Source of the DNA: a virus
Lineage: Duplodnaviria; Caudoviricetes
DNA length: 43,281 nt
Direction: 5' to 3' (one strand)
Virus record (IMG/VR): IMGVR_UViG_3300049926_000032
Coordinates: 1-43,281 of that record
The notes under the pieces were generated by a model that was not told the DNA's origin, made no database searches, and saw only the letters and a list, made by a program, of their open reading frames with translations. Shown one piece after another: positions 1-43,281 of this stretch. The position numbers were made by a program, and so were the translations under genes. Position 1 is the first letter of the stretch, and each line of letters opens with the position of its first letter.

Positions 1-127
1 CGCTTCTCAACGGCTCTCGGGTCTATGCGAACGGGTTTCCCAGCAACCAACTCCACCAACTGAGCGGCTTCTTGGATGGTGGTTATTCTCTTACGCATGG
101 AAGTTGCCGATGAGCCACAGCAGAATG
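1..127. repeat. 127-bp terminal direct repeat (copy 1); circular-assembly overlap
   Basis: Identical to 43155-43281. Confidence 0.97.
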
Positions 128-240
128 AACAAGATAGCAGCTACTACCTCAATCACCTCACCAACCATCGGGTGCAAATATTTCTTGACGATCAGGCCGA
201 TGAAGAAAGCGACTAGGGCGTAAATCATGTAGGTTGTCAT
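91..240 (-). CDS. Small 2-TM membrane protein (49 aa, MTTYMIYALVAFFIGLIV...)
   Basis: Translated by hand; AAGGA SD and TATAAT upstream; stop overlaps the next ATG. Confidence 0.65.
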   Translation of the reverse strand: MTTYMIYALVAFFIGLIVKKYLHPMVGEVIEVVAAILFILLWLIGNFHA

Positions 241-341
241 AGGTAGTCCTTATATGCACTCATTATAGTTATCCCTGCCATAACAATAATAGCCAGCTCT
301 GGCCTTATTGCAGCGCCCCAGCCAGTGCATCCACGCCCTAA

Positions 342-560
342 TCATTTGAGAGGGTTAAGGTCTGCCATGCTGAACTTATGCTTCTCTGGGGCAGGCGGCG
401 GGGAGTCTTGCGGGTCAGTGTACATAGCCAGCACCGTTCGGAGGGTGGCGTATACATCGATTATGATAGAGCGTTCCAAATCCCCAATCTCCTTGGCATC
501 TCGCACCCGCTTGATCTTATCAGCGGCGGCTTTGATTTCATCATAAGCTTGGGGTTCCAT
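342..560 (-). CDS. Hypothetical protein
   Basis: ORF track; TGA-TATCAT-6nt-ATG leaderless-type promoter. Confidence 0.65.
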   Translation of the reverse strand: MEPQAYDEIKAAADKIKRVRDAKEIGDLERSIIIDVYATLRTVLAMYTDPQDSPPPAPEKHKFSMADLNPLK

Positions 561-586
561 AAACTTATGATATCACTTATGGATAG

Positions 587-904
587 CTAATTCTTCCTGC
601 CTAGGTGAACATCAATTCGAGATTGCAGCGCCCGGTTATTGTGGGTCAGCACGTCCATCTCCATCCACCTACGGCGCACATCTGCTACTTGGCCTCGTGT
701 GCGCCAAATGCCGGGGATCACGACAGCCAACCCGATTAGGCCCATAACCATTCCGAATACGGAGCCACGGGAGACAGCGTGGGCGAAGTTGTAGACGTTA
801 AGAACCCCCAACAGCGGGAAGACTACATACCCGAAGATGTAATTGCGCTGAATCCACCTACGGTAAAACTTGCCAGTCTCGAACTCATCCTTCTTCGGCC
901 TCAT
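587..904 (-). CDS. Hypothetical 2-TM membrane protein
   Basis: Two hydrophobic segments; coupled to the upstream gene. Confidence 0.7.
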   Translation of the reverse strand: MRPKKDEFETGKFYRRWIQRNYIFGYVVFPLLGVLNVYNFAHAVSRGSVFGMVMGLIGLAVVIPGIWRTRGQVADVRRRWMEMDVLTHNNRALQSRIDVHLGRKN

Positions 905-1230
905 AGTCCCATATCTCCTTGTACTAATTTTTCAACTCGCTCAGGGCTAGCTTTGGGGATCGACTGCTGCACTTGCAGGCTTCGAGTGCGCCGCTCCCGC
1001 CCCACCTTCTCAACCGGGGGGAACCTGCCTTGCTCTTGGAGCTTCTGCCGGACACGCCGGATTGTCTCGGAGGAGGGCAGGCCCATGAAAGTAGCCCGCT
1101 GATCTTCGGTGAGGTGCAGCCCCAGCAGGTGCCACACGGCGAGGATGAGGTGCTTGTCGCTGGAGCGGGTGATCGGCTTGACCGTTAAAACCTGCTCAAT
1201 GAGGCTGGTGATTGTGTCAGGCTTTTTCAC
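901..1230 (-). CDS. Hypothetical phage protein (possible winged-helix)
   Basis: ORF track 901..1284; GTG at 1230 with AGGAG SD preferred as start. Confidence 0.6.
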   Translation of the reverse strand: MKKPDTITSLIEQVLTVKPITRSSDKHLILAVWHLLGLHLTEDQRATFMGLPSSETIRRVRQKLQEQGRFPPVEKVGRERRTRSLQVQQSIPKASPERVEKLVQGDMGL

Positions 1231-1537
1231 CAAGCTCCTCCTGAATCTCCTTAACAGCGAGGGCGAACTTCTCCGGGTCTTCAATGTCGGCCCGCTTCAC
1301 CTTCACGGCTAGCCGGGCAAGGTTCTTGGGGAGCTTCGCTGCTTCCTCCGCCATGACGATAATAGGCTTGTCCATCATTATCGCAATACCGAGCTGGAGG
1401 CACTGAAGCGCATCCTGTTTACCGTTGTCGTTGAACATCAGGAAGAATAAATCGCTGTCCCCGATGCCCTTCTTATTGCGTAGGAAGGACTGTCGCAAAT
1501 CCTCTAAATCTTTGTCGCTCATCCCGTATGGGTTCAT
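1217..1537 (-). CDS. Hypothetical protein
   Basis: ORF track; operon coupling. Confidence 0.65.
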   Translation of the reverse strand: MNPYGMSDKDLEDLRQSFLRNKKGIGDSDLFFLMFNDNGKQDALQCLQLGIAIMMDKPIIVMAEEAAKLPKNLARLAVKVKRADIEDPEKFALAVKEIQEELGEKA

Positions 1538-2031
1538 TTTTTCACGCTCCTCCCCTTAACTAATTTAGCGTAGTACTCTTGGCGCTTGTCGGCTTCAATC
1601 AAAGTCGGCTCCTGCCCCAGCTTCACCTCCTGCCACCACATGAGCATCCGCCCGGTGCGCCCGTTACCATCCACGAAGGGATGGATTTTCTCGAAGCGAA
1701 CGTGAGCTTCCCACGGGCCGAGGTAGTCATAGTCCAGTAACCAATTATCCATGAGACTCGGCACCAGTTTATAGCTGGGGGCGTTGTACCCGCCCACCCG
1801 CACGTCCACATTGTTCCCGGCGATACCCCGGATGTAGCCACGCTCATTGGGTCTAAGCTCGGGTTGGTGGAGGGTAATCACCTTCTGCACTTTATGGACT
1901 AGACCGAGCGATAGGTTCGGCGCACCATTTAGGATGAGCCAAGCCACCATGCTCTGCTCATCCTCTTTGGGATCGTCAATGCCCTCGATTAAGTTACTTT
2001 GTCGAATGTGTTCTTCGGTAATATCAGCCAC
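1534..2031 (-). CDS. fic: Fic/Doc family protein
   Basis: Canonical motif HPFVDGNGRTGR. Confidence 0.92.
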   Translation of the reverse strand: MADITEEHIRQSNLIEGIDDPKEDEQSMVAWLILNGAPNLSLGLVHKVQKVITLHQPELRPNERGYIRGIAGNNVDVRVGGYNAPSYKLVPSLMDNWLLDYDYLGPWEAHVRFEKIHPFVDGNGRTGRMLMWWQEVKLGQEPTLIEADKRQEYYAKLVKGRSVKK

Positions 2032-2172
2032 GTCTACTCCTTAATGCTCGGCCAAGGCACCAGCTCACGAGGCCCAAACCTACGTTCCAACAAACTTGTT
2101 TATAACCACGCTCCACCCCTAGCAGCCCAAATCCTATCAGAAAAAGGGTTAGCCAGAGGGCTTCTTCCCGGC

Positions 2173-2355
2173 TCAACGATCCGTCCTAATCACGGCCCAC
2201 ACCATACCCAGCGCCATGCCACTCGCCACTAATTCTACCCAAAGGTAGAGCGGGAGGTTGTGGCGATAATCGTGGGTAATCACCCCGGCGAAAAAGAACG
2301 CCTGAAGGGTCAGGTATAGGATCAGGGCGATAGTAAACTTCACTCGGACACTCAT
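2173..2355 (-). CDS. Small 2-TM membrane protein
   Basis: Hydrophobic helices; ATG at 2355 with GGAGG SD. Confidence 0.6.
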   Translation of the reverse strand: MSVRVKFTIALILYLTLQAFFFAGVITHDYRHNLPLYLWVELVASGMALGMVWAVIRTDR

Positions 2356-2356
2356 T

Positions 2357-2767
2357 TTAGTCGCCTCCTTCAACTTCGTGGTACTCGCCGTCAGCACCAA
2401 TTACCATTTTCTTCTTAGTGGGGGGTTCACCAAGCTGAATGTCAGCTACGAAGACGCACGAGCATGGGTGATCGTTGAAGATACCCATAGCCCGCCCGTC
2501 TGTACCCATGACAATTTCAAGCAGCGTTCCGGCCCGCCCGCACCCGTAGGGGCAGATTGGGAGCATGGGGCGGTCTACACCGTGTATCTTGTCCAGCTCC
2601 CGATAATTTGTACCCCGCCCCCATTTTTGTGCTGGCTCCATCTTGCTCCCCAGCTCGTCATAAGTGAGCTTCTGTAGCTCGGCTACCTTCTGATCCACCG
2701 ACACATCTTTGCCGAAAGCATCATTTGTAGGTAGGTTAGCCACGCTTGATCCCTGTCTTTCCGACAC
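2357..2767 (-). CDS. Hypothetical protein with putative zinc-binding Cys motifs
   Basis: CPYGC and HPCSC. Confidence 0.6.
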   Translation of the reverse strand: MSERQGSSVANLPTNDAFGKDVSVDQKVAELQKLTYDELGSKMEPAQKWGRGTNYRELDKIHGVDRPMLPICPYGCGRAGTLLEIVMGTDGRAMGIFNDHPCSCVFVADIQLGEPPTKKKMVIGADGEYHEVEGGD

Positions 2768-3989
2768 CCCGAATCTTGTCAGCCACCCCTCGGGCTACGC
2801 TCATCCCGCCACCTGCTCCACCTTGAACGGGGGTGCCATAGTAGGGGTTGTGAGCATCGAGCGCCTTCTTGTAGTCTTGGAGGCTGATAACCTCTTTCTC
2901 TAGCGAGTCCCAGAGAACTTCGTCAGTAATCTCCTTCAAGCCCGTGGCGGCAGCTTTACGAGCGGCCTTGAGTACCACGTTCTTGATGTGACCACCAGCA
3001 ATCTCAATCTTCGCCAAATCGTCCCAGCGGATATCCTTCGCTAGCGGGCATCGTTCGGGGAACATGCGCTTCCAGATGAGTACCCGGTGCTTGGCATCCG
3101 GCATATCGAACTCCAGCTTGAGGCTGAGGCGGCGGTCAAAGGCCGCATCGAGCGCACCAAGGCGGTTTGTTGTGAAAATCACGATCCCGGTAAATCGCTC
3201 CAGTTCGGTTAGGAGGGCGTTGATCTGGGCGGCCAAAATCATACCCACCCGGCCACGGTCAGTGATGAGGGAGTCACATTCGTCAAAGAGGAGAACCGAG
3301 TTTTCCTTCTGCGCCTCGGCAAAGTACTTCTTCAGGTTACGCTCCGCTCCACCCGGTTCGGGGGTTTCAATCTCGGCGGTGGAGATAACTTGCAACTTGC
3401 GCTTGTACTTGTCGGCAATGGCTTGGGCCATCAGAGTCTTACCCGTTCCGGGCAAGCCGTAGAATAGGAGGCTGATAGCGGTACCCTTCTCGAAGACCTC
3501 GCTGAAGCCCCACTCCTCGAAGATGAGGTTGTGGTGGTCTACCTGTGAAATGGCTTCAACGATCTGCTCTTTCTTGTGTTCAGCGAGAATCACCGTGTCG
3601 AACGACACCTTCCCGTCACCCTTGGCGTGGTGAACGAGGTCGAAGTGTTGTTCGTGGATTTTGAACTCAGCCCCGCCATTCTCGGGATCGGTGACTCGAA
3701 GAACGCCTTCGGGTAGTAGCTCCAGCACCTTCCATTTTGTCCCGGTGGTAGTTGAGCCGTATTGAACATCCGCCTCCGGGCCACCGATCACAACGTCTCC
3801 AACTTTGAACTTTCGCTTGGGTGGTTTAGTAGCTGGCATCGGAGAGGCTATACTTACCATTTGACCGTAGCGATTCACTGAAGGCGCTTGAAGCTGGGCC
3901 AAACCCTGCTGCTGAGCTAACTGCTGCATCTGCTGCATTTTGAGCATCTGATCCATGATGCTTTTTGATTGGTTTGGGTCTAGCGCCAC
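2736..3989 (-). CDS. Classic-clade AAA+ ATPase with Gln-rich N-terminus and small beta-barrel-like domain
   Basis: Walker A GLPGTGKT, Walker B LLFDECD, second region of homology TTNRLGALDAAFDRR. Confidence 0.92.
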   Translation of the reverse strand: MALDPNQSKSIMDQMLKMQQMQQLAQQQGLAQLQAPSVNRYGQMVSIASPMPATKPPKRKFKVGDVVIGGPEADVQYGSTTTGTKWKVLELLPEGVLRVTDPENGGAEFKIHEQHFDLVHHAKGDGKVSFDTVILAEHKKEQIVEAISQVDHHNLIFEEWGFSEVFEKGTAISLLFYGLPGTGKTLMAQAIADKYKRKLQVISTAEIETPEPGGAERNLKKYFAEAQKENSVLLFDECDSLITDRGRVGMILAAQINALLTELERFTGIVIFTTNRLGALDAAFDRRLSLKLEFDMPDAKHRVLIWKRMFPERCPLAKDIRWDDLAKIEIAGGHIKNVVLKAARKAAATGLKEITDEVLWDSLEKEVISLQDYKKALDAHNPYYGTPVQGGAGGGMSVARGVADKIRGVGKTGIKRG

Positions 3990-3992
3990 GGC

Positions 3993-4256
3993 TTAGTCCT
4001 CCCAAGGTTCTTTGTGGTTCTTGAGGTCTTTTACTTCCCTGAGCATGTCTTTGGCGTGAGCATCGTGGTTATCAATAACCCGGCCTACCTCGCCTAGCAG
4101 TTTGCTCTTAATGAGGGAGTCATTGGCTCCATCAACAACCTTGGCGGCGGCCACCCGGTCAGCAGGAGAAGCTTTGGGGTCTTCTACGAGCTTAACCATG
4201 GCTTCCATCATCCGCTCCATCAGGGCGGCGTACTTTTCTTCAGTTCCTTCGATCAT
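3993..4256 (-). CDS. Hypothetical protein
   Basis: ORF track; operon coupling. Confidence 0.65.
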   Translation of the reverse strand: MIEGTEEKYAALMERMMEAMVKLVEDPKASPADRVAAAKVVDGANDSLIKSKLLGEVGRVIDNHDAHAKDMLREVKDLKNHKEPWED

Positions 4257-4441
4257 TACTTTTCCTCGGTCTTAATTAGTTTAGGGGGCTGGGCTTCGAG
4301 CTTGAGACGTTGAGCTTCATATTCTCGATCAATTATCACCTTTAACTGCTGGGGCGAGGTGCGCCCCTCGAAGCCAGAGAGTTCAGCTAGCTTGCGCTTG
4401 GTGTCCCTGAAAATACGTTGTTGGGTGGTGTCTGACGGCAT
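4256..4441 (-). CDS. Putative ribbon-helix-helix (Arc-like) DNA-binding protein
   Basis: beta-alpha-alpha pattern TTQQRIF-RDTKRKLAELS-SPQQLKVII. Confidence 0.5.
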   Translation of the reverse strand: MPSDTTQQRIFRDTKRKLAELSGFEGRTSPQQLKVIIDREYEAQRLKLEAQPPKLIKTEEK

Positions 4442-4450
4442 GTAGTACCT

Positions 4451-5260
4451 CTATTTAAGGTTGATAAACGGGGTGCCGCCAGAAGTTACTTGCGGCAAAA
4501 CACCATTCCATTTATCGATGCTCATCTTCTGGAGCAATTCGGGAGTTAAGCTGGCCTGAACGATAGACTGAGCTTCGGCTTGGCCTTTGGCCTCAGCAAC
4601 TTTGGCGGCGGCTTCATTGGTGGCCTTCTCTGCCAAGTACTTAGCCTGCTGCGCTTGCTGCTCGGCAACCTGCTTTTGCTCAATGGCCGTGGTGAACGCT
4701 TTGCTGAACTCTAGGTTCACGAACGAGATATCTTCAACGATAATCCCACGGGTGGCAAGACGGTTACGGAGGCTCAGGAGGGCAGCGTTTTTCACATCTT
4801 GGCGCTTGGTAATCAAGTCGGCAATAGCGTAGTTGGCTGTGGTGGCCTTAACGGATTCTTGAATGGCCGGATCGATAAGACGGGTCTTATAGTCGGTACC
4901 CACGGTGCGGTACAGCTCACCCACTTTATCGGGATTGATGTGGTAGTTCGTAACCAGCGTGGCCTTCACGTCCTGCAAGTCACTACTAGCAGCGGCGGCT
5001 TCGGCCTGATCCTTCTGGGTACGAATGTCGAACTTATAAAGTTGCTGGAAGGGCCATGGAGCTTTTAGCACTACTCCGCTTTGGACTTCAGAGGTGACGT
5101 GACCGAAGCTGGTAATGATACCGACTTGGCCCACCCCTACGGTGCGAAAGCATAGTATGAAAAACAACAGAACGGCGCTGATTACGCCTCCGAGCCAGAG
5201 CAACCCCTTGGGGATGGTGGGGATTTGGGGCATGGCAGAATACGGGTTATTGGGTTGCAC
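4451..5260 (-). CDS. SPFH/prohibitin (band 7) family membrane protein
   Basis: N-terminal TM; FSKAFTTAIEQKQVAEQ; C-terminal IDKWNGVLP. Confidence 0.92.
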   Translation of the reverse strand: MQPNNPYSAMPQIPTIPKGLLWLGGVISAVLLFFILCFRTVGVGQVGIITSFGHVTSEVQSGVVLKAPWPFQQLYKFDIRTQKDQAEAAAASSDLQDVKATLVTNYHINPDKVGELYRTVGTDYKTRLIDPAIQESVKATTANYAIADLITKRQDVKNAALLSLRNRLATRGIIVEDISFVNLEFSKAFTTAIEQKQVAEQQAQQAKYLAEKATNEAAAKVAEAKGQAEAQSIVQASLTPELLQKMSIDKWNGVLPQVTSGGTPFINLK

Positions 5261-5481
5261 TAAAGATCACTCCCTAAAGTTTGGTTGACGATGTTCTTGG
5301 CGAAGTCGTTGGCTTTGCGCCACTCGGGGTTATGTACGGAGGCTGCTATCTCCCCCGCTTCAGCTATCCATTGATCGGCTTGGGCCTCTGTGGGGAACTC
5401 CGTTTCCATCTTCTGAAACTGACGGGGCCAGCGCTGAATGACTACCCAGCGACTCCCAACCTGATGCTTAGTTATTTCCAT
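5260..5481 (-). CDS. Hypothetical protein, first gene of leftward operon
   Basis: ORF track. Confidence 0.6.
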   Translation of the reverse strand: MEITKHQVGSRWVVIQRWPRQFQKMETEFPTEAQADQWIAEAGEIAASVHNPEWRKANDFAKNIVNQTLGSDL

Positions 5482-5507
5482 ATATCTACCCTTGTTTATG
5501 AATCTAA

Positions 5508-5558
5508 TGTTACCAGAATGTTATCAAAACACAACCCTTTTGTTATCAAAATGTTATT
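5508..5558. promoter_or_regulatory. Four phased TGTTA(C/T)Y direct repeats over a leftward promoter; putative operator
   Basis: Repeats start at 5508, 5519, 5541 and 5552 (11/22/11 spacing). Confidence 0.55.
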
Positions 5559-5573
5559 GTGCGACATAGGCCA

Positions 5574-5960
5574 TTAACGGCGATAATTGAGTATGAGGGC
5601 GTTCCAAAACCAGCGCCGCACCTCCCGCTTTACTCGCCGGGGTTCGTTCTTCAAAGCAGGGTAGCGATAGTGACGTATGCTCCACCCCTTATCCTTAAGC
5701 GCCTCATCCCGCATCTGCTCTTTTACGATATCCATGTGGTAGCGTTCGCCGTCAGCTTCGAGGGCTAGTTTCAACCGGGGGTGGGCGAGGTCGATCACTA
5801 CCCACCCATTCTCACCTAGCACCTTGTACTCCCGCTTCCAGCCAGTTAGGAGGAACCAATAGCGACCCACAATACCAATGAGCATGTAGGCGGCATGATC
5901 GTAGCGAGACGGCCAGAGGAGCCTTTGGTAGCGCTGATATTCGTATCTGAATCCCGCCAT
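5574..5960 (-). CDS. DUF559/Vsr-like PD-(D/E)xK endonuclease
   Basis: IDLAHPRLKLALEADGERYH...RDEALKDKGWSIRHY; ATG at 5960 downstream of a TATAAT. Confidence 0.8.
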   Translation of the reverse strand: MAGFRYEYQRYQRLLWPSRYDHAAYMLIGIVGRYWFLLTGWKREYKVLGENGWVVIDLAHPRLKLALEADGERYHMDIVKEQMRDEALKDKGWSIRHYRYPALKNEPRRVKREVRRWFWNALILNYRR

Positions 5961-6129
5961 AGTGCTTGACCTTCGTAGTATGATTGGATTATACCTTGGC
6001 ACCCGAACGAGGTTGTACCCCGCCTCATATTGCGGTTTAACTCCGCCATCAAAAGCATCCTCAAGCCCACTTCCCCCTCTTTCCAAGAGGTTCCCATAAT
6101 GCGAGGTGGGCTTTTGGTATAGTTGAATC

Positions 6130-6291
6130 ATGGCAAACTTCAAGCGTAAAAAGCGAAAGGGGGCTACTTCATGCGGGCTGTGTCACCCAGAGAAAAGGTG
6201 GGGTGGCAATCGCAAAGAAGCTACACCCCCGAGGTACCGCCGCTTAGGGATCGGTGGCGAGATAAGCGCTACCCTCTCTGGAGCCGAGTAA
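6130..6291 (+). CDS. Small basic CxxC protein (53 aa, MANFKRKKRKGATSCGLCHPEKRW...)
   Basis: Translated by hand; TGG-TATAGT-6nt-ATG leaderless promoter. Confidence 0.65.
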   Translation: MANFKRKKRKGATSCGLCHPEKRWGGNRKEATPPRYRRLGIGGEISATLSGAE

Positions 6292-6384
6292 TAATGTTGG
6301 TCGTTTATGAGCTGATCCAATGCACTCTTTACGACTGGAGAAAATAGGTGTTCAGGCTGTAAACGGTTGAGCTATAATTGCCGT

Positions 6385-6939
6385 ATGAAGGCTTCAGTAA
6401 ACCAACCCCTAGTTGAATTAGTAAATGCAGATGACCTGAAGCTCGACCCCAAGAATCCTCGGACAATCTCGAAGCCGGAGTTTGTGGCGCTCATGCGCTC
6501 CATTGAACAGTTTGGATTCGTAGAGCCAGTGGTGGTCAATAAACGCAACATGGTGGTAGTTGGCGGGCATCAGCGTGTCCGGGCCGCCCGTGAGCTGAAG
6601 ATGGGTCGAATCCCCGTGGCGTGGGTAGACATGGATGAACAACACCAAGCGGCGCTGAATGTGGCCCTCAACAAAATCTCTGGAAGCTTCGACACCAACA
6701 TGCTCAGTGAGCTGATATTGGAGCTGGATGAAGACCTTGCCGGGCTGACGGGCTACTCTCCAGATGAGTTAAATAAGCTCACGGGTGATCCGTTTGATGA
6801 ACCACCCAAAGAGGAAAAGCCCAAAGGGGCCAAGAAGTATTCCACTGACGAACTACGAACGCTAGCCAAGGGTATATACCCGGCTGAGGCGGCCACCATC
6901 CTAGAGTTTTTGGAGGTGGTGGATCGTGCGTCAAACTAA
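6385..6939 (+). CDS. ParB/Srx-like N-terminal domain protein
   Basis: NPRTI...SIEQFGFVEPVVV...VVGGHQRVRAA...LNKISG; TATAAT 6 nt before the ATG. Confidence 0.88.
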   Translation: MKASVNQPLVELVNADDLKLDPKNPRTISKPEFVALMRSIEQFGFVEPVVVNKRNMVVVGGHQRVRAARELKMGRIPVAWVDMDEQHQAALNVALNKISGSFDTNMLSELILELDEDLAGLTGYSPDELNKLTGDPFDEPPKEEKPKGAKKYSTDELRTLAKGIYPAEAATILEFLEVVDRASN

Positions 6940-7141
6940 GCTCAATATTCAGAACCGAATCTTCTTGCAGGGCAAGACGAAATGCCCGGTATGCGGTCAC
7001 AAGTTCAAATACACCCTGCCCCTCGAAGCTATGTTGGTCTGGGAGCATTACTGCTCGGTCTGCTCAGGCAGTATCCCCGGCGACCTGCCGGAGAAGGGCA
7101 AGATGGTTTTTGCCACTATCGAGTATGAAGAATGGGCCTAG
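6926..7141 (+). CDS. Zinc-ribbon protein
   Basis: CPVC...CSVC. Confidence 0.6.
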   Translation: MRQTKLNIQNRIFLQGKTKCPVCGHKFKYTLPLEAMLVWEHYCSVCSGSIPGDLPEKGKMVFATIEYEEWA

Positions 7142-7422
7142 TCAGCGGGCGGGTAATTATAGTCCTACTAATTCTCTTTGTCGGGCTGGGTTGGAGTGTA
7201 GCGAACGGCTATGTGAAATGGGAAACCGATCCATATAAGTGCTACTACGGGAAAGGCTATCAAGCCGTTGTCCCCCGCCAGCGCCTCGTAACGATAGGCA
7301 AGCTGCATTTATACTATCAACCGCTAACTTGGGATTGCTCGGAGGAGCAAAAGTATGATACCCGTGTATACAAAATGCAGGACGGGCAGTTGGTGCCTGT
7401 CCAGACAAACACCACGCCTTGA
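7132..7422 (+). CDS. Membrane-anchored/exported protein
   Basis: N-terminal TM; two Cys. Confidence 0.65.
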   Translation: MGLVSGRVIIVLLILFVGLGWSVANGYVKWETDPYKCYYGKGYQAVVPRQRLVTIGKLHLYYQPLTWDCSEEQKYDTRVYKMQDGQLVPVQTNTTP

Positions 7423-7526
7423 ACTCATTCCAGTCAGCTTCAGCGTAAGCTCGGCGGTGGCAATGAGGGCATGTGAGTCCGTGATTCATAATTAGAGCAT
7501 AAGCGACACTGTGTTATATTTACAAC

Positions 7527-7755
7527 TGTAGGAGTTTGGTGAGTTTTAAGAGGCCGCAACTTGCCTCGCAAAAGTTGTACTACTCACCGTAAAACTAAAG
7601 CGGAAGCCACGCCGTCTAAGTCTCTTACCTCCCATATGCTCCTAGAGCTATGGTCAGCCGGGCGGGGGAGTAGAAGCCCGTGGAAACCTCCCCAACGTGG
7701 AAACAGTGGTACGTCAGCCTTTAGAGAACCGCCCTTGAATGGGCGGGTTCTTTTT
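7527..7755 (+). ncRNA. Candidate structured ncRNA A with two potential pseudoknots
   Basis: TGT-TATATT promoter 7512-7520; several complementary segments; terminator 7725-7755. Confidence 0.5.
7725..7755 (+). terminator. Intrinsic terminator
   Basis: GAACCGCCC/GGGCGGGTTC hairpin followed by T5. Confidence 0.8.
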
Positions 7756-7769
7756 GTTATGGTGGGCTT

Positions 7770-7827
7770 AGTCCTCGTGGCTACAAAAGATTCCGTGGCT
7801 AAGCGCCTCCTAAGCAGAGGCGCTTTT
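7770..7827 (+). ncRNA. Candidate small RNA B with duplicated CGTGGCTA
   Basis: TGT-TATGGT 7755-7763; terminator AAGCGCCTC/GAGGCGCTT-TT 7801-7827. Confidence 0.45.
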
Positions 7828-7861
7828 GTATTTATAGGCTTCTATCTGCTAGAATAAACTT

Positions 7862-7934
7862 GCGTAATCGTAAGATTATGCCCCTGTTTATCCACTCAAC
7901 CCCTCGTTACTCATGGCGGGGGTTTAGTGGTTTT
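7862..7934 (+). ncRNA. Candidate small RNA C (two hairpins)
   Basis: TGC-TAGAAT 7847-7855; CGTAATC-GTAA-GATTATG; long terminal hairpin plus T4. Confidence 0.45.
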
Positions 7935-7973
7935 AGACTAGGAAGAACTAATTAGTTATGCAATACTGAGTAC

Positions 7974-8134
7974 AGATTCCCCACGGAATCGAAAACAAAA
8001 ACTCCAAAACAAAACTCCACACCTACACCGACTCTGCGCTCCGCCCTCCTCACTGGCCGAGCGCTTTGTCGTATGATGGGGGAGTGTAGGTAAGGAATTA
8101 CAAAGCCCGGCTTCCAAAATAGGAGTCGGGCTTT
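7974..8134 (+). ncRNA. Candidate small RNA D with AAAACAAAA(A)CTCC duplication
   Basis: TGC-AATACT 7959-7967; GATTCC/GGAATC and ACCTACAC/GTGTAGGT stems; terminator 8102-8134. Confidence 0.4.
8102..8134. terminator. Bidirectional-type terminator hairpin
   Basis: AAAGCCCGGCTTCC/GGAGTCGGGCTTT. Confidence 0.7.
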
Positions 8135-8250
8135 AAAGTATTCCACTATTGCGCTGTCGAAGGTGTTTGCCCCTTCCCGCTGTAACCGTCTCTAAACGAT
8201 TGACTACACGCATACCTGGGCTTGGTTGGTAACGGCTTCCACCACCGTTA
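8102..8250 (-). ncRNA. Candidate small RNA E, convergent with D
   Basis: Perfect extended -10 TGTTATAAT at 8264-8256; TAACGG/CCGTTA and GAAGG/CCTTC hairpins. Confidence 0.4.
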
Positions 8251-8347
8251 GGCCGATTATAACATGAGGCTAAACACGCTCGATTCCACTAAAGCTCTCA
8301 ACAATGTGGGATTTACAATGCTTGCGTTTGGAAGTTATACTGGAGTC

Positions 8348-8504
8348 CAGTCTTCAGAGAAAAGGTTGTCTACCTTCTCTGAATGGCTGATCCGAGAATA
8401 GTTTGAGGGTTGCCAGCTACAAGTAGGTGTGTTAAGGTGTGTCTCAAGACAACCTTTTCTCTGCCTAAGTAAAAGTGCCTCCCTCATCGGGGGGCTTCTT
8501 TTTT
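8348..8504 (+). ncRNA. Candidate bistable RNA F
   Basis: TTTACA/TATACT promoter; perfect 17-bp inverted repeat 8355-8371/8447-8463 competing with a local hairpin; terminator with T6. Confidence 0.5.
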
Positions 8505-8747
8505 GCCCTCCACTGGCTTCCACCCATTTCTCAAACCGAATTAAGCCAAAGCATAGATAGCGACTTACCACGACTCTGACGTTTTCAGAGGGGGACACGA
8601 GGCACCGTACATCACGACTCCACCACCGTTATAAGCCTGTCTTATACACCGTTGGCGGCATAGGGTTCCCCGCCCGTTAGGGCGCTGGGGGGCGGGGGGC
8701 GCTATTGCCTTTTTAAAGGTATCGAATCCGCAACCTTTAAACCTCAG

Positions 8748-8800
8748 TTTTACACAGCCTGTGGATGAACAGTGGATAACTTTGTACTGTACAATTGTAC
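8748..8800. other. Putative replication origin with three DnaA-box-like 9-mers
   Basis: TTTTACACA 8748, TGTGGATGA 8760, AGTGGATAA 8771; palindrome GTACAATTGTAC 8789-8800. Confidence 0.4.
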
Positions 8801-8935
8801 TGCAATGTGCTAGTATACTTACATACCGTTCAAACCACATATTTATTGAGGGTTTCGAGGGGTAGAAGCTTTAATCTCCGGCTGAGTGTCATAAACAGCA
8901 ACTCAGCCGGAGACAACTAAATCTAAGGAGCCGTA

Positions 8936-9148
8936 ATGCAGCAGACCACCACGATCTGTCCGTACTGCGCCGAACCGAGGGATAACCTCGATGGTTTTCA
9001 TACCTGCCCGGAGGCTCAAGCAGCCAAGGCTAGTATTGAGAAGTCCATTGAGGGCATGACCCGTATCGCCAATGGGGAACGACCCAAAGGCACCTACATG
9101 TCCCCAGCATATAAAGAACGACAAGCGAGGCTACACCGTGACCGATAA
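8936..9148 (+). CDS. Small zinc-finger-like protein
   Basis: CPYC...HTC; AAGGAG SD. Confidence 0.65.
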   Translation: MQQTTTICPYCAEPRDNLDGFHTCPEAQAAKASIEKSIEGMTRIANGERPKGTYMSPAYKERQARLHRDR

Positions 9149-9533
9149 AGATTTTGAAGGTTCCATTGCTCGGATAGCCGAGATCAAGAAAGAGCTAGCC
9201 CCGCTGGAAGCTCAGATGAAGCCCCTGCTCGATGAGCTGGAGGCTGTGAAGTTTGCGATTATGGCTCATATGCAGGCCACCCGCTCCAAGCGCACCGAGG
9301 CCGTCAACGGTTTCTATGTTGTCCGGGCCGAGCGCAAGAACGTGAACATTGCCGATGAGGAGCTAGTCACTAGCTGGCTGCTGGATCAAGGCTTCGACCT
9401 GTCCGAGTACACCAAGCTCGACACTACCCGTGTGAAGGCCGCCGCCGAAAGCGCCATGAAAGAAGATGGTGAGCTTGTCCCCGGAGTGGAAGTTAGCTCC
9501 ACCGAATATCTAACGATTAAGGAAGCGAAATAA
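9138..9533 (+). CDS. Gp157/Mu-Gam-like coiled-coil protein
   Basis: Coiled coil; C-terminal GELVPGVEV...YLTIK; adjacent to ERF. Confidence 0.65.
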   Translation: MTDKDFEGSIARIAEIKKELAPLEAQMKPLLDELEAVKFAIMAHMQATRSKRTEAVNGFYVVRAERKNVNIADEELVTSWLLDQGFDLSEYTKLDTTRVKAAAESAMKEDGELVPGVEVSSTEYLTIKEAK

Positions 9534-10165
9534 TGGCCGAGAAAGCCGAGAAGACTACCCCCACGATGATTGAGGACTTTATTGCTCTGCAAAAAGCCCT
9601 CCCGGTCATGCCGAAGGACACCTCCAACCCCTTCTTCAAGAGCAAGTACACCTCACTCGACACCATCACCGAGCTGATCTTCCCGATTATGACGAAGTAT
9701 AACTTTGGTTGGACTACCCGCCCTAGCACCAACGAACAGGGACTCGCCACACTGAAGTACTCCCTCATGCACGTCTCCGGCACCAATATTGATGGTGAGA
9801 TGCTGCTGATGCTGTCAAAGGCTGACCCACAGGGCCAAGGCTCCGCTATCACCTATGCCCGCCGCTACGCCCTCACGAGCGTTCTGGGGATCGTCTCGGA
9901 CGCTGACGATGATGGTAACGATGCAAGGGCTGCTGCCGAAGCAGCAAAGGCTAGCGACCCTCACACGGCTCCAGAGGAGCCTAGCCGCCAAGTGAATGAC
10001 GTACCGATTAGCAATATTTCACTAACTAAAGTGAAGCGGGCCTTTGCTGAACACAATATGGGTGGCATCGAAGTCACCAAGTTCTGTGACTTCATCATCG
10101 GCAAGCCGTCCCCGACTACCGAGAGTGACGCTGAAGAACTGATTAAAGCCTTGGATGCCAAATAA
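9533..10165 (+). CDS. erf: ERF-family single-strand annealing protein
   Basis: NPFFKSKY and QGQGSAITYARRYAL...DDDGN motifs. Confidence 0.92.
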   Translation: MAEKAEKTTPTMIEDFIALQKALPVMPKDTSNPFFKSKYTSLDTITELIFPIMTKYNFGWTTRPSTNEQGLATLKYSLMHVSGTNIDGEMLLMLSKADPQGQGSAITYARRYALTSVLGIVSDADDDGNDARAAAEAAKASDPHTAPEEPSRQVNDVPISNISLTKVKRAFAEHNMGGIEVTKFCDFIIGKPSPTTESDAEELIKALDAK

Positions 10166-10356
10166 TGAAGCCCTTTGAAGACCAGATGGATCACCGCTAT
10201 GGAGATCGTGGTGGGTGGAAAGGGCTGAAGCAGATTTTCTCTGCCAACCTCCCCTATGAGATGAAGATCGAGAATGTGAAGACCCAATACCGGGTGAGCC
10301 GGGGAACCGCCGTATCGTGGTACAAGCAGTACCGGGCGATTGTGGGGCTACAGTAA
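10165..10356 (+). CDS. Hypothetical protein (possible HTH)
   Basis: ORF track; coupled start and stop. Confidence 0.6.
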   Translation: MKPFEDQMDHRYGDRGGWKGLKQIFSANLPYEMKIENVKTQYRVSRGTAVSWYKQYRAIVGLQ

Positions 10357-10790
10357 TGCCACTCCTGAACTACACCACTACCATTGCTGCCGAGAAGACT
10401 GTGGCTGAGATTCAGCGGGCCTTGGCTAAGTCCGGCGCTCGTTCAATCCTGAGCGATTACAACACCTCCGGCGAGATTACCGCCATGAGCTTCACTATGC
10501 AGATTGGTGAGCAAACTGTAGGCTTCCGCCTGCCCGCCGACTGGCAACCCGTTTTGTACATCATGCAGCACGATCCGAAGGTACCTCAGCGTCTTTGCAC
10601 CGAGGAGCAAGCCAACAAAGTAGCGTGGCGCATCCTCAAGGATTGGGTGGAGGCTCAGCTTGCTATCATCGAGACTCGAATGGTGAAGCCCGAGCAAGCC
10701 TTCCTCCCATACATGCTTAACGCCCAAGGCCAGACTGTTTACCAAGCCTTCGCCGCCAACCCACAGTTCTTGCTTGGAGGTGGTAAGTGA
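10356..10790 (+). CDS. Conserved phage hypothetical protein
   Basis: NYTT...FRLPA...VAWRILKDWVEAQ...FLPY pattern. Confidence 0.75.
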   Translation: MPLLNYTTTIAAEKTVAEIQRALAKSGARSILSDYNTSGEITAMSFTMQIGEQTVGFRLPADWQPVLYIMQHDPKVPQRLCTEEQANKVAWRILKDWVEAQLAIIETRMVKPEQAFLPYMLNAQGQTVYQAFAANPQFLLGGGK

Positions 10791-11224
10791 AGCCCTTAGA
10801 GATGGATGAAGGCATGAAGAAGGTGACGGCTGAACTCACCGCCGAGGTAGAAGCAATCTTGGATGAGCCGAGTCAGGCTATCATTAGTGCGAACGAGCGC
10901 CTTGGGCTGCCCCGCACCAAAATGACGTGGGTGGTGGTTGCCTTCGATGTGGACGGCACCCTAATTGATGCTGGCCCGAAGTACTACGAAGATATCATTC
11001 AAACCCTCAAGGTCATGTCGAAGTGGAAGAACGTGAAGATTGTGGTATGGAGTGGTGGCGGTAAAGAATACGCCGCTAGGTGGGGTAGGCTACTCGATAT
11101 CGACAAGTACGTTTGGAAGTACGCTAGCAAGACCGAGTGGAGAGACATTCGCCCGGATATCGCCATTGATGATATCCAAGACACAGCTATTGGGGGTATT
11201 AACCTGATTGTGAGGAACAAATAA
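10787..11224 (+). CDS. HAD-superfamily hydrolase
   Basis: AFDVDGTL, WSGGG, IAIDD. Confidence 0.8.
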   Translation: MKPLEMDEGMKKVTAELTAEVEAILDEPSQAIISANERLGLPRTKMTWVVVAFDVDGTLIDAGPKYYEDIIQTLKVMSKWKNVKIVVWSGGGKEYAARWGRLLDIDKYVWKYASKTEWRDIRPDIAIDDIQDTAIGGINLIVRNK

Positions 11225-11415
11225 TGGAACTAGAAATTGAAGCTTATTTCCACTGCAAGAAGTGCCTTGAAGAAAAGCCAGCCGATGTAACCCCCCAAGA
11301 GTGGTCGAAAGTACAGGCAGGTTGGACAAAGAAAGGGCTTCAAGTCTGGTGCTTCCGGCACGAACTCAACATCATTAACCTAGATTTTGAGGGTAAGAAA
11401 GTGAAAGCCGCCTAA
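11224..11415 (+). CDS. Hypothetical protein with Cys/His motifs
   Basis: HCKKC...WCFRH. Confidence 0.65.
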   Translation: MELEIEAYFHCKKCLEEKPADVTPQEWSKVQAGWTKKGLQVWCFRHELNIINLDFEGKKVKAA

Positions 11416-12047
11416 TGGATATCCCAATTCCAGACAACCATGAAGACCGCATGACCCTACTGCACCAATTCCAGACGATTGCTGGGCCGAAGATGATCCC
11501 GAACGAACGGCTCCATGAGGTGTTCGAGATGGACAAGGAACACGCCGCCGAGGAAATGGAGGGTGGGGGAGTGATGATGAGCTTTGCTATTCACGGCAAG
11601 CACCGGGACACCGACAAGTGGGAAGTGACACTCGTGGTTATGGCCGACTGGCCGCCCGAGCGCAAGGATTTGGCTATGGCTGGCCTCGGTATGAAATACC
11701 ACGAGGACAACCCAGACCTGATGCCTCTAATCGTCTCTCAAGTTGCTGAGGCATGGATGGCGAAGCATGAGCGGGCTGACCAAGACAAGGATATGCTCGC
11801 CCCCAGCGAAGACCCGAATCGGGTGGAGGGGCTGCTAGTTCACACGACCACCATGGATCAGCGCCAAGACTTCTGTATAAGGGAGATTCTACGGGATGAG
11901 AAGGGCAAGTTTATTGGCCTCAAGGACTCTATGGAGGAGCGATATAACCCGGAAGACCCGGTTGACCTTAGTAGGCGACAGAACTACTTGGTGCAAAACT
12001 TCTTCATGGGCTACTTTGCCTCACTTGGGAAGGACGGTGATAAATGA
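11415..12047 (+). CDS. Hypothetical protein
   Basis: ORF track; coupled. Confidence 0.75.
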   Translation: MDIPIPDNHEDRMTLLHQFQTIAGPKMIPNERLHEVFEMDKEHAAEEMEGGGVMMSFAIHGKHRDTDKWEVTLVVMADWPPERKDLAMAGLGMKYHEDNPDLMPLIVSQVAEAWMAKHERADQDKDMLAPSEDPNRVEGLLVHTTTMDQRQDFCIREILRDEKGKFIGLKDSMEERYNPEDPVDLSRRQNYLVQNFFMGYFASLGKDGDK

Positions 12048-12229
12048 ACCCCGGCTCCGACTCATCGAAGTACTTTCAACACGCTGTCTGGTTTCTCCAG
12101 ATGCTCCTCCAGCGTGAAGGTCAAAAGCATTTGCAAGCCACCGTTAATTTTGAAGGGCGGAAGTACCGCCTAGAGTTTGAAGATATTGGCGAGGCTGACC
12201 CGCCAGAGAAGGAGAAGAAAAATGGTTGA
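12044..12229 (+). CDS. Hypothetical protein
   Basis: ORF track; coupled. Confidence 0.6.
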   Translation: MNPGSDSSKYFQHAVWFLQMLLQREGQKHLQATVNFEGRKYRLEFEDIGEADPPEKEKKNG

Positions 12230-12473
12230 TGTTTACGCATTTGGACAGGGTAATCCCGGCTGCCTGACGGTAATGACCCAGATCACCATGGATGAGATTG
12301 AAAAGCTCGATGCTATGGGCCTCCGTGGTTCCGCCGTGTGGATTGCCTACAAGGATATCTGCAAGAGTGAGATCAACGAGCTGAAGAAGCGCATTGCCAC
12401 GGGCGAAATTGAGGAACAGGTCAAAGCTACCCGTGACTGGAAGATGGAACACGGGGGAGGCAAGCACCAATGA
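12222..12473 (+). CDS. Hypothetical phage protein
   Basis: GNPG...LRGSAVWIAYKDIC; AAGGAG SD. Confidence 0.65.
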   Translation: MVDVYAFGQGNPGCLTVMTQITMDEIEKLDAMGLRGSAVWIAYKDICKSEINELKKRIATGEIEEQVKATRDWKMEHGGGKHQ

Positions 12474-12925
12474 GCCTAGATGTTTCCCTAATGGGTGAAG
12501 AAAAGATCAAGAAGACCCCAAGCTCAGGCATATTTGTCCGAGAGGGCGGCCAAACCATAGAGATATCTGAGGAGGAGTGGTACAAGCGCAACCCGGATCG
12601 TGAACCCGTAAAGCTGAAACAGCAGCCGGAGGAGAGCAATGAGCTGTATAGCGCCAACATCACCCATAACCTGTCTCCAATGGCTCAAGCCGCCGACCTC
12701 TACTCCGCACTCTGGGTGCCAGATGAGCAAGGCTGGACAACAGCTAGGGATATTACGGGGATGCTCACACGGGGGCTGAAGCGTCTTAAAGCTGACCCCG
12801 AAGGGTTCCGAAAGTACAACCCCGATAACGGGTGGGGGAGTTATGAACTCCTCGTGCGTTTTGTTGAAGACTATCTCGAAGCGTGTGAGAAACACCCGGA
12901 TGCCACCGTTGAGGTGAGCCGATGA
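12470..12925 (+). CDS. Conserved phage hypothetical protein
   Basis: MSLDV...NITHNL...NPDNGWGSY. Confidence 0.75.
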   Translation: MSLDVSLMGEEKIKKTPSSGIFVREGGQTIEISEEEWYKRNPDREPVKLKQQPEESNELYSANITHNLSPMAQAADLYSALWVPDEQGWTTARDITGMLTRGLKRLKADPEGFRKYNPDNGWGSYELLVRFVEDYLEACEKHPDATVEVSR

Positions 12926-15514
12926 GCAAACTACCCACTACCAAGACCGAACTCGGAATCTGGCTACCCAAGCAGCTCGAACAGTTGCGGCCAGACCTAA
13001 AAGCTACCCAACGAACCCTCATGGCAAAAGCAATGCTGGACATGGTTAATTCGGACTATGAGGCTCAGACTCTCGCTGAGGGCTTCGAGGCCGCCCGCAC
13101 CAATACGGTTGACCCGGAGAGAGCTGCTAGCAGTATCCGATCCATGCGGGAGAATGGGCGCATATGAAAGCCTACGCTTGGGCCACCATTATGTTCGTGG
13201 CTATCATAAGTAGCTGTGTTGGCCTGCATTACCTATTCAACCTAGACTTTACCCCGCTCGTGATGGGTGCAGCCCTATGGCTCGGCTGCCTGTTGTTTGG
13301 GAAGGAGATTACCCGATGAGCATACTACTGTGGGTTTGGAACCACCTTGCCCGCCTTATGAGCATCTTCGTAGTTGTGGGCCTAGCCTTGCTGACCCTCC
13401 ACCAGCTAGGAGCAACGCCTTCACAAGAAATTATCACTCTGGAAGATGTGCTGGGGACTGTCGGGATAATCTCGCTTTGCTGGGTGTTGGGCTTTTTAGC
13501 CGCTTGGGAGTGGGCGATAAGAGGCGAAGATGAGTAAGTTTTGGGATAGCTTCGATAAGATGTTCGAGAATATGGATGAGATGTTTAAGCATATGCCGGA
13601 GGAACTTCGTTCAATGGGTTCACACAGCAGCTCCACTTCCACCATCATCCAGAATGGCAAAACCATCATAGTGAAGACCGTGAATAATAAAACCACCGTC
13701 ACCGTAAACGGGAAAGAGTGGGAGGAGAAAAAGAATGTTTGAATATAATCTAACCATAGGTGAATACAACGATGATGTTCGAGTGAGCATCGGAGTCAAA
13801 GTGAAGCAAGGGCTGTCGCCCGAGGACTACACGAAACTCCGGGCGGCCCTGAACGAAGTTGAGGAGATCACCCGGAAATATCAGCTACCCGTAGAGAAGA
13901 CAGCAGAATGATTGAGGCGATGCGATTCATTGGTGAAGATGGGAGCATGGGCTACAAGCATGGCGAGATTTATAATCTCTACATTTACCCCCACTGGTTC
14001 GGTTACAGAATTGTGGTAGAGCCGGTAGGGAAGCCTTCAATGCGCTGCCCTTATCGCAATATATTCACCTTCCTGCAAAATTGGCAATCCACCACACTGA
14101 AGGAGAGGCTAGGGGAATGAACATCGGTCATAGCCGGACTAAATCCGGGGAGATTATTTACGCTGATTTAACGCCAGCTACCCCACTGCTGGTTTGGCGT
14201 GGCTTCCAGCCCAAACACACCAAGGTTAAAATCCTCGATTTGCCAGAGCGTGTGATTACTCGCAACCTCATCCAGCGCTTTTGGCCGTGGGCTACGGGGC
14301 GAACATGGAAAGAAGCGCATATCCGTTGGTGGTTTGAGGTACATAGCGACTTTGCTCCCAAAACTGAAGACAACCCATTTGGAGTGGGCCAGCATCATTG
14401 GCAATACGATGGGGGCGCAATGACGTTGAGGCAAGCAATTTGGAAGGCCCATGATGCAGTGGCTAAAGCAGTGGAGGAAGTTGATGAGCAAGAAGTACCC
14501 AAAGCCTAAAGGCCCGCTTGCCTGTGGCATGTGTGGCGATATTGTGTACGCCAAGGATTTAATGTGGCACGAAGGTTTGGGCGGGAACTGGATTCACCGA
14601 AAATGCTATGAGGAGTGGAAGGCTAAGCGTAATGAATAACTTAGAAACCTGCCAAGGCTGTATCAACTGTGATGGCACTCGAACCCTCATAATGGCGAGT
14701 TTGTTGAAGGCATACCAGAACGGCCTCACCGATATAGTGGCGAAGACCGAGGGGGTGATCCCCGATAACAAGCACCACCTGACCGTACTCAACTTCATGG
14801 CAGACGATATTATGAAAGAGCTTAACGAATCATTTAGGGAGTATTCCGCCGAAACTCAAGCTAAGAGTAGGTTTGTCCCCACATATCCATGTCCTCGGTG
14901 CAACGCCGTGGCTAACAGCGAAGAAGCACTAGAGGGCCACATGTCTGAGCGCCACGGGATAGATTTGTGAGTAAGATAATCATCAAGATGGTGTTAGGGC
15001 TGGTGATTAGCGCAATTGCCATTTGGCTAGCTTTAATTTGGTTCGGGTGGAAGTTCCTTTTGGTCATTGGGCTGCTGCTGTGGGCGAATAATATTAGTCA
15101 AAGTTGGGACAGGAAATGAGTAGGTGTGAATACATCATTACAGAGGATGGAACGAGGGTCTTGGTTAATTTTGCCGGGCCGGGGCTGACGCTTTCTGACA
15201 TGGAGGAGCTTAATAACTTTGCTCGACAGAGGCGTGAGAAGTTCGAGAAGAAGAAAAACAAGCCCAAACCCCCAGCCAAGTAGATGCACACCTGCCCCCA
15301 ATGCTTAAGAGGGTATTTCAAGTCACCCCACGTTTGCGGGAAGAACACACCCTCATCGAGTTATGTAAAGCTGGCCGACAGGCGAAAGCAGTCCATGCGG
15401 TATGAGATGTTTACCGAGGCATTTGATTTATTACTCCAGCACCACCACATTAAACAGCTCCCCGATGGAAGGTACGCACTAGAAGGGTATGAAGAAGTCA
15501 GCCAAAAAGCTTAA
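12922..15514 (+). other. Run of about 12 small, tightly coupled hypothetical genes (several membrane or CxxC proteins)
   Basis: Includes 12922-13167, 13164-13319, 13316-13537, 13530-13742, 13735-13911, 13908-14120, 14117-14509, 14484-14639, 14632-14970, 15284-15514. Confidence 0.6.
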
Positions 15515-15656
15515 TACCCTCATTACCAAGGCTATGCGTAAGTGGGGAGACTTGGGTGATTACGCTGTAGTACGGAAGGCTAGGTGGCTCAAACGTAAGT
15601 AGTGATATCATAATGCTATCATTGTGCAAGCACTAGAGTAATGGCATGATGAAGGC

Positions 15657-16079
15657 ATGGAAGAAGTGGCACAAAATGGCACAGAGGTAACTCCACCGCA
15701 ACAAGAGTGGATTGACTTTCGTGCCATGGGTGGTCTAGTAATAGACTCTGACGGTCAAGTTAGCAAAAAAACCACTGACCAATTCTCGAAGGATAGCAAC
15801 ATACCACGCCGTACTCTCTACAATTGGGAGACGGCTATTCCTGATTTTTGGGAGAAGGTGAAGGCTAGACGCAATGAGCTATACGCCCGTGATGCTGTGA
15901 ATATTATCTACAAGGCTATGCTCAAGAAAGCTGCTGGTGGGGATGTGCAGGCGGCCAAGCTAATCCTCAACCAAGCCCGTGTACTTGAGGCTGAGAAGTC
16001 TGATATCACCACCAACGGTAAAGACCTGCCAACCCCGATTGTGAGCTTGGATGCCCTACGCACAAACAACGGCAACTAA
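15657..16079 (+). CDS. terS: Terminase small subunit (HTH)
   Basis: IPRRTLYNW HTH; GDVQAAKL; C-terminal DITTNGKDL; precedes TerL. Confidence 0.75.
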   Translation: MEEVAQNGTEVTPPQQEWIDFRAMGGLVIDSDGQVSKKTTDQFSKDSNIPRRTLYNWETAIPDFWEKVKARRNELYARDAVNIIYKAMLKKAAGGDVQAAKLILNQARVLEAEKSDITTNGKDLPTPIVSLDALRTNNGN

Positions 16080-17229
16080 GAAGATTGCGAACCTTCGCAA
16101 GCGCATCAAAGGCATCCAAGGCGGTACCAGTGCTAGCAAAACGATATCAACTCTGCTTATTCTGATAGCAGAAAGCCAAACTGATAGCACTCCCAAGCTC
16201 ACCAGCGTAGTGAGCGAGAGTATGCCCCACCTACGCCGTGGTGCCATGCGTGACTTCCTCAACATCATGCAGGATCACCATTACTACCAAGAGAGCCAGT
16301 GGAACCGCACCGAGTTTATTTACACCTTCGAGACGGGGAGCAAGATCGAGTTCTTCAGCGCCGACACCCCGGACAAAGTGCGTGGCCCCCGCCGTGACCG
16401 CCTGTTTATCAACGAGTGCAACAACATCCCCTTCGAGGCTTTCAACCAGCTCGAAGTCCGTACCCGTGAGGAAATCTACCTCGACTGGAACCCCACCAAT
16501 GAGTTCTGGTTCTATACCGATGTGCTTGGCAACCCGGATATGGAAGTGGATCACATCATCATCACCTACAAGGACAACGAGGCGCTGGAGGAATCCATTG
16601 TGAAGTCCATCGAGTCACGCCGGGCCAATAAAGGCTGGTGGGCTGTGTATGGCTTGGGGCAACTCGGTGAGGTGGAGGGCAAAATCTATAAGGATTGGAA
16701 GCTCGACCTTGACGAAATACCCCACGAAGCTCGGCTTGAACGCTATGGGCTGGACTTCGGTTACTCGAACGACCCGACTTCCGTAGTGGCGATCTACTCC
16801 TACAACGGTGGGTACATCGTGGATGAGGTGATGCACCGCAAGGGCTTGAGCAACAAACAGATTGCTGACCACATGCTCAACCTACCCGTGGCGCTCATCA
16901 TTGCCGACAGCGCCGAGCCTAAGAGTATCGATGAAATAGCCAGCTATGGCCTCTCCATCATCGGGGCTAACAAAGGCCAAGGCTCAGTGAACCAAGGCAT
17001 CCAATATGTGCAGGATCAGCGCATCACGGTGACGAAGAACTCCCCCAATATCAAGAAAGCCTATAACAACTACTTGTGGATGGTGGATAAGGACGGCAAG
17101 ATTCTGAACTTGCCGGATCACTACCTGAGTGACGCTATGGATGCCCTTCGGTACGGTATGGAGAGCTTGAAGCCACGGGCCGAGGACAACGAGCCAGAGG
17201 AAGTGGCTATCGAAAGTCTGATTTATTAA
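16051..17229 (+). CDS. terL: Terminase large subunit, PBSX family
   Basis: QGGTSASKT Walker A; LFINEC Walker B; GLDFGYSNDP, ADSAEPKSI and DAMDALRY nuclease motifs. Confidence 0.95.
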   Translation: MPYAQTTATKKIANLRKRIKGIQGGTSASKTISTLLILIAESQTDSTPKLTSVVSESMPHLRRGAMRDFLNIMQDHHYYQESQWNRTEFIYTFETGSKIEFFSADTPDKVRGPRRDRLFINECNNIPFEAFNQLEVRTREEIYLDWNPTNEFWFYTDVLGNPDMEVDHIIITYKDNEALEESIVKSIESRRANKGWWAVYGLGQLGEVEGKIYKDWKLDLDEIPHEARLERYGLDFGYSNDPTSVVAIYSYNGGYIVDEVMHRKGLSNKQIADHMLNLPVALIIADSAEPKSIDEIASYGLSIIGANKGQGSVNQGIQYVQDQRITVTKNSPNIKKAYNNYLWMVDKDGKILNLPDHYLSDAMDALRYGMESLKPRAEDNEPEEVAIESLIY

Positions 17230-17265
17230 GCTATACTGAAGCATAAGAACTGATTGGGGTATACA

Positions 17266-19521
17266 TTGGCTTTCGAGTACATAAAAGAAGCTGACCTTGC
17301 ACAACGATACAAAGATGCTCAAGCCTTTATGCTCCCCTTGTTCGAGAATCTTGACGAGTATGAGCGTATCGCTCGTAACAAGCCTCACCCCAAAATTGCT
17401 AAAGAACTACCGAAGGTAACAGATGGCACTCTAGCCGCCCTTATTCAAGAACAGCCCAAGCGCATCATCCAGCAAATCCCTACTGGTAAGATCAAAGCCA
17501 ATAGCAAGTGGCTGGAGGTTGTTGGTGGCTTCATCCTCACCAACGAGATCATCCCCAACTCGAACTCAGTGGCCGCACTCATCCAGAAGTGTTGGGCTGT
17601 CACCTCGAAGACACTGACCTATGGCGCTCAACCCGCCTTCGTGCAGTTCATCAACCGTGGCGAGTACTTTGGCACCGACTTCACCCTCCCCTACGTCAAA
17701 GATGTGTTCCTTGAGCCGGGCAAGCTGTCTGACCGTGATAGCAACGTGATCTTCATGCGGGCCTACTACCAGCCCAACCAGATCGATGCCATTATCGAGA
17801 AAGAGAAGATGCTGAAGGCTTCGGCCAAGAAGCGTAATGAACCCTACGAGTCCACTTGGGACTTGGATATGCTTGAGTCGCTGAAGACCCAGCTCAAGGA
17901 CAAAGACTCCACCGCCCTCACCCCCAACGAACGGGGCAAGGCCCAGAATGTGAAGGGCTACATCGAAATCATCCACGCCTTCCAGCGAGGCATTGGCGCT
18001 AACTTCTACTCGTTCAGCCCGGTACTCGGTGATGGCGAGAATGTGGTGCGCCGCAAGAAGAACCCCGATCCCCGTGGCTTCATCCCAATCCACTACATGT
18101 ACGCCAACATCGACCTATCCAACCCACTCGGACGGGGTAGTGTCGAAATCTCTGGTGGTATGCAGAACTTGCTCGACTCCGAGGTTCAGAGCTACCAGTA
18201 CATGCGGGCCTTGATGATGAACCCGCCGCTCATGCGCTACGGTGATGTGGTTAAGTCCACCCTTAAGTACGCACCCGGCAAGATTTGGGACATGGGTACC
18301 AGCCCCAACAACAAGGTAGAGATTGCCAAGCTAGAGAGCGCTTCGCTTCAGCAGTTCCCTCAGAACTATGGCCTCATCAAATCACAAATCCTCAACCTCA
18401 ACAGCTCCACCGACACTTCCATTAGCGCCGAGTCCGGCAACCCCGGCTTCTCGAAGACTCAGGCTGGTGTTAAGGCTACCGAGCAACGCCTTGGTGTGTC
18501 CGATAACTACATGCGCCGCCAGTTCGAGAGCTGGTTCGAGGAGATCATTGAGACGGAAATCAACCTCTACTTCGCTGAGCGCCATGGTGTGCAAGAGCTG
18601 ACGGTGGATGATGATACCGCCAACAAGCTACGCCAGATTCAGCCCGAGAGCGTTAGCCCTGAGAATGTTATCCGCATCGACTACGACTCCGAGACGGAGA
18701 AGCTTGAGTTCCAAGCCGACCCAACCTCATCCACTGCCGCCGACCAGCAGGAGCAAGTGGCTATGCTCAAGGAGCTATTGGCCGACACGAGCGCCGACCC
18801 ACAGGTGGCCTACACTCTCTCGAAGGATGGGTGGAAGTACAACAAGGGCGAAGCCTACCGTGAGATGTTTCAGAATATGGGTATCAAGAATATCGATAAG
18901 ATTATCTCCAAAATGACCGATGAGGAGGCGCAGCAAGCCGCCCAAGCCAAGCCGCCGACTGCCGACCAACCGAAGATGAGCCTGAGCTATGGTGATTTGG
19001 ATGGCAACCCACAAGCCCAGCAAGCCTACCTATCCGCCGCTGGTATCGAACTCCCACCCGAGGCGTTCCAGCAGGCCCAAGCTACCAAGGATGCAGCCAA
19101 TACGCCCGCTGCCACTCCCGATGAACACCCGGTAGTGAAGCTTATGACCTCCCTCAACATTAAGTTCACCGACTTGGGTGAAGATACCCAACGCTGGTTC
19201 GTGCAAACCGTCATGGGCGCTCCGGCTGAGGCACCATTGCCAACCGCTGTAGCCACATCTGCCAAGGCCAGCGATAGCGCTGTGAAAGTAGCTGAATTGC
19301 ACCACAAAGTTGACCAAGCAGCCTTCGATAACCAGCTAAAAGCCTCATCTGAAGCCGTAAAAGTAGCCCAACTGTCGCACCAATCCGCCGTTGCCTCCTC
19401 ACAGGCCGATCAAGCCGCTAAGTCGCACAATCTAGCGGAGACATCTGCCAAGCAGTCGCATGAATTGGCCGTTAAAGCCTCCAATAAGCCCACTCCCAAA
19501 CCTGTTGGGGCTGCTAAGTAA
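17266..19521 (+). CDS. Portal protein with long low-complexity C-terminus
   Basis: Position after TerL; size; P22-like layout; start TTG 17266 or 17254. Confidence 0.8.
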   Translation: MAFEYIKEADLAQRYKDAQAFMLPLFENLDEYERIARNKPHPKIAKELPKVTDGTLAALIQEQPKRIIQQIPTGKIKANSKWLEVVGGFILTNEIIPNSNSVAALIQKCWAVTSKTLTYGAQPAFVQFINRGEYFGTDFTLPYVKDVFLEPGKLSDRDSNVIFMRAYYQPNQIDAIIEKEKMLKASAKKRNEPYESTWDLDMLESLKTQLKDKDSTALTPNERGKAQNVKGYIEIIHAFQRGIGANFYSFSPVLGDGENVVRRKKNPDPRGFIPIHYMYANIDLSNPLGRGSVEISGGMQNLLDSEVQSYQYMRALMMNPPLMRYGDVVKSTLKYAPGKIWDMGTSPNNKVEIAKLESASLQQFPQNYGLIKSQILNLNSSTDTSISAESGNPGFSKTQAGVKATEQRLGVSDNYMRRQFESWFEEIIETEINLYFAERHGVQELTVDDDTANKLRQIQPESVSPENVIRIDYDSETEKLEFQADPTSSTAADQQEQVAMLKELLADTSADPQVAYTLSKDGWKYNKGEAYREMFQNMGIKNIDKIISKMTDEEAQQAAQAKPPTADQPKMSLSYGDLDGNPQAQQAYLSAAGIELPPEAFQQAQATKDAANTPAATPDEHPVVKLMTSLNIKFTDLGEDTQRWFVQTVMGAPAEAPLPTAVATSAKASDSAVKVAELHHKVDQAAFDNQLKASSEAVKVAQLSHQSAVASSQADQAAKSHNLAETSAKQSHELAVKASNKPTPKPVGAAK

Positions 19522-19850
19522 TGGCTGAAGATGAAACTCTCTACTCTGATGATCTACTGCCACTTGATAGCAGTATGCTCAACCTCGACCCCGATCCTGA
19601 GCAAGTCCGAGAGGAACAAGCTGAGCGCACCGAAATACTGGCCGCTGCCCCGATCCTAAACTCCTTGCTGGAATGGTTCGATAGTGAGATTGCCATGTGT
19701 GACACGCTGGAGGGCATCACCCTTGAAGCAGACAGCATCGATATCAAAGCACAACTACTGGCCCGGCAACTGCTGAAGGCCAAGCTTCAGGCTGTGAAGA
19801 ACAATCTCGAAGTGAAGAAAGATTCCTTTCTCCCTCAGTACAAGCATTAG
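19521..19850 (+). CDS. Hypothetical head-module protein
   Basis: ORF track; between portal and scaffold. Confidence 0.7.
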   Translation: MAEDETLYSDDLLPLDSSMLNLDPDPEQVREEQAERTEILAAAPILNSLLEWFDSEIAMCDTLEGITLEADSIDIKAQLLARQLLKAKLQAVKNNLEVKKDSFLPQYKH

Positions 19851-19955
19851 TATCTTCCCATATTGACTTTATTGTTATACGGTAAGAATAAGAGGTTTCC
19901 TGCCTCCACGTCCCGTCAACGGCAATAGACGTTAATTCAAAGAGGAGTGTTTGAA

Positions 19956-20771
19956 ATGGCCGATGAAGTCACTGACGTAAACCAAGCGGAGATAACTACG
20001 GATATCTTCGCAGACGAAGCGGAGAAAACCGCCCCCGAAGCCCCGTCAGCCGAAGGAACGAAAACCGAGGCATCCGCCAAGGTAGAAGGTGAGCCTGCTC
20101 CCACCGAGGAAGCAAAGCCCGCCGAAGAACCGACAGCCCCAGAACCCAAAGAAGGTGAAGAAGCCCCCCCGGAAGGCGCACCCACTGAGGAACCGAAGCC
20201 CCGAACAGCGGAAGCACGAAAAGAACAGCTTAACAACGAGATCAGAGATTTAGTCGCCAAGCGCAATCAAGCTCGGAGTGAGATTGAGGCTATCAACGCC
20301 AAAGCTTACCAAGCCGCTACGCCTGAAGAACTAATCGAACAAGGGCAAGACCCAGCTATCGCTCGGGTTATGGCTTTGGAGCAACGTCAGCAAATCGCTG
20401 AGTACAACGCTCAGGTTACAGACCTGAACGCCAACCTCAGTGTTGAAAGTCTCCAAGTGCTGAATGACTTCCCCATGTTTAATCCCGATGCTCCTGAGTA
20501 CGATCCAGCCCTCGCCAAACGAGCGGCCACGGTCTATCAGAAGGTGGCAGGAATCGAGACTGATCCTCAGACTGGACTAATCGTGTCGGCCAACGCATTG
20601 CCCTATGAGATATATAAAGCATTTGCCGAAACCCACACCGCCAGCGTCCAAAGTGGACAAGTGAATGGTCAACGGGCCGCCGAGAGAATGTTAGCCGCAA
20701 CGGACACACCTCCCAGCTCTGCCCCGAAGACCCCCAAGCTCGACCCTCTTATGGAGCTGTGGAAGGACTAG
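19956..20771 (+). CDS. Capsid scaffolding protein
   Basis: Acidic Glu/Pro-rich N-terminus; coiled coil; precedes MCP. Confidence 0.75.
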   Translation: MADEVTDVNQAEITTDIFADEAEKTAPEAPSAEGTKTEASAKVEGEPAPTEEAKPAEEPTAPEPKEGEEAPPEGAPTEEPKPRTAEARKEQLNNEIRDLVAKRNQARSEIEAINAKAYQAATPEELIEQGQDPAIARVMALEQRQQIAEYNAQVTDLNANLSVESLQVLNDFPMFNPDAPEYDPALAKRAATVYQKVAGIETDPQTGLIVSANALPYEIYKAFAETHTASVQSGQVNGQRAAERMLAATDTPPSSAPKTPKLDPLMELWKD

Positions 20772-20793
20772 GCTTTAACCCTAGGAACCAATC

Positions 20794-21633
20794 ATGGCCT
20801 CTCAAAACTACGCCTCGACTGTACTGAACCAGATCGATGAGCGTTTCCACCTTGAAGCAAAGACCAGCGATATCATTAACAAAGCCAGTGTGCGTGTAGA
20901 GTTCAACGGTAAGAACTCCGTGACCTTCTACAACGTAAACGTGGTTGCTGAGCAAGACTACGTTCGTAGCGGTACCAACCGTTTCGGTGCGCTAGTTGAG
21001 CTTGGTGACGGTGTTACCACTTGGACTCTCTCTCAGGACAAGGGGTTTACCTTCTCGGTAGACCGTGGAAACCTCGAAGACAGCCAAATGGTCACTGAGG
21101 CCAACAAAGCCGTTAAGCGCCAGATTCGTGAGGTATCGATCCCCACTACTGACATTTACCGCCTGACTGTGGCCCAAGCTTACGCTGTCGCCAACTCGCA
21201 GACTGCCACTGCCGCCCTGTCCACATCCAACGCCTACAACAAGTTCTTGGCTCAGAACGATGCCATGACCGATGCGAAGGTGCCGGAGACTGGCCGCCAC
21301 TGCTTCATGTCAGCCGCTACCTACTCGCTCCTTAAGCAAGACTCGACCTTCAACAAGGCTTGTGACACCGCTTACCAGGACTTGAAGAAGGGTGTGATCG
21401 GAATGGTGGATGGCGTTATGCTCCACAAGGTTCCCGTCAGCTACCTCGTAGCCAACACAGGTTACTTGTTCATCCACGAAGAAGTACTCGTGTCTCCCGT
21501 TAAGTTCAACTCCGTTCGTGTTTTGACCGATGTACAAGGTATCGATGGTGCTGTGGCCGAAGGTCGCCGCTACTACGACTGCTTTGTTCAGCCCAACCGT
21601 GGCATCGGCATCCGAGCGCACATGACCGCCTAA
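20794..21633 (+). CDS. Major capsid protein (HK97 fold)
   Basis: SQDKGFTFSVDRGN, KVPETGR, GVIGMVDGV, EGRRYYDCFV; position. Confidence 0.85.
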   Translation: MASQNYASTVLNQIDERFHLEAKTSDIINKASVRVEFNGKNSVTFYNVNVVAEQDYVRSGTNRFGALVELGDGVTTWTLSQDKGFTFSVDRGNLEDSQMVTEANKAVKRQIREVSIPTTDIYRLTVAQAYAVANSQTATAALSTSNAYNKFLAQNDAMTDAKVPETGRHCFMSAATYSLLKQDSTFNKACDTAYQDLKKGVIGMVDGVMLHKVPVSYLVANTGYLFIHEEVLVSPVKFNSVRVLTDVQGIDGAVAEGRRYYDCFVQPNRGIGIRAHMTA

Positions 21634-21652
21634 TCAACTAAGGAGCTTTTAC

Positions 21653-21937
21653 ATGGATAACAACCTGCCGAAAGGCATATCAGGGGAGCGCAGCAACGGC
21701 CCAACTAACCGACCCGGTGTTTATCGCCACAAGGACTCAGGCCACGAGATCATCACCTCGGCGGCTGACGGTGGCACGTTGCAGGAAGGCACTACCCAAG
21801 CTGATGCTCTCGTAAGAGTCGGGTATGTCCGTGTCGGTGAAGCCAAGAGCCGGGAAGAACTGCTGAAAATGCAGCAAGACCAGCTTGCCAAGGACAAGGC
21901 CGAAGCCCCCAAAGACGAGAAGAAGTCCGAGAAGTAA
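21653..21937 (+). CDS. Hypothetical virion-module protein
   Basis: ORF track; AAGGAG SD. Confidence 0.7.
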   Translation: MDNNLPKGISGERSNGPTNRPGVYRHKDSGHEIITSAADGGTLQEGTTQADALVRVGYVRVGEAKSREELLKMQQDQLAKDKAEAPKDEKKSEK

Positions 21938-21961
21938 CTACTAATCAAAGGAGCCTTTTAA

Positions 21962-22387
21962 ATGGCAAACCAAGCTAACACAGCAGCCTACCGTGGTTCT
22001 GACGGAACCATGTGGGTGAACGTGGACTCTGACAAGACCCTTACACTTGCAGATTCCGGCTACACTCAGAACGTCATTGCTGACGGTAAGATCGTTTCAG
22101 TCCCCGCCACCGCTACTCAGGGTGAGTGGTTCATTCGAGCCGGAGGTGTTCCGATTACGGGTGCGCCCGCTGGTACAGGCACCGATGCTTCGATGGCCCT
22201 TAACATCAGCCCGGTAGCCGCCGACCAGATTCAGGGTGGCCCCACTGGTTCAGCCGTGGACAACAAGGACATCATCTTGACGAAAGCCACGATGAAAGTT
22301 GGAGACTTCGCTGTGATCCAGAACACCGGGGAAACCAACGGCCCGCTCGTTACCTCCTTCCGAGGTATCTGGACACGAGAGGCGTAA
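21962..22387 (+). CDS. Putative capsid decoration protein
   Basis: Beta-rich; after MCP; strong SD. Confidence 0.55.
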   Translation: MANQANTAAYRGSDGTMWVNVDSDKTLTLADSGYTQNVIADGKIVSVPATATQGEWFIRAGGVPITGAPAGTGTDASMALNISPVAADQIQGGPTGSAVDNKDIILTKATMKVGDFAVIQNTGETNGPLVTSFRGIWTREA

Positions 22388-22409
22388 GCTTCTCAGGCCC
22401 ACTACGGAT

Positions 22410-22431
22410 GGCTCCCTTCGGGGAGCCTTTC
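22410..22431 (+). terminator. Intrinsic terminator
   Basis: GGCTCCC-TTCG-GGGAGCC-TTT. Confidence 0.8.
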
Positions 22432-22502
22432 TGTTGAGCCTAGATTTGACAATGCTTGTGCTTGTAATGCAGAATTGAAATATTAAGTAAGTGAGGGCTT
22501 CA

Positions 22503-22823
22503 ATGCCAAAGGAACTTGTTCTACACGAAGGCCAGTTGGCGGAGAAAATCGTCACCGAGTCATACCAAGTAATCGAGCTAGGTCAGCTTGAGGCGGAAGT
22601 GAACTCTCACCAATCCACCGTGGACAGCTTGACTCAGCAAATTGAGACGTTGACCACTCAGCGTTCCGAGGCTGAGGCGGCCTTGGAGGATTCAAAAAGC
22701 AACTTTGAAGCAGGTAAGGCTTTGGTGGAAGTCCCAGCCGATCCCGCCGCCGAGGGCGAGGGAGAAGATGGAGCAAGCGAGCCGTCAACGGATGGTGTGG
22801 CGGAACCAAACACCGACTTTTAG
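22503..22823 (+). CDS. Acidic coiled-coil protein with own promoter and terminator
   Basis: TTGACA upstream; terminator ~22868-22905. Confidence 0.65.
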   Translation: MPKELVLHEGQLAEKIVTESYQVIELGQLEAEVNSHQSTVDSLTQQIETLTTQRSEAEAALEDSKSNFEAGKALVEVPADPAAEGEGEDGASEPSTDGVAEPNTDF

Positions 22824-23013
22824 GACAAAGGTTGACCTTAATAGGTACTTCGTGAATCCAAAACCCGTAAGAGAGCCTGCATATCGCTAGGCTCTCTTTA
22901 CTTTTGAGGACTTTACACAATGGATAAGCCCAAGCATAATGGCTTTAATGGCCCGGACTATACTACTCTTGGCTCTCATACTAAGCGCCCTCCTCGGGGC
23001 TAACGGAGATAAC

Positions 23014-23886
23014 ATGGCAGATTCGTTCGCACTACCGAAACCTTTGAGCGCCTACGGGTTGGCCCCGGAGCAAAACGCTGAACTACTAAGCCCTGCTATC
23101 GCCGCCCCCCTGATCGATCCCGCTGAAGCCGCCCGAGCCGCTAACCAAGCTGCCAACGATGCCGCTGTGAACGCCGGAATTGGTCGCCTCGATCAGCAAG
23201 GCTCTATCGGAAGCCAGAACATTCTCAACTCCTACAACTCAGCCCTAGCTCGGCTTACCGGGCAGAAGCAGGCTGACATTCAGGGTATCGCCAACAACCG
23301 CTTGCAACAGCAGCAGGGCAACCAAGTAGCTCGGGACAACATCGGTGCGGGTGTGCGTAACACCAACCAGAGCTTGCTTCGCTTGCTCGGCGCTCACGGC
23401 TCGGGCAACTCCAGTGCCTCTCAAATCCTCGCTCCCTTCGCCGCCGCTTCACAGGGCAACCAGCAACGATCACAGGTTCAGCAGGCATACGGCCAGAACA
23501 TGAGCGCTCTGGATCAGAACGAACTCAACACCAACCTCGGCTACGACAACAGCTTCGGCCAGCTTGCCAATGACCGACAGACTCAGGAGCAACAGTTGCA
23601 GTCGCAGCTCGGCCAGTCACGGGCCTCCCTGCTTAGCCAGCGCTCTGATGCCAACAACAACCAGACCGCTATTCAGCAAATCCTCGACAGCATTACTCAG
23701 CTCGGCCTCAACCCCACCTTCACCCCCAAGGCTCCTACGGTGGCTGCCCCTGATCTGCAAAAGTACGCCTACGATCAAACAGGTGCGCCGAAGCTTGGTA
23801 ACTCGAATGTCAGTGATGCCGCTGCTCTTGCCGCTGGCCCCTTCCTCAGCTTGCTAACGGGACAGAAGAAACAACTAGGAGCCTAA
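23014..23886 (+). CDS. Gln/Asn/Ala-rich helical internal virion (ejection/pilot-like) protein
   Basis: Composition and position; ATG 23014 with GGAG SD. Confidence 0.6.
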   Translation: MADSFALPKPLSAYGLAPEQNAELLSPAIAAPLIDPAEAARAANQAANDAAVNAGIGRLDQQGSIGSQNILNSYNSALARLTGQKQADIQGIANNRLQQQQGNQVARDNIGAGVRNTNQSLLRLLGAHGSGNSSASQILAPFAAASQGNQQRSQVQQAYGQNMSALDQNELNTNLGYDNSFGQLANDRQTQEQQLQSQLGQSRASLLSQRSDANNNQTAIQQILDSITQLGLNPTFTPKAPTVAAPDLQKYAYDQTGAPKLGNSNVSDAAALAAGPFLSLLTGQKKQLGA

Positions 23887-23887
23887 C

Positions 23888-26800
23888 ATGGCAGACCTCC
23901 TAAACTGGCTGGGTTCAGGAATCGATAAGATTGTCCCCGGCGATCAGTCGTATCTTCACCCTAAGAAGCCACAACCAGCCCCCATATCAGATGCCTCCCG
24001 TATGACCGCTGCTAACATCGGGCGGGCGGTTGGCTATGGTAACTCGAACTCCACTCAGCCCTATTCACCTCCGATGGTACGCCCCACTCCGTCTTCTTTT
24101 GATGTATCCAGAATGAGGGTTCAGCCTCAGCTCCCACCCCAACAAAGCTTCGGCTCCAAGGCTCTCGGGGTGGCCGGAGGAGTAGGGAACATGCTGCTCG
24201 GTGACGTGAACCACTTGGCGAAGGTTATCTCCTACCCCATTAACACAGCGCAATATCAGGACATGGCCCGCAAAGGCCAGATCACTCAAGAGCAAGCCGC
24301 TCAGCTCATCAACCAAGCAGGTGATGAGGCCGGATTCAACATTCAGGATAAGGGCGGAACGGTGCTTCGTAAGAGCGCCGGGGCTGTCGCTATGCCTACC
24401 GCCACCATACTCACCGCTGGAACCTACGGCCCTGCCGCTGCCGGGTTGAAGGGGCTTCAGCTCGGGAAGGCGCTGCCAAGCGTAGCCGCTGGCATGAAGG
24501 GGCTGTCCCTCGCTCAACAAACTATTAAGGGTGCGAAGACCGTGGCTCCTATCGGTGCCGGATTCGGTGCGATCCAGACTCTCGGCCAGAAAGACCCCAT
24601 CACAGCTCAAGACGCTGCTCTCAATATTGGAGGCGGCGCTTTGGGTGGTGCGCTGCTTGGTGGGGCCACTCCTCTCGGTGTGGCCGCTGGTAAGGCGGGG
24701 CTGAAGGCTGCTACTCAGGGCATTGAAACTCTCGCCAAGAACGCCACTAAACTCAATGGCAAGCTCGGAGAGGCCGGATCGATCAAGCTCCCCGGCAAGT
24801 CGGTAGAGCCTATGACCCCCACCACTGAGGACATTGCCAAGTTCAAGTCAGTCGAAGACTTCTCCAAGGCCCACCCAGACATTGAACAGTTCATGGGTAA
24901 GGATGGGATGAAGGAGCTATTCAACGCTGCCAAAGCAGCTCCGGCCCGTGGTGGCAACCAATACGCTATCGAGCAAGCCATGGCTAAGGGCGATATGAAG
25001 GCCGCTCAGAAGCTATTCGATGCTCTCCCTGCCAATGATCCCTACCGAGCCTCCATGTCAGGGACTTCCCTCGCTCCCAAGGGTGTGCCAACTGGTGTGC
25101 CGGAGAGCGTTAATACCAACCTCGCCGCTAAAGTCTACGCCAAGCAAAATGGCCTGCCTGCACCACTACCCGCTCCTGTCGCCCCAACAGCTCAGGCCAA
25201 AGGCGCTATGAACTTGTTCAACAATCTCAAGAGTGAGAGCGGAAAGCTCGATCTGTCGGCCAAAGTGGGTGGCAAAACCCCACCTCCCGCCGTACCAAAA
25301 GCCAAACTACCCACTATTCCTGATACGGGCAAGGTTCGTGGCTTGACCAAGGGTATTAAGGGTTCGCCAAACTTCAGCCCCGAGCTTCAGAAAGCCGTGA
25401 ACTCGAAGTACGCTCCAGCTACCGACAAAGCCGCCCTCGAAGCCAACGCCAAGTTCTTGAAGCAAGGCGTGAATAAGGCTAACAAGCAGGCTATCTCAGT
25501 GCTGTCCGACAAGAATAGCAACATCGGCAAGCAGGAGGTGGTGAACTTTGGTAAGACCATTCAAGAACTGGATGCCAAGGGCCGCACCGAGGAAGCCAAC
25601 GCTATCCACGACCTCCTAGCTGAGCGTCTGACCCAAGCCGGGCAAACCTCACAGGCGGCCAAACTCCTCTATAACCGCACCCCCGAAGGGCTGAAGAACA
25701 TGGCCTTCCGTGATCTTCGTAATGCCAAGGTGGAGATTACTCCCGCAATTAAGGCCGAGATCGAAGGCCACATTAAGGCAATCAAAGCGCTACCAGACGG
25801 TGAAGCCAAGAACTTCGCCACCGCCGTCATGCAAAAGGCTGTCTCCAAGTACCTGCCACAAGATAAAATCGGCCAAGCCGTGAGCGTGTGGAAGGCTGGC
25901 TTGCTGAGTGGCGTGAAGACCCAAGGTGGTAACTTTGAATCCAACGCCACCTTTGCCGGGCTGAAGAAAGGCTCGGATGTGGTCGCCACAGGGGTAGATA
26001 AGCTCCTCTCACTCAAGACGGGCCAGCGTACCAAAACCTTCACTCTTAAGGGTATCGGAGCCGGGGCCAAAGAGGGCGTGAAGAAGGGTGCCATTACCAT
26101 GAAAACTGGTATCGACATGCGTAATATCGACAAATACGAGCAACACGCTGAGCTGAACTTCGGCAACAAGTGGATGAATCGCCTAATCGCTAAGCCCTCG
26201 AACCTTGTTTTCCGGGGCATGAGCGCTGCCGACCAACCCTTCTGGTACGCCGGGCTGAAGAACTCGCTTTATGACCAAGCCAAGGCCGATGGTATTAACC
26301 TCGGGCTGAAGGGCAAAGAGCTGACCGCTCACATGGAGAAGCTGGTACAGAATCCGACTGAGAAGATGGCTGCCGTGGCCGAGAAGGAAGCCAACAAATC
26401 CACACTGGCTTACGACACGATGGGCTTTAAGGCCATATCCTTCATCCACCGAGGCATAGATAGCTTTACGGCGGCCTCACCATCGGAGAGAGCCGCAGCC
26501 CACGCCGTAGTGAACGTACTCGCTCCGTTTACGAAGGTACCGACAGCCTTCCTTAGCCGTACCGTGGACTTCACCCCGCTTGGCCCGATCAAAGAGCTTT
26601 GGTCGCAAATTGGTCACAAGCAGTTCGATCAGCGCCAGCTCTCGCAGGCCATTGGTGAGGGCGTGACTGGTACGGGCATGGTAGCTATTGGTATGGCTCT
26701 ATCTCGTCAACGGATGCTTTCGGGCGATTACCCAAAGAATGATGCTAAAGAACAAGCCCGCTGGAGAACTGAACACATCACCGCCAACTCTGTGAAGCTA

Positions 26801-28192
26801 GGTGGCACATGGGTATCTCTCAACTACATGGGGCCAATCGGCTTGTTGTTCAATGCTGGCAACCAGATGGTGCAGGCCGAAAAGAGTGGTGGTGGTGCTT
26901 ATGAGAAGGCAGGAGCGGCGCTGGCCGGACTCGGGCAGGGGTTGCTTGGTCAATCATTCTTGCAGGGCTTCAGCGGCTTCTCGGACGCTATCAAAGACCC
27001 CGAGCAAAACCTGAGCAAATGGATTTACTCGCAGGCTGGATCGGTAGTACCCAACATCGTCAACGATGCCCGCAACCTTACTGACAATATGCAGCGCCAA
27101 GTGAACTCGGCGGGTGATGCGATTATCAATAAACTCCCCGGCTTCAGCAAAAACCTACCGGCTAAGGTGGGTGCCTTCGGTGAAGACCTCCCCAATAACA
27201 GCTCGGGCTTCAGCTCTCTCAACCCGCTCAAGCCCTCCGACAGCGTTGATAGCCCGTTGCTCAGCGAATTGAACCGTCTCGGTACTACCGGGAAGGAGAA
27301 CGCTGTCTTCCCCGTGGCCGACAAGAACCTCGGAAGCGGTACAGACCTCGTAAAGCTCACCCCCGCTCAAGTCACCCAGCGCCAGAAGCTCGTAGGTGAA
27401 CAGATCAAGCCACTGTGGGAGCAAATCACCACCTCCCCCGGCTACGCCAAGCTCGATGATGGTCACAAGGCGCAAGCTCTCAAGAACGCCCTGACGGATG
27501 TGAACTCAGCCGTGACTCGAACCATGCAAGCGCAGATTGCCCCAGCCCTCAACACTAAGCCCGCCACGGGTAACACGGCCCTGATCCTTGACGGACACAC
27601 CCCCTCAGCCGAGAGTTATGTGAACAAAGCCCTCGCCTCGGGTTCTGGCACCTCCGGCCAGACTCCAGCTCAGAAGTACCTCACGAACCTGACGAACTAC
27701 AAGAACGCCAAGGCTGCTGGCACTCTGACTGGCCCCAAGCTCTACGCCACCGAGCAATCGCTAGCCAAGGAAGCGATCACCTCCAAGTACTCGCAGGACG
27801 TTCTCGACTTCTACTCCATGAGCAAAACCGAAGCCGCCGCCTACTTCGCCTCCAACCCCGAGCAAGCCAAGAGTCTCTACGCACAAGCTCAGGCGCTCGA
27901 TAGACAGCTCGGTGGTACCAAGTACAAGTACGGCCTCGACCCCAAGCCCAAGAAGGCGAGAGTCGCCAAGAAGCTTCCCAAGGCTATTAACTCACCGAAG
28001 ATCAGCAAGCTGGTGAGTGGCCTGAAGGTCAGCTATAAGGCTCCGAAACTCCCCAAGATTGCCAAGGCAAAAGTGGCCGCTCTGCCGAAGATAAAGGCAA
28101 GCGCTATCAAAGTGACCAAGGGTAAGAGCGTGGCGGTTAAACCTCAGAAAATTGCTATTCCCAAGGTAAAGGGATTCAAGGGATACGCTTGA
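23888..28192 (+). CDS. Large internal virion / DNA-ejection protein (1434 aa) with Lys/Pro-rich C-terminal tail
   Basis: Gly/Ala-rich hydrophobic stretches; position in podovirus-like module. Confidence 0.65.
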   Translation: MADLLNWLGSGIDKIVPGDQSYLHPKKPQPAPISDASRMTAANIGRAVGYGNSNSTQPYSPPMVRPTPSSFDVSRMRVQPQLPPQQSFGSKALGVAGGVGNMLLGDVNHLAKVISYPINTAQYQDMARKGQITQEQAAQLINQAGDEAGFNIQDKGGTVLRKSAGAVAMPTATILTAGTYGPAAAGLKGLQLGKALPSVAAGMKGLSLAQQTIKGAKTVAPIGAGFGAIQTLGQKDPITAQDAALNIGGGALGGALLGGATPLGVAAGKAGLKAATQGIETLAKNATKLNGKLGEAGSIKLPGKSVEPMTPTTEDIAKFKSVEDFSKAHPDIEQFMGKDGMKELFNAAKAAPARGGNQYAIEQAMAKGDMKAAQKLFDALPANDPYRASMSGTSLAPKGVPTGVPESVNTNLAAKVYAKQNGLPAPLPAPVAPTAQAKGAMNLFNNLKSESGKLDLSAKVGGKTPPPAVPKAKLPTIPDTGKVRGLTKGIKGSPNFSPELQKAVNSKYAPATDKAALEANAKFLKQGVNKANKQAISVLSDKNSNIGKQEVVNFGKTIQELDAKGRTEEANAIHDLLAERLTQAGQTSQAAKLLYNRTPEGLKNMAFRDLRNAKVEITPAIKAEIEGHIKAIKALPDGEAKNFATAVMQKAVSKYLPQDKIGQAVSVWKAGLLSGVKTQGGNFESNATFAGLKKGSDVVATGVDKLLSLKTGQRTKTFTLKGIGAGAKEGVKKGAITMKTGIDMRNIDKYEQHAELNFGNKWMNRLIAKPSNLVFRGMSAADQPFWYAGLKNSLYDQAKADGINLGLKGKELTAHMEKLVQNPTEKMAAVAEKEANKSTLAYDTMGFKAISFIHRGIDSFTAASPSERAAAHAVVNVLAPFTKVPTAFLSRTVDFTPLGPIKELWSQIGHKQFDQRQLSQAIGEGVTGTGMVAIGMALSRQRMLSGDYPKNDAKEQARWRTEHITANSVKLGGTWVSLNYMGPIGLLFNAGNQMVQAEKSGGGAYEKAGAALAGLGQGLLGQSFLQGFSGFSDAIKDPEQNLSKWIYSQAGSVVPNIVNDARNLTDNMQRQVNSAGDAIINKLPGFSKNLPAKVGAFGEDLPNNSSGFSSLNPLKPSDSVDSPLLSELNRLGTTGKENAVFPVADKNLGSGTDLVKLTPAQVTQRQKLVGEQIKPLWEQITTSPGYAKLDDGHKAQALKNALTDVNSAVTRTMQAQIAPALNTKPATGNTALILDGHTPSAESYVNKALASGSGTSGQTPAQKYLTNLTNYKNAKAAGTLTGPKLYATEQSLAKEAITSKYSQDVLDFYSMSKTEAAAYFASNPEQAKSLYAQAQALDRQLGGTKYKYGLDPKPKKARVAKKLPKAINSPKISKLVSGLKVSYKAPKLPKIAKAKVAALPKIKASAIKVTKGKSVAVKPQKIAIPKVKGFKGYA

Positions 28193-28229
28193 GCTTATCT
28201 GCTATGATTAAACGCAAAGGAATCCGCTT

Positions 28230-28943
28230 ATGGCCTCAGTAATGCAACTGTCCTCGGGGACACCGAACTTCATAGCGCAAGCCTATCTTTTGGCTACCGG
28301 GAAGACTACGGCGCTGACGGCTGGAAGCACGAAATACACCAAGCTACTCAACCTCGCCAACTACTATCAGCTCATTTGGGCCAGTGAGCCAGACGTGGAC
28401 TGGAACAGCCTTCGTAGCAGCTTCAGCCTTGGGAATGTTACCAACACCAACAGCTTCGCTATCCCCACTACGGTAGGTAAAGTCTCCCACCAAGAGGGTG
28501 ACTTTGTACGCATAACCACCGCCACGCAGGAGTATGACTATGACATTGTGCCGATCAATAAGCTCTACGACTCGGGCCAAAAGCTCAACCATTGGGATAA
28601 CGGACGCTGTGCGGTTTCTGGCTCCAACCTCGTATTTGCTCACACCTTCATCAGTACCGATCCGCAGTACGGCGGGGCTATCACACTACCCGGTTTCTCC
28701 ATCCCATCCACGCTCGTAAACCCGACTGACGTTATCGCTGTCACCGACCCAAACTGGCTTTGCCAAATGGCTGCTGCTGAGTATGTACGCACCGACCTCA
28801 CCCGTCAGGCGCAATACCCCAGCCTTATTGCTATGGCGAATGAAACCATGCGAGTAATGAAGCTCCAGAACGAATCACAGATCGAGGAAGTCTACCGGGA
28901 TTGGTCGCCTATGGCTGGCATCAGCAGTGATGCGTGGGAATAG
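28230..28943 (+). CDS. Putative head-tail adaptor
   Basis: Size and position before the nozzle-like gene. Confidence 0.5.
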   Translation: MASVMQLSSGTPNFIAQAYLLATGKTTALTAGSTKYTKLLNLANYYQLIWASEPDVDWNSLRSSFSLGNVTNTNSFAIPTTVGKVSHQEGDFVRITTATQEYDYDIVPINKLYDSGQKLNHWDNGRCAVSGSNLVFAHTFISTDPQYGGAITLPGFSIPSTLVNPTDVIAVTDPNWLCQMAAAEYVRTDLTRQAQYPSLIAMANETMRVMKLQNESQIEEVYRDWSPMAGISSDAWE

Positions 28944-28946
28944 TCG

Positions 28947-30971
28947 ATGCTACCAGTACCTAAGCCTATTGCTACGCCCAAGATTGACCGAGTTTCAGTA
29001 AAGAACTGGCTCAAGGGAACCACCACCGCCCTCGATGATGGCCGCACTCCTGTTGATGGCCTCCGGGCCTCCGGCAACGTCATTCTGGATCAGGATGGGA
29101 CTATTCGCCCTCGCCCTTCGCTGGTGCGCTACGGCACCCAGCCTACCGGGACAATTCTCGGTGAGGTGTACGAGTTCCGCAAAGCTTCATCTACCCCCGG
29201 CGCTGTCGATGAATACTGGCTCATCACCATGCAGCTCGTGGCGGGTGTGGCGAAAATCTATGTGAACAAAGACGGTGGGGCGTGGACAGTCTGCAACGGC
29301 AAGACCTACTCCACCACAGCCTCAGCCCACTTCATGCAGGTGGATAACAAAGTCTTGATTATGAACGGCTCGGACTTCCTGAGCTACCTCGATATCCCCA
29401 CCCTCGTTGTTACCCCCTTTACGGCCCTAGGCACCCAAGGTATCACTAGCGCTGTCGCTACGGGTATTGGTGGGGCCGGGTTCACTTATTACTACCAAGT
29501 CACCGCCAACTCCACGGTGGGTGAGACTGCCGCCTCCGTCTCCACGAGTGTTGCCGTCACTAAATTGCGGGACTTGTGGGTAGCCGCCAGTGAGTATGTG
29601 ACGATTACATGGCCCGCCAACCCATCCGCTACCGCCACTACCACTTACAACGTCTACCTCGCAGTCCAAAACCCTGCCGGGGGAGGCACTGCCACCCTGA
29701 TTGCTGCTGGTGTTCAGGGGCTAACCTTCCGAGACGATGGTACCGCCGCCGCTGACGTTAATACCCCCGCCCCTCTGGGAGACTCCACTGCCGGGCCGAA
29801 GTGTACTCGTGGCTCTGTTATTAACGGCCAAGTCTTCTTGGTGGGTGATAAAGACAACCCTCGCTACATTCGCTACGGCGGTACCGGGAACTCAGTACTC
29901 GACTTCTCACCCTTCAATGGGGGTGGGTGGGTAGAGATTGCCCGTGGTACGAAAGAGATTCCTGTCGCCGTCAAAGCCTTCCGAGACGGACGGGGCAACC
30001 CTCAAATCAACGTGCTTTGCCAAGGCACCAACGGTACGGGGAAGCGCTACCTCATGTCTTCGCAGACCGTCACTGTGGGTACAACCGTCATTGCCTTCTT
30101 CGATATCACCGAGGACAACGGGCAGGATGGAACCGACTCACCCGATGGCGTTATCGTCTACCGTGACTCGATTTGGTACCCATCCCGAGACGGCTTCAAG
30201 ACCACAGGTACCAAGCCCCAGCTCCAGAACATCCTCTCCACCGACACTGTTTCCGAGACGATTCTTAATGATGTGCGTAACCTAAACAGCGCCTACATGA
30301 GCCTGTGCGTGGGGCTGCCCTTCCAAGGCCGCCTGTATTGGGCGCTGGCTAACGGCTCCACTACCAACAACGAGATTTGGATTCTCGACCTCAATCGTGG
30401 CGGGGCGTGGATGAAGCCGTGGAACATTGCGGCTTCATGGATGGCGCTTTACAACGATAACGCCGGGCAGACTCACCACCTGATTCTTAAGAACAACGTG
30501 CTTTATGAGCTGACTTACGCCCAAGCCTCCAACGATGATGGTACAGCTTTCGCCACCAACGCCACCTCCGGCTTGATTAAGTTCAGTGAGGACACTCTTG
30601 AGTGGGCCAAGGTGATCGATATTTCCTTTGTGCTACTTCGCCCGCAAGGAGTTATTAACTTCGCCGTCTCAGGTAAAACCGAGGACTCATCCTTCGCCGG
30701 AGTTGGTACGGGATCGTATGTGGGCGATAGCTCCGTAGCTGGCTGGGGTGAGGCTGGCTGGGGCGGCGCACCGAATAAAATCTTCGGCTGGAGCCACTTC
30801 ACCGTAGTACCTATTTCCTTTGGGGCCGCTCAGCAGCTCGTGACCGTGGAAGTGGATGAGGAACTGAACTACATTGCGTGGGAGCTAGACACCGCCTCAA
30901 TCACCACGGACTACCAACTTGCTGACGTGATTATCCGCAAGATCAACATTGGTGTGAAGGACTTGAGCTAA
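28947..30971 (+). CDS. Putative tail nozzle/hub protein (beta-propeller-like)
   Basis: N-terminal GTT...SGNVILDQDGTIRPRP pattern typical of podoviral tail tubular protein B; beta-rich. Confidence 0.6.
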   Translation: MLPVPKPIATPKIDRVSVKNWLKGTTTALDDGRTPVDGLRASGNVILDQDGTIRPRPSLVRYGTQPTGTILGEVYEFRKASSTPGAVDEYWLITMQLVAGVAKIYVNKDGGAWTVCNGKTYSTTASAHFMQVDNKVLIMNGSDFLSYLDIPTLVVTPFTALGTQGITSAVATGIGGAGFTYYYQVTANSTVGETAASVSTSVAVTKLRDLWVAASEYVTITWPANPSATATTTYNVYLAVQNPAGGGTATLIAAGVQGLTFRDDGTAAADVNTPAPLGDSTAGPKCTRGSVINGQVFLVGDKDNPRYIRYGGTGNSVLDFSPFNGGGWVEIARGTKEIPVAVKAFRDGRGNPQINVLCQGTNGTGKRYLMSSQTVTVGTTVIAFFDITEDNGQDGTDSPDGVIVYRDSIWYPSRDGFKTTGTKPQLQNILSTDTVSETILNDVRNLNSAYMSLCVGLPFQGRLYWALANGSTTNNEIWILDLNRGGAWMKPWNIAASWMALYNDNAGQTHHLILKNNVLYELTYAQASNDDGTAFATNATSGLIKFSEDTLEWAKVIDISFVLLRPQGVINFAVSGKTEDSSFAGVGTGSYVGDSSVAGWGEAGWGGAPNKIFGWSHFTVVPISFGAAQQLVTVEVDEELNYIAWELDTASITTDYQLADVIIRKINIGVKDLS

Positions 30972-31002
30972 TGTATACTACTCGTAAGCATAAGGATAAA
31001 TA

Positions 31003-32802
31003 ATGGCTGCTGGAATCACAGATAAGTTTACTTCGGCCTCAAACGGCACCCGTCCCTCTCCGACAACCCTGACAGCCATTCGATCCATTGGCGCTTCCTC
31101 CATCTCTTGTGGGGCGCTCACGGGCTGGCCGACAGCCACCGCCGTCCACTTCGTCATTTACACCACCGATACCTCCGGCAACAAAGTGGCTGGTTCTCAG
31201 CTCGATTGTAAGGGTATCGTCTCTGGTACCAACATTACTAACATCGTATACAAGGCGGGGAATGACACGGGTAACGCCATTGGCGCTATCGTGGAAGCCG
31301 CTCCGACTGCTGCATGGGCTGATGATATGGTGGCGGGTATCACCGCCCACGCCAACCAAGACGGTTCTCTTATCACCGCCGCCGTTCGTGCCGCCCTTAA
31401 CCTAGATGCTGGTACATCAACCGGGTGGACAGTCCTCGGCTACGCCTTGAGTACAGTCCTCGGGCTAGGCAACCGCTCCTACCAACTGACGTTTAACAGC
31501 AACGACCTAACCACTACCGTTTCCCCCGGTATGCGCCTTCGCTTTACCCGCACCGTGGCCGCCACTACTCAGTGTACGAACCTGAATGGTACTACGCAGT
31601 ATTACTCTAAATCCTCCCCCAACAAGCTGACCTTCACCGACACCTTCACCGTTTCAGCTTGGATAAAAGCCACCTCCTACCAGAACGGCCAGATTCTATC
31701 CCGCCGCACCGCCGCTACGAGCGGATGGGGCTTGGAGATGAGCGGTACAGGTCAGATTCAAGTTCTTGGTCTAAACGCTGGTTCGTACCGTGGGCTTGTC
31801 TCAGTACAGTCGATCCCGCTCAACAAGTGGGTGCATGTAGCTGGCTCATTCACCATGTCTACCAACACAGGTGCAGTCTATATCGATGGGGTGGCCGTTC
31901 CTACAACCGCCGTAACCAGCGGTACCCCCGCCACATTGGTTCAGTCTGGAGACTTGTGCGTGGGAGCCTACACAGGAGGTACCGCCTTCTTCCCCGGCAA
32001 GATTGCTCAAGCCGCTGTTTACTCGGCTGTGCTATCGGCGGCTACTATCCTCGCTTCAATTGACCGCCCTCTCAGTGGATCGGAGACTAGCCTAGCCTCG
32101 GCCTTCAGCTTCAGTAACTCGATTCTCGACCTCAACACCACTACGCCAAACGATTTGACCGCTAACGGCTCAGCAGTCGCCACCAGCACCGACTCGCCCT
32201 TCGGGGGGCAGGCGGATGGTACGATCAGCTCAACTCTTGACTACGCTATCGTTCAAACCGTGACCTTCTCCACCAACACAACCATGATTGTCCAAGTGCC
32301 TGAAGGCTGCACCATCCCGTCTACAGGTGGCGTAAGTGCGGTAAGCTACTCTGCCGTGAAGGTGCCTTTCGGGTTCCCCTCACAAAGAACCAAGTGGGAT
32401 GTTCTATGGTGGTGTGTCTCTGAAATATCGGGTACTACCAGCGCCTCGCCTAGCGTCTATAGCAACTGGACAAACGCCAACTTCAAGATACCTGTTGGTG
32501 AATGGGACTTGGGCTTTGTTGCCAACATCGAGGCTCAAACTGCCGCCGCCGCTTTGACCACTGATGTTGGGTTGGGTACCACCAACGCCAGTGTAGTTGC
32601 CGGGCTTACCGAGGCTACTTGGGGAGACAACACCAGCGTCACCTTCCGAGCGAAGACGTGGCAGGCACTTGACTCCATTTCACTCGCCGCCGCTACGGTT
32701 TACTACTTGAACATGATGGTTGAGGGTGGGGCTTCCAAGACCGCCATTATCCACGGCTCTCGCCAAGCCGCTAGGATGTTCGCTCGAAACGCATACCTGT
32801 AA
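31003..32802 (+). CDS. Tail fibre/receptor-binding protein with LamG/concanavalin-like domain
   Basis: FTVSAWIK...LNKWVHVAG...VYIDG...FPGKIAQAAVYSAVLS. Confidence 0.85.
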   Translation: MAAGITDKFTSASNGTRPSPTTLTAIRSIGASSISCGALTGWPTATAVHFVIYTTDTSGNKVAGSQLDCKGIVSGTNITNIVYKAGNDTGNAIGAIVEAAPTAAWADDMVAGITAHANQDGSLITAAVRAALNLDAGTSTGWTVLGYALSTVLGLGNRSYQLTFNSNDLTTTVSPGMRLRFTRTVAATTQCTNLNGTTQYYSKSSPNKLTFTDTFTVSAWIKATSYQNGQILSRRTAATSGWGLEMSGTGQIQVLGLNAGSYRGLVSVQSIPLNKWVHVAGSFTMSTNTGAVYIDGVAVPTTAVTSGTPATLVQSGDLCVGAYTGGTAFFPGKIAQAAVYSAVLSAATILASIDRPLSGSETSLASAFSFSNSILDLNTTTPNDLTANGSAVATSTDSPFGGQADGTISSTLDYAIVQTVTFSTNTTMIVQVPEGCTIPSTGGVSAVSYSAVKVPFGFPSQRTKWDVLWWCVSEISGTTSASPSVYSNWTNANFKIPVGEWDLGFVANIEAQTAAAALTTDVGLGTTNASVVAGLTEATWGDNTSVTFRAKTWQALDSISLAAATVYYLNMMVEGGASKTAIIHGSRQAARMFARNAYL

Positions 32803-32838
32803 CCACTTATGCTAGAATAAGGCCAATAAGGAACCATT

Positions 32839-34065
32839 ATGGCAATCTCGATTCCCGAAAGTATAGCGCACGATATTAGACAGCCTATTTTGGGTGACTC
32901 TTTCGGTTGGTCTGGCCTAGAACCTGCCGCCGCTAAGAAGTCCATTGTCATTCATGGTACGGGTTCCGAAGCTCCCCTTGAGGACGGCTTTACCATGGCC
33001 GACTATCACGTTAATCACAATGGCTGGGGCGGAATCGGTGTTCACTTCGTAGTGACTGAGGACGGCTACCCCGGCAAACCACAGTTCGGCCTCCCCGCAG
33101 GCGCTCACGCTCAGTATGTGGGTGATTTGCTGACGTGGCGGGCAGGAACCCTGAACCAAAATAACGGGCGTGTTCACATCGAGATTAGTGGGTTGATGGA
33201 GAACCACCCGCCCACAGCCGCTCAGCTCCGGGCAACTCGTGCAATCATCGACTTTCTACTAGCGCCTAATAACATCCTGCCCTCACTGAATTACTACAGC
33301 CAAGTCACTTACCACAACGCCGTTCCGGGCCAGAACACCGCTTGCCCCGGCTGGAGACACCCATCGTTTGCTCAGTGGTTTGCTTACCTACAGGGCGGGG
33401 CTTTCCCTGATGCACTGTTTGCACCTCCCGCTCCGGCCCCCGAGCCAACTCCCGTGATCCCAGACACGCCCGTTATACCTGACCCACCAGTACCCACTCC
33501 CGGTACGGTTATCCAGCCTACCCCCGAGACACCTGAAGCGTCTGACCTCACTCCGGGCAAGGGGGGTGGGACAGAGATTCCCGTAAACGTAGTGAAGGAA
33601 TACCAAGCTACTTACCGAGTACAAGCCGGGCAGAAAACTATCAACCGCTCCGATGCGGTAGCAGTAAATGTCCCCGAACTTACGCCCATTGAGAACTCTC
33701 GGGCAAGACTTGTAATAGGAGGTGTCGTAGACGTGGCGGGGTACTTCGACTTCCAAGGCCGCACTTACGCCCGAACTGTTTACTCCGAACTCCATGGACT
33801 GTGGAACGGTGTCGATACCATCTTCTTCGACCACCCTACAGGTCAGCTTAGCGGCCCTATCGCCGTGAACACCCCGGAAGTAGCGCACCCGGCCCCCGAC
33901 CCCATTGTTCTGCCTGACCCGACAGCCGTTGCCCCTAACGTCTCGGATCAGCAGATGCAAGAGGCCATGGTACCAGCAGGGCCAAAGCCGACTGTATGGC
34001 AGAAGTGGGGTGAGTTTATCGCCGCCGTTATCGCACTATTTATTAAAAAGAGAGGTTCAAAGTAA
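32839..34065 (+). CDS. Endolysin, N-acetylmuramoyl-L-alanine amidase (Amidase_2/PGRP-like) with Pro-rich linkers
   Basis: IVIHGT, GIGVHF, IEISG, YHN...TACPG zinc-ligand pattern. Confidence 0.85.
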   Translation: MAISIPESIAHDIRQPILGDSFGWSGLEPAAAKKSIVIHGTGSEAPLEDGFTMADYHVNHNGWGGIGVHFVVTEDGYPGKPQFGLPAGAHAQYVGDLLTWRAGTLNQNNGRVHIEISGLMENHPPTAAQLRATRAIIDFLLAPNNILPSLNYYSQVTYHNAVPGQNTACPGWRHPSFAQWFAYLQGGAFPDALFAPPAPAPEPTPVIPDTPVIPDPPVPTPGTVIQPTPETPEASDLTPGKGGGTEIPVNVVKEYQATYRVQAGQKTINRSDAVAVNVPELTPIENSRARLVIGGVVDVAGYFDFQGRTYARTVYSELHGLWNGVDTIFFDHPTGQLSGPIAVNTPEVAHPAPDPIVLPDPTAVAPNVSDQQMQEAMVPAGPKPTVWQKWGEFIAAVIALFIKKRGSK

Positions 34066-34526
34066 TGTCAGCTCTACTCGCAGTCGCAACCGCTGTGACC
34101 GCTACGCCCCTGCCTAGCCCGTCCGTTTCACCCGAAGTTATCATTAAGACCGTTCAGGTAGTGCCGGAGTGGTACAACCAACTGGCCGTGGTACTGAAGC
34201 AAGGTGCCGAGCTTGGCTTGCTGGTGATCCCCGGTGTAGTCGCCTCGAAGCTCCATGACTTCGCCAACCCGAAGCTCGGTAATTGGGGCAACGCTCTGTT
34301 GCTATTTGGCTACTCAACCGTGTTGGGTCTGCTTGGCCTAGTCGCCATGGGTACACTCGACCTGACCACTGTGGATTGGAAGAATCCTGAAGTAGTCGGT
34401 GGAGCCGTCCTGACCGTTCTCGGAGCCGCTAGCGCCCGCTACGCTGCATACAAGGCCCGGACTCAGGACAAGGCTCCGGCTGCTGCCGTAGCACCTGCAC
34501 AGCCCGTTACAGGTGCCGACTTCTAG
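34065..34526 (+). CDS. Holin-like membrane protein
   Basis: Multiple TM helices; coupled to the endolysin. Confidence 0.6.
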   Translation: MSALLAVATAVTATPLPSPSVSPEVIIKTVQVVPEWYNQLAVVLKQGAELGLLVIPGVVASKLHDFANPKLGNWGNALLLFGYSTVLGLLGLVAMGTLDLTTVDWKNPEVVGGAVLTVLGAASARYAAYKARTQDKAPAAAVAPAQPVTGADF

Positions 34527-34553
34527 GCTATACTAGAGACGGGAAATGTCCTC

Positions 34554-34585
34554 AAAAAAGCCCACCAGCAACGGTGGGCTTTTTC
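34554..34585. terminator. Bidirectional terminator between convergent late and leftward operons
   Basis: AAAAAAGCCCACC-AGCAAC-GGTGGGCTTTTT. Confidence 0.85.
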
Positions 34586-34600
34586 TGTGAAAACTCGGGC

Positions 34601-35335
34601 TTAGAAGAATCTGACGATATCGACTGACTTCTTCCAGTTGTAGGCCCGCTCAAGCTCACGCAAGCTGTCCATGGTGGTAGGCTGACGGTGGAGTTCAGCG
34701 GCCTCGATGCCAGCAAGCATACGCTTGTGATCGTAGTTCTCGACAGTGCGGAGTACCCGCAAGAAGGCCGAGGCGAACGAGTCATAGTACCAGAATGGTA
34801 CGGGCAAGCTACTCAGTTTTTCAAGACGGTCTTCCACTTCCTTATCAGAGAGAAGCTTGATCTGGCCGAGACGGGCGGCCTGCTTGAATGACTTCTTGTT
34901 GTAGCTCTCGACAGCGTAGGCCAGAACGACACTCGGCCCAATGGGGGAGTAATCATCCAACCACCGCTCGATCTTCTGGTATTCAGGGCGGCCACTACCA
35001 GAGTAGGAGTGGATGAAGTCGATGAGCCGCCACGAACGCTGGAGGGCGTTCATAAGCTGGGCTGTGGCGATATCGAGCTTCGGTACTACTTGGTAGGGTA
35101 CGGCAATCTTGAGGAACTTGGCGGCCTCAAGACGGTGTTGGCCGTCCACTACTTCCATCTGATCGTTGACGAGGATGGGGCGTAGCTCGATCAGCTCAGG
35201 GTGTTCACGGAAGCTTGTGACAAGCTCCTGAACGTGGGTGCGAAAGATCGGGCGGTTGTCGTGCAGCATTTTAAACTGCTTATAGTCGGTAGTGTGTTGG
35301 GTAGCCGGAGTAGTTATAGTCTTATCAGCAAACAT
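34601..35335 (-). CDS. ParB/Srx-like N-terminal domain protein
   Basis: TTDYKQFK...NRPI...PILVN...VVDGQHRLEAA. Confidence 0.85.
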   Translation of the reverse strand: MFADKTITTPATQHTTDYKQFKMLHDNRPIFRTHVQELVTSFREHPELIELRPILVNDQMEVVDGQHRLEAAKFLKIAVPYQVVPKLDIATAQLMNALQRSWRLIDFIHSYSGSGRPEYQKIERWLDDYSPIGPSVVLAYAVESYNKKSFKQAARLGQIKLLSDKEVEDRLEKLSSLPVPFWYYDSFASAFLRVLRTVENYDHKRMLAGIEAAELHRQPTTMDSLRELERAYNWKKSVDIVRFF

Positions 35336-35341
35336 CTTTTT

Positions 35342-35872
35342 TTATAGAGTCCTTTCGATGATTATGTGTTGTCCGTGTACGACCACAGAGAACTTCTTAT
35401 TGTCTTTAAACCATGTCCTGATCCGACTTCTAGCAGAGTCAGGGTCTAATTCTTTCGAGTCAAAGATACCTGCTTCGCCAACATTGATACGATCCAAGTA
35501 GCCGAGTAATTCCGCATACTTAGTCGGGGCGGTTGGTGTTTCAAGTAATCTCTTTAACTCCTCTGGTGAAAGTGTACGAGCCTTTACCGTATCGTCTCCA
35601 ACTCGCAAAGGGACGGGTTCTTTGTCCATGCCCGGTATTTCAACAGTGGCAAAGTTGAACGGGTAGTAGTGAGACTGACCACCTTCTTGCACTGTCTTTA
35701 TACGCATCATGGTACGAAGTTTCGCAATGCGGTTATAGACGGTTGCGATAGGTAGTGTGGAGAGTTCAGATAACTCTTGAGCGGTTATACCCGGCTGAGC
35801 CGAGATAGCAATTGCGATATCCTCTACCGTCACATTCGGGTAGCGATTACGCTTTGAGTTTTCGGGGTTCAT
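35342..35872 (-). CDS. Winged-helix DNA-binding protein
   Basis: PGITAQELSELSTLPIATVYNRIAKL. Confidence 0.7.
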   Translation of the reverse strand: MNPENSKRNRYPNVTVEDIAIAISAQPGITAQELSELSTLPIATVYNRIAKLRTMMRIKTVQEGGQSHYYPFNFATVEIPGMDKEPVPLRVGDDTVKARTLSPEELKRLLETPTAPTKYAELLGYLDRINVGEAGIFDSKELDPDSARSRIRTWFKDNKKFSVVVHGQHIIIERTL

Positions 35873-35876
35873 TTAT

Positions 35877-36068
35877 CTATCTACCTTTTCCGGGGGGGGC
35901 GATTACCTGTAGAAACTCTACCCCCGTGAGATTCGCCAAGGTTTCGATCTGACCCTGAGTAATCGTCTTCTTGTTAGTGAGCTGGTACCACAAACTCGCC
36001 TGCTTTTCGTCAGCGAGGTAGATCAGCTCATTCCCATAGACACTCTTGATGTAGTATTTAATTGTCAT
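35877..36068 (-). CDS. Hypothetical phage protein
   Basis: KSVYGNELIY...LTNKKT; AAGGA SD. Confidence 0.65.
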   Translation of the reverse strand: MTIKYYIKSVYGNELIYLADEKQASLWYQLTNKKTITQGQIETLANLTGVEFLQVIAPPGKGR

Positions 36069-36130
36069 TCCTTGTCCCTGTTAATTGACATTGGTAACGA
36101 CAAGAACACTAACACACCATTCCTCTTATG

Positions 36131-36526
36131 TCAAGAGGTCGTGACCGTAAGCTTAATCCCACGGGGCTTTTCCCGGTCATAAGTGAAGGTACGGGTAATG
36201 TGGTCGATACTATCATCCACGATCACCACGCCTTTTAAACCGTCTTGCAACGGCTTGAGAGAGGCTTCTATATTGTCGGCATCATGTACCCGTTTATCGC
36301 CTACAGAGATGTGATAGTGGAGATGAGCATGTTCAGCAGGAGCGCCTTTATAAGCGTTTCGAGCAAGTATCCACGCCAGTTGCTTCCACTCTTGGCTGGT
36401 GGCGTATGTCTTACTCCAATGCTGACCTCGGGTGCGGTTAGGATTTGGGGGTAGACCTTCAAACCAAAGCTCAGCCAATACTATCGACTTTATTGACGTG
36501 TCCAAGCCTACACTCGATGCAGCCAA
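36131..36526 (-). CDS. rusA: RusA-like Holliday junction resolvase
   Basis: PPNPN...DADN...KPLQDGL...IVDDS catalytic pattern; start uncertain. Confidence 0.8.
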   Translation of the reverse strand: MAASSVGLDTSIKSIVLAELWFEGLPPNPNRTRGQHWSKTYATSQEWKQLAWILARNAYKGAPAEHAHLHYHISVGDKRVHDADNIEASLKPLQDGLKGVVIVDDSIDHITRTFTYDREKPRGIKLTVTTS

Positions 36527-36674
36527 ATGACTTCCCCCCGTGTTCTTCCAAATAGTGTAGCAGGGTGGGCCAATCTTTAACTTGCATCAGAAACCATGTG
36601 ACGGCCTTGCCCGCAATCGCCGCCGCCATCGCTTTAAAGAAGACTCCAAGGATGAAGGCTATGAGTTCATTCAT
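36471..36674 (-). CDS. Small membrane protein with HxxH/CxxC
   Basis: TGC-CATAAT-6nt-ATG leaderless promoter. Confidence 0.55.
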   Translation of the reverse strand: MNELIAFILGVFFKAMAAAIAGKAVTWFLMQVKDWPTLLHYLEEHGGKSFGCIECRLGHVNKVDSIG

Positions 36675-36681
36675 ACGATTA

Positions 36682-36987
36682 TTATGGCATAAACTGCTTG
36701 CGCTTGTCTCTTTTGACCCACCACGGGTGGCCGAAGTGCCACACGCCCGGCTCATCCGGCTTGGCCGCCTTTAGGCACCTGTACACCTGCATGTTAGGGT
36801 CTTCTTCCTGCTCGGCTAGCCAGTCACGGGCTTTGGTTGCCTGACGCTTGGATGGGTAGCAAACCTTATGATCTGCCGGGCATGTCGGGAGGGGTTCGCA
36901 TATGACCGCCTCCTCCTTCCACCGTAGCCATTGCCATATTTGTAAGCGTCCATGGTGGGTAGTGTCAGTAGTGCTTAGCATAAGCAC
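36682..36987 (-). CDS. Hypothetical Cys/His protein (start probably internal)
   Basis: CP..KVCY...YRC...WH pattern. Confidence 0.55.
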   Translation of the reverse strand: MLMLSTTDTTHHGRLQIWQWLRWKEEAVICEPLPTCPADHKVCYPSKRQATKARDWLAEQEEDPNMQVYRCLKAAKPDEPGVWHFGHPWWVKRDKRKQFMP

Positions 36988-37003
36988 ATTTTAATATAAT
37001 TGC

Positions 37004-37079
37004 TGGCTCCAATGACAGGGATCGAACCTGTGACCGTCTCCTTAACAGGGAGTTGCTGCTACCGCTGAGCTACATTGGA
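37004..37079 (-). tRNA. tRNA-Asn(GTT)
   Basis: Cloverleaf; loop CT-GTT-AA; encoded CCA. Confidence 0.93.
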
Positions 37080-37082
37080 TTA

Positions 37083-37168
37083 TGGTGATGTGCCTAAGAA
37101 TCGAACTTAGCGGGGCCGAAGCCTACGGGGTTACAGCCCGCACCCTCTCCATAGGGGTCTATCACACC
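37083..37168 (-). tRNA. tRNA-Tyr(GTA)
   Basis: Long variable arm; CT-GTA-AC; CCA. Confidence 0.92.
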
Positions 37169-37172
37169 ATAT

Positions 37173-37259
37173 TGGTACCCGACACAAGATTTGCACTTGC
37201 ACTCCCCGAGGGGAACCCGCTCTTGAGGCGGGCGTGTCTGCTAATTTCACCAATCGGGC
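37173..37259 (-). tRNA. tRNA-Leu(CAA)
   Basis: Long variable arm; CT-CAA-GA; T-loop TGCAAAT. Confidence 0.9.
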
Positions 37260-37260
37260 T

Positions 37261-37337
37261 TGGTACTCCGTGGGAGGATCGAACTCCCGTCTGCCGGGGT
37301 GAAAACCCGGTATCCTAGGCCACTAGACGAACGGAGC
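37261..37337 (-). tRNA. tRNA-Glu(TTC)
   Basis: CCGGG-TTTTCAC-CCCGG. Confidence 0.93.
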
Positions 37338-37342
37338 ATATT

Positions 37343-37417
37343 TGGTAGCTCGTGCGGGTTTCGATCCCGCTACTCCACCTTGAGAAAGTGGCGACTTAGC
37401 CAGTTGTCGAACGAGCC
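37343..37417 (-). tRNA. tRNA-Glu(CTC)
   Basis: CCACT-TTCTCAA-GGTGG. Confidence 0.9.
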
Positions 37418-37460
37418 ATATATATAGAACGTATATACAACCTCTATAGGGTATATATAT

Positions 37461-37535
37461 TGGGGCGAGATATGGGGGTCGAACCCATGATAACTCCGTC
37501 ACAGGGAGCCGTGTTGCCTCTACACTAATCCGGCC
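37461..37535 (-). tRNA. tRNA-His(GTG)
   Basis: CT-GTG-AC; G-1 and C73. Confidence 0.9.
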
Positions 37536-37575
37536 ATGAACCCGCTTGTTTCAGTGGCACAAACGGTAAAGCCCA

Positions 37576-37644
37576 TGGTACCCCCAGAAGGAGTTGAACC
37601 TTCGCTTTCAGGCTTAGAACACCTTCGCCTTCCCAAGTAGGGGC
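37576..37644 (-). tRNA. tRNA-Arg(TCT), 69 nt with truncated D-arm
   Basis: 7-bp acceptor stem; intact T-arm; AGGT-GTTCTAA-GCCT. Confidence 0.7.
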
Positions 37645-37649
37645 TAAAT

Positions 37650-37736
37650 TGGTAGGGATAGCAGGGGTCGAACCCGCATGAGAATTACCTCGGCTGCTTC
37701 TAAGGCAGGTGTGTCTTCCAATTCCACCATATCCCC
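37650..37736 (-). tRNA. tRNA-Leu(TAG)
   Basis: Long variable arm; CT-TAG-AA. Confidence 0.92.
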
Positions 37737-37740
37737 ATAT

Positions 37741-37814
37741 TGGAGGTTCGTACTGGAGTTGAACCAGTGTATGCGGGTTTGCAATCCGCCGCATGGCCGC
37801 TTTGCTAACGAACC
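37741..37814 (-). tRNA. tRNA-Cys(GCA)
   Basis: TT-GCA-AA; U73. Confidence 0.92.
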
Positions 37815-37819
37815 TTATT

Positions 37820-37904
37820 TGGAGCCAGTACGAGGAATCGAACCCCGATAATCTCATTACAAGTGAGACGTAATGTTGCTTTCGCACCGTTATACGATAC
37901 CGGC
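37820..37904 (-). tRNA. tRNA-Thr(TGT) with hairpin insertion in D-loop
   Basis: TCTCA-CTTGTAA-TGAGA; D-loop contains TGC-GAAA-GCA. Confidence 0.85.
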
Positions 37905-37905
37905 T

Positions 37906-37983
37906 TGGTACCCCGTGACGGATTTGAACCGCCGACTCATGGTATGTAACACCACAGCTCTAGCCAGACTGAGCTAACAGGGC
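37906..37983 (-). tRNA. tRNA-Val(TAC)
   Basis: GTGGT-GTTACAT-ACCAT. Confidence 0.92.
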
Positions 37984-37987
37984 TTAT

Positions 37988-38062
37988 TGGTGCAAGTGGA
38001 GGGACTCGAACCCTCGGTGCCTGCTTGGAAGGCAGGAAGTTTAGCCGCTAACCAACACTTGC
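37988..38062 (-). tRNA. tRNA-Gly(TCC)
   Basis: CCTGC-CTTCCAA-GCAGG. Confidence 0.92.
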
Positions 38063-38075
38063 ATGATTTAAAAAC

Positions 38076-38152
38076 TGGTACCCGCTGAGGGATTCAAACC
38101 CCCGACGACTCGGTTCCGAAGACCGACGCTCTATTCACTGAGCTAAGCGGGC
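38076..38152 (-). tRNA. tRNA-Arg(TCG)
   Basis: TCGGT-CTTCGGA-ACCGA. Confidence 0.92.
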
Positions 38153-38157
38153 ATAAT

Positions 38158-38232
38158 TGGCGCTGACTACGGGGTTCAAACCCGTGACCTTCACACTGAC
38201 AATGTGTTGCTCTGTCACTGAGCTAAGCCAGC
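38158..38232 (-). tRNA. tRNA-Asp(GTC)
   Basis: CACA-TTGTCAG-TGTG; G73. Confidence 0.88.
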
Positions 38233-38239
38233 AAATCTT

Positions 38240-38327
38240 TGGCGGAAGCTGGAGGGAACGATCCCCCACGGGTGTTACCCCATCACGGTTTTCAAGACCG
38301 ATAAGTACGCCAGCCTTACGAGCTTCC
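38240..38327 (-). tRNA. tRNA-Ser(TGA)
   Basis: Long variable arm; CT-TGA-AA; G73. Confidence 0.9.
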
Positions 38328-38330
38328 ATT

Positions 38331-38416
38331 TGGCGGAAGAACTAGGAATTGCACCTAGGCAACCTTGCGGTTGTACTCCTTAGCGGGGAGCTGCATTACT
38401 GCTCTGCCATTCTTCC
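38331..38416 (-). tRNA. tRNA-Ser(GCT)
   Basis: Long variable arm; loop CC-GCT-AA (C33). Confidence 0.9.
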
Positions 38417-38417
38417 T

Positions 38418-38494
38418 TGGCTGTCCGGGTAGGAGTCGAACCTACAAGCACCTGTTTCAAAGACAAGCCGCTGTACCAATTTGCGTACCAGACA
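38418..38494 (-). tRNA. tRNA-Gln(TTG)
   Basis: U1-A72; CT-TTG-AA. Confidence 0.92.
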
Positions 38495-38499
38495 TTATT

Positions 38500-38574
38500 T
38501 GGCTGTCTCGTGAGGGATCGAACCTCAGTCTCCTGAGCCAGAATCAGGCGTCACTACCGCTAGACTACAAGACA
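38500..38574 (-). tRNA. tRNA-Gln(CTG)
   Basis: U1-A72; TT-CTG-GC. Confidence 0.92.
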
Positions 38575-38577
38575 TTA

Positions 38578-38653
38578 TGGAGGGCTTGGCGGGGCATGAT
38601 CCCGCAACATACCGCTTAAGAGGCGGTTGCTCTACCAATTGAGCTACAAGCCC
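38578..38653 (-). tRNA. tRNA-Lys(CTT)
   Basis: ACCGC-CTCTTAA-GCGGT; T-loop ATCATGC. Confidence 0.9.
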
Positions 38654-38657
38654 GTGA

Positions 38658-38739
38658 TGTGGCTGTGAGGTTTAAGTGTAGGCTTTGTGCTATAGTCACG
38701 CACCCACTCCATCCCATTCTCGTTTAACTTCCGGCCACA
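38658..38739. ncRNA. Non-tRNA structured element inside the tRNA array
   Basis: Terminal pairing TGTGGCTG/CGGCCACA plus inner stems; no cloverleaf. Confidence 0.4.
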
Positions 38740-38755
38740 AGATTTTAATTTACTT

Positions 38756-38832
38756 TGGAGGGCCATCCGAGACTCGAACTCGGAACGTGGAGCTTAAAAG
38801 GCACCTGCTCTGCCAAATTGAGCTAATGGCCC
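38756..38832 (-). tRNA. tRNA-Lys(TTT)
   Basis: CT-TTT-AA; T-T mismatch in anticodon stem. Confidence 0.92.
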
Positions 38833-38833
38833 A

Positions 38834-38912
38834 TGGTGGAGAATGAGAGATTTGAACTCTCGACCTTCTTCTTGCAAGGAAGCTGCTCTTGTCCGGGCTG
38901 AGCTAATTCCCC
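38834..38912 (-). tRNA. tRNA-Ala(TGC)
   Basis: G3-U70; CT-TGC-AA. Confidence 0.93.
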
Positions 38913-38913
38913 A

Positions 38914-38989
38914 TGGTAGCGGTTACGGGATTTGCACCCGTGATCTTCACCTTATGAGGGTGCTGAGATAACTACTTCTCCAAACCGCA
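38914..38989 (-). tRNA. tRNA-Met(CAT), initiator-like acceptor and D-arm
   Basis: U1xU72 mismatch; A11-U24; CT-CAT-AA. Confidence 0.85.
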
Positions 38990-38994
38990 TTATC

Positions 38995-39069
38995 TGGTAC
39001 TCGTCCGTGGTGCTGGCCCACGCCCTCCACAATATAAGTGTGGCGCTCTCGCTGGTGAGCTATACGAGC
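38995..39069 (-). tRNA. tRNA-Ile(TAT)
   Basis: CCACA-CTTATAT-TGTGG; non-canonical T-loop GCCAGCA. Confidence 0.8.
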
Positions 39070-39070
39070 T

Positions 39071-39146
39071 TGGTCAGTGTAGAAGGACTCGAACCTTCGG
39101 TATCTTGCTCCCAAAGCAAGCGCCATAGCCGCTAGGCGATACACTG
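39071..39146 (-). tRNA. tRNA-Pro(TGG)
   Basis: C1-G72; TT-TGG-GA. Confidence 0.93.
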
Positions 39147-39152
39147 TTAAAT

Positions 39153-39227
39153 TGGTACTCGATCAAGGAATTGAACCTCAGTTTCTTCGATATCAGCGAA
39201 GCGCTCTAACCATTGAGCTAATCGAGC
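39153..39227 (-). tRNA. tRNA-Ile(GAT)
   Basis: CTTCG-CTGATAT-CGAAG. Confidence 0.92.
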
Positions 39228-39231
39228 ATAT

Positions 39232-39307
39232 TGGTGGCTCTAGTCGGTAACGCTCCGACCTCCCCTGTACTTCAAGCAGGTGCTTTCACTATGTAAGCTA
39301 CTGAGCC
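39232..39307 (-). tRNA. tRNA-Phe(GAA)
   Basis: TT-GAA-GT with C31xA39; T-loop AGCGTTA. Confidence 0.8.
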
Positions 39308-39310
39308 AAA

Positions 39311-39381
39311 TGGCGGGATGTTAAGGAGTCGAACCCTATCTTGCAGTTTTGGAGGCTGCTACGCTCCACAGCGTACTTCCC
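39311..39381 (-). tRNA. tRNA-Trp(CCA), first of the array, short D-arm
   Basis: GCAGC-CTCCAAA-ACTGC; G73; 71 nt. Confidence 0.87.
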
Positions 39382-39383
39382 AT

Positions 39384-39406
39384 AAAAAAGCCCGGTGGGT
39401 ACCGGG
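39384..39406 (-). terminator. Attenuator terminator immediately upstream of the tRNA array
   Basis: CCCGGT-ACCC-ACCGGG-C-TTTTTT on the minus strand. Confidence 0.85.
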
Positions 39407-39445
39407 TAGCGTGTGTGAACTTAAGCTTTTTGCTAAGCTGCCATG

Positions 39446-39562
39446 CTACCCATTCTCACTTCCCTTTTCAAAATACGATTTCACACACCACATATCGACA
39501 CGGCCCGTGGCGAGTTGCTGGGTGGGGAGAATGGTATTTAGCTGATGTATTGAATGGGACAT
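39446..39562 (-). CDS. Leader peptide (38 aa) containing all 20 amino acids: MSHSIHQLNTILPTQQLATGRVDMWCVKSYFEKGSENG
   Basis: Translated base by base; ATG lies 6 nt after the -10; TAG stop lies within the antiterminator strand GGGTAGC. Confidence 0.8.
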   Translation of the reverse strand: MSHSIHQLNTILPTQQLATGRVDMWCVKSYFEKGSENG

Positions 39563-39568
39563 GGTTCC

Positions 39569-39596
39569 ACCATAGCAAACTTTAGGCTTAAGTCAA
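39569..39596 (-). promoter_or_regulatory. Sigma70-type promoter of the tRNA operon
   Basis: -35 TTGACT (39596-39591), 16-nt spacer, TGC-TATGGT extended -10 (39574-39569). Confidence 0.75.
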
Positions 39597-39598
39597 AT

Positions 39599-39642
39599 AA
39601 AAAAGACGAACCGCCTCAGTCGTTGCAACTGTGAGGCGGTTC
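39599..39642 (-). terminator. Strong intrinsic terminator insulating the tRNA promoter
   Basis: GAACCGCCTCA/TGAGGCGGTTC 11-bp stem then GTCTTTTTT. Confidence 0.85.
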
Positions 39643-39791
39643 TCCTGCCGAGGGACTTTGTATACCCCCAAGTCTATGTTGGCTATGTTATAGCGCTTTC
39701 AACAACCTAATCGTGTAACCCAAGGTGAAGTTACGCACCCTCCGATTAGTACCTTAGCCCGCCAACAATGGGCGTATTCAGTCAGACAGTT
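39599..39791 (-). ncRNA. Candidate multi-branch ncRNA with pseudoknot potential
   Basis: TATAGT at 39803-39798; five stems read by eye; ends at the terminator. Confidence 0.5.
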
Positions 39792-39808
39792 TCCGCACTA
39801 TAAGCTAT

Positions 39809-40105
39809 TTACGCCTTAGTAGCAAGCCGCTTACGGATTTTTGACATAAGCGTTTCGTGTCTTGGGTCAATCGTCTCTAGGTAGTCTTGCTCTGTCGGGC
39901 CAGTGTATTTCGATTTATTCACTCCCCGGCGACTCGCCATGCCCCCCTTGCGGCCAGCTTCAGAAGCTAGCTCACGGTTGACGGCGAACCCACCACCTCG
40001 GCTGATTTTGCCTCCCTTACGCCCAATTTGGGTGTAGAAAGTTAGCCCGTAGCGCATCTTGTTGGTAGCAGCAGCCTTGCGGCCCCCCGCTTGAGTTCCG
40101 GCCAT
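39809..40105 (-). CDS. KGG-repeat general stress protein
   Basis: MAGTQAGGRKAA...FYTQIGRKGG...GGFAVNRELASEAGRKGG; AAGGA SD. Confidence 0.85.
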   Translation of the reverse strand: MAGTQAGGRKAAATNKMRYGLTFYTQIGRKGGKISRGGGFAVNRELASEAGRKGGMASRRGVNKSKYTGPTEQDYLETIDPRHETLMSKIRKRLATKA

Positions 40106-40142
40106 ATTCTTCGATCCTTGTTTATACCCTCCATTATAGACA

Positions 40143-40424
40143 TTAGCGGAATAGGATACAACTGCCGAAGCGATTGTAAGCCGGACACTGCCACTCCACA
40201 TTGGTAACGCTCATCCGAAGCTCTGGGTGCGCCCCTCGTGACTTGATGTGGCCCACGTCTAGCGGCCACGTCTGCCCGCACCCCTTGGCGCAAGTGCGTG
40301 GCCCGTGAGCATCCAGATAGGGAATGGCAACGGTCTTCTTCCATTGCTCGTACTCCACCGTTCGCTTACCCACCCGCTTCATGCGCTTGGGGACTTTGAT
40401 CCGCTTCTCCGGCTTGGGTATCAC
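40143..40424 (-). CDS. Small HNH/NinG-like endonuclease
   Basis: CAKGC...DVGHIKSRG...NVEWQCPAYN. Confidence 0.7.
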   Translation of the reverse strand: MIPKPEKRIKVPKRMKRVGKRTVEYEQWKKTVAIPYLDAHGPRTCAKGCGQTWPLDVGHIKSRGAHPELRMSVTNVEWQCPAYNRFGSCILFR

Positions 40425-40625
40425 CCGTTAGACCACTTTATCGCAATCTGAATCATTAGGATTATGCAGGCGAAAATCATAGCGAGAATAAATGCCGTGG
40501 AGAGCTTTATCACACTTCTTCACGCCGGATGGTTCGGCACTGAAGGCATCTCAGGAACTCGAATAGCTCTCCCTCGACTTCTTTGGTGCCTAGGGATTCT
40601 TCGTGTTTATGCGGGCAATTGAGTA

Positions 40626-40940
40626 TCATTCTTCCTCCGGGGCGAGTATGGCTACGGCGGCGGGCCAAGTAGTGAACTGCATCCCTTTATCGTCTAAGTA
40701 TATATCGGCATTGGGCTTTATCTCTGTCACGCCGCTGACCTCGATCCCGTAGTACTCGCACCAATCAAGGATGTGCTGAGGGCTACCCCCACGCACCGTA
40801 TGGATGATAATCTCGTGTCCGGCATCCTGAAGGGCTTCAATGCCTTCCACAGCGCCGGGCATCGGCGGCCCCATGCGGCGGCCCTTCACGGGGTTCTTGT
40901 AGTCGTGGAGCGTACCATCAAAATCAACAGCGATTATCAT
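40626..40940 (-). CDS. Minimal HAD-superfamily hydrolase
   Basis: IAVDFDGTL, IIHTVR, KP.ADIYLDDK. Confidence 0.88.
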   Translation of the reverse strand: MIIAVDFDGTLHDYKNPVKGRRMGPPMPGAVEGIEALQDAGHEIIIHTVRGGSPQHILDWCEYYGIEVSGVTEIKPNADIYLDDKGMQFTTWPAAVAILAPEEE

Positions 40941-41194
40941 TCCAGCTCCTCTTTCAGCCGGATTTTGGTGGTGTTTGGATCGAAGCCTGCATCGGTAAGC
41001 TTATCGTCAGCCTCGCCCACAGTAAGGAGGGTGACTGGTTTTACCCATACCCGCCCGCCTTTGATCTCCATCACCCGGTATTCATTGCGGCTACCCTCAT
41101 AGTCGAACACCATCACCTGATGCTTCTTTAGCTTCTTAATACCCTCGGGCGTGAGAATATCAGTTATCTCTTGCCACTCGCTCGGCTTGCTCAT
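40937..41194 (-). CDS. Hypothetical protein
   Basis: ORF track; coupled. Confidence 0.65.
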   Translation of the reverse strand: MSKPSEWQEITDILTPEGIKKLKKHQVMVFDYEGSRNEYRVMEIKGGRVWVKPVTLLTVGEADDKLTDAGFDPNTTKIRLKEELE

Positions 41195-41589
41195 TCTTCA
41201 TGCTCCCTTACAAAATTAGGTACTTCATTGCAAACAGCTTTGTGACCTGCCAACGCATCTTCAAGGGTACTATATCGCTCGGTCAGTTCATCGAGCGGGC
41301 GACTCGGGCTATCGGGGTCGTTCCCTTCAAACACCATCGTTTCAAAGATGTGCGGTAGATTAGTGCCAAACATGGCCCCGTGATCCATGCCTAGCCAAAC
41401 AGTCGATACGAGGTAGGTCTTTGGCCCGATCATCACCTCATCACGAGCTACCCGCTGATACGCCCGATCCTCGAACTTCTTGGCCCAATCCAGTAGCGCC
41501 AAGGGCGTACCGTCTTTGTCGTAATACATGGGCCTGCCATTGAAGCTGGATAGTTCTTCGAGTTTACTTTTCTTCGCCACACTTGCCAC
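41191..41589 (-). CDS. Conserved phage hypothetical protein
   Basis: VSTVWLGMDH...FETMVF...RYST...GH pattern. Confidence 0.75.
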   Translation of the reverse strand: MASVAKKSKLEELSSFNGRPMYYDKDGTPLALLDWAKKFEDRAYQRVARDEVMIGPKTYLVSTVWLGMDHGAMFGTNLPHIFETMVFEGNDPDSPSRPLDELTERYSTLEDALAGHKAVCNEVPNFVREHEE

Positions 41590-41965
41590 ACTTTCCGTGA
41601 ATGGTTTTGGTCATGCAGTAGCAGGATTTGCAAAGGCTAATTCCCTCGATTTCGGGGGAATTAAAACGCTCCTCAAGCTCATCCGCTAAGGCATCATCAC
41701 CGTGAACTTTGATGTTGTCGCCCAATGGAGACTCGGCCCGCATCTTGCGGCACCAGTCGGCAAAGCTCATACCCTTGGGGCAATAGGCTTTGATGTTCCA
41801 CTGCTCGTTGTACTTCTCGATGGTCTTCATGTAGCGCTCGGCACAGCATGGCCCCACCCCATACGAGCCAAAGAGATACCCGCCGCTCCGGGGATCGGTG
41901 GTGAGGTCAGTGGAGTCGATATCGCACAGCACCATTCCGCCTAGAGGGATCACCCGCTCACTCAT
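41564..41965 (-). CDS. Cys-rich hypothetical protein
   Basis: Multiple CxxC; ATG at 41965 preferred over the ORF-track start. Confidence 0.6.
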   Translation of the reverse strand: MSERVIPLGGMVLCDIDSTDLTTDPRSGGYLFGSYGVGPCCAERYMKTIEKYNEQWNIKAYCPKGMSFADWCRKMRAESPLGDNIKVHGDDALADELEERFNSPEIEGISLCKSCYCMTKTIHGKCGKCGEEK

Positions 41966-42221
41966 TTGGCACCTCAATACTCGTGGCCCCATCTGGTTTA
42001 ACCATCTCAACTATTTCCATCTGGCTGAACCGAAGAAGCTTAATCTCCTTGCCCTGCTCATTGGCTAACGCCTGAGCAAATGGGCGCAAGCTCTTGATCC
42101 GGGGCAGATCAGCTCCCATCAAGGGGTACACGTTACCCGCCACCGTCATAGCCGGAACGCCCTCGTCATTCTCGTCTTTGTCGGCCATTACATAGGCGTA
42201 GAGTTCAGTAACTTTAGGCAT
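41958..42221 (-). CDS. Hypothetical protein
   Basis: ORF track; GAAGGA SD. Confidence 0.65.
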   Translation of the reverse strand: MPKVTELYAYVMADKDENDEGVPAMTVAGNVYPLMGADLPRIKSLRPFAQALANEQGKEIKLLRFSQMEIVEMVKPDGATSIEVPNE

Positions 42222-42380
42222 CGTTCTTCCTTCCTAGAATGAGGCGGTTGAGTATAGCCATTATCCAAATCCCGAACGTCATACCACTTGCAAACAGAGG
42301 GACAGGGTTCCCAAATCTCCAGTACATCAGAAGGTCGATGATGATAAAAAACCACATGAAAATGTTGTAGGCTACGAAGT

Positions 42381-42602
42381 TCACTCTACCCCCTCACCGA
42401 AGGGTTTCTTGCACCAATGGCACCATTTGTGGTCATAGTCGCCTGCGCTCCAGCTTACGATGTACCCTATCGGGCAATACACAAACTTCTCCCCGGTAGA
42501 TAGCTCTCCCCGGAAGTGCTTCTCCAGCATTGGCTCACCGTGGCCCATAGGGATACGGGGGCGAGTGCCGTATTGTTCCTCAACCTCTTGGAGTCGGTTC
42601 AC
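42381..42602 (-). CDS. Hypothetical zinc-binding protein
   Basis: CP...WCHWC. Confidence 0.6.
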   Translation of the reverse strand: MNRLQEVEEQYGTRPRIPMGHGEPMLEKHFRGELSTGEKFVYCPIGYIVSWSAGDYDHKWCHWCKKPFGEGVE

Positions 42603-42817
42603 TTGATTGCCTCAGCAGTGCATTTGGGGCAAAGGTCGTAGCCCGGCTCGGGCATAGTCCAGCCGATTAGTTGAAACAAGTCACGGACTCCTTGAAAGTT
42701 TTCGCTAAGGTACAACTCTGCATCCTTAACGGTCATTTCGCTGGTATCAAGGTCGCCCGGCAACTCGGATAAATCGCCAATGTACCCGCACTTGTTGCAT
42801 TTAATGAGTCTAATCAT
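42599..42817 (-). CDS. Zinc-ribbon protein
   Basis: CNKC...DLCPKC. Confidence 0.65.
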   Translation of the reverse strand: MIRLIKCNKCGYIGDLSELPGDLDTSEMTVKDAELYLSENFQGVRDLFQLIGWTMPEPGYDLCPKCTAEAIK

Positions 42818-43018
42818 CTACTTCTTCTTGGGTAACGGGTTAATCTTCTTGTCGGCAAAGTTCACTTGCGGCCTTTCGGCCTCAACATCCTCGCCACCCT
42901 CCAGTGGGGGAATGAATTGCCCCAACTGCTGAACCATACTTCTACGATTGTTTTTGGCATGGAGCCGAAGGCGCTCCAAATCCCCTGTGTCTATGCGTGT
43001 CATTGTAAACTTTGTCAT
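42818..43018 (-). CDS. Putative ribbon-helix-helix (Arc-like) regulator
   Basis: FTMTRID-TGDLERLRLHAKNNRRS-MVQQL; TGA-TAACAT-6nt-ATG leaderless promoter. Confidence 0.6.
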   Translation of the reverse strand: MTKFTMTRIDTGDLERLRLHAKNNRRSMVQQLGQFIPPLEGGEDVEAERPQVNFADKKINPLPKKK

Positions 43019-43084
43019 ACTACTATGTTATCACAAAGATATCACCATGCTAGCATAAAATTAGCTCTTATGAAAGTAAAACCC

Positions 43085-43252
43085 CTACAGATTGCGGGGG
43101 TCTAACTCTGGTTTGCCGAAGTACTTGTCGGCGGTATGTTCGAGCTGGGAGCGCCGCTTCTCAACGGCTCTCGGGTCTATGCGAACGGGTTTCCCAGCAA
43201 CCAACTCCACCAACTGAGCGGCTTCTTGGATGGTGGTTATTCTCTTACGCAT
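43085..43252 (-). CDS. Hypothetical protein (55 aa) spanning the circular junction
   Basis: Translated by hand, MRKRITTIQEAAQLVELV... Confidence 0.55.
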   Translation of the reverse strand: MRKRITTIQEAAQLVELVAGKPVRIDPRAVEKRRSQLEHTADKYFGKPELDPRNL

Positions 43253-43281
43253 GGAAGTTGCCGATGAGCCACAGCAGAATG
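43155..43281. repeat. 127-bp terminal direct repeat (copy 2)
   Basis: Identical to 1-127. Confidence 0.97.

Follow-up and report, generated by a model that had tools for sequence, protein, structure and literature searches.

The stretch of DNA analysed here, which we call the window (43,281 nucleotides), is the record of a complete 43,281-bp virus with direct terminal repeats at its ends, and its gene content includes terminase, capsid, ERF recombinase and amidase. The minus strand carries a large tRNA array (Table 1), of which 24 genes were predicted by ARAGORN; the remaining three (Ile-UAU, Thr-UGU and an atypical Arg-UCU) were added from Rfam hits, their anticodons being assigned by eye. 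Immediately before the first gene of the array, a 215-nt stretch contains a promoter-like sequence, a short open reading frame (ORF), several complementary segments and an intrinsic terminator. The array holds no internal same-strand promoter match, so readthrough of this terminator would be needed for its transcription.

Several features of the array deserve a description of their own. One tRNA-Ile has a UAU anticodon, which decodes AUA with no need for lysidine, and ATA is codon 5 of the leader ORF. The atypical tRNA-like gene with the UCU loop is kept in both the window and its relative L368, described below. The two tRNA-Lys genes are separated by a spacer that is better conserved than many tRNAs and folds into a closed stem, in which both partners have changed in 2 of 19 pairs. 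This spacer, which gave no Rfam match, is a candidate for a new small RNA, excised from the tRNA precursor; it shares the same GAGAATGGG word with the 3' end of the leader ORF. Furthermore, an AT-rich inverted repeat, TATATATA...TATATAT, lies between tRNA-His and tRNA-Glu (37460-37418, minus strand) and might be a protein-binding or processing site.

Upstream of the leader lies a manA-like RNA, matching the full-length model with an E value of 4e-6 and conserved end motifs. Its score is below the gathering threshold of the manA family (RF01745; manA RNAs are described in PMC2864571), and we consequently name it manA-like only. Having a promoter and a terminator of its own, it would insulate the leader from transcription upstream, and, with no gene downstream, it would be a free RNA and not a 5' UTR. 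A 151-nt contig from a freshwater run (X10) matches this region (39610-39759) with three differences, and a scan for the manA-like pattern gave three loci, a chance result. With regard to the host, the nearest clusters of the neighbouring KGG-repeat protein come mostly from Saccharimonadota, the commonest phylum, and its matching cluster includes a member named from a Saccharimonadia bacterium. A host belonging to the Saccharimonadia, within the CPR bacteria, is therefore likely. This small phage also encodes Fic/Doc-family, AAA ATPase and SPFH/Band 7 proteins (2031-1534, 3989-2736 and 5260-4451, respectively, all on the minus strand), and translation itself could be perturbed by the phage Fic protein.

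Table 1. Positions of the leader elements, the tRNA array, neighbouring features and comparable loci (window coordinates and strands unless a locus is named).
Feature	Position	Strand	Remarks
Sigma70-type promoter, TTGACT, 16 nt, TG-C-TATGGT	39569..39596	-	9/12 consensus; A of the ATG at the predicted +1
Leader ORF, 38 sense codons	39446..39562	-	predicted; all 20 amino acids in residues 6-32
Segment complementary to 39457-39450, possible 1:2 helix	39527..39534	-	model-dependent; absent in L368
9-nt segment complementary to 39419-39411	39480..39488	-	competes with or crosses antiterminator
Antiterminator 5' strand (predicted)	39445..39451	-	spans last sense codon and stop codon
Antiterminator 3' strand (predicted)	39404..39410	-	CCC common to terminator 5' arm
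Intrinsic terminator CCCGGT/ACCGGG	39384..39406	-	6-bp stem plus U-tract; ends 2 nt before tRNA-Trp
tRNA array, 27 genes	37004..39381	-	all 20 amino acids; first gene tRNA-Trp, start 39381
tRNA-Ile, UAU anticodon	39069-38998; L368 1137-1207	-	missed by ARAGORN
Structured spacer RNA between two tRNA-Lys genes	38658..38739; L368 1459-1540	-	82 nt; conserved
Atypical tRNA-like gene, loop read as UCU (Arg)	37644-37579; L368 about 2497-2567	-	reduced D arm
manA-like RNA	39640..39803	-	30.6 bits vs gathering score 55.2
Promoter of manA-like RNA	39825-39797	-	sequence match
Terminator of manA-like RNA	39617-39603 plus U-tract	-	sequence match
KGG-repeat protein	39809..40105	-	host clue (Saccharimonadia)
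Promoter, SD, 15-22-codon Trp/Cys/Pro leader, terminator	L214-L308, 37 IMG/VR loci, AT-rich phages		directly before tRNA-Trp clusters
Promoter-like site, short leader, terminator	L213, L224, L253, L257, L307, L316, L320, L322, L329		lone tRNA-Trp

Composition of the leader ORF

The original prediction, made from the letters alone, had described a promoter, an ATG 6 nt further on, a 38-codon ORF, a terminator and tRNA-Trp in this order, and each of these elements was found again at its position. Promoter, ORF, two overlapping helices, terminator and array are shown in the sequence as predicted features, and a short ORF placed between promoter and terminator, as in ribosome-mediated attenuators, is also present in L368. 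Promoter matches of this quality occur in the region at chance level (9 found, 8.3 expected), and the promoter and terminator matches each have, on their own, a chance frequency. A second 9/12 match lies inside the leader ORF (39471-39443). Their significance stems from position and conservation and not from the match itself. As the start codon lies 6 nt past the -10 box, the ORF is likely leaderless, starting at +1.

Its amino-acid content was recounted and agrees with the prediction. The shortest stretch containing all 20 amino acids is residues 6-32, and residues 16-32 comprise 16 different amino acids in 17. The twentieth amino acid enters at codon 32, and the codons beyond it only repeat those already present. 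After codon 1, ten of the 20 amino acids are used a single time each, and residues 18-31 hold nine of these ten; there is no run of any amino acid longer than two, and one Ala codon.

Such completeness is rare by each of the comparisons made. Among the 43 phage proteins, it occurs in none of 9,183 windows of 27 residues and in 8 of 8,710 windows of 38 residues. Of 38-codon ORFs that are random or shuffled, 0.5-1.0% reach it, as do 154 of 400,000 random 32-codon runs (0.04%), and only one of the 291 small six-frame ORFs of the genome, this leader, possesses it. The 32 distinct codons of the ORF are not beyond chance, since 5.8-6.6% of random ORFs reach this count, and the distinct-codon number was rejected as evidence on this ground (about 6% by chance). 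Peptide searches revealed no protein homolog of the leader peptide (one match was to a repetitive 2,075-aa protein), as expected if the leader acts in cis.

Predicted folding of the leader transcript

The three pairings named in the prediction were found in place, and the RNA was folded with a masked ribosome footprint at every codon in turn, either at full length and equilibrium or in a cotranscriptional model, in which the transcript is cut ahead of the terminator 3' arm. In these models, the antiterminator is predicted to be mutually exclusive with the terminator and to be masked by a ribosome at the stop codon. In the cotranscriptional model, the terminator 5' arm is sequestered with a probability of 0.93-1.0 for stalls at codons 2-33 and is freed (sequestered probability of 0.16 or less) for ribosomes at codon 34 or further on, as far as the stop, with or without pairing across the ribosome. 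The codon-by-codon folding thus yields a two-state switch with its boundary at codon 33/34, just past codon 32, where the set of 20 amino acids is completed.

At equilibrium, the full-length leader is ON for stalls at about codons 6/7 to 33/34, with a dip at codons 16-21 due to the 9-bp helix, which lowers the predicted readthrough there (terminator probability of 0.4-0.8). When pairing across the ribosome is allowed, codons 21-31 are largely OFF (terminator probability of about 0.8). In the absence of a ribosome, the leader is OFF at equilibrium (0.95) and ON in the cotranscriptional model. Dinucleotide shuffles of the leader reached the amplitude of the switch in 4 of 300 and 4 of 200 cases, so that both predicted folding and shuffles support the translation-coupled terminator/antiterminator switch that had been proposed ahead of the tRNA operon. 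The 1:2 element of that proposal fared less well: it blocks the antiterminator in the equilibrium model, but not in the cotranscriptional model, and it is absent in L368.

The position of the boundary bears on what the leader could sense. AGT (codon 35) and GAG (codon 36) lie beyond it, and the leader contains no AGR or UUR codon. For four of the 27 tRNAs (Ser-GCU, Glu-CUC, Arg-UCU and Leu-CAA), a cognate codon is consequently missing from codons 1-33, and eight of the 27 are unsampled by the sensing window under strict wobble. The leader is therefore all-amino-acid and not all-codon. Of the 'pan-codon' sensing put forward originally, the presence of all 20 amino acids within the predicted sensing window holds and is significant, whereas coverage of the whole tRNA set does not.

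Relatives and parallel leaders in other phages

A run from a second soil study contains the leader region (39443-39593) without any difference, and a third study yielded a relative with 94% identity (run X2, record 9). In this relative, none of the 12 listed indel events falls in the ORF and seven fall in the 427 nt of flanking non-coding DNA; by hand arithmetic, the listed indel letters account for all 17 gaps and a net length change of -5. This is only suggestive, the chance that the ORF would be missed being about 0.11. The 3' arm of its terminator is kept, the changes being in the loop, and the U-tract is extended. A third phage contig (X6 record 20), 44 kb long, carries the 3' arm and U-tract of the terminator before a Trp-like tRNA.

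A metagenome scan with the terminator plus tRNA-Trp pattern returned 97 loci, one of which, L368 (OCTA010010073.1), is a homologous, syntenic array with 69% identity over 1,687 aligned columns. The head of this array has a 10/12 promoter with TG and a GTG exactly 6 nt past the -10 box, the same offset as in the window. Its leader ORF (L368:704-772) has 22 codons and is 48 nt shorter than that of the window; its stop codon runs into a 10-bp antiterminator made of other letters with the same CCC at the end, and both terminator arms are kept. The L368 leader switches in folding, none of 300 shuffles matching its amplitude, and is ON without a ribosome in both the equilibrium and the cotranscriptional models; in the latter, when pairing across the ribosome is allowed, the 5' arm is released only partly (0.67). 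A weak promoter match lies over its terminator (801-830) and could bypass it.

The L368 leader contains 13 amino acids, lacking A, R, C, E, H, K, W and an internal M, and 62% of random ORFs of its length reach this number. The 20 amino acids of the window leader match the 20 served by its array, whereas in L368 a 13-amino-acid leader precedes an array that also covers all 20. On this single comparison (n=1), conservation extends to the switch but not to the all-20 content. The expectation that homologous leaders would keep the ORF, its completeness and its pairings was thus borne out in L368, the only diverged homolog found, for the switch layout, but not for the all-20 content or the 1:2 element. 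Other scans added no homologous array: the 9-bp helix pattern gave seven viral loci and the tRNA-Gln pattern seven loci, all without tRNAs; the spacer-RNA pattern gave 1 and 8 loci in viral and genome contigs, respectively, with no tRNAs; the CCGGG-terminator plus Trp pattern gave three loci in viral contigs, none homologous; and the terminator-only pattern gave at least 120 loci, none homologous among the matches listed. None of the 34 terminase relatives (of 80) searched for tRNAs had more than two, and blastn and tblastn against GenBank phages gave single-tRNA matches or none.

A looser form of the terminator plus tRNA-Trp pattern, with at least 120 matches in viral contigs, uncovered a parallel family of leaders. 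Among the matches listed, a promoter together with a short ORF is present at 40 of 63 distinct loci; within the same matches, 38 of the 40 leaders contain Trp and 38 contain Cys, none has more than 15 different amino acids, and most are SD-led and about 20 codons long. They have no sequence homology to the window leader, and many of them are related among themselves. After two short unrelated ORFs and one mis-picked start had been left out, 37 leaders were folded, and 32 switch in the cotranscriptional model and only three at equilibrium. In the models, these leaders show the same design arrived at independently, a G-run at the last codons being predicted to pair with the C-run of the terminator. 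Most of the loci with a lone tRNA-Trp (Table 1) have no clear ORF of at least 10 codons. Stretches taken from six isolate phage arrays had no terminator-leader before a first tRNA, a weak control as some of the heads may be missing from these stretches; they contained one weak hairpin, before an internal tRNA-Ile.

A putative attenuator of a tRNA operon and its precedents

Taken together, we consider it probable that the 215-nt stretch is a ribosome-coupled transcription attenuator gating the 27-gene phage tRNA operon. RNA polymerase would start at the ATG, and a ribosome would load on the leaderless end. When decoding is fast, the ribosome would cover the G-rich strand (codon 34 to the stop), the terminator would form and transcription would end 2 nt short of tRNA-Trp. 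A delay at or before codon 33, or any lag, would let the G-rich strand pair with the CCC of the terminator 5' arm, and transcription would continue into the array. The new tRNAs would then relieve the stall, closing a negative feedback loop. The all-20 leader would in this way serve as a general gauge of decoding capacity, with a resolution at the level of the amino acid and not of the codon or the tRNA. That its content was selected for general sensing of tRNA loss is plausible, the case being built on one leader.

Other explanations have to be weighed against this attenuator. One is a generic translation-coupled switch that reads ribosome lag or coupling, as caused by antibiotics, initiation failure or host dormancy, the all-20 content being incidental to the lineage. 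L368, which keeps the switch with an unremarkable leader, speaks for it, as do the ON state of both phages without a ribosome in the cotranscriptional model and the example of toiL, a general-stress uORF (PMC12121999). We nevertheless hold it to be unlikely, since a full set of amino acids within 32 codons is so rare in random runs and ends at the switch boundary, and since half of the amino acids are used exactly once after codon 1, nearly all of these (nine) within residues 18-31.

The terminator might instead close a small stand-alone gene, for a peptide or small RNA, the array being transcribed by leaky readthrough or through a phage antitermination factor with no ribosome control. Antitermination mediated by phage proteins or RNAs is well established, the individual promoter and terminator matches are at chance frequency, and neither the sequence nor the length of the leader is conserved in L368. 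Yet the antiterminator is kept there with changed letters and the stop codon in register, shuffles rarely give the switch, and a peptide devoid of protein homologs is what a cis-acting leader would be expected to have, which together make such a gene rather improbable. It is still harder to credit a structured non-coding RNA, such as a riboswitch or a tRNA-sensing RNA, in which the ORF would be a chance occurrence. The minimum-energy fold is indeed a long rod closed by pairing of the 5' end with 39456-39440, and two further structured RNAs lie nearby; but the overall folding energy is not beyond chance (z = -1.58 only; 13 of 200 shuffles are as stable), the rod is not conserved in L368 with its ORF 48 nt shorter, and 39382-39596 gave no Rfam match above noise. 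A T-box riboswitch in particular is not indicated, there being no Rfam T-box hit at E values up to 5-10.

It has long been asked why phages carry tRNA genes, and the main answers have been compensation of codon bias and replacement of destroyed host tRNAs. If the proposed attenuator is real, a translation-sensing switch heading a complete array would mean that the phage makes tRNAs on demand, and the replacement idea would become directly testable with a 215-nt reporter. Leader-peptide attenuation would be extended to tRNA genes, to leaderless ORFs and to a likely CPR phage, and a compact all-amino-acid biosensor would be at hand. In a broader and more tentative proposal, to which we give somewhat less than even credence, phages, among them small ones infecting CPR bacteria, place entire operons of backup tRNAs under the control of compact leader ORFs in which selection has favoured a full set of amino acids. 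Any loss of charged tRNA, be it by anticodon nucleases or by a nutrient cut-off in an auxotrophic epibiont, would then call up the full phage tRNA set, as a self-correcting and trigger-agnostic counter-defence.

Leader control of this kind has been described for a few bacterial genes, and we did not find it in print for tRNA genes: searches of open-access PMC and bioRxiv gave no leader-peptide attenuator acting on tRNA genes or phage tRNA arrays. A comparable published array is the Anabaena trn operon, an L-array of 26 tRNA genes (PMC8421152, PMC10272220); it is mobile and near-complete and is induced under translational stress, as would be the array of the window, but it is controlled by the repressor TrcR (PMC10272220). 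A term search of the main text of PMC8421152 shows that attenuat-, leader and terminator do not occur there. A patescibacterial phage with four tRNAs has been described, the tRNA passages of that paper making no mention of regulation (PMC13059738). At the E. coli topAI-yjhQ locus, toiL is a multipurpose uORF at which, as proposed for the window leader, stalls are sensed at various positions; it differs in acting through RBS occlusion and Rho-dependent termination, and its target is a toxin-antitoxin pair (PMC12121999).

Classical leader-peptide attenuators include trpL, hisL, thrL and ilvL, as well as pheM before pheST. As predicted for the window leader, their stop codon lies at the antiterminator strand, their antiterminator overlaps the terminator 5' arm and their output feeds back on aminoacyl-tRNA supply. 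They are SD-led, repeat one to three amino acids in runs and form a defined pause hairpin (1:2), whereas the window leader has a doubtful 1:2 helix and its output would be tRNA. Membership of the trp/his type was rejected, tandem or clustered control codons being absent, with no run above two and ten amino acids used once. By analogy, the proposed mechanism has published precedent in the whiB7 uORF of M. smegmatis, which is the closest published system: this uORF contains 19 of the 20 amino acids, its composition determines which starvations induce readthrough, and it is activated by tRNA and synthetase knockdowns (PMC10274678). The whiB7/wblC attenuators of actinobacteria couple a uORF to an intrinsic terminator/antiterminator, as is proposed for the window leader; the former control a chromosomal transcription factor with an Ala-rich uORF (25-40%) (PMC10274678), whereas the latter heads a phage tRNA operon, has no dominant residue, fits all 20 amino acids into 27 codons and probably begins at +1. 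With tRNA-Trp as the next gene and one Ala codon, it was not assigned to whiB7/wblC. As proposed here, the window leader would work like whiB7 and like the trp-type attenuators, and it belongs to neither family.
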